A stretch of DNA of 64,000 nucleotides from the NCBI GenBank assembly GCA_963723305.1, contig CAVRRT010000124.1, forward strand, positions 2,857 to 66,856, in the 5' to 3' direction. Source of the stretch: an uncultured Pseudomonadota bacterium (GTDB lineage Bacteria > Myxococcota_A > Polyangia > Fen-1088). Positions 1-64,000 of the stretch are shown here, piece after piece (position 1 is the stretch's first letter; every line of letters begins with the position of its first letter). The position numbers were made by a program, and so were the translations under genes. Below the pieces are notes generated by a model, which saw nothing but the letters and a program-made list of their open reading frames with translations, searched no databases and was not told where the DNA came from.

Positions 1-2
1 GT

Positions 3-1088
3 GTCGGCGACAGCGCGCCGAGCGACGCCGCTCGAACGGACGCGGCGCGGACCGACGGCGCTCGAACGGACGCCACCCCGGCCGACGCGAACGGAGCCGA
101 CGGCACCGTGCCCGACTGCACGTTCGGCGCGTCTCAAGAGGCGCTCGATCTTCGCTGCACCGGCCTCTACTCCGACTGGGCGACCAAGACCGTCGCCCCG
201 GGCGTCACGCAATACGACCCGGGCCTGCACCTCTGGAGCGACGGCGCGAACAAGACCCGCTGGATCTACCTGCCGCCGGGGACGAAGATCGACACGTCGA
301 ACATGGACCAGTGGACGTTCCCCAAGGGAACCAAGGTCTGGAAGGAGTTCGTCGTCGGCGGCGCGCGCATCGAGACGCGGCTGCTCTGGAAGCAGCCCAC
401 CGGCAACTGGTACTTCACGACCTACGCCTGGTCGTCCGACGAGTCGACCGCCACCGAGCTCATCGACGGCGAGCGCCTCGGCACCGATCCAGACAGCTAC
501 GAAGTCCCCGCGCAGAGCGCCTGCTATGACTGTCACACCGGACGCTACGACGCCGTGCTGGGGTTCGAGGCGGTGGCGCTGTCGACCGCCTTGGCGTCCG
601 GCGTGACGATGGCGACCCTCACCGCCGACAACCTCCTCACCGACCCGCCCGCACAACCGATCACCATCCCCGGCGACGCCACCGCCTCCGCGGCGCTCGG
701 CTATCTGCACATGAACTGCGGCAACCCTTGCCACAACCCCGACAGCGGCGGGGCGGAGGACACCGGTCTCTTCATGCGGCTCGACGTCGCAACGCTGGCC
801 AGCGTCGAGACCACCCCCACCTGGACCACCGGCATGGGCGTCGGCTCCTTCTTCGCCATCCCCGGCGTCACAAATCCGCAGGTCTTCGCCCCCTGCGACC
901 CGGGCGGCAGCACGGCCTACTACCGCATGGACCATCGCGACGGCGTCGACGGAACGCCGGCCGGCATCCAGATGCCTCCCGAGGTCACCCACCAGGTCGA
1001 CAGCTCCGGCGTGGCGATGCTGGCAGCGTGGCTCAACAGCCTCCCGCAATGTACCGCCACGAACAGCGCGCCCAACGCTGCGCCGTAG
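3..1088 (+). CDS. Hypothetical secreted protein with heme-binding-type CxxCH motif; probably 5'-truncated by the window edge
   Basis: Frame 3 is open from nt 3 (VGDSAPSDAARTDAARTDGARTD low-complexity linker) into track ORF 108..1088. CYDCH lies at 522-536 and CGNPCH at 717-734. Composition is protein-like, unlike the Arg/Pro-rich competing frames. Alternative GTG start at 108. Confidence 0.5.
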   Translation, partial: VGDSAPSDAARTDAARTDGARTDATPADANGADGTVPDCTFGASQEALDLRCTGLYSDWATKTVAPGVTQYDPGLHLWSDGANKTRWIYLPPGTKIDTSNMDQWTFPKGTKVWKEFVVGGARIETRLLWKQPTGNWYFTTYAWSSDESTATELIDGERLGTDPDSYEVPAQSACYDCHTGRYDAVLGFEAVALSTALASGVTMATLTADNLLTDPPAQPITIPGDATASAALGYLHMNCGNPCHNPDSGGAEDTGLFMRLDVATLASVETTPTWTTGMGVGSFFAIPGVTNPQVFAPCDPGGSTAYYRMDHRDGVDGTPAGIQMPPEVTHQVDSSGVAMLAAWLNSLPQCTATNSAPNAAP

Positions 1089-1136
1089 CGGCGGCGCGCG
1101 CGCTGAGGTGCCGCGGGGCCGTGCTAGCCTCGCGGC

Positions 1137-1406
1137 ATGTGCCGAAACATCAAGACGCTGTTCAATTTCGCGCCGCCGGCCACGGACGAAGAGGTGCGTG
1201 CCGCCTGCGAGCAGTTCGTGCGCAAGCTGAGCGGGTTCACCCACCCCTCGCACGAGAACGAGAAGGCCTTCGCGCGCGGTGTGGACGAAAGCTTTCGCGT
1301 GGCGCGCCGCCTGGTCGACTCGCTGGTGACGCACGCGCCGCCGCGCGATCGCGCGATCGAGGCGGCCAAGGCCAAGGAACGCGCGATCAAACGCTTCGGC
1401 GCCTGA
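1137..1406 (+). CDS. DUF2277 domain protein
   Basis: The 89-aa product starts MCRNIKTLFNFAPPATDEEVRAA, which I recognise as the conserved DUF2277 N-terminus. The ORF is compact. Confidence 0.7.
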   Translation: MCRNIKTLFNFAPPATDEEVRAACEQFVRKLSGFTHPSHENEKAFARGVDESFRVARRLVDSLVTHAPPRDRAIEAAKAKERAIKRFGA

Positions 1407-1472
1407 GCGGGCCGGGCCGCTCGGGCCAATGTTCGTCGCCTTCGTTCTCTCGGTGTTGCTCGCGGCGTCGGC

Positions 1473-2132
1473 TTACGGCGCGAGGGCCGGAGGGATGTCG
1501 GCGCCGGTGCTGGTCCGGCTGACCCCGGGCGGCTGCCCGGGCAGCTGGAGCGCGGAGCTGGGCGGGACGGGGAGCGCCGCCACCAGCGCCATGGCGTCGG
1601 CCTGCTGCTGCAACAGCGGCGGGACAATCGATTGAAGCATCGCCGCCATCCCCGGTGCGCGCGCCAGGGCCTGGGCCTTCTGCGTCTGGTCGATGGCCGC
1701 CTGGTGATCGTTCACCATCTTGGCCGCGAAGTCGTGGTCGAATTGTCCGGCCGGCGCGCTCACCAGGTCGACCCTCGTCAGCGCGCCGTTGGCCATCGCG
1801 CCGGCGCCGAGGCGGATCTCGCCGAGGTTCATCCCCTGCGTGCGCGCGTAGTTCATCATCGTGGCGTCTGACATCGCGCGGTTGCTGATGATGGTCGCCG
1901 CGTAGTCGCGGACCGCGCCGAGCGTCGCCCGCTGCTGGGCGATCTGCGCGTCGACGATGGCCTGCTGGTTCTGGCGATGCAGCGCCACCAGGGCCGCCTG
2001 ATCGCCGCCGCCGCGCTCGTCGAATCGAGAGACCGGGACCGGCGCCGCGCTCTGCGCCGCGACGCCGGCCGAAATGAGCAGACAGATAATCGACCCCGCC
2101 GCCCACCAACTTCCAAGCTGCGCTCTCCCCAT
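1473..2132 (-). CDS. DUF4142-like periplasmic protein
   Basis: Internal ATG at 2132 is preceded by GGGGAGGTG. Signal-like N-terminus MGRAQLGSWWAAGSIICLLISAGVAAQ. FDHDFAAKMVNDHQAAI motif is typical of DUF4142. Confidence 0.65.
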   Translation of the reverse strand: MGRAQLGSWWAAGSIICLLISAGVAAQSAAPVPVSRFDERGGGDQAALVALHRQNQQAIVDAQIAQQRATLGAVRDYAATIISNRAMSDATMMNYARTQGMNLGEIRLGAGAMANGALTRVDLVSAPAGQFDHDFAAKMVNDHQAAIDQTQKAQALARAPGMAAMLQSIVPPLLQQQADAMALVAALPVPPSSALQLPGQPPGVSRTSTGADIPPALAP

Positions 2133-2238
2133 CGCCCACCTCCCCTTTTGTTGTCCCTTCCTGTCCTTCTTCCTGGAAAGCTGACGCTCGAGCCCCATCC
2201 GTCAAGCGCGAGCGTTGAGGGCGACGTATAGTTGAAGC

Positions 2239-2466
2239 ATGGCCAAGTTTCACGGGACGGTTCGCAGGAACGACCTCGAAGGCGGGCACTGGCAGCTCGT
2301 GGCCGACGACGGCACCACCTACGTGCTCGAAGGCGCGCTTCGCGGGATCGAACAGGACGGCGCCAAGGTCGAGGTCGACGGCTCCGTCGATCGCGACGCG
2401 ATGGGGTTCGCCATGACCGGGCCGACGCTTCGCGTGAAGAGCGGAAAAAAAATCTCACCGGCTTGA
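2239..2466 (+). CDS. Small hypothetical protein (75 aa)
   Basis: Track ORF with balanced, non-junk composition (MAKFHGTVRRNDLEGGHWQLVADDGTTYVLEG...). It fits the gap between neighbouring genes. Confidence 0.45.
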   Translation: MAKFHGTVRRNDLEGGHWQLVADDGTTYVLEGALRGIEQDGAKVEVDGSVDRDAMGFAMTGPTLRVKSGKKISPA

Positions 2467-2483
2467 TCTAAGGTAGCCGGTGA

Positions 2484-3635
2484 ATGGAGGACATTCACCG
2501 CGCCACGCGCCGTTACGAGCAGTGGCTGGGGGGGTTGATGCCGCTCGTGCGCGCCGACCTGCGAACCAAGCACCGGCGGATGGGCGAGGGCCCTTTCTTC
2601 TTCATGCGCGCCACGTTCTACCGCTGGTGCCAGCTCTGGTGCGCCCGGGACAAGGAGAACGGCGCGGCACCCACGGCGCGCGTCGCGGCGGTCGGTGACC
2701 TGCACCTGGAGAACTTCGGCACCTGGCGCGACAGCGACGGGCGGCTCATCTGGGGCATCAACGACTTCGACGAGACGACCGTGCTTCCCTGGACGCAGGA
2801 TCTGGTGCGGCTGGCGGCCAGCGCGCACCTGGCGATCTTCGCCGACCACATCGCCGTGCGGCGGCGCACCGCCTGCGAGGCGATCCTCGCCGGCTACCGC
2901 GCCGGCGTCGAAGCGGGGGGGCGGCCATTCGTGCTGGAGGAGACGCACGGCTGGCTCCGCCGCGTCGCCATGGGCGAGCTGCGCCATCCGACGACCTTCT
3001 GGGGAAAAATGAACGGGCTGCGCACCACGCCCGAGGTCGACCGCGGGGCGGCGGCGGCCATCACGGCGGCGATGCCGGCGCGCCGGCTGGACGTCCGCTT
3101 CGCGCGGCGGGTGGCAGGCCTGGGGAGCCTCGGCCGCCCACGCTTCGTCGGCATCGCCTCCTGGCAAGGCGGCCTGGTGGCGCGCGAGGCGAAGGCAACG
3201 GCCCCGTCGGCCTGGCTGTGGGCCAACGGGACGGTGACGGCCAAGGGGACGGCGACGGCCAAGGGGACGGCGACGGCTAAGGGGACGGCGACGGCGACGG
3301 CCGGCGGCCCGAGCGACGCCTACACGGCCATCATCTCGCGCGCCGTCCGCGTCCCCGATCCCACCGTTCGCGTCGTCGGCGGCTGGCTCATCCGCCGCCT
3401 GGCCCCTCACTGCGCCCGCATCGAGCTGGGCGATCTGCCTTCGCAGCATGACGAAGAGCGACTGCTCTACGCGATGGGATTCGAGACGGCCAACGTTCAC
3501 CTGGGGACGCCGCGGGCGCGCGCGATCTTGCGCACGCAGATCGCCGCCCGCCGCGGGCACTGGCTGCACGACAGCGCCAAGGATCTGTCGGACCAGATCG
3601 TCCGCGAGTGGAGGGAGTGGCGCGCGGCCGCCTGA
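2484..3635 (+). CDS. DUF2252 domain protein
   Basis: 383 aa. GDLHLENFG and INDFDET motifs and overall layout are typical of DUF2252. Confidence 0.7.
   Translation: MEDIHRATRRYEQWLGGLMPLVRADLRTKHRRMGEGPFFFMRATFYRWCQLWCARDKENGAAPTARVAAVGDLHLENFGTWRDSDGRLIWGINDFDETTVLPWTQDLVRLAASAHLAIFADHIAVRRRTACEAILAGYRAGVEAGGRPFVLEETHGWLRRVAMGELRHPTTFWGKMNGLRTTPEVDRGAAAAITAAMPARRLDVRFARRVAGLGSLGRPRFVGIASWQGGLVAREAKATAPSAWLWANGTVTAKGTATAKGTATAKGTATATAGGPSDAYTAIISRAVRVPDPTVRVVGGWLIRRLAPHCARIELGDLPSQHDEERLLYAMGFETANVHLGTPRARAILRTQIAARRGHWLHDSAKDLSDQIVREWREWRAAA
3231..3302 (+). repeat. In-frame 18-bp tandem repeat (about 4 copies) inside the DUF2252 gene, encoding (TAKGTA)n
   Basis: Units acggYgacggcYaagggg at 3231, 3249 and 3267, plus a degenerate copy at 3285. 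Translation reads TVTAKGTATAKGTATAKGTATATAG. Confidence 0.85.
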
Positions 3636-3646
3636 TCGCGGTGCGC

Positions 3647-4087
3647 CTACCGCTCGAGCACCTCGAGACGCACCGTCACCACCCCCTCTTTGATCATCCC
3701 CAGCCTTCGCGCCGCCCCCTCCGACAGGTCGACGATCCGACCGCCCGGGCATCCGCAGCGGTCGTTGATCCGCACCGTCACCGTGCGCCCGTCGCCGCGG
3801 CTCACCCGCACGCGCGTACCGAACGGCAGGGCCGGCGAGGCGGCGGTCATGGCGCTGGGGTCGAAGCGCTCGCCGGAGGCGGTCTTGCGGCCGGCGAAAC
3901 CGCGGCCGTAGTAGCTGGCGCGCCCCTCTTGCACCCGCCGCGCCGGCGCCGAGCCGCGCCGGGCGCCGGCCTCGGTGGCGCAACCGATCGCCAGGCAGGT
4001 CGCCGCCACCGCCGACCAGACGACGATCCGGAGCAGCGACGCGCGGCGCTCTTCAGCGTGGACGTTCGTGACCGCCTCCGCCGCCAC
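3647..4087 (-). CDS. rlpA: RlpA-like lipoprotein (double-psi beta-barrel domain)
   Basis: GTG start. Lipobox LAIGC. GRASYYG...[11 protein letters not shown]...[13 protein letters not shown] is typical of RlpA. Its 5' end overlaps the upstream regulator by 35 bp. Confidence 0.7.
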
Positions 4088-5579
4088 CGGCCGGACCGTC
4101 GTCGAGCAACGTCTCCTCCTCGTCGGCGGCCTCGCCGGCCTGGACGGCGCGGATCGCGGCGGCCTTGTCGGCGCGGCTCTCGATCGTGCCGATCCCGTAC
4201 TTCTCGAGCTTGTAATAGAGCGCGCTGGTCTTGATCCCCAGGAGGCGCGCCGTCTCGGTCTTCACGCCGCCGCTCTTGTCATAGGCCCGCTCGATCAGCT
4301 GCCGCTCGAGATCCTCGAGCAACGCCGGGAGCGACATCTCGCCGCCCGGGAGCGCCAGCGCGTTCTCCGGCAACCCGCCGCGCACCGACGCCGGCAGCGC
4401 GCCGACGTCGATGGCCGTCCCCTCGGCGAACACCAGCGCCTGCTCGATGACGTTCTCCAGCTCGCGCACGTTCCCCGGCCAGCCGTAGAGGCCGAGGCGC
4501 GCCAGCGCCGCGTCGGTGATGCCGTGGGCGGGGTCGATGGCGGCGTTGGTGCGGGGGGCGAGCTTGGCGATGAAGTGGGCCGCCAGGCGGGGGATGTCGT
4601 CCTTGCGCGCGCGGAGCGGCGGCACCTGACAGGGAACGACGTGCAGCCGGTAGAAGAGATCCTCGCGAAACCGCCCGGCGGCGACCTCGGCGGCGATGTC
4701 CCGGTGGGTCGCCGATAGCACGCGCACGTCGATCTTGATGGTCTCCTCGCCGCCGACCCGTTCGAGCTCCCGCTCCTGCAGCACGCGCAGGAGCTTGAGC
4801 TGCAGCCCCGGAGTGACGTCGCCGATCTCGTCGAGGAACAGCGTCCCCTTGTCGGCCAGCTCGAACCGCCCGAGCTTGCGCTTGATGGCGCCGGTGAACG
4901 CCCCCCGCTCGTGCCCGAACAGCTCCGACTCCAGCAGCGTCTCCGTCAGCGCGCCGCAATTGACCTTCACGAACGGCCCGCTGGCCCGCTTGGATCGGGC
5001 GTGGATGGCGCGCGCCACCAGCTCCTTCCCCGTTCCCGACTCGCCGTGGATGTAGACCGACGCCTCGGTGGGAGCGACCTTCTCGATCGTCTGGAACAGG
5101 GCGCGCATCTGCGGCGTCTCGCCGACGAGCTCGGCGAAGCGGTACTCGCGCGCCACGTCGTCGCGCAGCGCCGCGCTCTCCGCCTCGGCCCGCTCGCGGG
5201 CCCGTCGCTCCGCGCGCAGCTCCAGCGCGCGCGACACCTTGAGCCGCACCACCTCGGGGGAGAACGGCTTCTGGATGAAGTCGTAGGCGCCGCTGCGCAT
5301 CGCCTCGACGGCCGTCTCCACGGTGCCGAAGGCCGTGGCGATCATCACCGGGCAGTCGGGATCGCGCGCGGCGACGGTCTTCACCACCTCGAGCCCCCCC
5401 TGCCCCTCCATCTTGAGATCGGTGATCACGAAGTCGACCGTCGGCCGCCCCGGGCCGATCTGCTTGAGCCCCTCGTCGCCCGACGCCGCCAGGAGAGCCT
5501 CGTGGCCCATCCGACGGACGGTCGCGCCGAGCCCCTCGCGCATGGTCTCGTTGTCGTCGATGATGAGGATGCGGGCCAT
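4053..5579 (-). CDS. Sigma-54-dependent response regulator (NtrC family: REC + AAA+ + HTH)
   Basis: Receiver domain (ILIIDDN...DFVITDLKM). Walker [15 protein letters not shown] loop. C-terminal HTH ([14 protein letters not shown]). Confidence 0.85.
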
Positions 5580-5605
5580 CTCGGTTAGCCTACGCCGGTA
5601 TCAAA

Positions 5606-6745
5606 ATGTCAGACAAGCCCGATCCCCCCCCCAGGCGCAAGGACCCCGCGCGGGTCCACCCCCGCGCGCGCGGCCAAAGTTCGCCGATCGATCTGCTGCG
5701 GCCGGCGGTACGTGCGATGCCGGCCTACACGCCGGGCGAGCAGATCGCCGATCTCACCAAGCTGAACACCAACGAAGGGGCCTTCCCCCCGTCGCCGTGG
5801 GTGCGGGCGGCGCTGGCCGCGATCGCCGACGACACGCTGCGCCTCTACCCCGATCCGACCAGCAGCGGGCTCCGCGCCGTCGCCGCCGCGCGCTTCGGCG
5901 TCAAGCCCGAGCAGGTGCTGGCGGGCAACGGCTCCGACGACTGCCTGACCGTCCTTTACCGCGGCTTTCTCGACCCCGGTGAACGGGTGGTCGCCCCCTG
6001 GCCGACCTACGGCCTCTACGCCACGCTGGCCTCGCTGCAGGGGGCGGAGCTGGTCCGGCTGCCGTTCACGCAGAGCGGGCGCCGCTTCCTGCTGCCGCCG
6101 GATCTGGCGCGCCAGCGGGCGAAGATGATCATCCTGGCCAACCCCAACAACCCGTCGGCGACGCTGGTGCCGGTCGACGAGCTGCGCGCCCTCTGCGAAG
6201 AGGCGGCGGGGGCGATCGTCGTCGTCGACGAGGCCTACGTCGACTTCGCGCTCGGCGCAGGCATCGACGCCAGCATCCTCCCCTCTCTCGATCAGCACCC
6301 CAACCTGGTCGTGCTGCGGACGATGTCGAAGAGCTACAGCCTGGCCGGCGCGCGCCTCGGGTTGCTGTTCGCCTCGGCGCCGATCGTGGAGGCGCTGACC
6401 AAGGTCAAGGACAGCTACAACGTCAACGCGCTCACCCAGGCGATCGGCATCGCCGCGCTGGAAGACCGCGCCTATTTCGAAGACTGTCTCCGCCGCACGC
6501 TCGCGGAGCGCGCCCGCCTCGAGGCGGCGCTGGGCGAGATAGGCCTTTGGTGGCCCACCTCGGCCGCCAACTTCCTGTTGGTGGAGATCGGCGAGCGCGC
6601 CGAAGAGGTCTACCGGGCGCTCAAGCGCCAGGGGCTCCTCGTCCGCTGGTGGCCCGCGCCGGAGCTCCGCACGAAGATCCGCATCAGCGTCGGAAAACCG
6701 GAAGACAACGACCGGTTGATTGCCGCGCTGAAGACGTTGCTCTGA
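5606..6745 (+). CDS. hisC: Histidinol-phosphate aminotransferase
   Basis: LNTNEGAFPPSP, ANPNNPS and MSKSYSLAGARLG (PLP-lysine motif); 379 aa. Confidence 0.85.
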   Translation: MSDKPDPPPRRKDPARVHPRARGQSSPIDLLRPAVRAMPAYTPGEQIADLTKLNTNEGAFPPSPWVRAALAAIADDTLRLYPDPTSSGLRAVAAARFGVKPEQVLAGNGSDDCLTVLYRGFLDPGERVVAPWPTYGLYATLASLQGAELVRLPFTQSGRRFLLPPDLARQRAKMIILANPNNPSATLVPVDELRALCEEAAGAIVVVDEAYVDFALGAGIDASILPSLDQHPNLVVLRTMSKSYSLAGARLGLLFASAPIVEALTKVKDSYNVNALTQAIGIAALEDRAYFEDCLRRTLAERARLEAALGEIGLWWPTSAANFLLVEIGERAEEVYRALKRQGLLVRWWPAPELRTKIRISVGKPEDNDRLIAALKTLL

Positions 6746-6798
6746 GGGCGGCAATCGGAACGCGCGCCCGGTTCTCCGCCATCGCTTAGAGTTGGGAC

Positions 6799-7215
6799 AT
6801 GAGACCCGAGGCGATCTTCGTGCCGGTGAGCGTGCTGGCGATCTGGACGGGATTGATGGTGTTCCTCGTCGGCTTCAGTCGAATCCGGGCCGTGCGGGCG
6901 GGTCGTGTGCCGCGTGGGGCGTTCCGCCTGGGCGAGAGCCCCGAGGTCCCGCCCGACGTGACGATCTGGAACCGGAACCTGATCAACCTGCTCGAGATGC
7001 CGATGCTGTTCTACGTGGTGAGCATCTGCTTTTACGTCACCCACCTGGTGCGTCCGGGCGTGCTGACCTACGCCTGGATCTACGTCGCCCTGCGGATCGC
7101 TCACTCGCTCGTCCATGTCACGTCCAACCGAATAATGGCGCGGCTCGTGCTGTACGCGGCCAGCAACGTCATCCTGCTCTCCCTCTGGGTCAGGTTCTTC
7201 ATCCGCATCGGGTAG
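6799..7215 (+). CDS. MAPEG-family membrane protein
   Basis: 138 aa with about 4 hydrophobic helices. NLLEMPMLFY and RIAHSLVH motifs resemble the MAPEG family. Confidence 0.55.
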   Translation: MRPEAIFVPVSVLAIWTGLMVFLVGFSRIRAVRAGRVPRGAFRLGESPEVPPDVTIWNRNLINLLEMPMLFYVVSICFYVTHLVRPGVLTYAWIYVALRIAHSLVHVTSNRIMARLVLYAASNVILLSLWVRFFIRIG

Positions 7216-7230
7216 AGCGCTGCCGCGACG

Positions 7231-7554
7231 ATGGCCCGCCCTCCCCGCCCACGCCGGCAGCAACGCGAGCAAGCGCGCCTCCTCCGCAAGACAGTCCGGC
7301 AGCTCGAACGCCTCGCCGGCCAGCTCCCCGGCGGCGCGCCGGAGCGGCCGATCGATGTCGCGTCGGCGTCGATCGTCGAGACGAAGGCCCGGGCGCTGCC
7401 CTGCATTCAGTGCGCCGCGACTGAGCTGGAGCTCCGCGACGACCGCGCAACGTCGACGGCGCGGGGCGTGTTGCGGGAGATGGCGATGATTTGCCGTCGC
7501 TGCCACGCGACGCGGGTGGCCTGGTTCCGGGTGGCCGCCGACCCCGTCAACTGA
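7231..7554 (+). CDS. Hypothetical protein with CxxC...CxxC zinc-ribbon-like pair
   Basis: 107-aa track ORF with CIQC and CRRC pairs. Arg-rich N-terminus makes the call tentative. Confidence 0.35.
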   Translation: MARPPRPRRQQREQARLLRKTVRQLERLAGQLPGGAPERPIDVASASIVETKARALPCIQCAATELELRDDRATSTARGVLREMAMICRRCHATRVAWFRVAADPVN

Positions 7555-7646
7555 CCGACAGAGCGCTTCGGCAGGCGAGGCCCCTCTGCTGGCGTACCAG
7601 CCCAGGCCGGCGCCCGGACCGCCTGGACCTCCCCTCTGGACCTCCT

Positions 7647-7752
7647 CTAGACCGCTTTCACGTTGAAGTGATCGCAGCACCCGCCTGTGACGATCGGCCT
7701 GGCGGTGCGCTTCCCGAGCATTGTCGATCACTTCAATCGGGAAGCGGTCTAG
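7647..7752. mobile_element. 106-bp MITE-like element, copy 1 (CTAG ends, ~28-bp imperfect terminal inverted repeats)
   Basis: Left end ctagaccgctttcacgttgaagtgatcg and right end cgatcacttcaatcgggaagcggtctag are inverted repeats. No ORF inside. It is 101/106 identical to the reverse complement of 8159..8264. Confidence 0.65.
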
Positions 7753-8048
7753 CGTCGTCGAACGACATGGTCCCAGGTCATCCGCCAGCTGCCGATCATA
7801 CCGTAGAGCGGATAGTGAAAGACGCCCGGGCGATTGCGTTGGAAATACCAATGCCCGACCCAGGCGAACGCGTTGGCCACGACGGGAGCCAGCACCAGGA
7901 TCCAGCACCGACGCTCGGCGATCGCCAGCGCGATCGCGCCCAAGCCGAGCAGGTTTCCAGCGACATGTAGCCGCCGGTTCACGGGATGGTCGTGCATCCG
8001 GAGGTAGACGGGATAGAAGGCGGAGAAGCTATCGAACCGCTTGGACAT
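7749..8048 (-). CDS. DUF962 (Mpo1-like) small membrane protein
   Basis: 99 aa. FYPVYLRMHDHPVNRRLH and GHWYFQRNRPGVFHYPLYGMIGSWRM are typical of DUF962. By eye the GC is lower than surrounding genes. The stop codon TAG (7749-7751) lies inside the MITE terminal CTAG. Confidence 0.65.
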   Translation of the reverse strand: MSKRFDSFSAFYPVYLRMHDHPVNRRLHVAGNLLGLGAIALAIAERRCWILVLAPVVANAFAWVGHWYFQRNRPGVFHYPLYGMIGSWRMTWDHVVRRR

Positions 8049-8158
8049 CGCCCGGTACCGATAGCTTACCGAATCTTGGGCTCGAACGCGGTCTCGTCGT
8101 GCCGTCGGTCACAGCTCTCGCTCGTGTCGCCAACGCCCTGGAAGTCACCATGCCCGAC

Positions 8159-8264
8159 CTAGACCGCTGCCCGATTGAAGTGATCGACAATGCTCGGGAA
8201 GCGCACCGGCAAGCCGATCGTCACAGGCGGGTGCTGCAATCACTTCAAGGTGAAAGCGGTCTAG
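8159..8264. mobile_element. 106-bp MITE-like element, copy 2 (inverted relative to copy 1)
   Basis: Same termini (ctagaccgc...gcggtctag). 5 mismatches versus the reverse complement of copy 1. Its terminal CTAG (8261-8264) supplies the TAG stop of the MFS gene. Confidence 0.65.
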
Positions 8265-9517
8265 ACTTCACGCTCTTCGTCCAGCCGATCGATCGTGCGC
8301 AGTGATCCGAGCGCGAAGGTGTAGACGGCAACCACGATCAGCGTCCCCACGCCGCCGACGATGACCGCCGGCACCGCGCCCAGCCAGGCCGCGGTCAGGC
8401 CGGACTCCAGCTCCCCGAGATCGTTGGAGCTGGAGATGAACACCATGTTCACCGCGCTGACCCGGCCCCGCATCTCGTGCGGCGTGCGGAGCTGGACCAC
8501 CGTCGACCGGACCACCACGCTCACCATGTCGGAGGCGCCGAGCACGACGAGCGCGGCCAGCGAGAGACCGAAGTGCCGCGACAACCCGAACACAATCGTC
8601 GCCACGCCGAACAGCGCCACGCAGCCCAGCAGGATCGGCCCGGCCCGGCGGGTGAGCGGGCGATACGCCAGGACGACCGCCATGAGCGCCGCGCCCGCCG
8701 CCGGCCCGCTGCGCAGGAGCCCCAGGCCCGAGGGGCCGACGTGGAGGATGTCGCTGGCGAAGATGGGGAGCAGCGCGGTCGCCCCACCCAGCAGGACCGC
8801 GAACAGGTCGAGCGAGATCGACTCGAGGATGACCGGGCGCCGACGCACGAAGCGCAGCCCCTCCGCCACGCGGGCGAGCGCGCCGCTGCTCGCCTGGCGC
8901 CCGGCCTGGAGCGGCGCGTGCCGGCGGATGGAGAACGCCGCCGCGGCAGCCAGCGCCATCAACCCGGCGGCGATGGCATACACCCAGAGCGGTCCCCCGG
9001 CCGCGCCATAGAGCAGGCCCCCCAGCGCCGGTCCGACGATCGTCGACACCTGCCAGGTCGTCGAGGTCCAGGTGACCGCGTTGGCGAGGTGCTCGGGCGG
9101 CACCAGCCCCGGGACGACCGCCTGGGCCGCGGGCGCCAGAAAGGCGCGCGCCACGCCGACGAAGAACAGCACCGCGTAGATCGGCCTCGCGCCGGCGTGC
9201 GCCAGCACCAGCAGACAGAGCGCCAGCACGCAGAGCGCCAGCGCGACGCTGCAGACGCCCACGATTCGGCCGCGATCGAAGCGGTCGGCCACATTGCCGC
9301 CCGGCAGCGTCAGCACCAGCACCGGCGCGAACTGAACCAGGCCGACATACCCCAGCGCCAGCGCCCGATGGGTGAGCGCGTAGATCTGCCAGCCGACCGC
9401 GACGGAGGTCATCTGCGCCGCCAGGTTCAGCGCCAGCGACGAGGCGACGTAGCGGCGGTAATCGCGGTGCGCGAAGGCCGCTCCCGGCGAGACGGCGGCG
9501 GGGCCAGGGGAATCCAT
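8261..9517 (-). CDS. MFS transporter
   Basis: About 12 predicted hydrophobic helices. HRDYRRYVASSLALNLAAQM and DRFDRGRI loops are typical of the MFS family. Start chosen at ATG 9517 (MDSPGP); the track ORF extends to 9586. Confidence 0.75.
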   Translation of the reverse strand: MDSPGPAAVSPGAAFAHRDYRRYVASSLALNLAAQMTSVAVGWQIYALTHRALALGYVGLVQFAPVLVLTLPGGNVADRFDRGRIVGVCSVALALCVLALCLLVLAHAGARPIYAVLFFVGVARAFLAPAAQAVVPGLVPPEHLANAVTWTSTTWQVSTIVGPALGGLLYGAAGGPLWVYAIAAGLMALAAAAAFSIRRHAPLQAGRQASSGALARVAEGLRFVRRRPVILESISLDLFAVLLGGATALLPIFASDILHVGPSGLGLLRSGPAAGAALMAVVLAYRPLTRRAGPILLGCVALFGVATIVFGLSRHFGLSLAALVVLGASDMVSVVVRSTVVQLRTPHEMRGRVSAVNMVFISSSNDLGELESGLTAAWLGAVPAVIVGGVGTLIVVAVYTFALGSLRTIDRLDEEREV

Positions 9518-10569
9518 GGGGCGCGGATGATGACACGGCGCCGCCGGCTCCACCGCCGCGTCATGGGTTTGACCGCCGCCCCACACCGGACGACCGCCCT
9601 CCCGGCGGAACCTGCCACGTTGTTGGCGCGTGTCGCCCTGCCGCTGGTCCTCGGCTGACCGCCCGGGCGGCCGCTCAGAATCGCCGCGCAGCGGTCCAGG
9701 GTGACGCTCTCGGTGTCGCCGTCGATGGTCACGTCGGCGGTTCCGCAGCCGGTGATGCTGACGCTGGCCGATTTGCCGGAGTCCTTGCCGCTCGTGACCG
9801 TGCCGGTGAGCGAGCCCGACGAGGCGCAGTTGCAGCTGGGGGTCCAGGCCAGGTTGTCGGGCGTCAGCGACACCGCGTATTCGGCCAGGTTGTGCGTCAC
9901 CACCAGCGTCCCCGCCACGATGACGAAGTCGGCGCGTGAGCTGCCGGTGATCGTCAGCGGCGTGCTGGTCGCGGTGCTGATGTCGAACAGCCTGCGGCCG
10001 CCGGGCGCGGTGAGCACCCGCTCCATCCCCGGCACCGCGAAGGTGAACCCACCGTCGGTGCGGGTCAGCGTCTGGCCGCCACCCGGCGAGGTCACCGCCA
10101 GCGTCCCGCCGTAGTTGCCCGTCAGGGTGAAGCTGGCCGTGCGGTCGACCGAGTCACCGGTCGCCGAGAGCGAGCAGGCCGCCGCGTCGCTGAAGGTGAG
10201 CGTCACCGAGCCGTCGACCGTCGCCGACCCGAACGAACAGCTGTCGAAGGTCTCCGTCCGAACGCCCGAGGTGCAGGCCGAGTAGGTGAACGGGTAGCAG
10301 TCGGCCGCGTAGGCCGAGGGGATCACCGCGTCGAGCGCGCGCCGCCAGAGCGGCCCCCTGAGCTCGCCGGGCGTGCGCAGGATCGGCAGCGCCGGGAGCA
10401 TCGCCGTGGCCGAGCCGCCGCTGGCCGACTCGTCGGCGCTCGCCATCACCTCGCCCACGGCGGCGCCGATCTGCCCCTGGTCGCTGAGACCCTTCTGGCA
10501 ACCGGTTGCCAGAAGCGCCAGCGCCGCCGCCGTCACAACCCCCGTCCTCGATCCAGCGCGCGTCGACAT
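9427..10569 (-). CDS. Hypothetical lipoprotein
   Basis: ATG at 10569. Signal plus lipobox MSTRAGSRTGVVTAAALALLATGC. Thr/Ser/Gly-rich beta-type body. The last ~80 codons are Arg-rich, look non-coding and overlap the MFS start, so the 3' end is uncertain. Confidence 0.5.
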   Translation of the reverse strand: MSTRAGSRTGVVTAAALALLATGCQKGLSDQGQIGAAVGEVMASADESASGGSATAMLPALPILRTPGELRGPLWRRALDAVIPSAYAADCYPFTYSACTSGVRTETFDSCSFGSATVDGSVTLTFSDAAACSLSATGDSVDRTASFTLTGNYGGTLAVTSPGGGQTLTRTDGGFTFAVPGMERVLTAPGGRRLFDISTATSTPLTITGSSRADFVIVAGTLVVTHNLAEYAVSLTPDNLAWTPSCNCASSGSLTGTVTSGKDSGKSASVSITGCGTADVTIDGDTESVTLDRCAAILSGRPGGQPRTSGRATRANNVAGSAGRAVVRCGAAVKPMTRRWSRRRRVIIRAPWIPLAPPPSRRERPSRTAITAATSPRRWR

Positions 10570-10782
10570 GAAATGCTCCTTGGCTCGAAAGCGAGCCTCG
10601 CGCCCCAGACATCGGACGAACGAACGGTGCAGTTGAGGCGAGGCTCGGGTGGGGCCAGACGGGAACCACTTCTCCGTCCGCTCACCCGAGACAGACCCGG
10701 CCCGCACAAGAATGTGAAAGAGCACCGCGATTTGCGGGTGCTCTCCGTCACACGACGGGCGAACGTCCGAGGGGACTGGCCG

Positions 10783-11856
10783 CTAAAACTCGAACTTGCC
10801 GAAGGCGCCCAGCTCTTTGAACGCCTGCACCAGGCGGGCGGTGATCCCCTTCTCGCCGACGTGCAGCCACCCGCGCGGGTCGATGTACTTCTTGTTCGGC
10901 TTGTCGGGCCCCTCGGGGTTGCCGATCTGGGACATCAGGTAAGCGCCCTTGTCGTCCATGAACTGCTTGATGGGGTGGGTGAAGGCCCACTGGGTGTCGG
11001 TGTCGATGTTCATCTTCACCACGCCGTAAGAGACCGCCTCGGTGATCTCCTCGGGCGACGAGCCGGAGCCTCCGTGAAAGACGAAGTTCACCGGGTGGGG
11101 GCCCGTCTTGCGCTGCTCCTGAACGTACTTCTGCGAGTCGCGCAGGATGGTGGGCTTCAGCTTGACGTTGCCCGCGGCGTAGACGCCGTGCGTGTTGCCG
11201 AAGGCGGCGGCGACGGTGAAGCTGCCGATCGGGTTGAGCACGTCGTAAGCCTTGAGGACGTCCTCGGGGTGCGTGTAGAGCTTGTCGTGCTCGACGCCCG
11301 AGTTGTCGACGCCGTCCTCTTCGCCGCCGGTGATGCCGAGCTCGATCTCCAGCGTCATGTTCATCTTGGCGATGCGGGTCAGCGTCCGGGCGCTGATCTC
11401 GATGTTCTCCGCCAGCGGCTGCTCCGAGAGATCGAGCATGTGCGAGCTGAAGAGCGGCTCGCCGTTGCGCGCGAAGTACTCTTCGCCGGCGGCGATCACC
11501 CCGTCGACCCAGGGGAGGATCTTCTTGGCGCAGTGATCGGTGTGGAGCACCACCGGCACGCCGTAGACCTTGGCCAGCGTCCGGACATGCATCGCGCCCG
11601 CGATCGAGCCGGCGATCGAGGCGGCCTGCTGGCTGTTGTCCAGCGTCTTGCCGCCGTAGAACTGCGAGCCGGTGTGCGACAGCTGGATGATGATCGGCGC
11701 CTTGGCCTCCTTGGCGGCCGCCATCGCGGCGTTCGCCGAGTCCGATCCGATCACGTTGACCGAGGGCAGCGCGGCGTCGGCCTCCTTGCAATAAGCAAAC
11801 AGCTCTTTGAGGGCGTTGCCGGTGATGACTCCAGGTTTCAGCTTGAGGTTCGCCAT
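10783..11856 (-). CDS. fba: Class II fructose-1,6-bisphosphate aldolase
   Basis: 357 aa. Family motifs across the full length: PSVNVIGSDS, IIQLSHTG, VLHTDHC, FVFHGGSGS. Confidence 0.9.
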   Translation of the reverse strand: MANLKLKPGVITGNALKELFAYCKEADAALPSVNVIGSDSANAAMAAAKEAKAPIIIQLSHTGSQFYGGKTLDNSQQAASIAGSIAGAMHVRTLAKVYGVPVVLHTDHCAKKILPWVDGVIAAGEEYFARNGEPLFSSHMLDLSEQPLAENIEISARTLTRIAKMNMTLEIELGITGGEEDGVDNSGVEHDKLYTHPEDVLKAYDVLNPIGSFTVAAAFGNTHGVYAAGNVKLKPTILRDSQKYVQEQRKTGPHPVNFVFHGGSGSSPEEITEAVSYGVVKMNIDTDTQWAFTHPIKQFMDDKGAYLMSQIGNPEGPDKPNKKYIDPRGWLHVGEKGITARLVQAFKELGAFGKFEF

Positions 11857-11991
11857 GGGCGCGCGAGTATAGGCCTCCGGCGCGCGGTTTTCGACCCCGC
11901 TCGACGGTTAAATCGCGGCCAAGATCCGGTTGCCAAAGAACCGGTCGAGAGCGACCCGGATCAGCTGCCGGCCGGCCCGCCAGCCGGCGGC

Positions 11992-13437
11992 CTAACGACG
12001 GCCTTGGAGCCGCTTGAGGCGGCTGAGCGGCCCCAGAACCCGGTGCAGCTCGTACTTGGTCGGGGGACGGCGCGCCGCCGCCGCGGCGCCCGCTTTGGCG
12101 TCGACCAGGGGGACGACGAAGTCGGTGGTGGCCTGGGCGGGGAGGTAGAAGAAGTCGCTGGGGAAGAGGCTCACCGGCAGGAACTGGGTCGTGGGGTCGA
12201 TGGCCGCCAGCACCGCCGTCCGCGCCGACTGGGGAGCGAACGGCGCCGGCACGGCCGTCGACATGGAGGCGTAGCGCACCGTCAGCGGCGAGGCGAAGCT
12301 GGTCCCGTCGGCCCAGAAGAGCCAGCCCCCGGCGTACTCGACCACGATCCCCTGACCGGGGGCGTAGAGGTTCACGCAGGCGCCGTAGTTGGAGAAGCTG
12401 TTCCGGGTCAGCGTCCCAGGGTTGTAGGCGCCGGCCAAGAGCGCCTTGGGATCGCCGAGGTCGCAGGAGAGCGAGTCGGCGCCGCTGTTGATCTGGACGC
12501 CGTCGTTGCCGGCCGCCTGGACGGTGAGCAGCGCCGGCCCGTTGATGGTGGCGTTGTGGGCGTTGGTCGCCTGATCGATGAGCGCGAAGTAAGCGGAGAG
12601 ATCGATGCCCGTCGGGCAGTTGCTCGTTGCCTGCAGCATCTCCAGCGTCTGGCGTGACTCCGCGCCGAAGCTCTCGTTGACCATCCCGACGTCGTACTTC
12701 GTCTGGGCGGCCGCCAGATCGCTGTCGATGGTCGCCGGCTGATTGACGAAGGCGGCGTAGACCTGGGGATCGTCGAGCAGGTCGACCATCTGATCGACGT
12801 CCGACTGCGCGATGCAGGTGAAGCCCGCCTGCAGCGACTCCTCCGAGCCGAGCTCACGCTCGACCAGCACCAGCCGCACGCTGGGGTTCTCGTGCGCCAC
12901 CGTGCTGGAGGTGGCGGTGCCGTGATAGCCGAAGGAGGCGAACTCGTTGTTGATCGGATCCATCAGCTGGTTGGTCTCGCTGGCGGTGAAGACGTCGGCC
13001 GGCGTCTGGTTGGCGCGCACCATGGCGTTCCAGCGCGCCTCGAACTGGGCGACGCTGGCCAGCGGATTCGCCTTGGGGCTGATGCCGCTCGTGAGGTGAC
13101 AGCTGTCGTCGGGCTGCGCCAGCTCGGCGAGGTAGAGCTGCTTGAGCATGTCGAACGCGGGGCCCGAGGAGACCGCCCCTCCGTCGCCGATCGTCGCTCC
13201 GGCGTCAGAGGTCGGCTCGTCGACACAGCTCTCGGTGTAGGCGGCGGAGACTCTCCCCTGCAGATCGCTCACCGAGAGATCGATCCCCGTGTCGATCACC
13301 ATGACGTTCTGCTGCTGGTTCGAGCTGATGGGGACGAGGCTGACCCCGCTCCCGCTGCCGCAGCCGCTCCCGGTGAGGAAACTACCGACGCAACCCCCGA
13401 CGCAAACGACGATAAGCCAGGCCCTCGACCTATTCAT
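11992..13437 (-). CDS. Secreted subtilisin-like serine protease (peptidase S8)
   Basis: Catalytic triad context VIDTGID / HGTATSS / GTSFASP. Signal-like N-terminus MNRSRAWLIVVCVGGCVG from ATG 13437. Confidence 0.75.
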   Translation of the reverse strand: MNRSRAWLIVVCVGGCVGSFLTGSGCGSGSGVSLVPISSNQQQNVMVIDTGIDLSVSDLQGRVSAAYTESCVDEPTSDAGATIGDGGAVSSGPAFDMLKQLYLAELAQPDDSCHLTSGISPKANPLASVAQFEARWNAMVRANQTPADVFTASETNQLMDPINNEFASFGYHGTATSSTVAHENPSVRLVLVERELGSEESLQAGFTCIAQSDVDQMVDLLDDPQVYAAFVNQPATIDSDLAAAQTKYDVGMVNESFGAESRQTLEMLQATSNCPTGIDLSAYFALIDQATNAHNATINGPALLTVQAAGNDGVQINSGADSLSCDLGDPKALLAGAYNPGTLTRNSFSNYGACVNLYAPGQGIVVEYAGGWLFWADGTSFASPLTVRYASMSTAVPAPFAPQSARTAVLAAIDPTTQFLPVSLFPSDFFYLPAQATTDFVVPLVDAKAGAAAAARRPPTKYELHRVLGPLSRLKRLQGRR

Positions 13438-13510
13438 GAAGCCTCCTGGCGACATTGTTTCGTTGTCTCGGCGCCTGGTCAACATGCTATTGCGCACACG
13501 CTCTCTGGGC

Positions 13511-15142
13511 TCAGTCGTCGAACAGCGTAAAGGGACGATTGCTCTCGGGCGCCAGGGCATCCCGATTGTGCCGCGCGAACCGCTGCAGCCGCGCAAACCC
13601 GCGCGGGGTGACCGCGCCGAACACCAGCGCGAACCTGCCCGGCGCCTTGGCGTCGGGAACGATGGCCCGAAAGGCCCGATCGCCGAGCGGGTGCGGGTCG
13701 TGCACCGGCAGCGCCACCTCGGCCGCCAGCGCGTTGAGCGGCGCCGCGCCCACCAGCACCAGGTTCCACCGCGCGCGATCGTCGGCCGTGACCTCTCGGT
13801 CGCTCTTCACGGTGAACTTGGCGGCGATCATCGGCCCCCAGTCGGCGAGCGCCTCGGCCAGCGCGCGCGCGGCGGCCACCGCCTGGGGCGGCCCGTTGGT
13901 CCCGTAGACGTAGAGGTGCGGGTGCTGACGCGGGACGCTCTTCCCTCCGAGGCCCGGGATCGCCTCCCCGGGCGGCGGCGGCGAGAGTGGCGCCCTGGGC
14001 GACGCCGGATCGCGCCTGATGGCGGCCAGCGTGCGCAAGAGCGCGGCGTCTCTGTAAGCCGGGACCCATGCGGGGTGGCCGACGCCGGGATACTCCGTGT
14101 AGTGGATGTTCTTCCCCAGCCACCCGAGCGCCCGGTAGCGCGCGACCATCTTGCGCGAGTCCTCGACGGGGACGGTGGGATCCATGTCGCCGTGAAAGAT
14201 GAAGACCTGCTGGTGCGCGGCGTTCTCCGCGATGGCCGGCGGCGACAGCGCGTCGAGCCGCTCCAGATCATAGAGCGGCCGGTCGGCGGGAGCGATCATC
14301 CGCCGAAAGTCGGCGACGGCGCAGACCGGCGCCAGCGCGGCGAAGAGCTCGGGATGGCGAAGCCCGATGGCCCAGGTGCCGCCGCCGCCCATCGAGAGGC
14401 CGGTCAGCGTGATTCGCTCCGGGTCGATGGCGTAGGCGCGGCGGACGTCGGCGACGACGCGCATGACGTCCTCACCGCCCAGGCCGTCGTACCCCATGAG
14501 CTCGCCGCGGCCGAGCGGCGAGACGACGAACGCCGGAACGTCGGGGAGCGGGAGTTGGTTGCGGGAGGCCTCGGCGTCCGTCTCGCCCGGTCGGTTGTCG
14601 AGCCCGAAGACCCGCCGCAGGTTGTGCCTGTGATCGGAGAAGGCGCCGTGCAGCGCGACGACGAGCGGCCAGCGCTTTCTTTTGGCCGCGTCGTAGCCGC
14701 GCGGCACGTAGAGCGCGTAGGGCTGCAGCGTCCCGTCCCAGGCGGCGCGGTAGGCTTTGACCAGCTCGCCGGTCGCCGTCAGGTAGGGGTCGTCCCCCTT
14801 CCCCTTCGCCACCCGGTCGGCGTAGGCGCGCGCGGTCACCAGCGTGTCGCGGACGAAGGCGCCGTCCCGCGCGGGGTTGGTGATCGACGCGCGGCGACGA
14901 TCGGCGTCCTCGACCAGCCGCTCGATCGAGGGGAGCGTCACCTCGCGGACGACGTCCGAGCCGCCGGCGGCGCGGGCGCGGGCCAGTGCCTCCAGCGCGG
15001 CGGCACGCAAGGCATCGACGTCGTCGGGACCGCCCGCGCGCGCGGATCCGGCGACCGTGGCCGCCAAGAGGACGGTGACCGCGACGGCGACCGCACCACC
15101 GCCGATCGCCGACGCGCCCGCCTCCCAGGGTGCCGCTCTCAT
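13511..15142 (-). CDS. Secreted alpha/beta-hydrolase (esterase / prolyl-oligopeptidase-type fold)
   Basis: Nucleophile elbow GLSMGG. Downstream FHGDMDPTVP and GVGHPAW are typical of the Asp/His region. Signal-like N-terminus. ATGA start/stop overlap with the kinase gene. Confidence 0.7.
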   Translation of the reverse strand: MRAAPWEAGASAIGGGAVAVAVTVLLAATVAGSARAGGPDDVDALRAAALEALARARAAGGSDVVREVTLPSIERLVEDADRRRASITNPARDGAFVRDTLVTARAYADRVAKGKGDDPYLTATGELVKAYRAAWDGTLQPYALYVPRGYDAAKRKRWPLVVALHGAFSDHRHNLRRVFGLDNRPGETDAEASRNQLPLPDVPAFVVSPLGRGELMGYDGLGGEDVMRVVADVRRAYAIDPERITLTGLSMGGGGTWAIGLRHPELFAALAPVCAVADFRRMIAPADRPLYDLERLDALSPPAIAENAAHQQVFIFHGDMDPTVPVEDSRKMVARYRALGWLGKNIHYTEYPGVGHPAWVPAYRDAALLRTLAAIRRDPASPRAPLSPPPPGEAIPGLGGKSVPRQHPHLYVYGTNGPPQAVAAARALAEALADWGPMIAAKFTVKSDREVTADDRARWNLVLVGAAPLNALAAEVALPVHDPHPLGDRAFRAIVPDAKAPGRFALVFGAVTPRGFARLQRFARHNRDALAPESNRPFTLFDD

Positions 15143-17145
15143 CGGTGGGGGTGGAAGAAGGTGTGCTTGGGCGGCGGCGTCTTCTTGAGCGCCACGGCGA
15201 GCTTGCGGTCCTTCGTGCTGTGCACTGCCACCATGCGCCTGGCCGGCTCGTAGCCGCGCTTGATGAGGATGATCTCGTAGGTATTGCCGGTCTTGAAGTG
15301 CAGGCTGATCGGCGTGCGCCCGAGGACGCGCGCCTTGGTCTTCACCACCGCGCCGGCGGGGGCGCTGGTGATGTGCAAGATCGCGGTCTCGGCGTGCGGC
15401 ACTTCCGAGGCCGACTTGCCGGCGACCGGGTGTGGCTTGGCGGGCGGCCCACCCCTCTTGACGGTCTCGGCCTCGTCCTCGCCGATGACGGCGTTTTCCG
15501 CGTTCGGCACCGCCTTCTTGAGCAGCGCCTCTTCGTCGGCGTCGTCGTCCTCATCCTTCTTCTTCTCGGCCTTGTCGTCCGGCGTGGGCGGCTTCGCTTC
15601 CGCGGGCGGAGCTTCGGCGACGGGCGGGTGCGCATCCGGCGCGGCCGCGACCGTGCTCGGCGATGGCGCCGGAGCTGGCGCCACTGCGGCGTCGGCGCTC
15701 GCCACCCTCTGCGCGGCGGAAACTGGCTGCGACGGCGCCGGCTGCGACAGCGCCGGCTGCGACGGCGTCGGCTGCGACGGCGAGGGAACGGGCAGGGGAG
15801 CAGGCCCCGGCGGCGGCGCGGCGCTGACGACGGGCGGCGGGGTGGACCTCTCGGTGCCAGCGCTGCCGCCAATCCCGAGGGCCGTCATCACGCCCCTCTG
15901 CTCGGCCCAGACCCAGAGGTAGCGCGCCCCGACCACCGCGCCGAGCGTCAAGATGACGCCCAGCCAGAACCCGCTCGAGCGCCGCCTCATCGACGAGGTC
16001 GTCGCCGGCTTCACGATCTCTGCGGTGTGGCCGCTGCGCGAGGCGGGCGCCTGTTCCCTCTGCCCCGACATCGGCTCTGGCGGCGGCGTGCGCCCGCGGT
16101 GAAACTCCGTCCGTTCGGTCGACTGTTCGAGATCGCGGAGCTCGAACGAGGTCCCGACCGAGAGGTCGGTCCCCACCGCGGCGTTCACGACGCCGCCCGC
16201 GTCGCGCGGCGCTTTGCCGATCGACGGCGCTTTGTCGCGCCGGCCGAGCTGCTCCAGCCAGGACTTGAGCTCGGTCTGCCCCGCCGAATGGAACTCCGTC
16301 CGCAGCACGCGCTCGACCTCGACCAGCATCTCGTCGGCCGTCTGATAGCGCTCCGCCGGGTGCAGACGCATCGCCCGCCGGACGATCGCCGCCACCGATT
16401 CGCCGATCGTCGGCTTGGCCTCCTGGGGCGGCGGGAACTCCGCCTTCTGCACCCGCAGCAGCGACTCGAGATCGTTGTTGGCCTCGAACGGCAGCCGGTC
16501 GGTCATCATCCGGTAGAGCATCGACCCCACCGAGAAGATGTCCGACCGGCGGTCGACCACGCTCCCCTGCGCCTGCTCGGGGGACATATAGGCGACCTTG
16601 CCTTTGATGACGCCGGCGGCGGTCTGCTCGCGCTTGCGCTGCGCCTTGGCGATGCCGAAGTCGGCCAGCTTCACCTCGCCTTCCCCGCTCACGAGGACGT
16701 TGTTGGGGCTGATGTCGCGGTGGACGATCCCCAGCGGTTTGCCGTCGCGGCTCTTGCCGTGCGCGTAGGCGAGCGCGCGGCAGACCTGCGACACCACGTG
16801 CAGTGCGAGCGCCGGCGGAAAGACCATCTCCGCCGCGTAGGCCCGCTGCAGGATCTTCTCCAGGTCCCAGCCGTCGACCAGCTCCAGCGCCAGGAAATAG
16901 CGCCCCGACGCCACCCCCAGGTCCAGCACCTGCACGATGTTGCCGTGCTGGAGGGTCATCGAGATGTGGGCCTCGTCGAGCAGCATGTTGCGGAACTGCG
17001 GATCGGCCGAATACTGGGTCAGGATGCGCTTGAGGACGACCGCCTTCTCGAATCCTTCGGCCCCGTGCTGGACCGCCAGGAAGATCTCGGCCATCCCGCC
17101 GTCGGCCAGCTTTCCGAGGATGGTGTATCGGCCGTGCGACGCCAT
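15139..17145 (-). CDS. Ser/Thr protein kinase with Pro-rich linker, TM segment and C-terminal PEGA domain
   Basis: Gly-loop LGKLADGGMAEIF. VLKR lysine. HRDISPNNVLV. ADFGIAK. SPEQ. C-terminal ITSAPAGAVVK...GRTPI...YEIILIKRGYEP matches a PEGA domain. Confidence 0.85.
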   Translation of the reverse strand: MASHGRYTILGKLADGGMAEIFLAVQHGAEGFEKAVVLKRILTQYSADPQFRNMLLDEAHISMTLQHGNIVQVLDLGVASGRYFLALELVDGWDLEKILQRAYAAEMVFPPALALHVVSQVCRALAYAHGKSRDGKPLGIVHRDISPNNVLVSGEGEVKLADFGIAKAQRKREQTAAGVIKGKVAYMSPEQAQGSVVDRRSDIFSVGSMLYRMMTDRLPFEANNDLESLLRVQKAEFPPPQEAKPTIGESVAAIVRRAMRLHPAERYQTADEMLVEVERVLRTEFHSAGQTELKSWLEQLGRRDKAPSIGKAPRDAGGVVNAAVGTDLSVGTSFELRDLEQSTERTEFHRGRTPPPEPMSGQREQAPASRSGHTAEIVKPATTSSMRRRSSGFWLGVILTLGAVVGARYLWVWAEQRGVMTALGIGGSAGTERSTPPPVVSAAPPPGPAPLPVPSPSQPTPSQPALSQPAPSQPVSAAQRVASADAAVAPAPAPSPSTVAAAPDAHPPVAEAPPAEAKPPTPDDKAEKKKDEDDDADEEALLKKAVPNAENAVIGEDEAETVKRGGPPAKPHPVAGKSASEVPHAETAILHITSAPAGAVVKTKARVLGRTPISLHFKTGNTYEIILIKRGYEPARRMVAVHSTKDRKLAVALKKTPPPKHTFFHPHR

Positions 17146-17172
17146 GAGCGCCGGCTAAGGTATCATCCCCCG

Positions 17173-17919
17173 ATGCTGAAGCTCTACGCGCGCCTGGCGG
17201 GAAAATCGATCCGCCTGGCGTTGCGCGGCTGGCCGGCCGCGGTTGTGCTGCCGATTTACGCGACGGCCCTGCAGCTGGCGACCGGCTACGCCGGCAGCAT
17301 GGGGATGATCGGGGGCTTCCTGGTCGGGTTCGTGGTGGCCTTCCTCGCGTCGAGCTACCTGCATCTGGTCGGGCTGGCGGTGGCCGCCCGCAAGATCGGC
17401 TTCGGCGACTTCCGCGACAGCTTCATGGCCCACTTCTGGGACGTCATCAGCGTGATGTTCGCGACCTGGGTCATCCAGCTTCTGGTCAGCACCCTGACCC
17501 GCGACGCCGGCGAGAACGGGAAGATCATCTTCGTCCTGGTCGATCTGACGATGGTGGTGTTCTTCAACCCGGTCCCGGAGATGATCTATCTGGGCGGGGG
17601 GCAGTCGCGATCGTTCGGCCTCTTGATGGAGGCGGGGCGGTTCATCTCGGCGCACTGGCCGGAGTGGCTGGCGCCGAGCGCGCTCATGGCCGCGGTCCTG
17701 CTGGCGCCGACCGGCCTCATCCAGCATGGACCGCTGGCGCTGCGGCTGCTCATGTTCCAGTCGCTGTTCTCGCTGGAGGGTCTGGCCCGGGTGGTGAACA
17801 CCATTCCGCTCTGGCTGGCGCCGTTCATGCTGATCTTCATCAATTGCGGCATGGTCTTCCGGGGCCTGCTCTTCTCCGAGCTCGCGGCGGGCGTCCGCCG
17901 ACCGCGTCCATGGCCGTAG
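17173..17919 (+). CDS. Hypothetical polytopic membrane protein
   Basis: Only the last 248 codons of track ORF 15130..17919 are protein-like (MLKLYARLAGKSIRLALRGW..., multiple hydrophobic helices). ATG at 17173. Confidence 0.55.
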   Translation: MLKLYARLAGKSIRLALRGWPAAVVLPIYATALQLATGYAGSMGMIGGFLVGFVVAFLASSYLHLVGLAVAARKIGFGDFRDSFMAHFWDVISVMFATWVIQLLVSTLTRDAGENGKIIFVLVDLTMVVFFNPVPEMIYLGGGQSRSFGLLMEAGRFISAHWPEWLAPSALMAAVLLAPTGLIQHGPLALRLLMFQSLFSLEGLARVVNTIPLWLAPFMLIFINCGMVFRGLLFSELAAGVRRPRPWP

Positions 17920-19808
17920 CCCACCACAAACACCCGGAGACCGATCCGTTCGGCATCGTCGCCGGGTTCACCGACGCGGCCGGCGCCGCGCACACGACCT
18001 CGGACCAGACGCGGGCTGCCCTCAAGGCGGCGATGGGGGCCGATCCGCACGCCGAGCGGCCCGACGACGACGGCGGCCACGCCGTGCGCGTGCTGGTCCC
18101 GAGCGGCGACCACAGGCTGCAGGGACGCGCCGACCTGGTGCTGGAAGACGGGAGTCACCGAACCGTCGAGGGGGAGCTGCCGCGGGACCTGCCGCTCGGC
18201 TACCACCGCCTGCACCCGCAGCACGGCCACGGCCACCACGGCCACGGCGGGCAACGGAACCAAGACATCACGCTCATCGTCAGCCCCGGACACTGCTTCC
18301 TGCCCGACGATCTGCGAACCTGGGGGTTCGCGGCGCAGGTCTACGCCGCGCGCTCGCGGGCCAGCTGGGGGATCGGCGACCTCGCCGATCTGGCGCGCAT
18401 CGGCCAGTTCACGCGGCGGCTCGGCGGCGGCGTGGTGATGGTCAACCCGATGACGGCGCCCACGCCCGTCCTGCCGATCGAGCCCTCCCCGTACTATCCC
18501 TCGAGCCGCCGCTTCGCCAACCCGCTCTTCTTGCGCGTCGAGGATGTCCCCGGCTGGGAGCGGCTCCCCGAAGCGACGCGCACCCGGCTCGGCAACGCCG
18601 GGCGGGCGCTGAACGCCACCCGCAGGATCGACCGCGACGCGATCTTCAAGCTGAAGATGGAGGCGCTGGAGGCGATCTTCGCCGACTTCGACGGCGAGGA
18701 CGGCTTCGACTGGTTCCGCCGCGGCGAAGGGGAAGCGCTCACCGACTTCGCCACCTACTGCGCGCTGGCCGAGCAGCACGGCAAGGACTGGCGCCGGTGG
18801 CCGAGCGATCTCTCGCGCCACCAGGCCGACGGCATCGCCGCCTTTCGCCAGGCGAACCTGGAGCGCATCGCCTTTCACGCCTGGCTGCAGTGGCGCCTCG
18901 ACGCGCAGCTGGCGCGGGCCGCCGAGACGATCGCCATCGTCAACGATCTGCCGATCGGCCTCGACGTCGCGGGCGCCGACGCCTGGTGCTGGCAGGACCT
19001 GCTGGCGCGCGACGTCTCGGTGGGCGCGCCACCCGACGAGTTCAACGCCGCCGGCCAGGACTGGGGGCTGACGCCCTTCATCCCCCACCGGCTGCGCGCC
19101 GCCCGCTACCAGCCGTTCATCGAGACGATCCGCGGGATGCTCTCGCGCGTCGGCGGGCTGCGCATCGATCACGTGATGGGTCTCTTCCGGCTGTTCTGGA
19201 TCCCGCGCGCGCTCGGCACCAAGGGGGGCGGCTACGTGCGCGCGCGCGCCGACGAGCTGATGGCCATCGTGGCGCTCGAGAGCCAGCGGGCGCGCGCCTT
19301 CATCATCGGAGAGGACCTGGGCACCGTCGAGCCAGGCGTGCGCGAGCGGCTGCACGAGGCGCGGATGCTGTCGTACCGCCTGCTCTACTTCGAGCCGTCG
19401 TCGCCGGCGCACTACCCCGAGCTGGCGCTCTCCAGCGTGACGACCCACGATCTGCCGACCATCGCCGGCCTCTGGACCGGCAGCGACGCGGCCGCGCAGA
19501 AGGCGATCGGCATCGACCCCAACGAAGCCGGAACCAAGGCGCTGCGCGACAAGCTGCGCGGCCTGGGCGATCTCGCGGAGGACGCCTCGGTCGAGGCGGT
19601 GATCGAATCGACCTACCGCGCGCTGGCGGCGGCGCCGTCGCGCGTGCTGCTGGCGACGCTCGACGACGCGGTCGCCGCGCCGGAGCGCCCCAACCTGCCG
19701 GGCACGGTCAACGAGTGGCCGAACTGGTCGCTGGCGCTCGAAAAGCCGCTCGAGGAAATCGAAGAGATGGAGCTCCCCGCCCGGATCGCAGGCGCGCTCA
19801 GAAGATAG
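17910..19808 (+). CDS. malQ: 4-alpha-glucanotransferase (amylomaltase)
   Basis: RIDHVMGLFRLFWIP, IIGEDLGTVEPGV, TTHDLPT and NLPGT...EWPNW motifs. ATG 17910 overlaps the upstream stop. Confidence 0.85.
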   Translation: MAVAHHKHPETDPFGIVAGFTDAAGAAHTTSDQTRAALKAAMGADPHAERPDDDGGHAVRVLVPSGDHRLQGRADLVLEDGSHRTVEGELPRDLPLGYHRLHPQHGHGHHGHGGQRNQDITLIVSPGHCFLPDDLRTWGFAAQVYAARSRASWGIGDLADLARIGQFTRRLGGGVVMVNPMTAPTPVLPIEPSPYYPSSRRFANPLFLRVEDVPGWERLPEATRTRLGNAGRALNATRRIDRDAIFKLKMEALEAIFADFDGEDGFDWFRRGEGEALTDFATYCALAEQHGKDWRRWPSDLSRHQADGIAAFRQANLERIAFHAWLQWRLDAQLARAAETIAIVNDLPIGLDVAGADAWCWQDLLARDVSVGAPPDEFNAAGQDWGLTPFIPHRLRAARYQPFIETIRGMLSRVGGLRIDHVMGLFRLFWIPRALGTKGGGYVRARADELMAIVALESQRARAFIIGEDLGTVEPGVRERLHEARMLSYRLLYFEPSSPAHYPELALSSVTTHDLPTIAGLWTGSDAAAQKAIGIDPNEAGTKALRDKLRGLGDLAEDASVEAVIESTYRALAAAPSRVLLATLDDAVAAPERPNLPGTVNEWPNWSLALEKPLEEIEEMELPARIAGALRR

Positions 19809-19882
19809 AACGCGCGCGCTCTGGCCTTTTCACTGTCGACCTCGCATTTCGCCCTGGGGCCGGTTCGCTTTATCATGGCCCG

Positions 19883-21118
19883 GTGATCGGACGCCGATCC
19901 TGGCTGCTGGCGCTCGGCCTCGCGGCCGCCGCCTCTCCCGCCCGCGCGCAGACGACGCCCGCGCCGGACGTCACCGTGAACGGCGGGTCGGCGCAGACAG
20001 CGCCGCCCACGCCCGAGGTCTCGGTGAACGGAGCGAGCATCTCGAGCGGACCGACGTCGCCGACCGACGCCGCGCTCGAGCGTGTGCTGCGCTCCGGCTG
20101 CCGCGACGGCCTCCAAGACCTGCAGGCGCTCCGCGGTAATCCGGACGCGCCGTGGGCCCCGACGGTCGCCCGCCTGTGCGAGGGGATCGTTCGCCGGCCG
20201 CCGATGGTGGTCGCCGAGACCCCGGACCGCGGCGAAGCAAGGTCGGCCAACGAGGGGCGCGGGCGCCTGGTCCTCTGGTCGTCGCTGTACGGGATCTGGC
20301 TGGGAATCGCCTCCGACGTGCTGCTCGATTTCGGCGGTTCACGCGGCGCGATCATTCCACCCATCCTCGGCATGGGCGCCGGGCTCGCCGTCTCGCTCTC
20401 CGTCACCGCCGATCACCCGCTGACGACCGGTCAGGCCTGGACGATCATCACCGGCCTCGATTACGGGTCGTATCACGGCGCGCTCTGGGGAGAGGCCCTC
20501 GGCCTCTCGGACAAAGGGATCGTCGCCGCCTCCCTGGCCAGCAGCGCGGCAGCGACCGTGGTCGGCGCCTTGGTGGCCGCCAGTCAAAGCCCGCGCGCGG
20601 GGGACATCGAGCTGGTTCGTTCGGGCCTTCTGTGGGGGACGGCGAGCGGCCTTCTCGCTTACGGCGCCTTCTCGGCGCACACGGGCAACACCGACCAGGC
20701 GCTCGCCGCCAGCGGCGCGCTGGCGATGGACATCGGGTTCGCCGCCGGCATCGGGCTGGCCCACACCTTCGATCTGTCGCGCAACCGCGTCCTCATCATC
20801 GACGCCGGCGCCGTGGGGGGCGGGTTGGTCGGCTTCGGGATCGCCGAGTTCATCACCAACGAGAACAACCCGAGCGGCCGCACGCTGGCGGCAGGGACCC
20901 TGGGCGGCCTGTTGGCGGGGATCGCCGTGGCGGCGTTCGCCGGTCGGCATCTGGACGACGACGATCGCCAGGCGCGCGCAGCCTCCTTCCCGGCGCTGTT
21001 GGCGCGAGATCCCGACGGGAGCTGGCGCATCGGCGTCCCGGCCACCACGCCGGTCGCGTCCGTCACGGGCGCGCGCCTGATCGGCGCCTCGTGGTCGGCG
21101 CTGGGCGGCGTCTTCTAG
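19883..21118 (+). CDS. Hypothetical secreted/membrane protein
   Basis: GTG 19883 is in frame with track ORF 18797..21118. Signal VIGRRSWLLALGLAAAASPARAQ is followed by several Gly/Ala-rich helices. Confidence 0.5.
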   Translation: MIGRRSWLLALGLAAAASPARAQTTPAPDVTVNGGSAQTAPPTPEVSVNGASISSGPTSPTDAALERVLRSGCRDGLQDLQALRGNPDAPWAPTVARLCEGIVRRPPMVVAETPDRGEARSANEGRGRLVLWSSLYGIWLGIASDVLLDFGGSRGAIIPPILGMGAGLAVSLSVTADHPLTTGQAWTIITGLDYGSYHGALWGEALGLSDKGIVAASLASSAAATVVGALVAASQSPRAGDIELVRSGLLWGTASGLLAYGAFSAHTGNTDQALAASGALAMDIGFAAGIGLAHTFDLSRNRVLIIDAGAVGGGLVGFGIAEFITNENNPSGRTLAAGTLGGLLAGIAVAAFAGRHLDDDDRQARAASFPALLARDPDGSWRIGVPATTPVASVTGARLIGASWSALGGVF

Positions 21119-21148
21119 AGTCTAGGAAACGCGCGGCCGCGCGCTATC

Positions 21149-21688
21149 ATGCGCGCCGTGAATCCAGACGAGCCCGTCGAAATCGCCGACCATGACCCTG
21201 ACCGCACCGGGCGTTACCGCGGCGAGCGCGATCGCGTGCGCATCGGCCTCGCCACCGCGTCGCTCAAGTTCGAGCACATCGGCTCCACCGCCGTCCCCGG
21301 CCTGCCCGGAAAACCGATCGTCGACCTGATGCTGGGCGCCCCGCCCGCTGCCTGGGCAGCGCTCGACGAGCTGCGCGCCCGCGTGGTCGCCCTCGGCTAC
21401 CAGGACCTCGGCGAGTCGGGCGTCCCGGGGCGCATCTACTTCCGGCGGCGGACGCAGCAGCGTGCCTTCAACATCGCGCTCGTGGAAGAGAACGGCCGGG
21501 AGTGGCGTGACAATCTCGCGCTCCGCGACTACCTGCGCGCGCACCCTGCGGACGCCGCCGCCTACGCCGAGGCGAAGCGGGCGGCGATCGCGGGGGGCGC
21601 GACGACCTTGCTCGCCTACTCGGCCGCCAAAGCGCCGGCGCTGGCGGCGTTGCTGGAGAAGGCGCGCGCCTGGCGCGCCGCGCGCTGA
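21149..21688 (+). CDS. GrpB family protein
   Basis: FEHIGSTAVPGLPGKPIVDLML and RDYLRAHPADAAAYAEAK are typical GrpB (UPF0157) motifs. Confidence 0.75.
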   Translation: MRAVNPDEPVEIADHDPDRTGRYRGERDRVRIGLATASLKFEHIGSTAVPGLPGKPIVDLMLGAPPAAWAALDELRARVVALGYQDLGESGVPGRIYFRRRTQQRAFNIALVEENGREWRDNLALRDYLRAHPADAAAYAEAKRAAIAGGATTLLAYSAAKAPALAALLEKARAWRAAR

Positions 21689-21744
21689 GGGGAGAGCAGC
21701 GCCAGCGCGGTCGAAATGAGTGACCGAGCGCGCGGCGGCCGCCG

Positions 21745-22536
21745 CTACGGGCGCAGCAGCCGATCGAGGTTCGCCTTCTCCCAGGCGCAGGCGCGATCGT
21801 ATTCGGGGAACTGGCGCTCCTCGGCCAGGAACTCCGGCGTGTGGAAGCGGCGGCGGCCGTTCTCGCGCTTGACCTCGTGCTTGCCGTGCAGCATCTCGTG
21901 GAAGACGATCCAGGCCACGAAGTAGTCGGGGACGCAGGGCTGGTCGAGCGCCGGGTGGATGCGGATGATGCGATCCTCGACGGCGAAGCTCCCCATCTTG
22001 ATCGAGCGGCGCCGCCCGCGCTGCGAGGCGACCGGCCCCCAGGTGATGCGCGCCTCCAGCGTCCCGCCGAACCGGGCGCGTTCGAGGCGGTCGAAGATGG
22101 CCTGCAGGTCGTGGTGGCGCCCGGCGGTCCGGACGCTGAGGTGGCGCGGCCGGCGCGTCTGCTGCCGGATGATGTGCTGGTGCTGCTCGATGTACTCGCC
22201 GAGCAACGTGGACGCGCGCCGGTCGTTGTGGACGACGTAGCGAGCGAGCGAGCGCACCACCCGCGGCTCGGCGCCGACGAACATCTGGTGCAGCCGCAGC
22301 CGGTAGCCATCCGACTTCCGGCGCACGGAGATCATGCTGTAATGATTGTTGGTGAGCCGCAGCTCCAGCGTCTTACCCGGCGGCAGGTAGAGCGCCAGCG
22401 CGGCGGCCATCCGGTCGGTGGTCTGCTCGAGCGTCGGCGCCAGGCGCACCTCGTGCGCGGCGGCTTCGCGGCGCAATGCGCGCCGGGAGCGGCTGCCAAC
22501 CTGCCCGGCGGGCGCAGCGTCCGCCCCGAACGGCAA
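21745..22536 (-). CDS. YgjP/DUF45-like (SprT-like) zinc-metallopeptidase-fold protein
   Basis: HEMLH zinc motif near the C-terminus, followed by FHTPEFLAEERQFPEY. Overall 263-aa layout resembles DUF45. Confidence 0.5.
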   Translation of the reverse strand: MPFGADAAPAGQVGSRSRRALRREAAAHEVRLAPTLEQTTDRMAAALALYLPPGKTLELRLTNNHYSMISVRRKSDGYRLRLHQMFVGAEPRVVRSLARYVVHNDRRASTLLGEYIEQHQHIIRQQTRRPRHLSVRTAGRHHDLQAIFDRLERARFGGTLEARITWGPVASQRGRRRSIKMGSFAVEDRIIRIHPALDQPCVPDYFVAWIVFHEMLHGKHEVKRENGRRRFHTPEFLAEERQFPEYDRACAWEKANLDRLLRP

Positions 22537-22870
22537 CGAGAGCTGCCTCGTGGGGGAACCGCGGTCGGACCGGCGGAGAGCGCCGGGGGAGCGGACCCGG
22601 ACCCCTCGAGGGTCTTCGCGTCCAAGGGGTGGAAAAGGGACGGAGCGCCGGTCAGGGGGGACGTCGGGGGACGCTTCAAGTGGGCCTCGCTATCAGCATG
22701 CTCCCTCGGTTGAGCGGGGAAAAGCCTATCAACCCCGGGGCGCTCACGCAAAATAGCTACGTGTCCGCCGTTATTTGACTTTACCTGTGAATAACTGATA
22801 CCGGCCAGCGCAATTCCGGCGTTTATTGCGCGTTTGATGCGCCTGCCGCGACCGCATAGTGTAGTTGCGG

Positions 22871-23557
22871 ATGAAGGTCGACGTTCTGTATTTCGCCGTG
22901 CTGCGCGAGCGAATCCGGCTCGACCATGAGACGGTCGAGCTCGGATCGGGTGCGCGGGTTGGTGACGCGCGCGCGCTGATCGCGGCGCGGCATCCGTCGG
23001 TGGCGGCGCTCTTGCCGCAGGTGCAGATCGCCGTCAACCGCGCGGTGACCACCGACGCGCAGGCCCTGGCCGAAGGCGACGAGCTGGCGTTTCTTCCCCC
23101 GGTGGCCGGCGGCGCCGGTGGCAACGCTGGATCGCCGCCGCCGCCCGTCCGGATCTCGGCCGAGCCGGTGACGATCGACGCGGCGGTCGAAGCGATCGCG
23201 GGCGGCGATGCCGGCGCGGTCGTCACCTTCGCGGGGATCGTCCGGCGGCGAGGGCACCACCTCCCCGACGTCGTGCGGCTCGAGTACGAGGCCTACCGGG
23301 AGATGGCCGAGGCGGTGCTGGGCGAGATCGCGGGCGAGATCGAGCGCGAATGGCCCGGCGTGCGGATCGCCATCCACCACCGGATCGGCGCGCTGTCCGT
23401 CGGCGAGGCGGCAGTCGCCATCGCCGCGGCGGCGCAACACCGGGCGCCCGCCTTCGAAGCCTGCCGCGCCGCCATCGACCGGCTGAAGCTGCGCGCGCCG
23501 ATCTGGAAAAAGGAGATCGGCGAGAGCGGCGAAGCCTGGGTCGGCCTGGGCGCGTAG
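22871..23557 (+). CDS. moaDE: Fused molybdopterin synthase small and large subunits (MoaD-MoaE)
   Basis: N-terminal MKVDVLYFAVLRE...LAFLPPVAGG is MoaD with its terminal GG. A short Gly/Pro linker follows, then MoaE (GAVVTFAGIVR, IAIHHRIG, PIWKKE). The track ORF starts at TTG 22865; ATG 22871 is preferred. Confidence 0.8.
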   Translation: MKVDVLYFAVLRERIRLDHETVELGSGARVGDARALIAARHPSVAALLPQVQIAVNRAVTTDAQALAEGDELAFLPPVAGGAGGNAGSPPPPVRISAEPVTIDAAVEAIAGGDAGAVVTFAGIVRRRGHHLPDVVRLEYEAYREMAEAVLGEIAGEIEREWPGVRIAIHHRIGALSVGEAAVAIAAAAQHRAPAFEACRAAIDRLKLRAPIWKKEIGESGEAWVGLGA

Positions 23558-23595
23558 ACAGAGGCATCCCGGGGCGATAGCCGCAACCGCCGTCG

Positions 23596-24609
<1,014 letters not shown>

Positions 24610-25998
24610 CCCGGCGCCGGGCGCGGCGCTACTGCTGCTCGTGCTGTCCCTCGGGCAGAGGCGGAGGCGGAGGTGAAGGCGGAGGGGACGAGGGCGAAGG
24701 GGACGAGGGCGAAGGCGAAGGAGGAGACTGCTCGGTGGACCCGGCCGGCGATCCGTCAGCGACGGCCGTACCGGCCGGGAGAGGGGCCGGCCCATGCCAC
24801 GCCCCGCTTGGCGGTGGTGGCGGCGGCGGCGGTGGTGGTGGCGTGGCGGTGGCGGCGGATTCGGGGGCGGAGCCGCAACGGGCTCGGGCGGCGCTGGTGG
24901 CGGCGGCGCCGGTGGCGGTGCCGCCGCGGCGATCATCCCCATGGGCGGCGGCGGAGGGGGACTCGGCGGCGGCGGCCGGAATGCCGGCGTGATCGACGCG
25001 CGCGTCGCGGGGCGCGGCGGCGGCGCGCTGATGACGGGCGAGGTCGGCGACAACACCGGCGGATTCAACTGGCCGAGCCGCCCCCCGAGCCGCACCCCGT
25101 AGAATCCATCGGGGCGTTTCCCCTGCGCCCCCGCCATCTGCAGCATCGTCTGGACAGCGCCGGCCTGCTTGAGGAAGGCGTCGGTCAGCTTGAAGCGCAG
25201 GTAGGCGTTGACCGTCGAGCTTGCCAGCGGATCGCGCAGCGTCACCTCCCCTTCCAGCGCCAGCTCCACGTCCCGCGACTTCGCCCCCACCTCCTGCAGC
25301 TTGGCCAGCCCCTTGTCGATCGCGACGTGACCGCCGAGGTCGTCGAGCCGCAGCTTTGGCAGCGTCAGCCCACCGCTCAGGAACGGATTCCCCGCCACCT
25401 TCAGCGGCGACTTCCCGTCGCCCACCACGCAGTCGTCACAGGAGAAGGTGATCTCCCCGTTGGCCTCGGCGAGCTTCCCGCTCGGCGAGGTGAGGTCGAG
25501 ATCGATCTTGGCGGTCCCGGAGAGCGGCAGGTTGATCGCTTCGCGCACGCCGGGCAGCTCGCTCATATTGACGTCGCGGGCGCGTACGTGAAGCTCGAAT
25601 GGCCCCTTCTTGTCGGCGGCGCCGGTCTGCCTGACTTCGATCCGCCCGCCGAACGCCTGCAGCGTGACGGTGGTGGTCTTGACCGAAGAGAAGAGCGACC
25701 AGGGGGAGACCGACAGCCGCGCCGACTCGATCGTGAAGCGGGTCGGTTTTCCGCTGGCTGGTTTGGTGCGCACCAGGATGTTGCGAAAGATGACGCCGAA
25801 CCCGAAGGCCGGGCTGGCGGAACCGATCTCGAGATCGAGATCCTTGGCGGCCGCCGTTCGGATCGCCACCTCCTTGGCGCGCTCCGAGGGGAAGGAAAAG
25901 TAGAGCGCGGCGACGAAGACGCCCAGCCCGAACAGGCCGAAGAGCGCCGGACGGCGCAGCCGGTACAACGTGTCCGACGAGAGGGTGACCATCGGCGG

Positions 25999-26646
25999 CT
26001 ACTCCTTCTTCTCCAGCTTGTTTTGGGCGTCGGTTTTCTTCTTGGTCTTGTCCTCGTGGACCCGCTCGAAGGCGGTGGCCGTCGCTTCGACGTCCAGCTT
26101 GTCGGCGTCCGCGGAGTAAGGGTGCTTGAGCGCCAGTCGGGTGAAGAAGATGAGGCGCGGGCCGGTCTCCACCCGCTTGAGGAAGTTGGTGAGGCTCTGC
26201 AGATCGGTCTCCCGGATCTTGAGGTCGGTGTCGTGCTCGATGTAGCGGCGCCCGGCGGGGACCGTGGGGCGCTCGCTCGACTCGGCGATCTGGATGTTCT
26301 CGGCGTGCGCGGCGGCCTCCAGATCGCCCGCCAGCTGCGGCGGCGCGTCGCCGATGCGCGCCTCTTGAACCGAGTTGCGCGCCTTGGCCTCGAGGTATTC
26401 GTCGCGGTGCTTGGCGATCGCGGTGAGCGCGTCCCGGATGGCGGCGTTGCCGTCCTCCAGATCGCTGATGTCGCTGAGTGAGAACCACGCTCCGCCGGCG
26501 ATCGAAAGGATCACCACCGCCGCCGCCAGCCAGGTGACGAAGCTTTTCCATTTCGGCGAAAGCCGGTCCCATTCGCTGACGGCATAGGCCACCGGACGCT
26601 GGAGAACCCGGCCGACCGATTCGCGAAGACTAGCGAGCGCGCTCAT
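25999..26646 (-). CDS. gspM: T2SS protein M-like (GspM)
   Basis: 215 aa, single TM (FVTWLAAAVVILSIAGGAWF). Positioned between gspL and gspN. Confidence 0.55.
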   Translation of the reverse strand: MSALASLRESVGRVLQRPVAYAVSEWDRLSPKWKSFVTWLAAAVVILSIAGGAWFSLSDISDLEDGNAAIRDALTAIAKHRDEYLEAKARNSVQEARIGDAPPQLAGDLEAAAHAENIQIAESSERPTVPAGRRYIEHDTDLKIRETDLQSLTNFLKRVETGPRLIFFTRLALKHPYSADADKLDVEATATAFERVHEDKTKKKTDAQNKLEKKE

Positions 26647-26658
26647 ACATTCCTTGGC

Positions 26659-28260
26659 TCAAGGGCACTTGGAGGCGATGGTGAGGGTGAACTGCTTGCC
26701 GCCGCCCGAGACCTCGGTGATCGCGCCCTTGGTCACCTCGTCGAAGCAATCGATCTCCTTCAGCTTGGCGGCGATGTCGTCGACCGCAGCGGCCGTGTCG
26801 GCGGTCCCCTTGATGAAGGTCTTCTTGGGACGAATCTCCAGCTCGGCGACGTCCAGCTTCACCTTGTCGGCCGGCGGGACCTTGCGCGAAATCTGGTCGA
26901 GCAGATCGAAAGCCGTCGCTTTGGGCAGCGGCGCCAGGTCCTCGCGGAAACCCTTGCGCAGGAGCTCGGCCACCGCCTGGGCGTCGTCGTCCGGCTTGCC
27001 GAACAGCTCCTGCGTCTGCGCCTTGAGATCCTTGTCCAGCGCCTTCCGCTCGGCGCCCAGGCTGGAGAACTTGGCGCCGAGATCGATCCCGGCAGCGAGC
27101 AGCAGCGCGGCCGCCAGCATCACCAGGTGCGCAGCCTTCTGCCGGAGGATGGAGAAGTTCGCCCGGTAGACGAAGGGGCCGCGGCGAAAGTCGATCTCGC
27201 GCGAGCCGCGCGCCGCCGCCAGCGCGATCGCCCCCGCCAGCGTCTGAACGTCCGAGTCGGGCGAAGCCTCCTCCTCGCTGGCCGGGTCGCGCCCGAGCTC
27301 GCGGCCGCCGCTCTCCAGCACGCCGCGCACGCTGGGGTGGCGCGCCGGGATCCCCAGCTCCGCCTCGAGGAACGGCAGCAGGCCCCCCAGGCGTCCGCCG
27401 CCGCCGACGATCAGCAGCGCGTCGACCTCCAGCTTGGCGGTGGCGGTGAAGCTGGCCAGCGTCTGCCGCAGCTCGCGGATGGTCGGGGCCAGGGCCTCGC
27501 GCAGGACCGCGTCGAGCTTGACCAGGAGCGGCGTCGTCGCCACGCGCCCAGGGCCAGCGATGAACGCCTCGCCCCGCTTGGCCTGCTCGGCCCGCTCCGG
27601 ATCGGCGCTGAAGGCCTTGGCGATGGCGGCGGTGAGGTGCGCCCCCCCCCGTCGGATGGTGCGCCCGTAGATCGCGTTGCCGTCGCGGACGACGCAGATG
27701 TTGGTGCGCTCGTGGCCAAAGTCGAGCACCACCCGGCAGGGGACCGGCGTCCCGTCGACGACGGCAGCGGCAGGGAACAACGTCCGGTAGATCACCGGGC
27801 CCGCGAACAGCGACCGGGGGTGGATCCCCTGCGCCTCGGCCGCCGCGATCAGCGCCGCCAGGTCCTCGCGCTTGGCGGCCGCTGCCAGGATGGTCGTCCC
27901 CTCCGGCCGCTCCGCCGCGATGAGGTGATCGAACACCACGTCCTCGATGGCGTTGACGATCTGCCCCTCCAGCTCATAGCCGACCACCTGATCGATCTTG
28001 CGCGCGTCGGTGAAAGGCAGCTCGAGAACGCGCACCGAGAGCTGATCGCCGCCCACGGCCAGATAGGGGGTCACCTCGCCGGAGATTCGCGAGAGCCCCT
28101 CGCGCACCGCCGCCATCTGGCGTTCGATGAGCGGCGCCTCGCCGGCCGGCACGGGAATCTCCTCGAGGCCGCGCAGCTTGGTGGCGCGGAAGCCGGCCTC
28201 CAGGAAGGCCAGCTTGATCGAGTACGCCCCGAGATCGATGCCGCAGACGGTGTGAGCCAT
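26659..28260 (-). CDS. gspL: T2SS protein L (GspL; actin-like ATPase-fold N-domain)
   Basis: N-terminus VCGIDLGAYSIKLAFLE is PilM/GspL-like. Central TM (VMLAAALLLAAGIDL). Operon position fits. Confidence 0.65.
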   Translation of the reverse strand: MAHTVCGIDLGAYSIKLAFLEAGFRATKLRGLEEIPVPAGEAPLIERQMAAVREGLSRISGEVTPYLAVGGDQLSVRVLELPFTDARKIDQVVGYELEGQIVNAIEDVVFDHLIAAERPEGTTILAAAAKREDLAALIAAAEAQGIHPRSLFAGPVIYRTLFPAAAVVDGTPVPCRVVLDFGHERTNICVVRDGNAIYGRTIRRGGAHLTAAIAKAFSADPERAEQAKRGEAFIAGPGRVATTPLLVKLDAVLREALAPTIRELRQTLASFTATAKLEVDALLIVGGGGRLGGLLPFLEAELGIPARHPSVRGVLESGGRELGRDPASEEEASPDSDVQTLAGAIALAAARGSREIDFRRGPFVYRANFSILRQKAAHLVMLAAALLLAAGIDLGAKFSSLGAERKALDKDLKAQTQELFGKPDDDAQAVAELLRKGFREDLAPLPKATAFDLLDQISRKVPPADKVKLDVAELEIRPKKTFIKGTADTAAAVDDIAAKLKEIDCFDEVTKGAITEVSGGGKQFTLTIASKCP

Positions 28261-28269
28261 GATCGTTGT

Positions 28270-29687
28270 TTATTCCTCGCGCCAGTATTGCAGGACGCCG
28301 GCTGCCTTCTCCGCCTGCGGGGTCAGCGTGAGCGGGTTCTCCAGGGTGCGCCCGGTGTCGACGATGGCGGTGATCTTCTTCTTCACCCGCCCGGCCTCGC
28401 CGTTGGCGACGACCCGGTAGACGCGCGGCGAGCCGACGTAGGCGACGCTCCCCAGCGCGCCCGCGTCGATGGTGATCGGCTTCATCCCCTGGAACATTCG
28501 GTAGCGCGGGTCGTCGGGGAGCACCGCCGTCTGCGGGCTGGCCAAGAGGCTGGTGATGGTGCCCAGATTGTCGAACCCCGCGGTCGAGGCCCGATCGCAG
28601 AGGATGCTGGCCAGCGGGTAGAGGATGGCGTCGTTGAACACCGTCGGATCGGCCGGGGCTTGGTGGGATCGGGCGTGGCGGCGGCGCGGATGACGGCCAT
28701 GACCAGCGGCGTGCAGTCGCCGCTCTCCTTGTTGCTGATGGCGCCCAGGTTCACCTTGCAGTTCGGATCCGAGGCGTAGACCGTGAGGTAGGGCTGGAAC
28801 GCCTCCATGAATCCGTCGGAGACGCCGCGCACCATCTTCACCTCTTCGATGCTGTCGTAGCTGTTGTTGTGCGCCCGATAGTGGTCGGCGTGGGCGTCGT
28901 AGCGGTAGTCCTCCGAGTTGGAGGATCCTGCTTCGGGCGAGAACATCTGCTCGTCGGCGTCGGCCCAATCGATGATGGCCCGCGCGACGTCACTGCGGAC
29001 CGCGAAGTTGCCGGTGCTGTCTTCCTCCGAGAACAGCTTGTCGAAACGGCGCGAGTACATGAGGCCCATGAGAAGCCGGTAGACGACCAGCTGCTTGCCG
29101 TGATCGGACGCCAGGCCCGAGCCGCAGTTGATGTCGATCTTGCCGTCCTCGGCGGTGATCTCCGCGTCGAAGGTGCCCGACTTGAGCCCCAGCCCCTTGA
29201 TGTTGGCGGTGTCGATGCCGATGAGGCCGCCCAGGCCAGCCACCTCGTCCTTCGAACCGCTGAAGAAGCCCATCAGCGAGCCGGCGTAATCGGTCACCCG
29301 CAGGGAGAAGCCCAGGCTGGGCGGGGTGCTCGAGCCGCCGCTGCCACCCGTGCCGCTCGAGCTCGACGACATCGTCGACTGCAGCATCTTCGTCACCTGG
29401 CTCATCACTGGGTCGATGAACTGCTGCTGAATCTTGATCAGCAGGCGCGACAGGCTCACCGCCGAGCGCGCCAGGTAGTGCGCGCGCAGCTCGTCGCGCG
29501 CGTTGGCCGCCTGGGCGGCGTCGACGCTGGTGCCGTAGGTGAACTCGCCGATGATGGAGATCATCAACGCCAACCAGGTCAGCACGATGAGCATCGCCAC
29601 CCCGCGCTGATTGCGCGTGATCGGATGTTTCGCCCGCAAGCGCTTGCGCGCCGCCACCCACCGCCGAAACCGCGGGAAGACCTTCAT
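28270..29687 (-). pseudogene. gspK: T2SS minor pseudopilin GspK, split by a 1-nt frameshift (pseudogene or assembly error)
   Basis: The N-part (ORF 28482..29687) is protein-like up to ...VMAVIRAAATPDPTKP. The C-part (ADPTVFNDAILYPLAS...VLQYWREE) lies in the frame of ORF 28270..28968. The junction is at the G4 run 28655-28658. GspK-type N-terminus QRGVAMLIVLTWLALMISI. Confidence 0.65.
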
Positions 29688-30388
29688 TGCTTCACCGGCT
29701 TGTAGTCGACCTTCTCGGTCATCTGGATGCGCGCGTCGGTGGAGTAGGAGATCTCCTGGCCGCGCTCATCGACCACGCTGAGGGTGATGCGGACGTGGGT
29801 CGGCAGATACTGGTTCCCGCTCGCGTTGAGCGTGCTCCACTCGTTTTCCCACTCCTTCAGCTTCTGGTCGTAGTACTGGAACTTGAGCCGGCTCACGTCG
29901 GGGCAGAGGATGTAGGACTCGCCGGCGATGGCGCTGGGGTTCTCCGCCTGAAGGCGGTGCGTCTCGCGCCGCATGAGGTTGAGGACGCGCCGATCGTCGG
30001 GATCGCGCTCCCCAAAGTAGGAGATGAGCGAGGTGTCCCCCTCGGCCAGACCGGCGCGCAGCCGCTGGTGGGCGAAGCTGGAGAACTGCAGCTCGTCGAC
30101 GTCTCCGTGCGACGAGCCGATCATGAACGTCCGCCGCTCGGCGATGGCGGTGTTCTCCGAGGCCGAGAGGTAGGCCATCTCGATCTCGCGCGTCATCCGC
30201 ATGAGCGCGACCCGGACGCTGTGCGTCCGCTCCTGCGCCGACTCGATGGCGCGCTTGTTGGCGACCGTCTGGCTGAACGACCCCCACATGATGGTCGTGA
30301 CGAAGCCCAGGATGGCCAGCGCCAGCATCACCTCGATGAGCGTGAAGCCCGCCCGGCGCGCGCGACGGTCGAAACGGCGCCGCCTCAC
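29684..30388 (-). CDS. gspJ: T2SS minor pseudopilin GspJ
   Basis: Prepilin-type N-terminus AGFTLIEVMLALAILGF. Operon position fits. 4-bp overlaps with both neighbours. Confidence 0.7.
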   Translation of the reverse strand: MRRRRFDRRARRAGFTLIEVMLALAILGFVTTIMWGSFSQTVANKRAIESAQERTHSVRVALMRMTREIEMAYLSASENTAIAERRTFMIGSSHGDVDELQFSSFAHQRLRAGLAEGDTSLISYFGERDPDDRRVLNLMRRETHRLQAENPSAIAGESYILCPDVSRLKFQYYDQKLKEWENEWSTLNASGNQYLPTHVRITLSVVDERGQEISYSTDARIQMTEKVDYKPVKQ

Positions 30389-31074
30389 TGCCCACCCCCC
30401 AGCAGTCCCTTGAGGCTGTTCAGCGAGGGCCCGCCCAGCGGGCTGCCGCTCGAGCCGCCGGTACCGCTCGAGCCGCCGGTGCCGGAGCCGGAACCCTGGT
30501 TGAGACCGACGTCGAGCTTGGCCGGATCGGTGAGGTACTGAATCACCTCGAAGCTCTGATCGCGCCGCCCATGCTCGTCCCAGAGGACGCGGACGGTGAC
30601 CTTGCGGACCGAGTCCTGGAGGCCGAGCCGAATGGGGTCGATGAAGCTGGACATCATTCCGCCCATGAAGCCGGTGAGGAGCGACATCGGGTTCGTCGAA
30701 TCCTTGGTGTCCGTCGTGGCCTGATCGCGCGCCTTGTTCGCCAGGTCGGAGGGGAGCTCGATCCGTTCGATCAGCGTCTCGAAGCGGAACTGCGGGTAGC
30801 CGAGATCGCGGAACGTCCCGGCGGTGCTCTCGTCGTTGTCGGTGAACCCGAGGTCGAGGATCTGGTCCTCGATCTCGACCATCTTCGTTCGGGAGAGGAA
30901 GGTCGCGGCGGTGGTCATCTTGGCGTGGTTGGTCGAGCGCACGTTGTTGGTGACGATCGACAGCAGCACCACCAGCGTCGAGGCGAGGATGGCCACCGCC
31001 ACCATGATCTCCAGCAGCGTGAAGCCGGAGTCGGAACGCCGTCCGATCGGTGTCGCAATCCGCCTGGCTGTCAT
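30385..31074 (-). CDS. gspI: T2SS minor pseudopilin GspI-like, with Ser/Gly-rich C-terminal tail
   Basis: Prepilin-type N-terminus SGFTLLEIMVAVAILAS. Operon position fits. Confidence 0.65.
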   Translation of the reverse strand: MTARRIATPIGRRSDSGFTLLEIMVAVAILASTLVVLLSIVTNNVRSTNHAKMTTAATFLSRTKMVEIEDQILDLGFTDNDESTAGTFRDLGYPQFRFETLIERIELPSDLANKARDQATTDTKDSTNPMSLLTGFMGGMMSSFIDPIRLGLQDSVRKVTVRVLWDEHGRRDQSFEVIQYLTDPAKLDVGLNQGSGSGTGGSSGTGGSSGSPLGGPSLNSLKGLLGGGQ

Positions 31075-31868
31075 TGGACGATTCGATTCCCGTCGTCGTC
31101 GTAGCGGACGCCCAGGTTCGGCTTGACCTCTTCGTTGTAGATCCGGACCTTCCCGGTGATGGGGTGGACCACCAGCGAGAAGACGCTCTCGCCGGCCGCG
31201 TCGGTCAGCGTGATGACGGCGGGCTCGGTCTGCCCGAGCGGATAGAAGTAAAGATAGACCCGCCCGGCGGTGACCGGATCGGTCATGCGCGGGGTGTAGA
31301 CGCTCTTGATGCGCAGCTTCTTGAGCGTCACCGGTTTGAGCGCCGTCTCCTTGAACGCCGCGAAGCGTGCCCGCCTCGGCCGGAACTCCCCCACCTCCAG
31401 CTTCGACATGTCGAAGCTGGAGGAAGACGAGGCGCCTGAAGATGAGCTCGAAGAGCTGCCGCCGTAGAGCAGCTGCTGCTTCTCCTTCCGCTTCTGCTCC
31501 TCCTCCTCGCTGGCGGCCTCTTTCTCCTCCCGCTTCTGTCGTTCGGGCTCGCTCTCGGCCTGGTTCGGCGCATAGAAGCGATCGTCGGAGACCTCCGCCC
31601 AGTACCGCCCCTCGTTCAGATCGATCACCAGCCGGTGATACTTGCCGGTGATCGACGCCCGGTCGAACAGGAAGCGGATCGCGCCCGCCAGGTGCGCGCT
31701 CCCCTCCCGGAGGCTGCTCTTGGTGACGGTGCGGAAGCCCTTGACGCCGATGGTGGCGATGAGTGCGATCACCATCATCGCCACCATGACCTCGATCAAG
31801 GTGAAGCCCTGGGACAGGCGGCGCGCCGATCCCACGGAGTCACGCTGTGGCGTCGAGGTCATGGCCAT
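31071..31868 (-). CDS. gspH: T2SS minor pseudopilin GspH-like, with acidic / poly-Ser insertion
   Basis: Prepilin-type N-terminus QGFTLIEVMVAMMVIALIA. Operon position fits. Confidence 0.65.
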   Translation of the reverse strand: MAMTSTPQRDSVGSARRLSQGFTLIEVMVAMMVIALIATIGVKGFRTVTKSSLREGSAHLAGAIRFLFDRASITGKYHRLVIDLNEGRYWAEVSDDRFYAPNQAESEPERQKREEKEAASEEEEQKRKEKQQLLYGGSSSSSSSGASSSSSFDMSKLEVGEFRPRRARFAAFKETALKPVTLKKLRIKSVYTPRMTDPVTAGRVYLYFYPLGQTEPAVITLTDAAGESVFSLVVHPITGKVRIYNEEVKPNLGVRYDDDGNRIVQ

Positions 31869-31889
31869 TCCGTCAGCAGGCGCCGGCGC

Positions 31890-32315
31890 CTACATCTCCC
31901 AGGACCTGACGTCGTCCGGGGTCCCTTCCTGTTTGTCGGGGCCGGCCGACGAGATGTCGGCGCTGTCGGTGTCGTTGGTCCCCGGGCAGTGGTAGATGAA
32001 GTCCTTCCCCCAGGGGTCCTTGGCGTTGCTGCGATCGAGGTACTTCTGCGAGACGAGATCGTCGATCCCGCGCGGGCAGTTGCTGCTGTTGTCGATCATG
32101 TACTGCGACGTCGCGTCGCGCACCGCCTTGACCCGCAGCCGCGCCGTCGAGACCTGCGCCTTCTTGAAGTTTCGGAACACCGCCGCTCCGACGCCGCCGG
32201 CCAGCAGCGCGATGATCGCCAACACGACCATGATTTCGAGCAGCGTGAAGCCCGCTTCGACAGCGCGCCCCACACGAGCACCCATTCCGTTCGCATTTCG
32301 CTCTGTTTCGCTCAT
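31890..32315 (-). CDS. gspG: T2SS major pseudopilin GspG
   Basis: ATG 32315 is preceded by GAGGAG. AGFTLLEIMVVLAIIALLAG followed by KAQVSTARLRVKAVRDA...DPWGKDFIY, typical of GspG. The track ORF 31890..32870 is over-extended. Confidence 0.85.
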   Translation of the reverse strand: MSETERNANGMGARVGRAVEAGFTLLEIMVVLAIIALLAGGVGAAVFRNFKKAQVSTARLRVKAVRDATSQYMIDNSSNCPRGIDDLVSQKYLDRSNAKDPWGKDFIYHCPGTNDTDSADISSAGPDKQEGTPDDVRSWEM

Positions 32316-32326
32316 GACCATTCTCC

Positions 32327-33586
32327 TCACTGCACGAAGTTCTGCATGTCCATGATGGGTTGAAGAACCGAAAACACGATGAACACCACGGCCAGCGCCA
32401 TGCAAACGATCAGCATCGGCGACAAGATGGTGGTGAGGCGGGAGACCTTGGCCTCGACGTCGCGCTCGTAGGCGGTGGCCACGTTCTCCAGCATCGCCTC
32501 CAGCTGACCCGATCGCTCGCCGACGGCCACCATGTGCACCATCAGCGAGGGGAACTGGCCCGATCGCTTGAGCGGCGTGGCGATCGATTCGCCCTCGCGG
32601 ATGGCGTCGCGCGCCTCCTCGACGACCTTCTCCAGCACGGTGTTGTTGAGGACCTTCTTGGTGATCTCCAGCGCCGCCAGCACCGGGACGCCCGCCGCCA
32701 GCATGGTGGCCAGCGTGCGGGCGAATCGCGCCACGCCGACGAAGCGCACCAGCGGCCCGATGAGCGGCAGCTTCAACCGGATCCGGTCGACCACCGCCCG
32801 CCCCTTGGGCTGCCGCGACCAGCGGCGATAGAGCCAGTAGGAGAAGGCGAAGACGATGATCAGCGCCCACCAGTAGCTGCCGATGAGGTCGGACATGAAG
32901 ATCAGAAGCTGGGTGTTCCAGGGGAGCGTCTTGCCCATGTCCTGGAAGATCGAGGTGATCTTGGGAACGACCACCACCATGAGCACACCCATGATGATCG
33001 TTCCCAACACCACCATGATGATCGGGTAGGTAAGTGCGCCCGAGACCTTGGACCGCAACGTGTGCTCGGCGTCGAGGAAGTCGGCCAGCCGAGACAGCAC
33101 CGTGTCCAGGTTCCCCGCCGCCTCGCCCGAACGAACCATGTTGGTGTAGAGCTCCGGGAAGATCGAGGGGTGCGCGCCCAGCGTGTCGGCCAGCGAGCTC
33201 CCCTCGTTCACCTTCTGCCGGATCTCGGCCAGCACGCGCTGCAGCTTCTTGTTGTCCCCCTGCTCCGCCAGCGCTCCCAGCGACTCGGCCAGCGGGATCC
33301 CGGCCTTGATCAGGGTCGCCAGCTGACGGGTGAACGCCGCCACCTCTTCCGGCTGCACCCGTTCCAGCATCGACTTGAAGTCGATGTCGCGCTTGAAGAC
33401 CGAGACGTTCGAGCCGCCCGGGCGCGCCGCGGCCTGATGACCGCCGGCCAGCACCTCGCGGTGCTCGGTGATGAAGACGCCTTCCTTGCGCAGCGTCTGG
33501 CGCAACGCCTTCGGTCCGTCGGCGTCCCGCGTCCCGGTCACCGACTTGCCGGCGGTGTTGAGCCCCTTCCAGCTGTAGACCGGCAC
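32327..33586 (-). CDS. gspF: T2SS inner-membrane platform protein GspF
   Basis: 419 aa. Duplicated GspF/PilC-type domains and 3 TM segments. MPVYSWKGLNTAGKSVTG N-terminus. Confidence 0.85.
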   Translation of the reverse strand: MPVYSWKGLNTAGKSVTGTRDADGPKALRQTLRKEGVFITEHREVLAGGHQAAARPGGSNVSVFKRDIDFKSMLERVQPEEVAAFTRQLATLIKAGIPLAESLGALAEQGDNKKLQRVLAEIRQKVNEGSSLADTLGAHPSIFPELYTNMVRSGEAAGNLDTVLSRLADFLDAEHTLRSKVSGALTYPIIMVVLGTIIMGVLMVVVVPKITSIFQDMGKTLPWNTQLLIFMSDLIGSYWWALIIVFAFSYWLYRRWSRQPKGRAVVDRIRLKLPLIGPLVRFVGVARFARTLATMLAAGVPVLAALEITKKVLNNTVLEKVVEEARDAIREGESIATPLKRSGQFPSLMVHMVAVGERSGQLEAMLENVATAYERDVEAKVSRLTTILSPMLIVCMALAVVFIVFSVLQPIMDMQNFVQ

Positions 33587-33590
33587 CGCC

Positions 33591-35360
<1,770 letters not shown>

Positions 35361-35370
35361 CGATTGCTCC

Positions 35371-38009
35371 TTAGGGAACTCGGCCCGGGCCGGGTGCTGC
35401 CGCGGGCGCGGCGGCCGCCGGCGGCGCGCCTCCACCAGCGGGAGGTGACTCCGGCGGCGCGAAGTTGCTCGTCGGCCCGACGGGCAGATCGACGGGACCG
35501 GATTCATCTTCCAGGTCATGCTGGCGGATAGCGTCCATCTCCGCTTCTTCCTTCTCGATGTCGCGCGCCGCGCGGTTGATCTCCTCCAGCATGCCGCGCT
35601 TGCGGCGATAGTCGATGTTCGATTCCAGGCTGGGACGCTCTTCGCCGCCAAACCGCTCCACGAACTCGCGCCGCTCCTTCATCTTCTTTTCCAGCACCCG
35701 CCGCAGATCCGACTGGTCGTTGATGACGTACGGCGTGAGCGCGATGATGAGGTTCGTCTTCACGATGTGCTTGCTGGAGGTGCGAAAGAAGAACCCCAAG
35801 ATCGGAATGTCGCCCAGAAGCGGAATCTTGGTGACGCTGTTGATGATCTTGTCCGACATGAGGCCGCCGATCAGGATCGTCTGTTGATCCTTGGCCACCA
35901 CGATGGTCTTGGCCGATCGCTCCGAGGTCGAGGGCCCGAGCGTCGGGCTTCCGCCGGCGGCGATCTCCGAGTCCTTGGCGTCGACCTCGAGACGGATGAT
36001 GTCGTGCTCGTTGACGTGGGGCGTGAGCTTGATGACGAGCGCGACGTCCTCGCGCTGCACCTGGGGGAAGAGGCCGCCCAGGCCCAGCCCCAGGCCGCCG
36101 GCAGCGCTGGCGCCCGCCCCGCCCAACCCCAGCGTGCTGACCGGGAACGGTATCTTCTGTCCGACGGAGATCTCGCCGTCCTCGTTGTTCATGATGAGGA
36201 GATGCGGGTTCGACAGCACGTCGACGTCGCTGTTGGTCTGGAGCGCCTTGATGAGCACGCCGAACGAAGGGATGTCGACCGTCGCCGTCGCGGCGGAACC
36301 GAGCCCCGCCGCCTCGGCCGGCGTCAACACCGGCCCCAGGATCCCCGCCAGCATGGTGTCGCTGAGCGCGTTGGTCGGCTGCAGGGTGTTGGCCGGGTTG
36401 AGCCCGCCGACGATCAGGCTGGGGTCGCTGAGCCCGAACAGGTTCTGCGGCTTGACGCCGTGCCAGGAGGCGCCGAGGTCGCGCTCCTTGTCGAGCGTGA
36501 CCTCCAGGATCATCGCCTCGACGAACACCTGCTTGCGCGGCGAATCGAGCAGCTCGATCACCCGACGCAGCGCCTGGTAGTCCTTGAGCGAGGATACGAC
36601 GATGAGCGAGTTGGTGGGGCGATCGAAGTTGAGACGCACCTCCCCCTCGAACAGAAGGTTGGGGCCGGAGAGCGGCTGGCCGTTGGCGCCGGCCGTGGGC
36701 GTCGGCGTCGGGGTGCTGGTTCCGCTGCGCGGCCGGGTGCGCGATCCGACGGCCCCGGAGACCGGGATTCCGGTGACCGAGCCGATGGTCTGGGCCAGCT
36801 CGTCGCAGTTGGCGTTCTCGCAGTAGTAGACGTGGATCCGACCGTCGCCCGGCCCGATCGGAACGTCGAGCTTCTTCACCAGAGTGAGCACGCGGGCGTA
36901 GGCCTTTTCGTTGGCGATCACGATGAGCTGGTTCGAGCGCTCGTCGGGGATGATCTTGGAGATCATCATCTCAGTCGTCAGATCGCCGGGCTTAGGGCGC
37001 GTCGGTGTGCCCGCGGGCGCCGGCGTGCTGGTCGTCGCCCCCCCCTTGCCGCCCAGCTTGGCGACCTGGAAGATCTCGCCCAGCTTCTGGGCCATGTCGC
37101 TGGCCGAGGTGTTCTTGACCCCGATGATCCAGACCTTCTCCCCGGTCCCCGGCTGATCGATCTGCTTCAGGATCGCCATCATGCGGCTGATGTTCGAGGC
37201 CAGGTCGGTGACGATGAGCGCCCCCTGCGGCGCGTAGACGATCACGTCCCCCTGCTCGCCCTTGAGGCGACCCAGCACCTGGGCCACCTCGTTGGGATCG
37301 GCGTTCTCCACCCGGATCAAGCGGGTCACGTAGCTCTCGTTCATGGGGACGTCCGAGTCCTCGCCGTAAAGCGGGATGGGCGCCGACTTCGCCTTGACCG
37401 TCTCGATGATGCGCAGGACCTTGCCCGACGGCTGCACCGTCAGCCCGACGGAGTCGAGCGCGCCCAGGAAGAGCCGGTACGCCTCCTCCGGCGTGATCAA
37501 CTCGGGCGCCACGATGGTGACCTTCTTGCTGTTGGCGGGGATGGTCCCGGGCAGGAGGAACTGCTTGCAGGTGATCGACGAGATCCAGGAGATGAGATCG
37601 CCGAGCTCCGTGTCGGGCTTGAGGTTGAGCTTCACGATCCGCTTCCCCGAGGGGAACTTTTTGCAGGAGTTGAACTCCTTCTCGCCGATCACCGAGCCGC
37701 CGGAGACGGTGCCGATGGCGCCGGCTGGCAGCGCCGCGGCCGGCGCCGGCGTGGTGCTGGGCGGCGGGTCGCGGCGGCGGCGCGCGGCCGCGCCGTTCAC
37801 CGTCGGTGCCAGGCCGCCCGCAGGGACCTTGACCGGCTTCTGATCGGCGCCGTCGACGACGGCGGCCTGCGCCAGAGAGACCCCGAGCAACAGAGCGGCC
37901 ACGCCCACCATCAATCCAATCGCTCCGCGCCTGCCAACCGCTCCGCTCCCGCCCACCGCTCCCCGCCTGGCAACTGCTCCCCTATTACCAACCGTTCCTG
38001 TTCTAGTTT

Positions 38010-38013
<4 letters not shown>
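35371..38013 (-). CDS. gspD: T2SS outer-membrane secretin GspD
   Basis: 880 aa. Signal peptide, N0-N3-type repeats. Secretin core ([49 protein letters not shown]). Confidence 0.85.
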
Positions 38014-38924
<911 letters not shown>

Positions 38925-38946
38925 GGAGGTCCGGCGTAAGGCTCAA

Positions 38947-38962
38947 AGCAACGCCGAGACCA
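38947..38962 (-). promoter_or_regulatory. Candidate sigma-54 (-24/-12) promoter of the gsp operon
   Basis: Minus-strand sequence TGGTCTCGGCGTTGCT has exact GG-N10-GC spacing and a TTGCT -12 element. It ends 23 nt upstream of the gspC ATG, in the 75-bp gap after the sigma-54 response regulator. Confidence 0.45.
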
Positions 38963-38999
38963 CCCGGCCGTGCTTACAAATCCCTTACTAATCAATGTC

Positions 39000-40454
39000 T
39001 TAGCGCGAGCCGCCGGCCTGAGTGCCCTGCCAATTTGGCACGTCTCGCGAAGCAGCCTCGCCGGATGCGGCCGGCTCGGGATCGACCCGTTCCTCTTCGA
39101 GCCGCCGGTAGATTGTTCGGGTGGCGATCCCCAGGAGCTGCGCGCAGAGCCGCTTGTCCCCCCCCACGTGGGCCAGCGTTGCGTGGATGACCCGCCGCTC
39201 GATCTCCTCGAGCGGCGTCCCTACCACGAATGAAAGCGTCCGTCCGTCGCCAACTGCTCCTCCGCCGCTGCGCACCTCCGGCGGCAGGTCGTCGATCTCG
39301 ATGGCGCTGCCGCGCGAGAGGACGACGGCGCGCTCGACCGTGTTCTCCAGCTCCCGCACGTTGCCCGGCCAGTCGTGGCGGGCGAGCGCCTCGGCGGCCG
39401 CGCGAGAGAAACCACTCAGGTGCCGGTTGTTGCGGGCGGCGTAGCGCTGCAGGAAGTGCTCAGCCAGGAGCGGGATGTCGTCGCGGCGATCGCGCAGCGG
39501 CGGGATCGGCACCGCGATGACGTTGAGGCGATAGTAGAGATCCTCGCGGAAGCGGCCCTCGCGGACGGCGGCGCGCAGATCCTGGTTGGTGGCCGCCACC
39601 AGGCGCAGATCGATCTTCAGCGTTCGCCCGCCGAGCCGTTCGACCTCCCCTTCCTGAAGCACGCGCAAGAGCTTCACCTGGACGTGCGTCGGGATCTCCC
39701 CGATCTCGTCGAGGAACAGCGTGCCGCGGTCGGCCTGCACGAACCGTCCGTCGTGGCGCTGGGTGGCGCCGGTGAAGGCCCCCTTCTCGTAGCCGAAGAG
39801 CTCAGCCTCGAGGATCGTCTCCGGCAGGGCGGCGCAGTTGACCGGCACGAACGGGCCGCCGGCGCGCGGCGAGCTGTCGTGGATGGCGCGTGCCAGGAGC
39901 TCCTTGCCGGTCCCTGATTCGCCGAGCAGGAGCACGGTCGCCTGCGACGGCGCGGCCTGCATGACGATTTCCATCGTCCGCCGCCAGGCCAGCGACTGGC
40001 CGATGAGGGCGCGGCGCTGCTCGGCGGCCAGCTGGGCGCGCAGCGAGCGGTTCTCCTGCACCAGCGAGCGCTTCTCGATGGCCTTGCCGACGACGCGCAC
40101 CAGGTGGGCGCGCTTGATCGGCTTGGTGACGAAGTCATAGGCCCCTTGCTTCATCGCCTCGACCGCGTTCTCCACGGTGCCGTAGGCGGTCATCAGCACG
40201 GTCTCGGTCTCGGGCGCGATGCTCCGGCTCGCCCGCAGGAGGTCCATCCCCGACATCCCCGGCATCATGAGGTCGGTGAGCAGCACCGAGACCGGCTCTC
40301 GCCGGAGAATCTCCAGCGCCTCTCCGCCGGAGCCGGCGGTCAGAACACGCAGCGACTCGCGCTCGAAGATCTTCTGGAGCGAGTCGACGATGGGGGCCTC
40401 GTCGTCTACCACCAGAACCGTTGGCGCCCCAGGCTGGACCGGCATCAGCTCCAT
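39000..40454 (-). CDS. Sigma-54-dependent response regulator (NtrC family)
   Basis: REC (VLVVDDE...[12 protein letters not shown]). Walker [16 protein letters not shown]-terminal HTH ([11 protein letters not shown]). 484 aa. Confidence 0.85.
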
Positions 40455-40524
40455 CCCTCCGACACCTTCAACCTCGATGCCATCTCAGGTAAAGTTACGT
40501 AAGCATCTGAATCCATTGGACTCG

Positions 40525-40554
40525 ATATTACGCCAAATTGTCCGATACCGCCAA
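40525..40554 (-). promoter_or_regulatory. Possible sigma-70-type promoter for the response-regulator gene
   Basis: Minus-strand TTGGCG-18 nt-TAATAT lies in the AT-richer 155-bp gap between the kinase stop and the regulator start. Confidence 0.25.
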
Positions 40555-40609
40555 TCTTATGTCAACCTGACATCCTGCCGTCAGGGCCGCTGGTCGAGCT
40601 GCCAGTTTG

Positions 40610-42907
<2,298 letters not shown>

Positions 42908-42967
42908 GCGCCCAGTATAAGTGGAGAAGGCGGCCGCCCGCAGAGGCGCGCTGCGGGTTTCCAAGCT

Positions 42968-43675
42968 ATGCTTTTGGGCCACATGTCCTGGGAAACCATC
43001 CGCAACCTCGTTCGCGACGAGTGGCTCATTCTTTCGTTGCTGCTCGCCTGGTCGCTCGCCGGGCTGGCCGTCATCTGCGAGCGCGTCTATGCGCTCTGGA
43101 ACCTGCTTCCGAAGTCGGAAGCGTTCAAGGATCGGGTCATCGACGCCATCGAGAAGGGCGATCTGGGCAAGGCCGCGGCGCTCTCCGAGATGTCACAGGT
43201 GCCCCTGGCCGACGTGTTCGAGCGCGGCCTGCAAGTCTTCCAGAAGATGCCGCACAAGACGACCGAGGCGGTCACCTCGCAGCGAAGCGCGACGGTGCTC
43301 TCGCTCAAGCGCTACCTCTGGGCGCTGGGGACCGTCGGCTCGTCGGCGCCTTTCGTCGGCCTGTTCGGAACGGTCGTCGGCATTCTGAAGGCATTCCAGT
43401 CGATGTCAGTGGCCGGCACCGGCGGCTTCAAGGTGGTCTCGCAGGGGATCGCGGCGGCGCTGGTCGCCACCGCGGCCGGCCTGCTGGTCGCCATCTACGC
43501 GGTCATCGCCTACAACTACTTCGTGGCGCGGATCAACGGCATCTCGATGCAGTACCGCCTCTACTGCGAGGAGTTCCTGGCGACGCTGGGCGAAACGACC
43601 TCCAGGCCGCGCGCCGCTGTCACGCCCGCCGCGGCCGCGGCGCCCACTCCGGCCCCCGCCGGCAGCGGTTCGTGA
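42968..43675 (+). CDS. exbB: MotA/TolQ/ExbB-family proton channel
   Basis: Only the last 236 codons of track ORF 40607..43675 are protein-like. LGTVGSSAPFVGLFGTVVGILKAF and AAALVATAAGLLVAI motifs. Alternative ATG at 42983. Confidence 0.75.
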   Translation: MLLGHMSWETIRNLVRDEWLILSLLLAWSLAGLAVICERVYALWNLLPKSEAFKDRVIDAIEKGDLGKAAALSEMSQVPLADVFERGLQVFQKMPHKTTEAVTSQRSATVLSLKRYLWALGTVGSSAPFVGLFGTVVGILKAFQSMSVAGTGGFKVVSQGIAAALVATAAGLLVAIYAVIAYNYFVARINGISMQYRLYCEEFLATLGETTSRPRAAVTPAAAAAPTPAPAGSGS

Positions 43676-43685
43676 GGGAGACGCC

Positions 43686-44156
43686 ATGGGAATGACCGTT
43701 CAGCTCGACGACGGCGCGCAGGGCGGAGACGACGCCGACGTCGGCAACGAAGCAGTCGTCGCGGAGATCAACATCACCCCGCTGACCGACGTCTTCTTGG
43801 TGTTGCTCATCATCTTCATGGTGACGTCGACGGCGATGGTCGAATCCGAGGTCGCCTCGCGCGCCGGAATGAAGGTGGTCCTTCCCAAGGCCAACGCCGC
43901 CGGCCCCGTCTCGCAGCGGCACACCGATCCGGTCCTGACCGTCACCAAGGCGAACGAGCTCTATCTCGGATCCCGCAAGGTAGACCCGGCCAATCTGGAA
44001 GCCGAGATTCGCAAGGCGCTGACGGACGTCAGCTCGGAGACGCTGCTCATTCGCGGTGACAAGAACGTCTACCTCGGCGCCGCGGTCGACATCATGTCGA
44101 CCGCCAAGAAGGCTGGCGCCAGCCATATCGCGATCCTGACCGCCCCCACCAAGTAG
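43686..44156 (+). CDS. exbD: ExbD/TolR-family protein
   Basis: INITPLTDVFLVLLIIFMVT TM motif followed by a periplasmic domain. 156 aa. Confidence 0.75.
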   Translation: MGMTVQLDDGAQGGDDADVGNEAVVAEINITPLTDVFLVLLIIFMVTSTAMVESEVASRAGMKVVLPKANAAGPVSQRHTDPVLTVTKANELYLGSRKVDPANLEAEIRKALTDVSSETLLIRGDKNVYLGAAVDIMSTAKKAGASHIAILTAPTK

Positions 44157-44329
44157 CAGATCGTCCGAGCAAACTCGCACGCTCATTACGATAAGCGCGT
44201 GTGCGGTATGAGGCGGTTCGCTACACATGGCCCGCAGTCCTACGCACGATCGCCCCACAAATCGGAGTTGGAAATCCGGCTTAAGTCCCTAAAGGTATAG
44301 AATTATTTCGACTTTGTGGACAGTCATGA

Positions 44330-44345
44330 TGGCATGGGCACTGCA
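44330..44345 (+). promoter_or_regulatory. Candidate sigma-54 (-24/-12) promoter
   Basis: TGGCATGGGCACTGCA matches TGGCAC-N5-TTGCA at 5/6 and 4/5 positions with exact GG-N10-GC spacing. AT-rich tract (aaaggtatagaattatttcg) lies just upstream. It ends 65 nt before the ATG at 44410. Confidence 0.55.
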
Positions 44346-44409
44346 TTCGTTGACGCCGCGGCAACATTTGTTACCAGGTGCCGCGCCAACCCCACAGCAG
44401 GAGTCTCCC

Positions 44410-44592
44410 ATGAAGCTCGTTCGCACCATCTTCGTTGCCCTCGCCGTTCTCCTCCCGACCTCTTGGACCATCGCCAAGGCCGCTGACGCCCCCGCCGGCG
44501 ACTCGGCTGACTCGGGCAAGAAGGAGAAGAAGGCCAAGAAGTCCAAGAAGGACGACAAGGGCGACAAGGCCGACGACAAGGCCGCCAAGTAA
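44410..44592 (+). CDS. Small secreted Lys/Asp-rich protein (60 aa precursor, ~36 aa mature)
   Basis: AGGAG lies 7 nt upstream of the ATG. Signal peptide MKLVRTIFVALAVLLPTSWTIAKA. Mature part ADAPAGDSADSGKKEKKAKKSKKDDKGDKADDKAAK. Followed by a strong terminator. The track ORF 44314..44592 is over-extended. Confidence 0.55.
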   Translation: MKLVRTIFVALAVLLPTSWTIAKAADAPAGDSADSGKKEKKAKKSKKDDKGDKADDKAAK

Positions 44593-44639
44593 CACCGCCT
44601 TCACCCGGTGAGGCTTCCGCCTCGCTGGCTCAGCTTTGA

Positions 44640-44671
44640 CCCCGGTCGCTCACGCGGCCGGGGTTTTTTTT
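44640..44671 (+). terminator. Rho-independent terminator
   Basis: Stem ccccggtcgc / gcggccgggg (one mismatch, loop tcac) is immediately followed by T8 (44664-44671). Confidence 0.75.
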
Positions 44672-44679
44672 GTCTCACG

Positions 44680-44942
44680 CCGCCCGAGATCAGCCCGCTC
44701 GCCGAGATCAGGCCACCCGAGACCACGCCGCCCGAGATCAGCCCGCCCACTCGGGATCAGGCCGCCCGCCCGAGATCAGGCCGCCCGAGATCAGGCCGCC
44801 CGAGATCAGGCCGCCCGCCCGAGATTCAGGCCGCCCGAGATCAGGCCGCTCGAGATCAGGCCGCCCGCCCGAGATCAGGCCGCCCGAGATCAGGCCGCCC
44901 GCCCGAGATCAGGCCGCCCGAGATCAGGCCGCCCGAGATCAG
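44680..44942. repeat. Tandem array of ~16 units of a 15-bp repeat GCCGCCCGAGATCAG, with 19-bp variants GCCGCCCGCCCGAGATCAG
   Basis: Units read directly from sequence. In the 3' half the units form a 19+15+15 (49-bp) higher-order pattern. 14 units carry GATC. The 15/19 mix breaks any single reading frame. Confidence 0.9.
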
Positions 44943-44986
44943 GCCGCCCACCCGCGCAGCGAGGCCGAGGCTCGTAGTCGAGCGCG

Positions 44987-45091
44987 GAGGCGGCAGGGGT
45001 GTCTCTCCGCCGCGAGCCCGCAGGCCGCTCCGATCTTTCGCCGCCGAGGATTCCTTCTCGCGAGCGGCGGGGAGACACCCCTGCCGCCTCC
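44987..45091. repeat. Long imperfect inverted repeat (about 30-bp arms, ~40-nt loop)
   Basis: ggaggcggcaggggtgtctctccgccgcgag (44987-45016) pairs with ctcgcgagcggcggggagacacccctgccgcctcc (45057-45091). 20 bp are perfect, then one mismatch, 7 bp, and a 3-nt bulge. Confidence 0.75.
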
Positions 45092-45136
45092 GCCCCCGCC
45101 GTAGAACGAGCCGAGCGCGACCCCTCCCTAAGCCAC

Positions 45137-46573
45137 CTAAGCGGTGGTGGGGATAGCGGTGAGGGCGCCGGCGACGGTCTTGCCGCCGGACGAGGCGATC
45201 CAGTCGGGCATCTGGACGCTGTCGGGAATGCCGAGGCCCGAGCCGAGCGTCTTGGCCGCCGCGACCATCGTCTGCGCGGCCGGGATGTCGCCGCCGCTCT
45301 GCGCGGCGCCGCTCGTCGAGTTGATGTCGCTCGCCGCGTAGCCGCCGTCGTTGCTCGAGTCGGCGGTCACTCCGCCGATCACCGCCGACTTGAAGTTCTT
45401 GCCCACCATCACCGAGACGTTGTGATTGCCCCAGTGGTCTCGCCCCGTCCGCGACGTCACCTTGGAGATCCCGGCCAGGTTGCGCCCGAACACGTTCCAG
45501 AAGGCGAAGGTCACCTGATCGAGCAGCCCCAGGCTGGCCAGCACGCCGTTCGTCGTGTCGGTCATGAGCAGCTTGTTCATCGCGGTGACCCCGCTGACGT
45601 GCTGATCCGACTCCGCCTGCAGGTTGCTGTCGGAGTGGTTGTCGCCGCCCATCGAGATGTGGACCGTCACCACCGGGGTCACCTTGGCCGCGATGAGCGC
45701 GCCGGCCGCCCAGAGCTGGCCGTTGACGTCGTTGGCGGTGATGTTCCCCAGCGTCGTCGCCAGCTGGTCCGCCAGCGAGCGCAGCTGCGTCTGCGAGGTC
45801 GACAGCGCGTCGAGAAACTGCGCCTGCACGCTCCCCGCCGGGTACTCGCTCTTGATGAGCGCGTTCATGCTGTCGAGATCCGTGTCCCGCTGCGCCTGCA
45901 TCGTCACCAGCGGATCGGTCTTCGTCCCCGTCAACAACTGCTTGAGCTGCATCGGCGTGATCGACGGCAGCGTGCGCCCGGAGAAGCTCACCAGCTCCCC
46001 CGCGTTCCCGCCCGCCCCCACCGCGATCGGCGCCGACTGCACCGTGCCGAAGCAGGTCGACAGGTGCTTGGCGAACGCGGAGACCATCATCTCCCCGCCC
46101 GACGTCGCCCCCAATACCTTCATCACCTTCGGCTGATCGCCGTGCACGACCGTGCCGGTCATGTAGTGGAAGAACGACGTCCGCGCCAGCACCGCCGAGC
46201 TGAGGCACCCCGCGCTGCCGCCCGTCGTCGTCACCGACGGATCGGCCCAGGGCAGCGCCGCGCCCAGCATCTGCCCCCCGACCGACACCTTCTGAGCTGT
46301 CATCTCGTCGACCGTCGGATGAACCAGGTTGGTGTTCTCGTACGTCCCCGGACAGTTGCAGTTGACCGGGTCGCCGTTGCTCGACGTGCTCAGGATCAGA
46401 TACTGGTTGTTGTTCTTCGCGTTCAGCATGCACTGCAGATCCTGCGCTGTCGCCCGGCGCGGGTTCAGCAGAAACCAGGGGGGAAGCCCGGTCGCCAGCG
46501 CGCGCAGGCCGATGTAGCCGCTGCCGAACAGCCCGGCGAGGAGACTTTCCCGTCGTGTAACTGGCTTAATCAT
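45137..46573 (-). CDS. DUF1552/DUF1501-type protein (Tat-like N-terminus, GRDHW motif)
   Basis: 478 aa. N-terminus MIKPVTRRESLLAGLFGSG. GRDHWGNHN near the C-terminus. AAGGAG RBS. Sits directly after the DUF1588/1592-like gene, a pairing I recognise from Planctomycetes and Myxobacteria. Confidence 0.6.
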   Translation of the reverse strand: MIKPVTRRESLLAGLFGSGYIGLRALATGLPPWFLLNPRRATAQDLQCMLNAKNNNQYLILSTSSNGDPVNCNCPGTYENTNLVHPTVDEMTAQKVSVGGQMLGAALPWADPSVTTTGGSAGCLSSAVLARTSFFHYMTGTVVHGDQPKVMKVLGATSGGEMMVSAFAKHLSTCFGTVQSAPIAVGAGGNAGELVSFSGRTLPSITPMQLKQLLTGTKTDPLVTMQAQRDTDLDSMNALIKSEYPAGSVQAQFLDALSTSQTQLRSLADQLATTLGNITANDVNGQLWAAGALIAAKVTPVVTVHISMGGDNHSDSNLQAESDQHVSGVTAMNKLLMTDTTNGVLASLGLLDQVTFAFWNVFGRNLAGISKVTSRTGRDHWGNHNVSVMVGKNFKSAVIGGVTADSSNDGGYAASDINSTSGAAQSGGDIPAAQTMVAAAKTLGSGLGIPDSVQMPDWIASSGGKTVAGALTAIPTTA

Positions 46574-46588
46574 GGGGCAGCTCTCCTT

Positions 46589-48994
46589 TTACAGACCGAT
46601 TCCGAGTGAGGTGGGGGACTCGCAGGCCAAAACAAAGGTCGAACGCACCGAGTTCGTCTGGGCCGAGGTGCTGCCGGTGGTGGTACCGCCGGTGAAGCCC
46701 CGCCGGTCGTGGTGGTCTTCACCTTGGCGGCGGCGGCGCAGTGGTTCTCGAGGATGGTGAGGGCCGGGTCGTGGAGCGGATCGCTGGGATTGATCCCCAT
46801 GACCTGCTCGACGAACTTCGTCAGAGGAGCCCGTCGGTGTTGGCGCAGGTGGTGCTGCTGCTGGTGTACGGCCCGCCGGTCACGTCGACGACCAGCTTGG
46901 CGACGTTCTCGCAAAGCTCCTCGGTCGCCGCGCGGTAGAAGAGGTCCGGGATAGGCCGGCGTGACCGGGGTCTGCGATCCGCGGCTGAACGCGTCGGCCG
47001 CCACGCTGCCGGCGATGGTCAGCGTGGTGCGTCTGCGCCGAAGTCGGCACCGCCGCCTGCAACGCGCACACGTCGGAGATCCCCATCCGATTGGAGAGCG
47101 CCGCGCAGAGATGAGCCTGCCGCGAGATGCTGATGGGAACCGTCTCGTTTCCGCTGGAGTCGGCCGGGTAAGTCGTGGTGGCCGCCGCGCCCGTCACGAG
47201 CGCCGAAGAGAAGAGCTCCTTCACCAGCGCCGGGAAGTTGTAGTTGCTGCTCACGAAGTCGGCCACGATGCCGCGGAAGACCGGATCGCTCTGCGAGCAG
47301 GCGTTCGAGTTGGCCCAGAAGCAGAGCTGCTGGGCGACCGAGACCGCGAACAGCGGCAGCGGTCCGCCGGCGTCGGTGGTGTCTTGATCGGTCGCCTGCA
47401 GGAGGAGCGGCCCGAGGTCGGTCATGCTCGGTCCCGGTCGAGGGGCTCGCCCAGTTGACGTCGGCAAAAGCGAACGCCGCCGCCAGCGGCGCCGCCGGCC
47501 GCGGGTTCGGCTGCGAGCCGCTGAACGGGTTCGCCACGAAGTCGTTGCGATCGTTGAAGTCATACTGATTGCCGAAGAACATGCGCATCGGGTCGAGGCT
47601 CTTGTGGCAGCCGTAGCACTCGCCCGATGGTCGTCGTGTGCGCGGAGGCGAGACCGACCTCGCTGAGCGGGGTGAGGTTGTTGTCGCTGGTGAACGACTG
47701 CCCGAGCGACGCCAGCAGCGTCTGGTTCATCGTCACGCGGTGCTGGTTGCTGTCGTTCGTGTTCCAGAGGGCGAGAAAAGCCGGCGTCGTGTAGAAGCCG
47801 ACCCGCGGCATCGCCAGCTTGACCGTGCTCGCCGTCCGCAGCGTGGGGAGGTCGTAGGGCTGGACGTACGCGTCGCCGCTCTGCTTCGGGGCGATGGTCA
47901 CCCACCGCCAGTCGGAGACGTCGTTGTCGGTCATGTAGGGCTTCGAGGGGTGCTCCCAGCAGTCGGGGCTGGCGGCGAACGGATAGCGCGGCGTGTAGCC
48001 GATGAGACGCTGGAAGAGCTGCGCGTAGCCGCCGGTGGGCGTCGCGAAGCCGGTGCTGGTCCCGCCGAACTGGACCACCGTCTTGGTCGTCCCGCTGGCC
48101 GCGTCGCCGACCCCTTGGCAGGTGGTGAATCCACCGGTGCCGCCGAAGAGGAACGAGCTCCCCATCGTCGCCGGCTTCTCGTCGTCGAAGGTCATGTAGT
48201 TGGCGCTGCTCGGGTTGAGGGCGTCGTCGAGCGCGATGGTGTCGACGTAGTCGAGCTTCCATCGACAGCTTGGCGGTGGTGTTGGCGCCGCCGCTGAAGT
48301 TGTAGGGCTCGTCGTCCGGCATCTCGATCTGCGTGTAGAGGCTCATGAGCCCGGTGGTCATCATGAACCGCTGCGTGGTGAGGACGTCGGAGAAGGGTTC
48401 GGTCCCCTCCTTCACCATCTGCCAAGCGGTCAGCGCGAAGCTGTCCTGAAGGTTCTGAACCAGCTTGAAGTAGACGTCGTCGCCCACGGCGCTGGTCCCG
48501 AACGGACCGAAGTCGAACCCGCCGTTCTCCAGCAGCTGCGGCTTGAAGTCCTGCGTGGGGGTAAATCCGACCTGCTGGAACAGGTTGCGGAAGAACGGGA
48601 TCATCTTCCCCTGGAACTGCGGCTGGAAGGTGGCGCTCGACTCCCAGGTGATGATGAGCTGCTGCAAGCCCGCCGGGCCCATCGACTGAACCGTGGCGAC
48701 CTCGTCGTCGGTGCAGGGCATTCCGACCAACAGGTCCTTGATCTTGCGACAGGTGGGCGCCGCCAGCGCGGGCGTGAAGGTCGTCGGCATGACGGTCACG
48801 CCGCCCGCGTCGACATTGCTCCCGCCGCCGCCGGTCGGGGTGCCGCCGCCAGACCCAGTGGAACCGCCAGAGCCGCTCGAGGAGCCACCAGAGCCGCTCG
48901 GCGAGCCGGCCCCGATATTTCCCTTGCAGCCGTAACCCAGGGAGGCAACGAGCAAAAGTGCCAGGCTCATTCGCCGGAATTCGTTCGTCAACAT
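46589..48994 (-). pseudogene. DUF1585/1588/1592-type lipoprotein gene carrying at least 7 single-nt indels
   Basis: Protein-like sequence jumps between frames. ORF 46880..48994 covers the N-part (lipobox LGYGC) and a later block (MTDLGPLLLQATDQ...). ORF 47560..48195 covers KLDYVDTIALDD...SEVGLASAHTTT. ORF 47019..47588 covers GECYGCHKSLDPMRMFFGNQYDF. ORF 46570..47004 covers TLTIAGSVAADAF and TKFVEQVMGINPSDPLHDP. An unlisted frame covers PDLFYRAATEELCENVAKLVVDV. The final block NSVRSTFVLACESPTSLGIGL ends at the TAA stop 46589-46591. Confidence 0.65.
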
Positions 48995-49248
48995 GTTCCC
49001 TCCTGGGGACTCGAGCGGCGACGCTCAGGAATACGGGAGAACGGTGGGGGGCTGAAGTGAGTCGAAGGACTGCACACCCCTACCTGGTGAGCAGTAGCGA
49101 TCAACTCCCGGAAAGGGTCATCTAATGGGAGCTCGGGCCAAATTTCTTCGAAAAACCTGCGACTACATGTACTGAGGCATCGGACAAGGTGGGAGTTGAC
49201 GCCTCTGACCTGGGCCTCACGGGGTAATCCAAGGCTGGTCCGAGAAGT

Positions 49249-49932
49249 GTGCGTTCGAAACGCGCTTTTCATCGAGATATCTCTAAACTCGCGCCCATGA
49301 TGACGATGACGATTCTGTGCGCGGCGACGTTGATCGCGGCGGATGCGGCGCCGGCCGGCCGACTCTCGCCCGACGTGTCGAAGGAAATGATGGCGGCAAT
49401 CGTCGCGACAAATAAGGCCCTCGGCCTCGAGAGTTGGCCGATGCATGACGTCAAACCCTGCATCGATCGCGGCGGTCAGGGGATCACCGCCAAAGAGGTG
49501 ACTCCGGACGAATCGCGCAAGTGCGCCGCGTCCGCAATCGAAAAGGGATTCCCGGAGCTCGGCAAGTCGTACGTGCTGGCCATCCCGATGGCGGAGATCG
49601 GCCCGGTCACCGTCCTGGCGATCGGGATCGGCGCCAACGAAGGCTGGGGGGCTTACTCCTGCGATCCCGACCGCAAGTGCCTGCCGGTGAAGATCGGAGG
49701 TGCCAACAAGTGGGGCAAGCGGATCGCCGATCGATTGGCCCGCGCTTGCGGTGAGACGACGACGCTCTGGTTCCCCATCGACAAGCGCGCCTGTGCGGGG
49801 ACTGCGCCCGCGGCGGCCACCGCGCCCCCGCCCGCGGCGGCCACCGCGCCCGCGCTGACCGCGCCCGCGCCCGCGCTGACCGCGCCCGCGCCCGCGCCCG
49901 CGCCGACCGCGCCGCCGCCCGCCAAGCACTGA
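49249..49932 (+). CDS. Hypothetical secreted Cys-containing protein with Ala/Pro-repeat tail
   Basis: 227-aa track ORF. Likely signal from the internal MMTMTILCAATLIAADA (49297). Body is protein-like. C-terminus is APAAATAPPPAAATAPALTAPAPALTAPAPAPAPTAPPPAKH. Confidence 0.45.
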   Translation: MRSKRAFHRDISKLAPMMTMTILCAATLIAADAAPAGRLSPDVSKEMMAAIVATNKALGLESWPMHDVKPCIDRGGQGITAKEVTPDESRKCAASAIEKGFPELGKSYVLAIPMAEIGPVTVLAIGIGANEGWGAYSCDPDRKCLPVKIGGANKWGKRIADRLARACGETTTLWFPIDKRACAGTAPAAATAPPPAAATAPALTAPAPALTAPAPAPAPTAPPPAKH

Positions 49933-49950
49933 CCGCCCTGCAAGAGCACG

Positions 49951-50025
49951 TCTGTTCTGGCGCGTCTGTCTGGCGCGTCTGTCTGGCGCGTCTGTCTGGC
50001 GCGTCTGTCTGGCGCGTCTGTCTGG
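49951..50025. repeat. 13-bp tandem repeat TCTGTCTGGCGCG, about 6 copies
   Basis: tctgttctggcgcg followed by four exact tctgtctggcgcg units and a partial tctgtctgg. It starts 19 nt after the stop of the 49249..49932 gene. Confidence 0.9.
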
Positions 50026-50128
50026 ATCGAAGGGCGGCTTTGCCGCCCGGAGACTTGCGTGCCGAGCAGGATCCGGGCAGGGCTCTCGTCGCCAGGGGTT
50101 GACCCGAGAGGGCCTGCCCCCTCCCGCG

Positions 50129-53100
50129 TCACCCGACGAAGAGCCGCGCGTTGCGGAAGAGGCGCATCCAGGGACCGTCCTCGCGCCAGCCGGCGGGGTG
50201 CCAAGAATGTTGGACGGCGCGAAAGACCCGCTCGGGATGCGGCATGAACAACGTGACGCGGCCGTCGATGGTGGTGACGCCGGTGATGCCGTGGAACGAC
50301 CCGTTGGGATTCTCCGGGTAGCGCTCGGTGGCGCGGCCCCGGTGATCGACGAAGCGCGCCGCCACCAGACCGGCGGCCTCGATCTCTGGACCGCCGGCGT
50401 CCGTCGGAAACTCCGCTTGCCCCTCGCCGTGCGCGACGACGATCGGGAGCCGCGAGCCCACCATCCCGCGAAGCAGGACCGACGGCGTCTCGGCGATCTC
50501 GACCATCGACAGGCGCGCTTCGAACTGATCGCTGCGGTTGCGGACGAAGCGGGGCCAGGCCCCGGCGCCGGGGATGATCTCCTTGAGGGCGGAGAGCATC
50601 TGGCAACCGTTGCAGACGCCCAGCGCAAAGCTGTCGGGGCGGGCGAAGAAGCCGGCCAGGAGATCCCGGGCGCGCGGTTGAAAGAGGATCGACTTTGCCC
50701 ACCCGAGGCCCGCGCCCAGCACGTCGCCGTAGGAGAACCCGCCGCAGGCGGCCAGCCCCTTGAAGTCGGTGAGATCGACGGCGCCCGACAGCAGATCGGT
50801 CATGTGGACGTCGACGGCGTCGAACCCGGCGCGGTCGAAGGCGGCCGCCATCTCGATCTGGCCGTTGACCCCCTGCTCGCGCAGGATCGCCACGCGCGGG
50901 CGAGCGCCGCCACGGGCGCGCAGCGGCGCCGTGAGGTCGTCGTTCAGATCGAAGGTCAGGTGCGCGGACAGGCCGGGATCGTCGGCGCGGACCCGGCCGG
51001 CCTGCTCCTCGTCGGCCGAGGTCGGATCGTCGCGCAGCGCCTGGATGGCGTGCGTCGTCTCTGACCAGAGGCCGCGCAGGAAGGTGCGGCGCTCCTCGAA
51101 GATCGGCTTGCCCGCCAGACGGAAGATCAGGCGATCGTCGGCGCGCGGGGCGCCCAGCCGGCGGACGGCCGGCGCCGAGATGCCATGTCGACCGAGCGTC
51201 GCCACCACGCGCGGAAGATCGGCGCCGCGCACGGCGATCACCGCGCCAAGCTCTTCGGCGAACAGGGTGGCGATCGGATCGGGCCCCAGGAAGGTCAGAT
51301 CGACGTCGAGCCCCACGCCGCTGGCGAACGCGATCTCGAGCAGCGTCACCAAGAGGCCGCCGTCGCTGCGATCGTGATAGGCGGCGACGAGGCCGGCGCT
51401 GTTGAGCTCCTGCACCGCCCCGAAGAACCGCGCCAGAAGCGCGGGATCGTCGAGATCGGGCGGCGTCGCGCCGAGCGCGCCGTAGACCTGCCCGAGGGCC
51501 GAGCCGCCGAGGCGATTTTTCCCCTGGCCGAGATCGATGAGGAGCAGCTCCGTCGGTCCGGTCTCCGGCGCGATGGCCGGCGTGAGCACGCGCCGCACGT
51601 CGGTGACCGGCGCGAAGGCGGTGACCACCAGCGAGAGCGGCGCGGTGACGCTGAGCGCGCTGTCGCCCGCCTGCCAGCTGGTGCGCATCGACAGCGAGTC
51701 CTTGCCGACCGGGATGGCGATGCCCAGCGCCGGGCAGAGCTCGCTCCCCACGGCGCGGACCGCGTCGTAGAGGCGGGCGTCCTCGCCGGGATGGCCGGCG
51801 GCGGCCATCCAGTTGGCCGACAGCTTGACGTCGCCGAGGCGCGCGATCGGCGTGGCGGCGATGTTGGTGATCGCCTCGGCGACCGCCAGACGGGCGGATG
51901 CGGCGGCGTCCAGCAACGCCACCGGCGCCCGCTCACCCATCGCCATCGCCTCGCCGGTCGTCACGTCGAAGCCGGTCGTCGTCACCGCGGCGTCGGCGAC
52001 CGGCACCTGCCAGCGCCCGACCATCTGATCGCGGGCCGTCAAGCCACCGACGGTGCGATCGCCGATGGTGATGAGGAACGTCTTGTCGGCGACGGTCGGC
52101 AGCCGCAGCACGCGGCGTACCGCCTCCCCCAGATCGATCCCGGCGGTTGCGAACGGCGCGGGCTTGGGCGCGAGACGCGTCGCCTGGCGCGTCGACCGGG
52201 GCGGCTTGCCGAGCAACACCCCGAGCGGCATGTCGACGGGGTCAGCATCGGGACGTCCGGCGGCGAGCGCATCCTCGACGACCAGCCGGCCGTCGTCGGT
52301 GGCGCGGCCGATGACCGCGTGCGGGCAGCGCTCCCGCGCGCAGAGCGCGGCGAACGCCGGCAGCCGGTCGGCGGAGATCGCCAGCACGTAGCGCTCCTGC
52401 GCCTCGTTGCACCAGATCTCCAGCGGCGAGAGCCCGGGCTCGGCGCTGGGGATGTCGCGCAGCGCGAACCGCGCGCCGCGGCCGCTGTCATGCACGAGCT
52501 CAGGGAGCGCGTTGGAGAGCCCGCCCGCGCCCACGTCGTGAATCGACAGGATCGGGTTGGCGGCACCCTGCGCCGCGCAGCGATCGATCACCTCCTGACA
52601 GCGCCGCTGCATCTCGGCGTTGTCCCGCTGCACCGACGCGAAGTCGAGATCCTCGCTCGACGCGCCCGAGGCCAGCGACGACGCCGCGCCGCCGCCCAGG
52701 CCGATCAGCATGGCCGGCCCCCCCAGCACGACGATCGGTGTCCCCGCCGGGATCTCGGCCTTCTTGACCTGCTCGGCGCGCACGTTGCCGAAGCCGCCCG
52801 CCACCATGATCGGCTTGTGGTAGCCGCGCACCTCGCGGCCTGAAGGGCCCTCGATCTCCAGCTCGAAGGTGCGAAAGTATCCGGCCAGGCCGGGGCGGCC
52901 GAACTCGTTGTTGAAGGCGGCGCCCCCGATCGGCCCCTCGAGCATGATGTCGAGCGCGCTGGCGATCCGCTCGGGCTTGGCGGCCGGCCGCTCCCAGGGG
53001 CGGGGCGCGCTCGGCAGGCGAAGGTTGGAGACGGAGAAACCACTCAGCCCCGCCTTCGGGCGCGCCCCGCGGCCGGTCGCCCCCTCGTCGCGGATCTCGC

Positions 53101-54043
53101 CGCCCGAGCCGGTCGCCGCCCCCGCGAACGGCGAGATGGCGGTGGGGTGATTGTGCGTCTCGACCTTCATCAAGATGTGCACCGGCTCGACGTGCGTGCG
53201 GTAGATGCCGCTCGCGGGATCGGGCGCCAACCGCCCAGCCTCCACCCCGGCGATCACCGCGGCGTTGTCGTGGTAGGCCGAAAGCACGCCGCCCGGGCTG
53301 GCCTCGGTGCTGCGCCGGATCATCTGGAAAAGCGTCTGCGGCTGGCGCTGGCCGTCGATCACGAAGTCGGCGTTGAAGATCTTGTGGCGGCAGTGCTCGC
53401 TGTTGGCCTGCGCGAACATCATCAGCTCGACGTCGGTCGGATCGCGGCCGAGCGTGGCGTAGGCGTCGACGAGGTAGTCGATCTCGTCGGGCGAGAGCGC
53501 CAGTCCCAGCGCATGGTTCGCCTTCGCCAGCGCGGCGCGCCCGTCACGGCCGAGCGCCACGCGCCCGAGGGGGCGCGGCGCCGGACGCTCGAACAGGCGC
53601 GGTGCCTCGCTGGGACGATCGAGCACCGACTCGGTCATCCGATCGGCCAGCGCCCGCACGAATCCGGCCTCGTCGACGATCTCGCCGACGACGACGTAGC
53701 TGACGGCGCGCTCGATCCGCCGCACCTTGCTGAGACCGCAGACGTGAGCGATGTCGGTCGCCTTCGACGACCAGGGGGAGATCGTTCCCAGGCGCGGAAC
53801 GACCATCAGCCGCCGGCCCGAGGCCACGGTGGCGCGCCCGGCACCGTCCGGCGGGCGCGGCCCGTAGGTCAAAAGCTCGTGCAGGATGCGCGACTCCTCC
53901 TCGGTCAGCGTCCCGTCGACGTCAGCGAAGTGCAGGTAGGTGCCGTTGAGAGCGCGCGCGCCAGGGTTGGTGCGGCGAATGGCCGAGAGCCGCTTCTGCA
54001 AGCGCCCTGCGCCGAGCGCGCTCCCGCCGACGACGTCAATCAT
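50129..54043 (-). CDS. purL: Phosphoribosylformylglycinamidine synthase (single-chain large PurL)
   Basis: 1304 aa, colinear with large Pur[35 protein letters not shown]-terminal glutaminase GVCNGCQM...HGEG. Confidence 0.9.
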
Positions 54044-54108
54044 GTGTCGCGAAGCTTGCCGTCTTCAGGCGCGCGAAGGGAGCCAGGCACGCGTCGATTG
54101 TATCGGGA

Positions 54109-56841
<2,733 letters not shown>

Positions 56842-56920
56842 GATTGCCCCCATTCTTAGTTGCCGAGGGCGCGATGTCGAGAGGCTAACAGCGCCGGGGG
56901 ACGCGAGACCGGCGAGGGGG

Positions 56921-58909
56921 TCACCGCCCCGCGGGGTAGGAGAGAAAGATTCGTTTCTGGACGTTGCGGGGAGTTGTTTCGCCTGGTGGTGGGCTGTCGT
57001 TTTCGAGCCGGTAGGCGTCGAACCGGACGATCCGGTCTCCCGGCCGGTGCGTGCGCTGGGGGTAGCGCAGGATCCATTCGAGGAAGGCCTGATGATAGGC
57101 GGGTTGATCGGGAATGCGGACCGAGTAGTTGAAGAAGAACGAATCGTTGTCGAGGCGTGAGGGGATCTCGTCGGTGCCCGGGTCCGGGATGCGGCCGGCG
57201 ACCTCGCTGTAGGGGTCCACACGTCGACCGTCGGCGGTGATCGCCTCTACCACCGTCGATTCGTCGGACATCGGCGCGTCGGAGGCGAACATCGACCAGG
57301 CCTGGATGAAGCGCGGATAGGCGACCAGCCGCTTGACCCAGCCCGGTTCGTCGAACTTGAGGAACTTGGGGACGACCTGATTGATGAACAGCGCCTCGTT
57401 GACGATCGTGATCAGCATCGCCAGGACGAACGCTTCCCGGAGGATCGCCACCAGCCGCCCCAGCCACATGACGGCCGGCGCGCGGGATGGCGGGGGTAGA
57501 GGAAGCGCCGGCGCGGACGCGGCGCGGGGGACGCCGCAAGCGGCGAGGCCGAGCCAATACGAGATAGCCTGCCGCCGCCTGGCGAAGAGATCGTACCCCC
57601 AGTTGGCCAGCCCCCGCAGCCCGGGGATCCTCAGCGGCCAGGCCCAGAGCCAGCCGACCGGCAGCGCCCGGAGGATCTGCGCCACCGCGTCGGCGCGCGT
57701 GGTCCGGCGTCCGCGCTCGTCGACGGCGACGATGGTGCTGACCAGCAGCTCGGGCTCGATGGGAGGCAAGACTTCCGGCGAGACCTCGGATGACGCCTCG
57801 GCGCTCGAGACGAGGCGGATCCGATCGAGGAGGTCGAGGCGGGCGACGAGACGCGCGATCTGGAAGCAGACGCCGCAGCCGGCGTCGAAGTAGACCGTCA
57901 GACGCCGCCGGCCGCGCGCCGCCAGCCTTCCGAACAGGGCCCATTCGGAGGCGGTGAGCAGGAACGGCACGTAGCCGATCATCGTCCAGGAGAAGATCCC
58001 CAGATTGATGAAGCACTGGAACCCGATGTGCAGCCCGATGACCGCCAGCACCGCCGCCCGCCGCGTCCAGGTCCGAAAGATCGGGGACAGGATGAGCACC
58101 GGCAGCACGCTTTCGGTCGCCAGGGCGCTCCAGGAGAACAGCCGTGACAGCGCGGGCGTCATGTGCGGGCGCATCCAGACCCCGAGCCAGGTCACCATCC
58201 GGTTCTGGTAAAGGACGTAGTGGACCGCCGTCCCCTGCCGCCAGGTCGGCCCCCCCTTCTGGATGGCGTTGAAGAAATAGGAGATGGCGAGCTGCAGCAG
58301 GATGGTGAACGCCGCCAGCGAGACCACGCGGTTGACGTCGGCGCCGGTGTCGACCAGCGGATCGGCCGGTCGCGGCCGCATCGCCGCCCGGTCGGCGAGC
58401 TCGGCGGCGGTCGTCTCGCGGCGGAGGCGGAGGCTCTCCCGCACGGCGTCGACCGAGAACCGCCGGCCGAGCGGCAGGAGGGCCGACCAGATGATCAGCT
58501 CGCAGAGCATCCAGTCGCCGCCGTTCTCGACCAGCGTGACCCGCGCGTGCAGGCTGATGAGGCAGATCGGGGCCAGGAACCGCATCAGCGTGGTCCGCCA
58601 GCCGACCAGGAACGCGAGATAGACGAACCCGCAGATCAGAAAGCAGAGGATCGCCTCGTCCCGCAGCGAGGCCAGGAAGAAGAACGAGAACATCCACTGC
58701 GTCGGCGGCCGCCAGAGCAGCGTGTGGTTCGGCAGCAGGCCATCGTTCGTATAGAAGAGGTCCAGCACCGGAACGCGACGCAGGAGATCGACGAGCAAGA
58801 CGATCGCCACCACCACGCGCCCCAGGCCCAGGCTGCGGGCGTCGATGGTCAGGTACTTGTCGACGAACCAGCGGCGAAACGCGGTGAGACGCTTGCTGGC
58901 CGGTGTCAT
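56921..58909 (-). CDS. HTTM-domain membrane protein fused to a DCC-type (DUF393) thiol-disulfide oxidoreductase motif, paralog B
   Basis: ATG 58909 (ATGA overlap with paralog A). N-terminal HTTM-like polytopic region ([22 protein letters not shown]...). [16 protein letters not shown] CxxC motif. Conserved C-terminal domain. Confidence 0.6.
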
Positions 58910-60831
58910 GGCCAACGCAAGAACCGGCGCCTGTGCGGGTTGGTGGGGGTGTCGTCGCCGGGCGCCGGGCTGTCCTGCTGGACGACGTAGGCGTCGAACC
59001 GCTTGATCTCGTCCTTCGGGTCGCCGGTCCGCTCCGGATAGCGGAGGATCCACTCGATGAACGCCCCGTGGAGCACGCCGGCCTCCGGGATGCGCAGCGT
59101 GTAGTCGCACCAGAACGAGCTGTGGCCGAGGCGCACCGGCACGCTGGAGATCGGAATGTCAGCGACCCGGCTGCCGATCTCGTTGTAGGGGTCGACGTGG
59201 CGCCCGTCGCGCGTCACCGCGTCGACGTAGACGGTCTCGTCGGTGAGGGGCGCATCCGGCGAGAAGAGCGACCACCCCTCGAAGGTGTGCGGGTACATGA
59301 CCGCTGCCACCATCCATCCGGGGCGATGATTGAAGCGGAACGCGGGCCCGACGGCCGGGTTGGCCACCGAGACCTCGGCCGCCAGCACGACGAAGACGAT
59401 GGCCGCGCCGAGCTCGCGCAGGAACGGCACCTGCTCGCGGAACCAGGCCCGAAGCGGCGTCTCCGGATCGGCCACCGCCGTCACCGGGGCGGCCGCCGCC
59501 GGAGGCGACGCCGGCACGCCACAGGCGGCCAGGCCGAACCAAATCGAGATCGACGTCCGATTGCGCGCGATGAGATCGTAAGCGCGGCCGCCCAGCGCGC
59601 TCACGCCGGGCAACCGCATCGGCCAGGCCCAGAGGCGCCCCAGCGGCAGCGCGGAGAAGATCTCGGCGAAGGCCGCGGCGCGCGTCCAGCGCCGATTCCG
59701 ACCGGGGTCGACGACCAGGATGGTGCGCTCGAGCAGCGCCGGATCGACGCCCGCCGGCAGCAAGGGCGCGTCGCTGTTGGGAAGGAAGGTCAGCCGCTTG
59801 TGCGCGTCCATGCGGGCGAGCACGCGCACCACGGCCCAGCAGACGCCGCAGTCGACGTCGTAGAAGACGGTGCGGGCGCGGCCACGCTTTGGGACCAGCC
59901 GGGCGAACAGCGTCCACTGCGCGTCGGTGAGCAGGAACGGCTGGAAGGCCATCATCGCCACCGAGAAGATCCCCAGGTTGACCAGGAGCGCGATGCCGCC
60001 GTGCAGGCCGATCAGCAGGACCGCAGCGACGAAGCGCGTCCAGCGCCAGAAGATCGGCGTCAGCACCAGGAACGCCGCCGACGCCTCGATGACCAGCGTC
60101 GATTCGGTCAGCAGCTTGGTGAACGCGTAGGGCGCGTGCGTGCGGACCTGCAGCCCGACCCAGGTGACGATCCGCTCCTGCCAGAGGACATAGTGAACCG
60201 CGCTCCCGTCGTGCCAGGTCGGCCCGCTCTTGTGCAGGAAGTTGAACCAGTAGATGACGGCGATCTGCAGCAGCAGCCCCAGCGCCGCCAGCGAGGTCGT
60301 CGGGCGGAGATCGGGGGGCGGCACCCCGGCCGCGAGCTCGGCCGGCGTCTCGCCGGGGCGCGCCCGGAGGCTGGCCCGGATGGCGTCGACGGAGAACCGG
60401 CGCCCGAGCGGCAGGAACGCCGTCCAGACCATCAGCACGCCGATGGCCACGCCGCCCCAGTTTTCCGCCGGCAGGATCCGGTTGTGCAGGCTGGTGGTCA
60501 TGGCCAACGACAGCAGGTGAAAGAGCCGCGTCCGGTAGCCGATCAGAAAACAGAAGAAGCAGACGAACGCCACGCAGAACCAGAGCGCCGACTCCTCCGG
60601 CAGCGAGGCCATGAAGAAGACGGAGAAGATGCGCGGGAACGGCGGCCGCCAGAGCACCGTGTGGTTGGGGATGAGCCCCAGGTTGCTGTAGAAGTCGCGC
60701 AGCCAGGGGACGCGGCGCAGGAGATCGGCGATCAACACCAACCCGAGGACGATCCGTCCCAGGGCCAGGCTGCGCGGATCGATTTGAAGATACGTTCGCC
60801 GCAACCGCTCGGCGACGGCGCCGCGGGTCAC
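58906..60831 (-). CDS. HTTM-domain membrane protein fused to a DCC-type (DUF393) motif, paralog A
   Basis: GTG 60831 (GTGA overlap with the GT2 stop). Colinear with paralog B (IDPRSLALGRIVLGLVLIADLL, FYDVDCGVCWAVVRVL, C-terminal FDAYVVQQDSPAPGDDTP). The track ORF 58906..61113 is over-extended. Confidence 0.6.
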   Translation of the reverse strand: MTRGAVAERLRRTYLQIDPRSLALGRIVLGLVLIADLLRRVPWLRDFYSNLGLIPNHTVLWRPPFPRIFSVFFMASLPEESALWFCVAFVCFFCFLIGYRTRLFHLLSLAMTTSLHNRILPAENWGGVAIGVLMVWTAFLPLGRRFSVDAIRASLRARPGETPAELAAGVPPPDLRPTTSLAALGLLLQIAVIYWFNFLHKSGPTWHDGSAVHYVLWQERIVTWVGLQVRTHAPYAFTKLLTESTLVIEASAAFLVLTPIFWRWTRFVAAVLLIGLHGGIALLVNLGIFSVAMMAFQPFLLTDAQWTLFARLVPKRGRARTVFYDVDCGVCWAVVRVLARMDAHKRLTFLPNSDAPLLPAGVDPALLERTILVVDPGRNRRWTRAAAFAEIFSALPLGRLWAWPMRLPGVSALGGRAYDLIARNRTSISIWFGLAACGVPASPPAAAAPVTAVADPETPLRAWFREQVPFLRELGAAIVFVVLAAEVSVANPAVGPAFRFNHRPGWMVAAVMYPHTFEGWSLFSPDAPLTDETVYVDAVTRDGRHVDPYNEIGSRVADIPISSVPVRLGHSSFWCDYTLRIPEAGVLHGAFIEWILRYPERTGDPKDEIKRFDAYVVQQDSPAPGDDTPTNPHRRRFLRWP

Positions 60832-61604
60832 GGCGACCCGCTCCGGCGGCGGCGCGCGGCGAGGTCGAGGCCGATGCGCCCGAGATCGGCCAGCGTCCGC
60901 CCCATCGCCAGCGGGCTCAGCTTCGATCCCTTGACGTCGTGCCAGGTGGTGAGCGGCACTTCGACGACCGCCGAGACCGGCAAGCGGGGGACGCCGTCGC
61001 CGCCGGTCAGGAGCCGCCCCAGCAGCTCGACGTCGAACGCCCAGCGCGACAGGAACGGCGTCGCCAGCGCCGCCTCCAGCGCAGGCGAGGCGCGAAACAG
61101 CTTGGCGCCACACTGGGTGTCGTAGACGCGCGCCTGCAGGATCGCCGCGGCGACGCTGGCGAAGACCCGCCCGAGGTAGTGGCGGACCGCGCTCCGTTCG
61201 ATGTCGGCCCCCAGCAGCGCCACGCGCGATCCCAGGACCGCTTCGACGCCGGGACGCTCGAACCCGGCGCGCAGGCGGAAGATCTCAGCCGGCGGCGTCG
61301 AGAGGTCGGCGTCCAGATAACCGACCACCGCCGCCCCGCGCCCGAGCGCGGCCTGCATCCCGCGGCGGACCGCCTCAGCCTTGCCGCCATTGGGCCGCAG
61401 CGACAGCACGTCGATCCGCCCGGGGCGCCGGGCGGCGATGGCCTGCAGGCGGTCGGCGGTCGCGTCCGTCGACCCGTCGTCGACGAACAGCAGCGAGGCC
61501 TCCGCACATTCGTCGAGGAAGGCCAGCAAGGGCGCTTCGTCCAGCCGTTCGGCCTCGTTGAAGCACGGAACGACCACAGTAAGGGAGGGTGCTGCCGTAT
61601 CCAT
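60828..61604 (-). CDS. Family 2 glycosyltransferase (polyprenol-phosphate sugar synthase-like)
   Basis: VVVPCFNEAERL, FVDDGSTDAT and YLDADLSTPP motifs. 258 aa. Confidence 0.75.
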   Translation of the reverse strand: MDTAAPSLTVVVPCFNEAERLDEAPLLAFLDECAEASLLFVDDGSTDATADRLQAIAARRPGRIDVLSLRPNGGKAEAVRRGMQAALGRGAAVVGYLDADLSTPPAEIFRLRAGFERPGVEAVLGSRVALLGADIERSAVRHYLGRVFASVAAAILQARVYDTQCGAKLFRASPALEAALATPFLSRWAFDVELLGRLLTGGDGVPRLPVSAVVEVPLTTWHDVKGSKLSPLAMGRTLADLGRIGLDLAARRRRSGSP

Positions 61605-61652
61605 AAGGAGGCGTTCATCTTAGACCACAATCTCAGTTAGACTGCGCGCCCG

Positions 61653-63737
61653 ATGTCGGCCGGCACCTTCGACCCCGTCCTCAATCCCGCGTTCTCGGCG
61701 GGGCCTCCCACCGAGCCGATGCCCGCTCTGCCGGAGGCGCAGCCAGCGCCTGCGCCTCCGCCGCCCGGCGCCCCGCCGCTCACCCGCGCGTTCCGATCGC
61801 TCGGCTTCCTGGCCGCCGAGGGGATGTCGCTCGGGTTCGCCGGCTGGTGCCTCCGCGCGCGCGACCACCTGCTCAACTACGTCGCCAACAACGCGATGCC
61901 GCCGGTCGCGCGCAAGTACGTGGTCGGCAACATGGCGGTCGGGGCCGTGCTTCCCGTGTTCTTGGGGCTGGTGGCGATCGTCTGGCGGCGCCTGGGCGGC
62001 CTCGACCGCGTCGAGCGGGTGGCACGCCGCCTGGCACCGCTCTGCCTGGTGGGCTTCTTGCCGATCTTCTTCCAGTGGCAGCTCTGGTACGGCGGGCGCG
62101 AGCTGACCTTCATCGTGATGGTGGGCGGCTTCCTGCTCGGCTTGCAGGCGCTGACGCGCGTCTCGCTCGAGACGCCGCCGATCCTTCCCGAGCGGTTGCG
62201 CGCCGGCTTGGGCGCCCGCCTCGGTCTGGTCGTCGCCCGGATCGGGAACGTCAAGTGGCTCCCGTTCGCCATCGTGTTCGCCGCGTTCGTGGCTTACACC
62301 ATCTACTTCTCGATCATCACCATCCAGAACCACTTCCGCCTGCAGACGATGGGGTGGGACCTCGGCATCGAGAACAACCTGGTCTGGAACGCCGCCCACT
62401 TCAACAAGCCGCTGTTCAAGACGTCGGTCATCGGCAACGCGACGTCGAGCCACATCGGCTTTCACGAGACCTATATCTCGTACCTCATCGGCATCCCCTA
62501 CCGGCTGGCGCCGCGGCCCGAGACGCTGCTGGTGCTCCAGGCGGCGCTCATCGGCGGCGCGGTCTTGCCGTTCTTCGCCTTCGCGCGCCGGCACCTGGGC
62601 GACTGGACCGCCTGCCTGCTGGCGGTGCTGATCAGTCTCTACGCGCCCCTCCACGGATCCAACCTCTACGACTTTCACTATCTGCCGTTCGCGCCCTTCT
62701 TCCTCTGGTGGTGTCTGTGGGCGCTCGAGTCGCGGCGCAACGTGATGGCCACGATCGCGGTGATTCTGACGCTCGCCACCCGCGAGGACATGTCGGCGCT
62801 GCTCCTGGTGGTCGGGCTCTACCTCATCCTGACCGGCGAGCGGCCGCGCGCGGGGCTGGTGGTCACCATCATCTCGGCGATCTACTTCGTCGGCATCAAG
62901 CTCATCCTGATGCCGCACTTCCTGAACGGCTATCCCGCCTACATCAACCAGTACGAGGGGCTGCTCCCCGAGGGGGACAGCGGCTTCGGGGGCGTCATCA
63001 AGACGGTGCTCGGGAACCCGGCCTTCACCGTCAGCAACCTGCTCGAGCACGACAAGGTCCAGTACCTGCTGGAGATCGTCGCCCCGCTGGCGTTCTTCCC
63101 CTGGCGCCGCCCGATCGGCCTCCTCTGCTCGATCCCGGGATTCTTCTTCACCATGCTGGCGACGCACTACCCGCCGCTGCTCAGCCTGTCGTTCCAGTAC
63201 ACCGCCTACTGGACCGCCTTCTACTTCATCGCCGTGGTGGCCAACCTGACCTGGCTCCGCCGCCAGGAGGCGGCCGGCGTCAGTTGGGCGCGGCGGAGCC
63301 GCCACGCCTGGGTGGTGGCGATCACGGTGGGGACGATCGTGACCTCCTACCAGTACGGCGTCGTACTCCAGCGCAACACCGCCTGGGGTGGCTTCTCGCC
63401 GTTTCACGTCGGCGTGACCGACGCCGACCGATTGCGCCATGCCGACCTCTACTCCCTCATCAAGCTGATTCCTCAGGATGCCTCCGTCGCCGCATCCGAG
63501 AACATCGTCTCCCAGGTTTCGAGCCGGTCGAACGCCTTCTCCCTCCGCATCGCCTACAACGACGCCGACTACATCCTGGTCAGGCTCCCCTCGGGGGGGG
63601 ACAATCGCAACACCCTGATCGGCGCCCTCAAGTCGGGCCACTATGGCCTGGCCGCCCAGAAGGGGGAGTTCGTGCTGTTCCGTAAGGGACTCCGCGCCGA
63701 CAGCACCGCCCCCTATCTGCGCCAGTTAGGTGCTTGA
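61653..63737 (+). CDS. DUF2079-like polytopic membrane protein (putative GT-C-type transferase)
   Basis: 694 aa. GWDLGIENNLVWN, FHETYISYL, LYDFHYLPFAPFF and TREDMSALL resemble the DUF2079 core. Confidence 0.6.
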   Translation: MSAGTFDPVLNPAFSAGPPTEPMPALPEAQPAPAPPPPGAPPLTRAFRSLGFLAAEGMSLGFAGWCLRARDHLLNYVANNAMPPVARKYVVGNMAVGAVLPVFLGLVAIVWRRLGGLDRVERVARRLAPLCLVGFLPIFFQWQLWYGGRELTFIVMVGGFLLGLQALTRVSLETPPILPERLRAGLGARLGLVVARIGNVKWLPFAIVFAAFVAYTIYFSIITIQNHFRLQTMGWDLGIENNLVWNAAHFNKPLFKTSVIGNATSSHIGFHETYISYLIGIPYRLAPRPETLLVLQAALIGGAVLPFFAFARRHLGDWTACLLAVLISLYAPLHGSNLYDFHYLPFAPFFLWWCLWALESRRNVMATIAVILTLATREDMSALLLVVGLYLILTGERPRAGLVVTIISAIYFVGIKLILMPHFLNGYPAYINQYEGLLPEGDSGFGGVIKTVLGNPAFTVSNLLEHDKVQYLLEIVAPLAFFPWRRPIGLLCSIPGFFFTMLATHYPPLLSLSFQYTAYWTAFYFIAVVANLTWLRRQEAAGVSWARRSRHAWVVAITVGTIVTSYQYGVVLQRNTAWGGFSPFHVGVTDADRLRHADLYSLIKLIPQDASVAASENIVSQVSSRSNAFSLRIAYNDADYILVRLPSGGDNRNTLIGALKSGHYGLAAQKGEFVLFRKGLRADSTAPYLRQLGA

Positions 63738-63766
63738 CCCGACTTCCGATAAGCTATTCTTTCACC

Positions 63767-64000
63767 ATGACTGCCCATGCCCAACCGCACCCTTACGGGC
63801 GCGGCCACCGGGCGCTCGAAATAGCCAGCATCGCCTTCGTTTTCCTGGCCTTGGGTTGGCTCGCGCTCCGCATCTGTCACGCGCTCGACAGCGCACGGCA
63901 GATCCTCTACGTGGCCGCCACGGGCGTCACCGGATACCTGGTGGCCGACTTCCTGTCCGGCTTCGTCCACTGGGCCGGCGACACCATCGGCGATCAGAGC
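63767..64000 (+). CDS. CarF/TMEM189-like lipid desaturase, 3'-truncated by the window edge
   Basis: ATG 63767 is open to the window end (78 codons, my own translation; absent from the ORF track). TM segments and ADFLSGFVHWAGDTIG motif resemble the start of the Kua/CarF lipid-desaturase domain. Confidence 0.4.
   Translation, partial: MTAHAQPHPYGRGHRALEIASIAFVFLALGWLALRICHALDSARQILYVAATGVTGYLVADFLSGFVHWAGDTIGDQS

Follow-up and report, generated by a model that had tools for sequence, protein, structure and literature searches.

Two Inverted 106-bp Repeats Bound a 618-bp Unit

In the stretch of Polyangia DNA analyzed here (the window, 64 kb), a short gene of lower GC content lies between two inverted copies of a 106-bp repeat that overlap the stop codons of two genes, which raises the question of whether this arrangement is a mobile unit, how it was assembled and what moved it. 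An earlier note, made from the letters alone, had read the repeats as IS630-style MITEs and the whole as a composite, potentially mobilizable cassette. Our analysis indicates that positions 7647–8264 are very likely a non-autonomous composite transposon, in which two inverted MITEs enclose an Mpo1-like/DUF962 gene. The features of the region, in window coordinates, are:

7647–7752, plus strand: MITE copy 1, 106 bp (nhmmer E 1.4e-33)
8159–8264, minus strand: MITE copy 2, 106 bp, inverted relative to copy 1 (nhmmer E 4.1e-33)
7647–8264, minus strand: candidate composite unit, 618 bp (MITE, 406-bp core, MITE)
7623–7648, plus strand: 13-nt tandem duplication adjoining copy 1, outside the mobile unit
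7749–8048, minus strand: passenger gene, 99-aa Mpo1-like/DUF962 membrane protein (PF06127, E 2.6e-26)
8049–8089, minus strand: leader, 41 nt upstream of the Mpo1-like start codon, homologous to native loci L136–L144
8090–8158, plus strand: remaining core, unlike the native Mpo1 locus; tentative 3' remnant of an XRE-type HTH gene
8261–9586, minus strand: target gene, MFS transporter (PF07690, E 5e-33)

The copies at 7647–7752 and 8159–8264 are reverse complements of each other and identical at 101 of 106 positions, as the earlier note had it (107 nt at 95% in our repeat search). Each has its own imperfect terminal inverted repeats (TIRs); these had been put at ~28 bp and measure 28 nt at 86% (24/28 complementary) in copy 1 and 26 nt at 81% (21/26 complementary) in copy 2. 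Both copies terminate in CTAGACCGC...GCGGTCTAG with CTAG at either end, and the unit as a whole is bordered by C-TA-G on the left and the right. The 28-nt end sequence (≤3 mismatches) is found twice in the window vs. 0 times in 100 dinucleotide-preserving shuffles, and the inner TIR block TTGAAGTGATCG (≤1 mismatch) is found four times vs. 0.09 expected, each time within one of the two copies. The two TIRs of a copy are distinguishable. In copy 1, the well-conserved L-type TIR (7647–7674) points outward and the R-type TIR (7725–7752) lies toward the passenger gene, covering its TAG stop; in copy 2, the L-type TIR (8239–8264) again points outward, and its outer CTAG (8261–8264) holds the MFS stop codon. 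The two outer ends of the unit, both L-type, form an inverted repeat in which 25 of 26 positions are identical.

No ORF is confined to the 106 bp, as had been noted before, and the element has no Pfam matches; an Rfam search of the region returned no family match. Long hairpins are predicted across the MITE copies folded (-44 to -59 kcal/mol, z -3.4 to -7.6), with -58.6 kcal/mol (z -7.6) for copy 1 and -48.8 kcal/mol (z -4.7) for copy 2. These structures are unsurprising, since long inverted ends fold in this way in any such element; they might affect transcripts. Promoter and terminator scans of the region gave no terminator at the MITEs, no U-tract at the elements and no sigma-70-like promoter for the passenger gene.

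The composition of the unit differs from that of its surroundings, in keeping with the lower GC ascribed earlier to the DUF962 gene: GC is 0.633 in the 406-bp core and 0.594 in the MITE vs. about 0.70–0.75 in the flanks, and GC3 of the Mpo1-like gene is 0.80 vs. 0.88–0.95 in neighboring genes. Two details of the earlier description needed correction. The unit is 618 bp long rather than 619, and the direct repeat that abuts copy 1, described as 10 bp at 7623–7645, does exist but is a 13-nt unit present twice (CTGGACCTCCCCT / CTGGACCTCCTCT) over 7623–7648. This tandem duplication is also found in the same-strain contig L128 and is missing from the unit flanks in L122 and L120; because the other copy has no such repeat beside it, we place the duplication outside the element. 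Recurrence of the unit in independent ENA, JGI, Logan and NCBI assemblies excludes an assembly artifact.

The Unit and Its Repeat Recur at Unrelated Loci

To place the window locus (locus A) among its counterparts, we compared it with a second locus (B; L122/L123) and a third (C; L120/L121). Locus B carries the full unit, 97.6% identical to that of the window (L122:662-1278 and L123:669-1285), and the contig of P0121 is assigned to this locus by gene order. Homology between the window and locus B has 7647 and 8264 as its exact limits, with unrelated sequence on either side; CTAG stands outside both ends of the locus B unit, and the L-type repeat again points outward at both. Locus C has CTAG, the 406-bp core and one MITE at the stop of the gene, and the second MITE is absent; the unit is the sole DNA that loci B and C share. 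The presence of the whole unit between unrelated flanks at a second locus strongly supports the mobilizable cassette proposed earlier. Judged from these comparisons, the 618-bp unit appears to be a recently mobile, MITE-bounded composite transposon that has moved between sites in soil Polyangia.

Contig L135 is an allele of locus C in which the gene ends in a CGC-TAG stop and the MITE is missing. In its place stands CTAG-TCATCCTGA-CTAG, a 17-nt palindrome. A Tc1/IS630 excision would be expected to leave TA, 2–3 nt from each element end and TA; the L135 sequence does not contain GAC...GTC in that order, and it may be no excision footprint at all. A candidate terminator hairpin to the left of the core in L120 proved insignificant (z -0.74) and therefore carries no weight in favor of an ancestral locus C.

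The repeat itself occurs apart from the composite. Besides L120/L121 and L122/L123, copies at unrelated loci comprise a solo MITE in a Polyangia MAG (L032:3213-3316, 86%), a second solo copy in a metagenome contig (L126:73-177, 82%) and one in L127 (2344-2440) that keeps the MITE ends around a different core; all have CTAG on both sides. Across nine aligned copies, the left end, CTAGACCGCTTTCAC(G/C)TTGAAGTGAT, hardly varies, and the right end retains GCGGTCTAG. Mismatches between L and R repeats are confined to positions 12–16, so that the TIR is bipartite, with ~11 conserved nt followed by ~5 variable and 12 conserved nt. Related sequences also differ by the presence or absence of the element, which is found in L121 vs. 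its absence in L135, and in the window vs. its absence from the MFS stop in L129. With copies at unrelated loci, conserved ends, CTAG on both sides and presence/absence polymorphism, the 106-bp element qualifies as a genuine MITE family, and the further copies that the earlier note proposed to look for do exist.

We searched for additional members with an nhmmer profile built from the nine MITE copies. Run against 146 sequences, it detected no additional copies; a weak match in L001 is not a MITE and lacks CTAG ends and TIRs. Scanning the genome collection with the loose pattern GACCGC-N7-TTGAAGTGATYG returned at least 119 stretches, and L032 is the sole real copy among the matches listed. This loose pattern encodes D-R-x-x-x-E-V-I, and coding coincidence probably explains many of the matches; in L124, for example, the match is DRFPIEVI in an acyl-CoA-dehydrogenase-like ORF (identified by eye). 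A tighter pattern applied to metagenomes returned four stretches, of which L126 and L127 are real MITEs and L124 and L125 are coding-sequence coincidences. The MITE family looks low in copy number within the collections searched, and a literature search on the TIR sequence and on myxobacterial MITEs found nothing relevant.

The Passenger Is a Chromosomal Gene Away from Its Native Locus

An identical 99-aa Mpo1-like protein is encoded at the three loci, on contigs with different neighbors. The coding sequences at loci A, B and C differ by 2–4 nt, and all differences are synonymous, which argues that the passenger gene is functional; it is under purifying selection. MITE-free orthologues are found in chromosomal surroundings that are conserved: in L134 (93% nucleotide identity), where the gene sits after a GtrA-like gene, and in the nine contigs L136–L144 (90%; including the Polyangia MAG GCA_035485555.1), where a BNR/sortilin-like gene and a PilZ gene flank it. 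Homology between these nine native loci and the window covers the coding sequence and the 41-nt leader only (8089-7748, about 90%), suggesting that the leader was inherited together with the coding sequence from the native chromosomal locus. The stop context of the native Mpo1-like loci is CGT-TAG-A, not CTAG. The mobile allele (...DHVVRRR) clusters tightly within a native family of greater diversity. At the window locus, the DUF962 gene is non-native. The closest named homologues of the MFS and Mpo1-like proteins and the L032 record are labeled Polyangia bacterium.

The remainder of the core (8090–8158) reads, on the plus strand, ...LGLERGLVVPSVTALARVANALEVTMPDL. These ~70 nt beside MITE copy 2 match HTH_3 (E 0.042) and HTH_31 (E 0.069) over the C-terminal part of the profiles only and below the Pfam cut-off; tentatively, this piece is probably what is left of the 3' end of an XRE-type HTH gene.

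CTAG Is a Rare Target That Often Coincides with a Stop Codon

To characterize the insertion sites, we compared all junctions. In the seven independent insertions, all 14 bases that flank the TA fit CTAG, and every junction reads C-TA-G; a CTAG target preference like that of IS630 is hence present in 7/7. CTAG is a rare word in this DNA. The window contains 10 occurrences vs. 181 expected from base composition (an ~18-fold depletion) and 59 by a Markov estimate; the ten include four in the MITEs, one that forms the aconitase stop codon, and four at the ends of long unannotated ORFs.

The TAG stops of the Mpo1-like/DUF962 and MFS genes do lie where they had been placed before, at 7749–7751 within the inner CTAG of copy 1 and at 8261–8263 within the terminal CTAG of copy 2. 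Three to four of the ~7 independent insertions are on stop codons, those of the MFS gene, the Mpo1-like gene and an 859-codon ORF in L032, and probably that of a 148-codon ORF in L126. Since the duplicated TA and the terminal G of the element regenerate TAG, the upstream protein is unchanged.

Relatives preserve the target. An unbroken CTAG closes the MFS gene in L129 (95.6% nucleotide identity; ...GAGGTCTAGATCG), in L130/L131 (Polyangia MAG GCA_035295645.1) and in L132, and the CTAG at the MFS stop therefore predates the composite. Together with the solo MITE on a TAG in L032 and the depletion of the tetranucleotide, these sequences bear out the earlier suggestion that stop codons served as rare CTAG targets. 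The comparison with relatives for empty CTAG sites, also proposed earlier, gave such sites on the MFS side alone. None of the relatives reached through the MFS homologues P0001, P0002, P0004, P0005 and P0006 matches the window on both sides of an empty CTAG; conservation is limited to the MFS half, and what lies between the MFS gene and orf107 varies. L129 stops 46 nt past the MFS stop codon, and in L133 and L145 a RibD_C-type gene lies downstream of the MFS gene (a fragment in L145). The empty alleles would be expected to read ...GAAGTCTAGAGGAGG... at locus A and ...GGAACCCTAGTAGCAGC... at locus B.

Proposed Mechanism and Alternatives

From the structure, copies, boundaries, polymorphisms and CTAG contexts observed directly in these contigs, we propose that a DDE transposase encoded elsewhere in the genome acts in trans on the bipartite repeat of roughly 26 nt, which it would recognize as CTAGACCGC, 7 variable nt and TTGAAGTGAT. 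Because both outer ends of the pair are the better-conserved L-type repeat (25/26), the two MITEs could be cut and pasted as one element; with the L-type repeat outward on both sides, the composite offers ends at least as good as those of a single MITE. Insertion would be into the palindrome CTAG, most probably with duplication of the central TA, as in IS630, or alternatively of the 4-bp CTAG. Insertions often fall on stop codons because CTAG is depleted in a genome of roughly 69% GC and some of the survivors are TAG stops preceded by C; the TAG rebuilt at the junction would make such an insertion near-neutral.

The order of events we infer to be as follows. A Polyangia chromosomal Mpo1-like gene would have changed its stop context from CGT-TAG-A to CGC-TAG; one MITE may then have arrived at this stop, the state found in L120/L121; a second, inverted MITE would have entered a CTAG 406 bp upstream; and the completed unit would have transposed to the MFS stop codon in the window and to the locus of L122/L123.

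Which transposase family moved the unit is the least certain part of this proposal. A target-site duplication is present at every MITE copy (CTAG on either side; 2 or 4 bp), and the junctions fit a 2-bp TA duplication and a 4-bp CTAG duplication equally. IS630 has a CTAG target and a 2-bp duplication (Tenzen & Ohtsubo 1991, as listed in Table 1 of PMC2577343), and an IS630-associated composite transposon is cited as entering the TA in CTAG (Tenzen & Ohtsubo 1991, per PMC2577343 and PMC2170065). IS630-family transposases bind IRs of about 24 bp through two HTH motifs (PMC2170065), and the bipartite 26–28-nt TIR therefore suits this family. The earlier note had also proposed to look for a parental IS630-family transposase with matching TIRs. 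The 64-kb window holds no autonomous element with such TIRs, no transposase-bearing parent was found among the matches listed from the genome collection (at least 119 stretches), none of the four metagenome stretches carries a transposase, and a viral-contig scan, a plasmid BLAST and a protein search with six-frame MITE peptides gave no matches. On balance, we consider insertion of the IS630 type somewhat better than an even bet; the label "IS630-style" thus stands as the likelier family, with CTAG/TA junctions that fit it, but it has no parent to anchor it in these searches and shares its fit to the junctions with an IS5-type duplication.

That competing origin, in which the composite would be the same but descend from an IS5-family (or IS1182-like) element that duplicates the 4-bp CTAG, so that the element proper would run ACCGC...GCGGT, is the less probable of the two, although it deserves serious weight; other families take the small remainder. 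All junctions are equally compatible with CTAG-element-CTAG, and in L121 an IS with DUF772/DDE_Tnp_1 and 19-nt TIRs that match perfectly occupies a CTAG only 200 bp away from the MITE, at a position where the CTAG of L120 is empty, which indicates that IS5-like users of CTAG are active in the same genomes. IS5-type ends are roughly 16–18 nt long. The 26–28-nt bipartite TIR of the MITE, however, is closer to the two-HTH sites of IS630/Tc1 elements (PMC2170065). A precedent is MITEPsy1, a 100-nt IS5-derived MITE that enters CTAG or YTAA with a 4-nt duplication (PMC3189936), yet no YTAA-flanked copy is among the copies found here, and the MITE matches neither the TIRs of MITEPsy1 nor those of the L121 IS (CAGCCCGTGGTGGAAG). 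The latter mismatch rules out the DUF772 IS in L121 as the parent of the MITE.

Two further explanations would dispense with transposition of the unit. It might have spread by homologous recombination or gene conversion between resident MITE copies, which offer 106 bp of homology and do exist as solo elements on stop-codon CTAGs (L032). We regard this as very improbable: the MITEs are inverted, so exchange between them inverts the segment without excising it; each target would need two resident, correctly oriented MITEs, whereas relatives have a bare CTAG without a MITE at the MFS stop; and at both loci the limit of homology coincides exactly with the outer TIR ends. Still less credible is the view that the 106-bp palindromic elements are immobile, conserved host regulatory or terminator RNAs (REP-like). 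The strong predicted hairpins and the location of the elements directly 3' of stop codons would suit such a role, but the elements match no Rfam family, have no U-tract and no terminator call, are present or absent at orthologous sites (L129 and L135), and lie in unrelated contexts with ends that are always CTAG, including one case (L127) with the same ends around another core.

Relation to Known Elements

A MITE-bounded composite transposon resembles several described systems. As far as the citing literature describes it, IS630 and its composite share with the unit the CTAG palindrome as target and what looks like a duplicated central TA (Tenzen et al. 1990; Tenzen & Ohtsubo 1991, via PMC2577343 and PMC2170065); in that account, two element ends likewise bound a unit that moves whole, and the TIR length of about 24–28 nt suits a two-HTH transposase. 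The window unit, in contrast, is bounded by 106-bp MITEs rather than full ISs, holds no transposase gene and resides in Polyangia (Myxococcota). Pairs of MITEs around passenger DNA include the 439-bp MITE pair around class 1 integrons and blaPER-1 (PMC3934969), MITE-297 around a 76-kb mer region (as discussed in PMC6382973) and the MITE-bounded composite structures termed TIME-COMPs (PMC13367494). In these, as in the window, two non-autonomous MITE copies flank a passenger and are mobilized in trans; those composites, however, carry resistance modules from several kb up to 76 kb in length, reside on plasmids in clinical Proteobacteria and descend from other transposase families, whereas the window unit has 618 bp, a single housekeeping-type gene and a chromosomal location in environmental Polyangia. 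MITEPsy1 of Pseudomonas syringae is similar in length (about 100 nt), in being non-coding and in its insertion at CTAG, but it has 18-nt TIRs of unrelated sequence (GGAAGGTCTGAAAAAGCC), a demonstrated 4-nt duplication and a known putative parent, ISPsy2, and no composite is reported for it (PMC3189936). That MITE pairs mobilize passenger DNA, and that IS630 and IS5-type elements target CTAG, is established.

Hairpin MITEs and stop-codon junctions have further parallels. The interplay of a CTAG target with a TAG stop at the junction recalls IS870, an IS630-family element of Agrobacterium whose own ORF gains its full stop codon only from a CTAG target; in IS870, the stop serves the transposase ORF, whereas the window junction preserves the stop of a host gene. 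RUP of Streptococcus pneumoniae (107 bp, linked to IS630-Spn1) and the Correia elements of Neisseria are hairpin MITEs of roughly 100–150 bp with TA duplications, often at gene ends. Their sequences are unrelated to that of the window MITE, and their hosts are AT-richer; we know of no CTAG or stop-codon preference and no gene-carrying composites for either.

Implications

The 618-bp unit reveals no new mechanism. New are the element family, for which we found no literature match, the host group, the very small size, the single passenger that is not a resistance gene, and natural intermediates showing composite assembly, from the native gene through a single-MITE form to the composite at two loci, along with a MITE-less allele. 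They document how a tiny non-autonomous pair turns an ordinary chromosomal gene into a mobile cassette, in a setting outside the clinical antibiotic resistance in which such composites are usually reported. For the annotation of Polyangia and Myxococcota MAGs, it follows that MITE repeats of this kind are not to be taken for regulatory RNAs. The junctions can inform work on how IS630/IS5-type transposases choose their targets, and they illustrate that extreme depletion of the target tetranucleotide can steer insertions to stop codons, where the upstream protein is unharmed.

It is tempting, if speculative, to view MITE pairs in high-GC myxobacteria as a general device for capturing and shuttling single genes, a generalization that we hold to be possible rather than probable. 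If it were true, two MITEs could enclose any gene that has a CTAG stop and another CTAG upstream, and the gene could then spread inside one genome or from one to another; CTAGs at stop codons would act as neutral landing pads, and the passenger would be kept for its benefit to the host. The 618-bp unit would then be among the smallest gene-carrying transposons in bacteria.

Insertion sites at CTAG

At locus C (an Mpo1 gene with one MITE at its stop codon, contigs L120 and L121), the L121 allele carries a further insertion:

L121:2833-4327, IS of about 1.5 kb with a gene for a DUF772/DDE_Tnp_1 transposase of 458 aa

Its TIRs are perfect over at least 19 nt (TAGCAGCCCGTGGTGGAAG), and the CTAG that holds it is intact in L120, the allelic contig (an empty site, at about L120:7069-7072). 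Since this CTAG is occupied in one allele and empty in the other, the IS, which is unrelated to the MITE and 200 bp away from it, is a second active CTAG-targeting element. In the MITE-less allele of locus C (L135), the position of the 106-bp MITE in L121 is taken by a 17-nt palindrome, CTAGTCAtccTGACTAG (L135:1005-1021). The site matches neither a plain empty target nor the canonical footprint of Tc1/IS630 elements; L135 also has a deletion of tens of nucleotides 5' of the Mpo1 gene relative to L120.

Two CTAGs with 3-nt spacing (CTAGagtCTAG, window 21115-21125) lie at the exact convergence point of a 1094-codon ORF (+) and a 416-codon ORF (-), so that each ORF has its stop within a CTAG. No Pfam match was obtained for either of them. 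Members of the MITE family could insert at these two sites.

Sequences flanking and within the composite

A duplication directly abuts MITE copy 1 at its outer end:

window 7623-7648, 13-nt tandem duplication, CTGGACCTCCCCT / CTGGACCTCCTCT

It is also found in the same-strain contig L128, and the flanks of other MITE copies are without it. In L032, a Polyangia contig, two convergent genes flank the solo MITE (region L032:1345-5047) and may be paralogues, given the similar C-termini of their products (...NWWPVLFY and ...NWWVYLFY); a second CGGTCTAG occurs 9 nt beyond the right end of this MITE (GCGGTCTAGcgccgtctaCGGTCTAG).

The segment from the MFS gene to the orf107/MAPEG genes differs between close relatives; each line gives the segment and what lies in it:

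window 7550-8260, the composite
L133:2751-3647, RibD_C-type gene
L145:5266-5535, RibD_C-type gene fragment
L130, 256-aa ORF

By this gene content, the interval is a local hotspot of gene turnover. Inside the composite, the core includes a segment upstream of the Mpo1 start:

window 8051-8158 (+), reading ...LGLERGLVVPSVTALARVANALEVTMPDL

On this strand the segment looks like the final helix region of an HTH domain of the XRE type (HTH_3, E 0.042, profile positions 29-52 of 55). The passenger core appears to be chimeric, joining the tail of an HTH gene to the Mpo1 gene.

TIR-like strings in coding sequences

Translated, the MITE TIR reads DRFPIEVI or DRFHVEVI. DRFPIEVI is also encoded at L124:9850-9872, a chance metagenome match, within an ORF identified by eye that looks like an acyl-CoA dehydrogenase; loose TIR patterns thus match coding sequences across many phyla, as in L124 and probably in many of the stretches L001-L119 retrieved with such a pattern from the genome collection. 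Searches for MITEs by pattern can be misled in this way.

Follow-up and report, generated by a model that had tools for sequence, protein, structure and literature searches.

A GATC-studded tandem array between convergent genes of an uncultured Polyangia bacterium is very probably a lineage-restricted hypervariable minisatellite

An array of short GATC-bearing direct repeats lies between two convergent genes in the window analysed here (the whole stretch of contig DNA, 64 kb in length), and is very probably a hypervariable intergenic minisatellite (VNTR locus) restricted to one lineage of uncultured Polyangia (Myxococcota) bacteria. Its units stand in tandem, its copy number varies between conserved flanks and it is absent from more distant relatives, as in minisatellite and VNTR loci elsewhere. 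A minisatellite was one of several readings put forward in a first-pass annotation of this DNA, and it is the one that the comparison with related contigs supports, both through variation of copy number and unit sequence at about 98% flank identity and through absence of the array, or its replacement by unrelated arrays, at about 90% flank identity. As the array lies 3' of both convergent genes, a change in copy number alters neither a promoter nor a reading frame, and we infer from this position that the array is most probably selectively neutral spacer DNA, with a clade-specific function as a possibility. At most, its greatest effect would be a longer untranslated tail on the transcript of the gene to its right.

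Manual and scripted unit parsing resolved 16 head-to-tail units at 44676-44942, with lengths of 15, 18, 19 or 20 bp. Tandem Repeats Finder reported a single array at 44675-44949 (16.7 copies; periods 15, 34, 49 and 118; scores 278-361; 85% matches at period 49), which was the top-scoring array in the window, the runner-up reaching 145. Both approaches bear out the initial description of about 16 units of 15/19 bp over about 265 bp. The common 15-mer, GCCGCCCGAGATCAG, is present in eight identical copies and the common 19-mer, GCCGCCCGCCCGAGATCAG, in four, the longer form being the 15-mer plus GCCC, an extra copy of the internal GCCC. One 20-mer is the 19-mer with an inserted T, an insertion through which GATC is lost, and one 15-mer unit carries a C>T change. 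The 3' part of the array consists of perfect 15-mers and perfect 19-mers together with two variants bearing a single change, and unit lengths from 44761 onwards follow the order 19,15,15 / 20,15,15 / 19,15 / 19,15,15. The 19+15+15 higher-order unit that had been proposed is thus seen in three of the four blocks, and the first block is identical in sequence to the last. A perfect 3' half next to a degenerate 5' part (Table 1) points to a recent expansion.

As the first-pass annotation had counted, 14 of the 16 units contain GATC, at spacings of 15-35 bp. The G+C content of the array is 0.70-0.76, in a window of 69% G+C. The unit contains no + strand stop codon, so that the array can be read through in each of the three + frames; TGA within CTGATC shuts the - frames. 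The unit itself is non-palindromic and has no copy in the rest of the 64 kb on either strand, where its 8-mer core gave one reverse-strand match only. CRISPR arrays, REP/BIME and MITE elements share with this locus the presence of short repeated DNA in intergenic space. A CRISPR array is ruled out, as it had been from the start, by units that abut without spacers, and REP/BIME or MITE elements by a unit that is non-palindromic and undispersed within the 64 kb.

Table 1. Position and character of the array, its flanking features and the corresponding arrays of close relatives (window positions unless a relative is named)
Feature	Position	Strand	Description and basis
ExbB gene	ends 43675		Upstream of the small-protein gene
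ExbD gene	43686-44156		Upstream of the small-protein gene; Pfam PF02472
Gene for 60-aa secreted lysine-rich small protein	44410-44592	+	Left flank, downstream of ExbB/ExbD; ORF and translation
Stem-loop in 3' UTR of small gene	44605-44628	+	10 pairs, kept with one-sided changes; RNAalifold, 10 relatives
Intrinsic terminator of small gene	44638-44672	+	12-bp G+C-rich stem, then T8; terminator scan
Array in window			16 units; 266 bp
Degenerate, apparently older 5' part of array	44676-44760	no strand	4-5 units of 15-19 bp, 4 with GATC; unit parsing
Homogenised, apparently young 3' part of array	44761-44942	no strand	11 units in 19+15+15 blocks; unit parsing
Closing partial unit GCCGCCCACC	44943-44952	no strand	3' boundary common to the arrays of L001, L305 and L311; sequence comparison
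Long hairpin	44979-45098	-	46-nt arms, 83% complementary; directly after the DUF1501 stop, outside the array; inverted-repeat search
DUF1501-like gene, 478 aa	45137-46573	-	Right flank, convergent; Pfam DUF1501 E 1.2e-05, below the family's curated cut-off
Array in L001			9 degenerate units of 15-19 bp; 157 bp
Array in L305			7 units; 123 bp
Array in L311	1945-2179 of L311		6 GATCAG-type units, then 7 units of GCCGCCCACCGCCTCGG without GATC

The features follow one another in the order ExbB, ExbD, small-protein gene, stem-loop, terminator, array, long hairpin and DUF1501 stop codon, so that the convergent intergenic position assigned earlier stands, with the small gene and its terminator on the left and the DUF1501 gene on the right. 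An identical copy of the 60-aa small protein occurs in 28 blocks of the sequence collection and is carried by the 22 contigs read; in exact-protein look-up both ExbD and the small protein were matched, and the DUF1501-like protein had no exact record. Among ten relatives the terminator of the small gene is kept, with compensatory changes at two pairs in the RNAalifold consensus, and the stem-loop upstream of it is likewise conserved; sequence constraint stops exactly at the start of the array. In relatives, an A-tract and a T-tract flank this terminator, which looks bidirectional from its sequence. No sigma-70-like promoter was found in 44000-45400. Permissive E-values in Rfam gave sub-threshold matches to anti-hemB on the terminator and to miRNA models on the repeats and the hairpin, all of which were discarded as chance.

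To the right of the array, the long hairpin has an RNA fold z-score of -5.3 but no U-tract, and no second copy within the 64 kb. The hairpin occurs in L305 and, as far as the contig extends, in L311; in L302/L245 it can be recognised in part, and L001 lacks it cleanly. It could serve as a stem-loop that stabilises or terminates the transcript, or could be a small element inserted here. The DUF1501-like protein has 723 homologues, and all those with a named source come from metagenome bins of Polyangia (Myxococcota). Upstream of its gene, on the - strand, lies a 704-aa ORF (46880-48994) without a Pfam match at E 0.01, whose orthologues (~800 aa) accompany DUF1501 in relatives and whose product may be a divergent version of the partner protein with which DUF1501 is usually paired.

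Contigs with an identical ExbD or small protein, or with close DUF1501 orthologues, supplied the same intergenic region from many independent metagenomes. Three of these (L001, L305 and L311) are close to the window, at about 98% flank identity: their ExbD genes are 97.9-98.3% identical to it in DNA, their small-gene regions 94.5-95.4%, and the 3' end of the DUF1501 gene in L305 98.7%. All three carry an array that shares with the window both its start point after the terminator and the closing partial unit, and across the array proper they match the window at 71-85% identity, with partial coverage. The test for length polymorphism in related genomes that the first-pass annotation had proposed returned 16 units in the window, 9 in L001, 7 in L305 and 6+7 in L311, exact counts being uncertain because they rest on metagenome assemblies, in which perfect repeats may be collapsed or shortened. 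The contig of L001 ends just past the array and that of L311 breaks in the hairpin just past it.

Unit sequence varies as well as unit number. The array of L311 is a hybrid, in which six GCCGCCCACC-GAGATCAG units are followed by seven GCCGCCCACC-GCCTCGG units; in the second type the 5' half-unit is unchanged and the GATC-bearing 3' half has been swapped for GCCTCGG, as if the variant unit had arisen once and had later been amplified. GATC has been lost from one or two units each of the arrays in the window, L001 and L305. Most units still contain the ATCAG(G) core, and this holds for the degenerate L001 and L305 arrays as well. Retention of this core could come from weak constraint, and concerted evolution explains it equally well.

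At greater distance the array is absent from the site. Relatives at 86-94% identity in the ExbD gene (about 90% flank identity) keep the small gene and its terminator, and the array was not found at this site in L302/L245, L243, L247 or L307/L308. L304, whose flanks are about 90% identical, has an array of unrelated 11-bp units (TCCTGATCTGG x6.3, 2782-2851) right after the terminator and a second unrelated array, of 17-bp units (GGCCTACGCAAGCCGGC x7.6, 3085-3213), further on; L243 has one copy of the 11-bp progenitor, GGTCCTGATC. Three relatives (L303, L306 and L309) have another gene downstream, and in three more (L241, L242 and L246) the DUF1501 gene has other neighbours, so that the interval separating the two flanking genes is a synteny breakpoint. 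Some close relatives have an FGE-sulfatase gene or others next after DUF1501; in others a 207-aa ORF and purL come after the small gene. Relatives with and without the array have the same neighbour genes, and thus no partner gene co-occurs with it locally.

These patterns are consistent with an origin in which a C-rich short segment just 3' of the small-gene terminator was tandemly duplicated in the recent ancestor of a narrow clade, with units later gained, lost and homogenised, presumably via replication slippage and unequal recombination. The 15/19-bp dimorphism would derive from slippage of the internal GCCC sub-repeat (GCC-GCCC-GCCC against GCC-GCCC), the periods of 34 and 49 bp from blocks of several units recently duplicated at the 3' end, and GATC would have been carried along inside the amplified unit. 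The mechanism has support from within the phylum: in mutation-accumulation lines of Myxococcus xanthus, simple tandem repeats gained or lost whole units in 27 of 39 indels (69%), and one de novo 16-nt tandem duplication was recorded (PMC11069108). The motif of that duplication, CAGAGCCTCGAAATCA, resembles the unit described here, but it went from one copy to two inside a gene (PMC11069108) and was rejected as a related array. Bacterial VNTR loci, such as those used for MLVA typing in Xanthomonas and Mycobacterium, resemble the array in having head-to-tail units of 10-100 bp between conserved flanks, in differing in copy number and variant units among close relatives and in growing through slippage or unequal exchange (PMC8002079; PMC11069108); like it they are mostly intergenic, as in the Xanthomonas MLVA schemes (PMC8002079). 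In contrast with known VNTR loci, the present array is known from metagenome assemblies of an uncultured Polyangia clade only, and it combines a dimorphic 15/19-bp unit and a 49-bp higher-order block with, in L311, a hybrid form whose 3' half-unit has been swapped. Its position downstream of both stop codons and of the terminator differs from that of a contingency (phase-variation) repeat, which lies within a reading frame or between the elements of a promoter and switches expression through its unit number.

The regularity of the array and its load of GATC invite functional readings. As a methylation-sensitive cluster, a Dam/SeqA-type or phase-variation-type switch read via its methylation state, the array would owe its meaning to GATC, and 14 sites in 263 bp do exceed the roughly 2.7 expected from the density of the window. 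Several closely spaced GATC sites are also what it has in common with Dam/GATC clusters such as the oriC/SeqA tracts, pap and agn43. The argument had drawn on the expectation that GATC is rare in DNA of ~70% G+C, which proved false for this DNA: the 63.7 kb beyond the array contain 659 copies (10.3 per kb), which is 3.65 times the number predicted from mononucleotide frequencies and the greatest over-representation among the 16 palindromic tetramers in the window, yet equal to a second-order Markov expectation of 665. A tetramer so abundant, and at its Markov expectation, is not thereby marked as a special signal, though this frequency speaks neither for nor against methylation of GATC in the organism, and the 14 sites are one motif copied by duplication, a single event rather than 14 independent ones, so that the enrichment is a by-product of amplifying one unit. 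The GATC half is moreover replaceable, as seven units of L311 are without it, no array is present in further relatives, and the array sits 3' of both genes and past a terminator, with no promoter-like site found. Known Dam switches (pap, agn43) lie in promoters, and SeqA is not known outside the Gammaproteobacteria; the known clusters are conserved and lie in the origins or promoters of that class, whereas here GATC is a passenger, dispensable in L311 and 3' of genes. A methylation-sensitive site therefore finds no support, and we regard it as hardly credible.

An iteron- or operator-like cluster of binding sites, with one site per 15/19-bp unit serving filament nucleation or the control of replication or transcription, would fit the regularity of the direct repeats and the presence of an ATCAG(G)CC core in most units of the four arrays, and iterons of plasmid and phage origins are likewise 15-22 bp direct repeats set in a row without spacers. 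Unlike those origins, however, the array lies between convergent chromosomal genes and is accompanied by no rep gene, A+T-rich region or DnaA boxes: its neighbours are ExbB/ExbD, the small secreted protein and DUF1501, with no replication initiator, partition or regulator gene adjoining, and local G+C of 0.70-0.76 leaves no A+T-rich unwinding region. Spacings of 15 and 19 bp amount to 1.4 and 1.8 turns of the helix, which would place successive sites on different faces of the helix; in typical iteron arrays the sites line up on the helix, and putative sites of 15/19 bp would spiral around it instead. Conservation fails at about 90% flank identity, the array being missing in L302, L247 and L307 despite the same gene order; even at 98% flank identity arrays comprise anywhere from 7 to 16 units, and in L311 the 3' half-unit is a different one over half of the array. 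No phage match was obtained, and the sole match in the plasmid collection was to a chromosome-sized record of 11.85 Mb, at control level. The earlier suggestion of an iteron, operator or protein-nucleation site is accordingly left unsupported for an array that is confined to a narrow clade, out of helical phase and remote from replication or regulator genes, and we consider such a role very unlikely.

Transcription offers a further route to function, since the hairpin between the DUF1501 gene and the array has no U-tract and transcription may therefore run into the array, which could then form the 3' UTR of the DUF1501 mRNA on the - strand, or a small RNA whose units act as sponge or stabiliser. 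RNA of the array on the - strand does fold better than shuffled sequences (z -3.25), but such a signal is expected from a partly self-complementary tandem repeat and has no support from conservation. The + strand is without a folding signal (z -0.24 against shuffles), no Rfam family exceeded threshold over the array region, the array is unconserved in relatives that keep the gene, and the hairpin is wholly missing in L001, all of which makes a functional RNA highly improbable. A coding reading was rejected, in agreement with the first-pass annotation: neither the longest ORF over the array nor any of the three open + frames has a Pfam match, and these frames begin past the terminator, are broken by the 15/19 mix and are not preserved in L001, L305 or L311.

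Arrays built on a GAGATCAGG core also occur far beyond the Polyangia, which raised the question of a widespread cross-phylum family of common origin or function. Metagenome matches listed include many intergenic arrays of the core with other filler and period (L233, L236, L197, L160, L211, L184 and L152, and further L179, L175, L133, L187, L190 and L194), and Nonomuraea gerenzanensis has an 18-bp array, CAGCCGCCCNCCCGAGAT x8. These came from a metagenome search with the pattern GAGATCAGGCC-N4-11-GAGATCAGGCC; since the core was imposed by the search pattern, the resemblance across phyla was itself selected for. Among the matches listed, arrays with the GAGATCAGGCC core had periods of 11 to 22 bp on contigs of 49-72% G+C, and the full GCCGCCC...GAGATCAGGCC unit was found only in L194. 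Against composition-matched shuffled cores, which gave 5, 46 and 0 loci in viral contigs, the real core gave 3, and in BLAST against plasmid records the real array had one match versus 0, 2 and 1 for column-permuted control arrays; matches across phyla moreover include a eukaryotic subtelomere and contigs of 49% G+C. The resemblance is at chance level for G+C-rich tandem arrays, and after the shuffled and permuted controls the metagenome core arrays were set aside as relatives, being a product of pattern selection. A second pattern, ATCAGGCCGCCC-N0-8-ATCAGGCC, was applied to the genome collection and was too loose: the matches listed were almost all single two-copy occurrences with in-frame gaps of 0, 3 or 6 bp, suggesting chance matches in coding DNA, and no array was among them. 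We therefore hold membership of a cross-phylum family to be exceedingly improbable.

Some of the look-alikes have features of their own. Four unrelated loci on contigs of 69-72% G+C (L233, L236, L197/L169 and L160) carry arrays of the 11-mer CCGAGATCAGG in 3-9 copies, which in L236 and L197 begin within about 15 bp of a stop triplet, probably the end of the upstream gene. The intergenic array of N. gerenzanensis (L312 1490-1640, from NZ_LT559118.1), with about eight 18-bp CAGCCGCCCNCCCGAGAT units, resembles the Polyangia unit, and one of its units supplies the TGA stop of a - strand ORF at 1619-2899. The 11.85-Mb record of this organism is labelled a plasmid and is chromosome-sized. As a relative of the Polyangia array it was rejected, the similarity being at chance by the permutation controls.

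Reading the array as a hypervariable minisatellite makes it one more of its kind in bacteria, and implies that a strikingly regular, GATC-studded array need not be a functional site. As a VNTR, the locus could help to tell strains of this uncultured Polyangia clade apart, and it is a likely point of breakage or collapse in short-read assemblies.

Sister lineages between them hold four unit types at this one intergenic site: the 15/19-bp GATCAG unit, the 17-bp GCCGCCCACCGCCTCGG, the 11-bp TCCTGATCTGG and the 17-bp GGCCTACGCAAGCCGGC. The next convergent gap holds a fifth array, with 13-bp units. The repeated emergence of different arrays at a single site next to a terminator provides a small but concrete dataset on the origin of minisatellites in G+C-rich bacteria. 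It also allows the conjecture, to which we give a low probability, that the site past the conserved terminator is a hotspot, where a specific array-generating process at convergent transcription ends gives birth to unrelated arrays. Candidates for such a process could be replication-transcription conflict, stalling at G-quadruplex or i-motif structures in C-rich tracts, or error-prone restart, with ordinary slippage as the alternative.

Another array, unrelated to the first, lies 5 kb away in the window at 49949-50025, where a 13-bp unit (CGTCTGTCTGGCG x5.8, 98% matches) occupies a convergent gap, starting 17 bp past the TGA of a + strand gene (49249-49932) and ending before a - strand gene (50129-54043). 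That a second array occupies another convergent gap suggests a general tendency of this genome. The + strand gene itself encodes a Pro/Ala-rich repeat at its 3' end (49800-49922).

Follow-up and report, generated by a model that had tools for sequence, protein, structure and literature searches.

The locus described here lies in a 64,000-nt stretch of DNA (the window) from the assembly of an uncultured Polyangia bacterium. Three-frame translation of the minus strand revealed a protein of ~800 codons that can be read continuously only by changing frame seven times; the frame path across the gene is 1>2>0>1>2>0>2>1, with frame 1 at both ends. The coordinates of this gene, of its downstream partner, and of the individual frame changes are collected in Table 1. 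The amino terminus carries a probable lipoprotein signal, a reading based on the invariance of Cys23. The read-through protein passes through the sequence ECYGCHKSLDP and ends in STFVLACESPTSLGIGL, followed by a TAA stop codon that abuts the ribosome-binding site of the partner gene, whose ATG is at position 46573.

TABLE 1 Features of the frame-broken locus, its seven indel events, and two further broken genes in the window
Feature	Position	Strand	Basis or remark
Broken gene, ~800-aa predicted exported protein of a Polyangia family without annotation	46589..48994	-	Three-frame translation, orthologs, frame tracker
N-terminal signal MLTNEFRRMSLALLLVASLGYGC (probable lipoprotein signal)	48926..48994	-	Cys23 invariant in 44 sequences
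CYGCH, predicted CxxCH heme-c-type motif	47604..47618	-	Invariant across family
TAA stop (46591-46589), then directly AAGGAG (46588-46583)	46583..46591	-	AAGGAG 9 nt before partner ATG
Intact partner gene, 478 aa, twin-arginine-type N-terminus (TRRESLL)	45137..46573	-	Weak DUF1501-like match
Event 1, +1 base (CTG TCG A TGG; relatives L-S/Q-W)	48265 (48262..48265)	-	No homopolymer extended
Event 2, +1 A (ACC A TCG)	47628	-	No homopolymer extended
Event 3, +1 base (ACC G AGC versus P0002)	47431..47436	-	Placement ambiguous within 6 nt
Event 4, +1 C (ACG C ACC)	47029	-	Ortholog DNA alignment
Event 5, +1 G (CCC G GAC)	46947	-	Ortholog DNA alignment
Event 6, +2 bases (GGG CTC CT[CT] G ACG)	46829..46830	-	Ortholog alignment and P0002
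Event 7, +2 bases in a Gly/Thr-rich stretch of variable length	46695..46696	-	Alignment; nature least certain
Broken gene, type II secretion operon	33600-35360	-	1-nt deletion at 34222; 1-nt non-homopolymer T insertion at 34789
Broken gene, type II secretion operon	28273-29840	-	1-nt deletion in G-run at 28653

The initial annotation had described a single protein running through seven frame changes, and translation, frame tracking, and ortholog alignment bear this out, coordinates included. The export signal, the CxxCH motif, the conserved C terminus, and the TAA preceding AAGGAG-ATG were all recovered from the sequence. The gene does start and end in the same frame, as had been proposed, because the extra bases total 9 (a net gain of 0 modulo 3). 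The partner, likewise described as uninterrupted and cotranscribed, aligns in one frame to its orthologs from the same-genus assemblies G017, G015, and G006; it lies directly downstream, is intact, and appears to be translationally coupled.

Two repeats lie near the gene pair. Positions 44675-44949, in the gap that directly follows the partner, contain ~17 imperfect tandem copies of the 15-nt unit TCAGGCCGCCCGAGA (77% matches), an array that gives rise to long spurious Arg/Pro-rich open reading frames (ORFs) in several frames. On the other side, positions 49949-50025 contain 5.8 nearly perfect tandem copies of the 13-nt unit CGTCTGTCTGGCG (98% matches), flanked by a small ORF (49249-49932) and by the end of a purL-like gene (50129-54043).

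Orthologs of the broken gene are intact

When 30 relatives were searched with the read-through protein, many same-genus genomes proved to contain single, stop-free frames of ~770-830 aa, 72-87% identical in amino acid sequence over residues 1-802, so that the intact copy in sister genomes proposed as a check by the initial annotation was found. The public protein collection holds ~590 homologs, mostly from metagenome-assembled genomes labeled "Polyangia bacterium." The closest are P0002 (92% identity; 740 aa, cut at its end), which is uninterrupted over the first six event sites, and P0001 (89%); no same-species intact copy (≥97% identical) was found in that collection. P0002 has Trp at two otherwise invariant N-terminal cysteines (APTWRKIK and GMPWTDDE), with TGC>TGG at both, which could be real variation or an error in that record.

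Within the genome itself (G000), a search with the target-family profile returned only the target locus and a truncated, frame-broken paralog on contig C68. The latter (G000:C68:1-1121) runs into the contig end and shifts frame near C68:561-576; over residues 105-297, its amino acid identity to the target is 86%.

Family identity and the partner gene

The broken gene had been labeled DUF1588/1592-like, but this label failed every hidden Markov model (HMM) test. An hmmscan of the intact orthologs P0001, P0005, and P0012 against Pfam and NCBIfam returned 0 families at E ≤ 1, and Pfam and NCBIfam scans of the fragments of the broken gene yielded nothing. Genome scans with PF07631 (DUF1592, PSD4) and PF07627 (DUF1588, PSCyt3) at E ≤ 10 did not match the target locus; these models match five other loci in the genome (C143, C160, C186, C145, and C35). 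A weak tblastn match of the N terminus to a true DUF1592 protein on C160 (E = 4e-5) was discarded because the profile search did not reproduce it. A profile search of the Protein Data Bank (PDB) gave a single weak match, to the phycobilisome linker CpcN (E = 5.4e-07, 31.4 bits), which was taken as spurious, as no stretch passes alone. The AlphaFold2 model of P0001 was mediocre (pLDDT 63), with values below 50 over residues 398-516, the region of the CxxCH motif, and a Foldseek search of this model against the PDB gave no match at E < 4.

The CYGCH motif of the family is invariant in 44 homologs (alignment A2) and in 67 homologs (alignment A3) and is adjoined by KSLDP; its two cysteines and its histidine, C459, C462, and H463 in A2, do not vary in either alignment. 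A conserved CxxCH in a predicted exported protein is consistent with a c-type cytochrome-like protein.

The partner gene had been assigned to a DUF1552/1501 type. Its match to DUF1501 (PF07394) covers profile positions 178-339 of 390 and scores 25.1 bits (E = 1.2e-5), below the cutoff of 27. For DUF1552 no match was seen, nor did NCBIfam yield one for the partner. The arrangement of a single-CxxCH exported protein followed by a Tat-signal protein recalls the planctomycete-type pairs of PSCyt/PSD proteins (DUF1549/1553, DUF1585-1595) with DUF1501/DUF1552 proteins. It differs from them in that the large protein matches no PSCyt/PSD model even at E ≤ 1 to 10, the partner remains below the Pfam DUF1501 cutoff, and the PDB yielded no structural match. 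Our working guess is that the two genes may encode a periplasmic or outer-leaflet heme-binding protein that would act with a sulfatase-fold partner.

Seven insertions underlie the frame changes

We placed the individual events by aligning the DNA with that of five orthologs and refined the placement with the 92%-identical protein P0002, which settles the local reading at events 1 to 3 and 6. Six of the seven frame changes were also marked by the Viterbi codon-usage tracker described below, with switches at 48258/9, 47625/6, 47426/7, 47029/30, 46952/3, and 46824/5. Relative to each ortholog compared, the window carries additional bases at every one of the seven events (+1 at five of them and +2 at two). 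The initial annotation had counted five 1-nt insertions and two deletions; the five insertions stand, and the two proposed deletions align better as 2-nt insertions, which have the same effect on the frame. Of the five +1 events, four do not lengthen a homopolymer.

The insertions at 48265 and 47628 both create the hexamer CGATGG, one on each strand, and each of the five +1 bases can be positioned precisely at a codon boundary. Given only five events, whose placement is partly ambiguous, this pattern may be a coincidence.

Frame switches are frequent and clustered across the assembly

The whole assembly (4.41 Mb in 190 contigs, 75% complete) was scanned with a Viterbi frame tracker whose training set was 1,139 long ORFs from this genome. 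An event was counted when coding sequence switched frame to coding sequence on the same strand and the upstream frame remained open for at least 45 nt past the switch. The tracker recorded 967 frame switches, or 2.2 per 10 kb, none of which was explained by a stop codon; candidate in-frame stop interruptions numbered ~10 genome-wide. Most of the switches (709; 73%) were in the "+1" direction, and 258 were "-1." The switches were also clustered, with a median spacing of 789 nt versus the ~4.5 kb expected if they were random, and 43 non-overlapping 2.5-kb clusters with at least five detected events were observed versus 0.5 expected. The target gene scores 5 by this cluster detector, and 28 clusters score 6-9. 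Seven events in 1.6 kb are far above chance for a clean genome, given the ~0.07 events per 10 kb of clean relatives, and are ordinary for this 190-contig assembly. They nevertheless stand in strong local contrast to the immediate neighbors of the gene, which contain zero events, and this contrast is a counterpoint to reading them as assembly error.

Per-gene tblastn with the ORFs of three clean relatives showed that 3 of the 11 calls in the window were gene boundaries, so that the true number of events genome-wide is roughly 700-950. This procedure replaced a raw blastn gap-phase count against G017, which was dropped as uninformative because its alignments run across several genes and indels abound in G017 too. 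The same per-gene comparison identified two further broken genes in the window, both belonging to a type II secretion operon (Table 1).

Switch clusters are found in this one syntenic operon in three independent assemblies (G000, the present one, and G017 and G001), at ~24.7-37.9 kb of the window, G017:C7 local 28.2-41.4 kb, and G001:C10 local 53.7-60.2 kb; the same region is clean in G015, G002, and G006. The sharing hints at a systematic consensus problem that would depend on sequence or population, rather than at purely random low coverage.

Break density tracks assembly type

We applied this detector to other assemblies from the genus. Four assemblies with megabase contigs (G001, G009, G010, and G017; 5-20 contigs), sampled over 60-80 kb each, yielded 87 events at 2.1-4.6 per 10 kb, of which 69 were "+1." An assembly of 50 contigs (G003) showed four events in 60 kb (0.67 per 10 kb), none of them "+1." Finally, 12 fragmented assemblies (190-1,100 contigs), whose sampled sequence included the parts of G002, G006, and G015 in synteny with the window, gave only two events in a total of ~302 kb (~0.07 per 10 kb), one of them "+1." Both the break density and the "+1" bias therefore follow assembly type, as would be expected of a consensus artifact. 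Relatedness does not reproduce this distribution: for the target gene, dS between the window and the clean assembly G018 is 0.39 and that between the window and the noisy assemblies G017 and G001 is 0.52, and G018 and G017 are mutual nearest neighbors. Since the clean G018 is closer to the window than are the noisy G017 and G001, the signal tracks assembly type and not lineage.

The corrected protein shows no relaxed constraint

A gene broken seven times could be a genuine, very recent pseudogene, with indels that are real in the population, a dead gene, and a surviving partner, and the initial annotation had implied heavy decay of this kind. The frame breaks are, after all, present in the deposited sequence, the paralog on C68 could make a broken copy dispensable, and the best match in the public collection, at 92%, leaves the same-species copy unrepresented there. 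Drift lasting long enough for seven indels should, however, also have left substitutions at conserved residues; at three substitutions per indel, we would expect ~five or six changes of invariant residues. Of the 295 alignment columns in which 43 homologs all agree, the frame-corrected protein departs from 0 (other members, from 0-8). Its dN/dS values versus five orthologs are 0.19-0.26, within the range of 0.19-0.32 seen between pairs of intact genes, and three-frame translation revealed no stop codons in the corrected frame. The test for signs of relaxed constraint (excess nonsynonymous changes, nonsense codons, and deletions) thus came out negative. Seven to nine inserted bases without accompanying substitutions are unlike neutral decay.

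The direction of the changes is also informative. Bacterial pseudogenes show a deletional bias and slippage at repeats; the events seen here are insertions, mostly off homopolymers, which is the opposite of that bias, and they therefore count in favor of an artifact. Frameshift pseudogenes of the Mycobacterium leprae type resemble the present case in having several breaks beside intact neighbors and in numbering in the hundreds per genome. The present case differs in its lack of a substitution excess and of nonsense codons, in its bias toward insertion instead of deletion, and in the recurrence of the signature in unrelated assemblies of one technical type. The same breaks occur ~970 times across this assembly and are found in the unrelated assemblies with megabase contigs and not in the fragmented ones, and even the C68 paralog fragment is frame broken. 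A recent pseudogene is thus an unlikely explanation, albeit the strongest of the alternatives that we considered.

Probable origin of the frame changes

We conclude, with a probability of about 0.85, that the seven frame changes stem from indel errors left uncorrected in the consensus, for the most part bases inserted spuriously. The errors would lie in a locally poorly supported patch of ~1.6 kb within an error-prone metagenome-assembled genome whose error signature points most probably to noisy long reads at low coverage; low local coverage might then be what causes the events to cluster, although this last step is conjecture. Frameshifts that arise from indels in metagenome contigs assembled from long reads at low coverage are a known artifact, documented in a review (PMC8021871). 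That review, and Watson & Warr 2019 as cited there, describe noisy long-read metagenome assemblies in which many genes are split by single-base indels and are otherwise undecayed, as is the case here. Further likenesses to such assemblies (PMC8021871) are that errors gather in poorly supported stretches, that their density varies with assembly type and not with lineage, and that estimated completeness is low. There are also differences: the events here are mostly non-homopolymer insertions, whereas homopolymer deletions are often described for Nanopore data, and the present assembly consists of 190 contigs, not a few. A 16S gene was sought as a hint of long reads, and no match was found in the 190-contig assembly.

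A special form of the artifact would be a chimeric consensus, in which reads from a paralog or a related strain were mixed or collapsed and the indels fell at polymorphic sites. The 86%-identical paralog on C68 offers a possible source of such reads, and the switch clusters shared by the type II secretion operons of G000, G017, and G001 would fit a recurrent problem of this kind. Second copies, however, accompany only 2 of the 43 hot clusters versus 8 of 200 control regions; with no enrichment, paralog collapse was rejected as a general cause of the clustering. We consider a chimeric consensus improbable at this locus; it would in any case be a subtype of assembly artifact and not a separate biological reading.

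Slightly less probable still is that the dense patches of mostly "+1" insertions, which number at least 43 in this genome and reappear in the type II secretion operon of three assemblies, are real mutations, arising from patchy, insertion-prone repair or replication in this Polyangia genus; if that were true, the target gene would be one of hundreds that were freshly inactivated. Functional recoding, by programmed ribosomal frameshifting or transcriptional slippage at seven sites, has next to no chance of being correct: the start and end frames agree and each segment stays protein-like, but neither slippery heptamers nor tracts of a single base were present at the seven sites, every ortholog, the 92%-identical P0002 among them, keeps one frame at the event positions and therefore no shift site is conserved (a comparison that by itself effectively refutes recoding), the yield after seven successive shifts would be negligible, and error accounts for the genome-wide pattern.

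Implications

As a consensus artifact, the finding is an ordinary one, chiefly useful as a warning. In this genome and in several highly contiguous assemblies of the same genus, consensus indels may split roughly one gene in five; frameshift-aware handling is therefore needed for gene calls, for pseudogene counts, for estimates of completeness, and for observations of "broken genes." If the frame changes are consensus errors, the gene is most likely intact in the organism, where it would encode an exported, probably lipid-anchored protein of ~800 aa with one predicted heme-binding CxxCH motif and would be cotranscribed and translationally coupled with a putatively Tat-exported, DUF1501-like protein. 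It belongs to a large Polyangia family (~590 homologs) that lacks any annotation and is of modest interest, in which the CxxCH motif is invariant and the partner is DUF1501-like.
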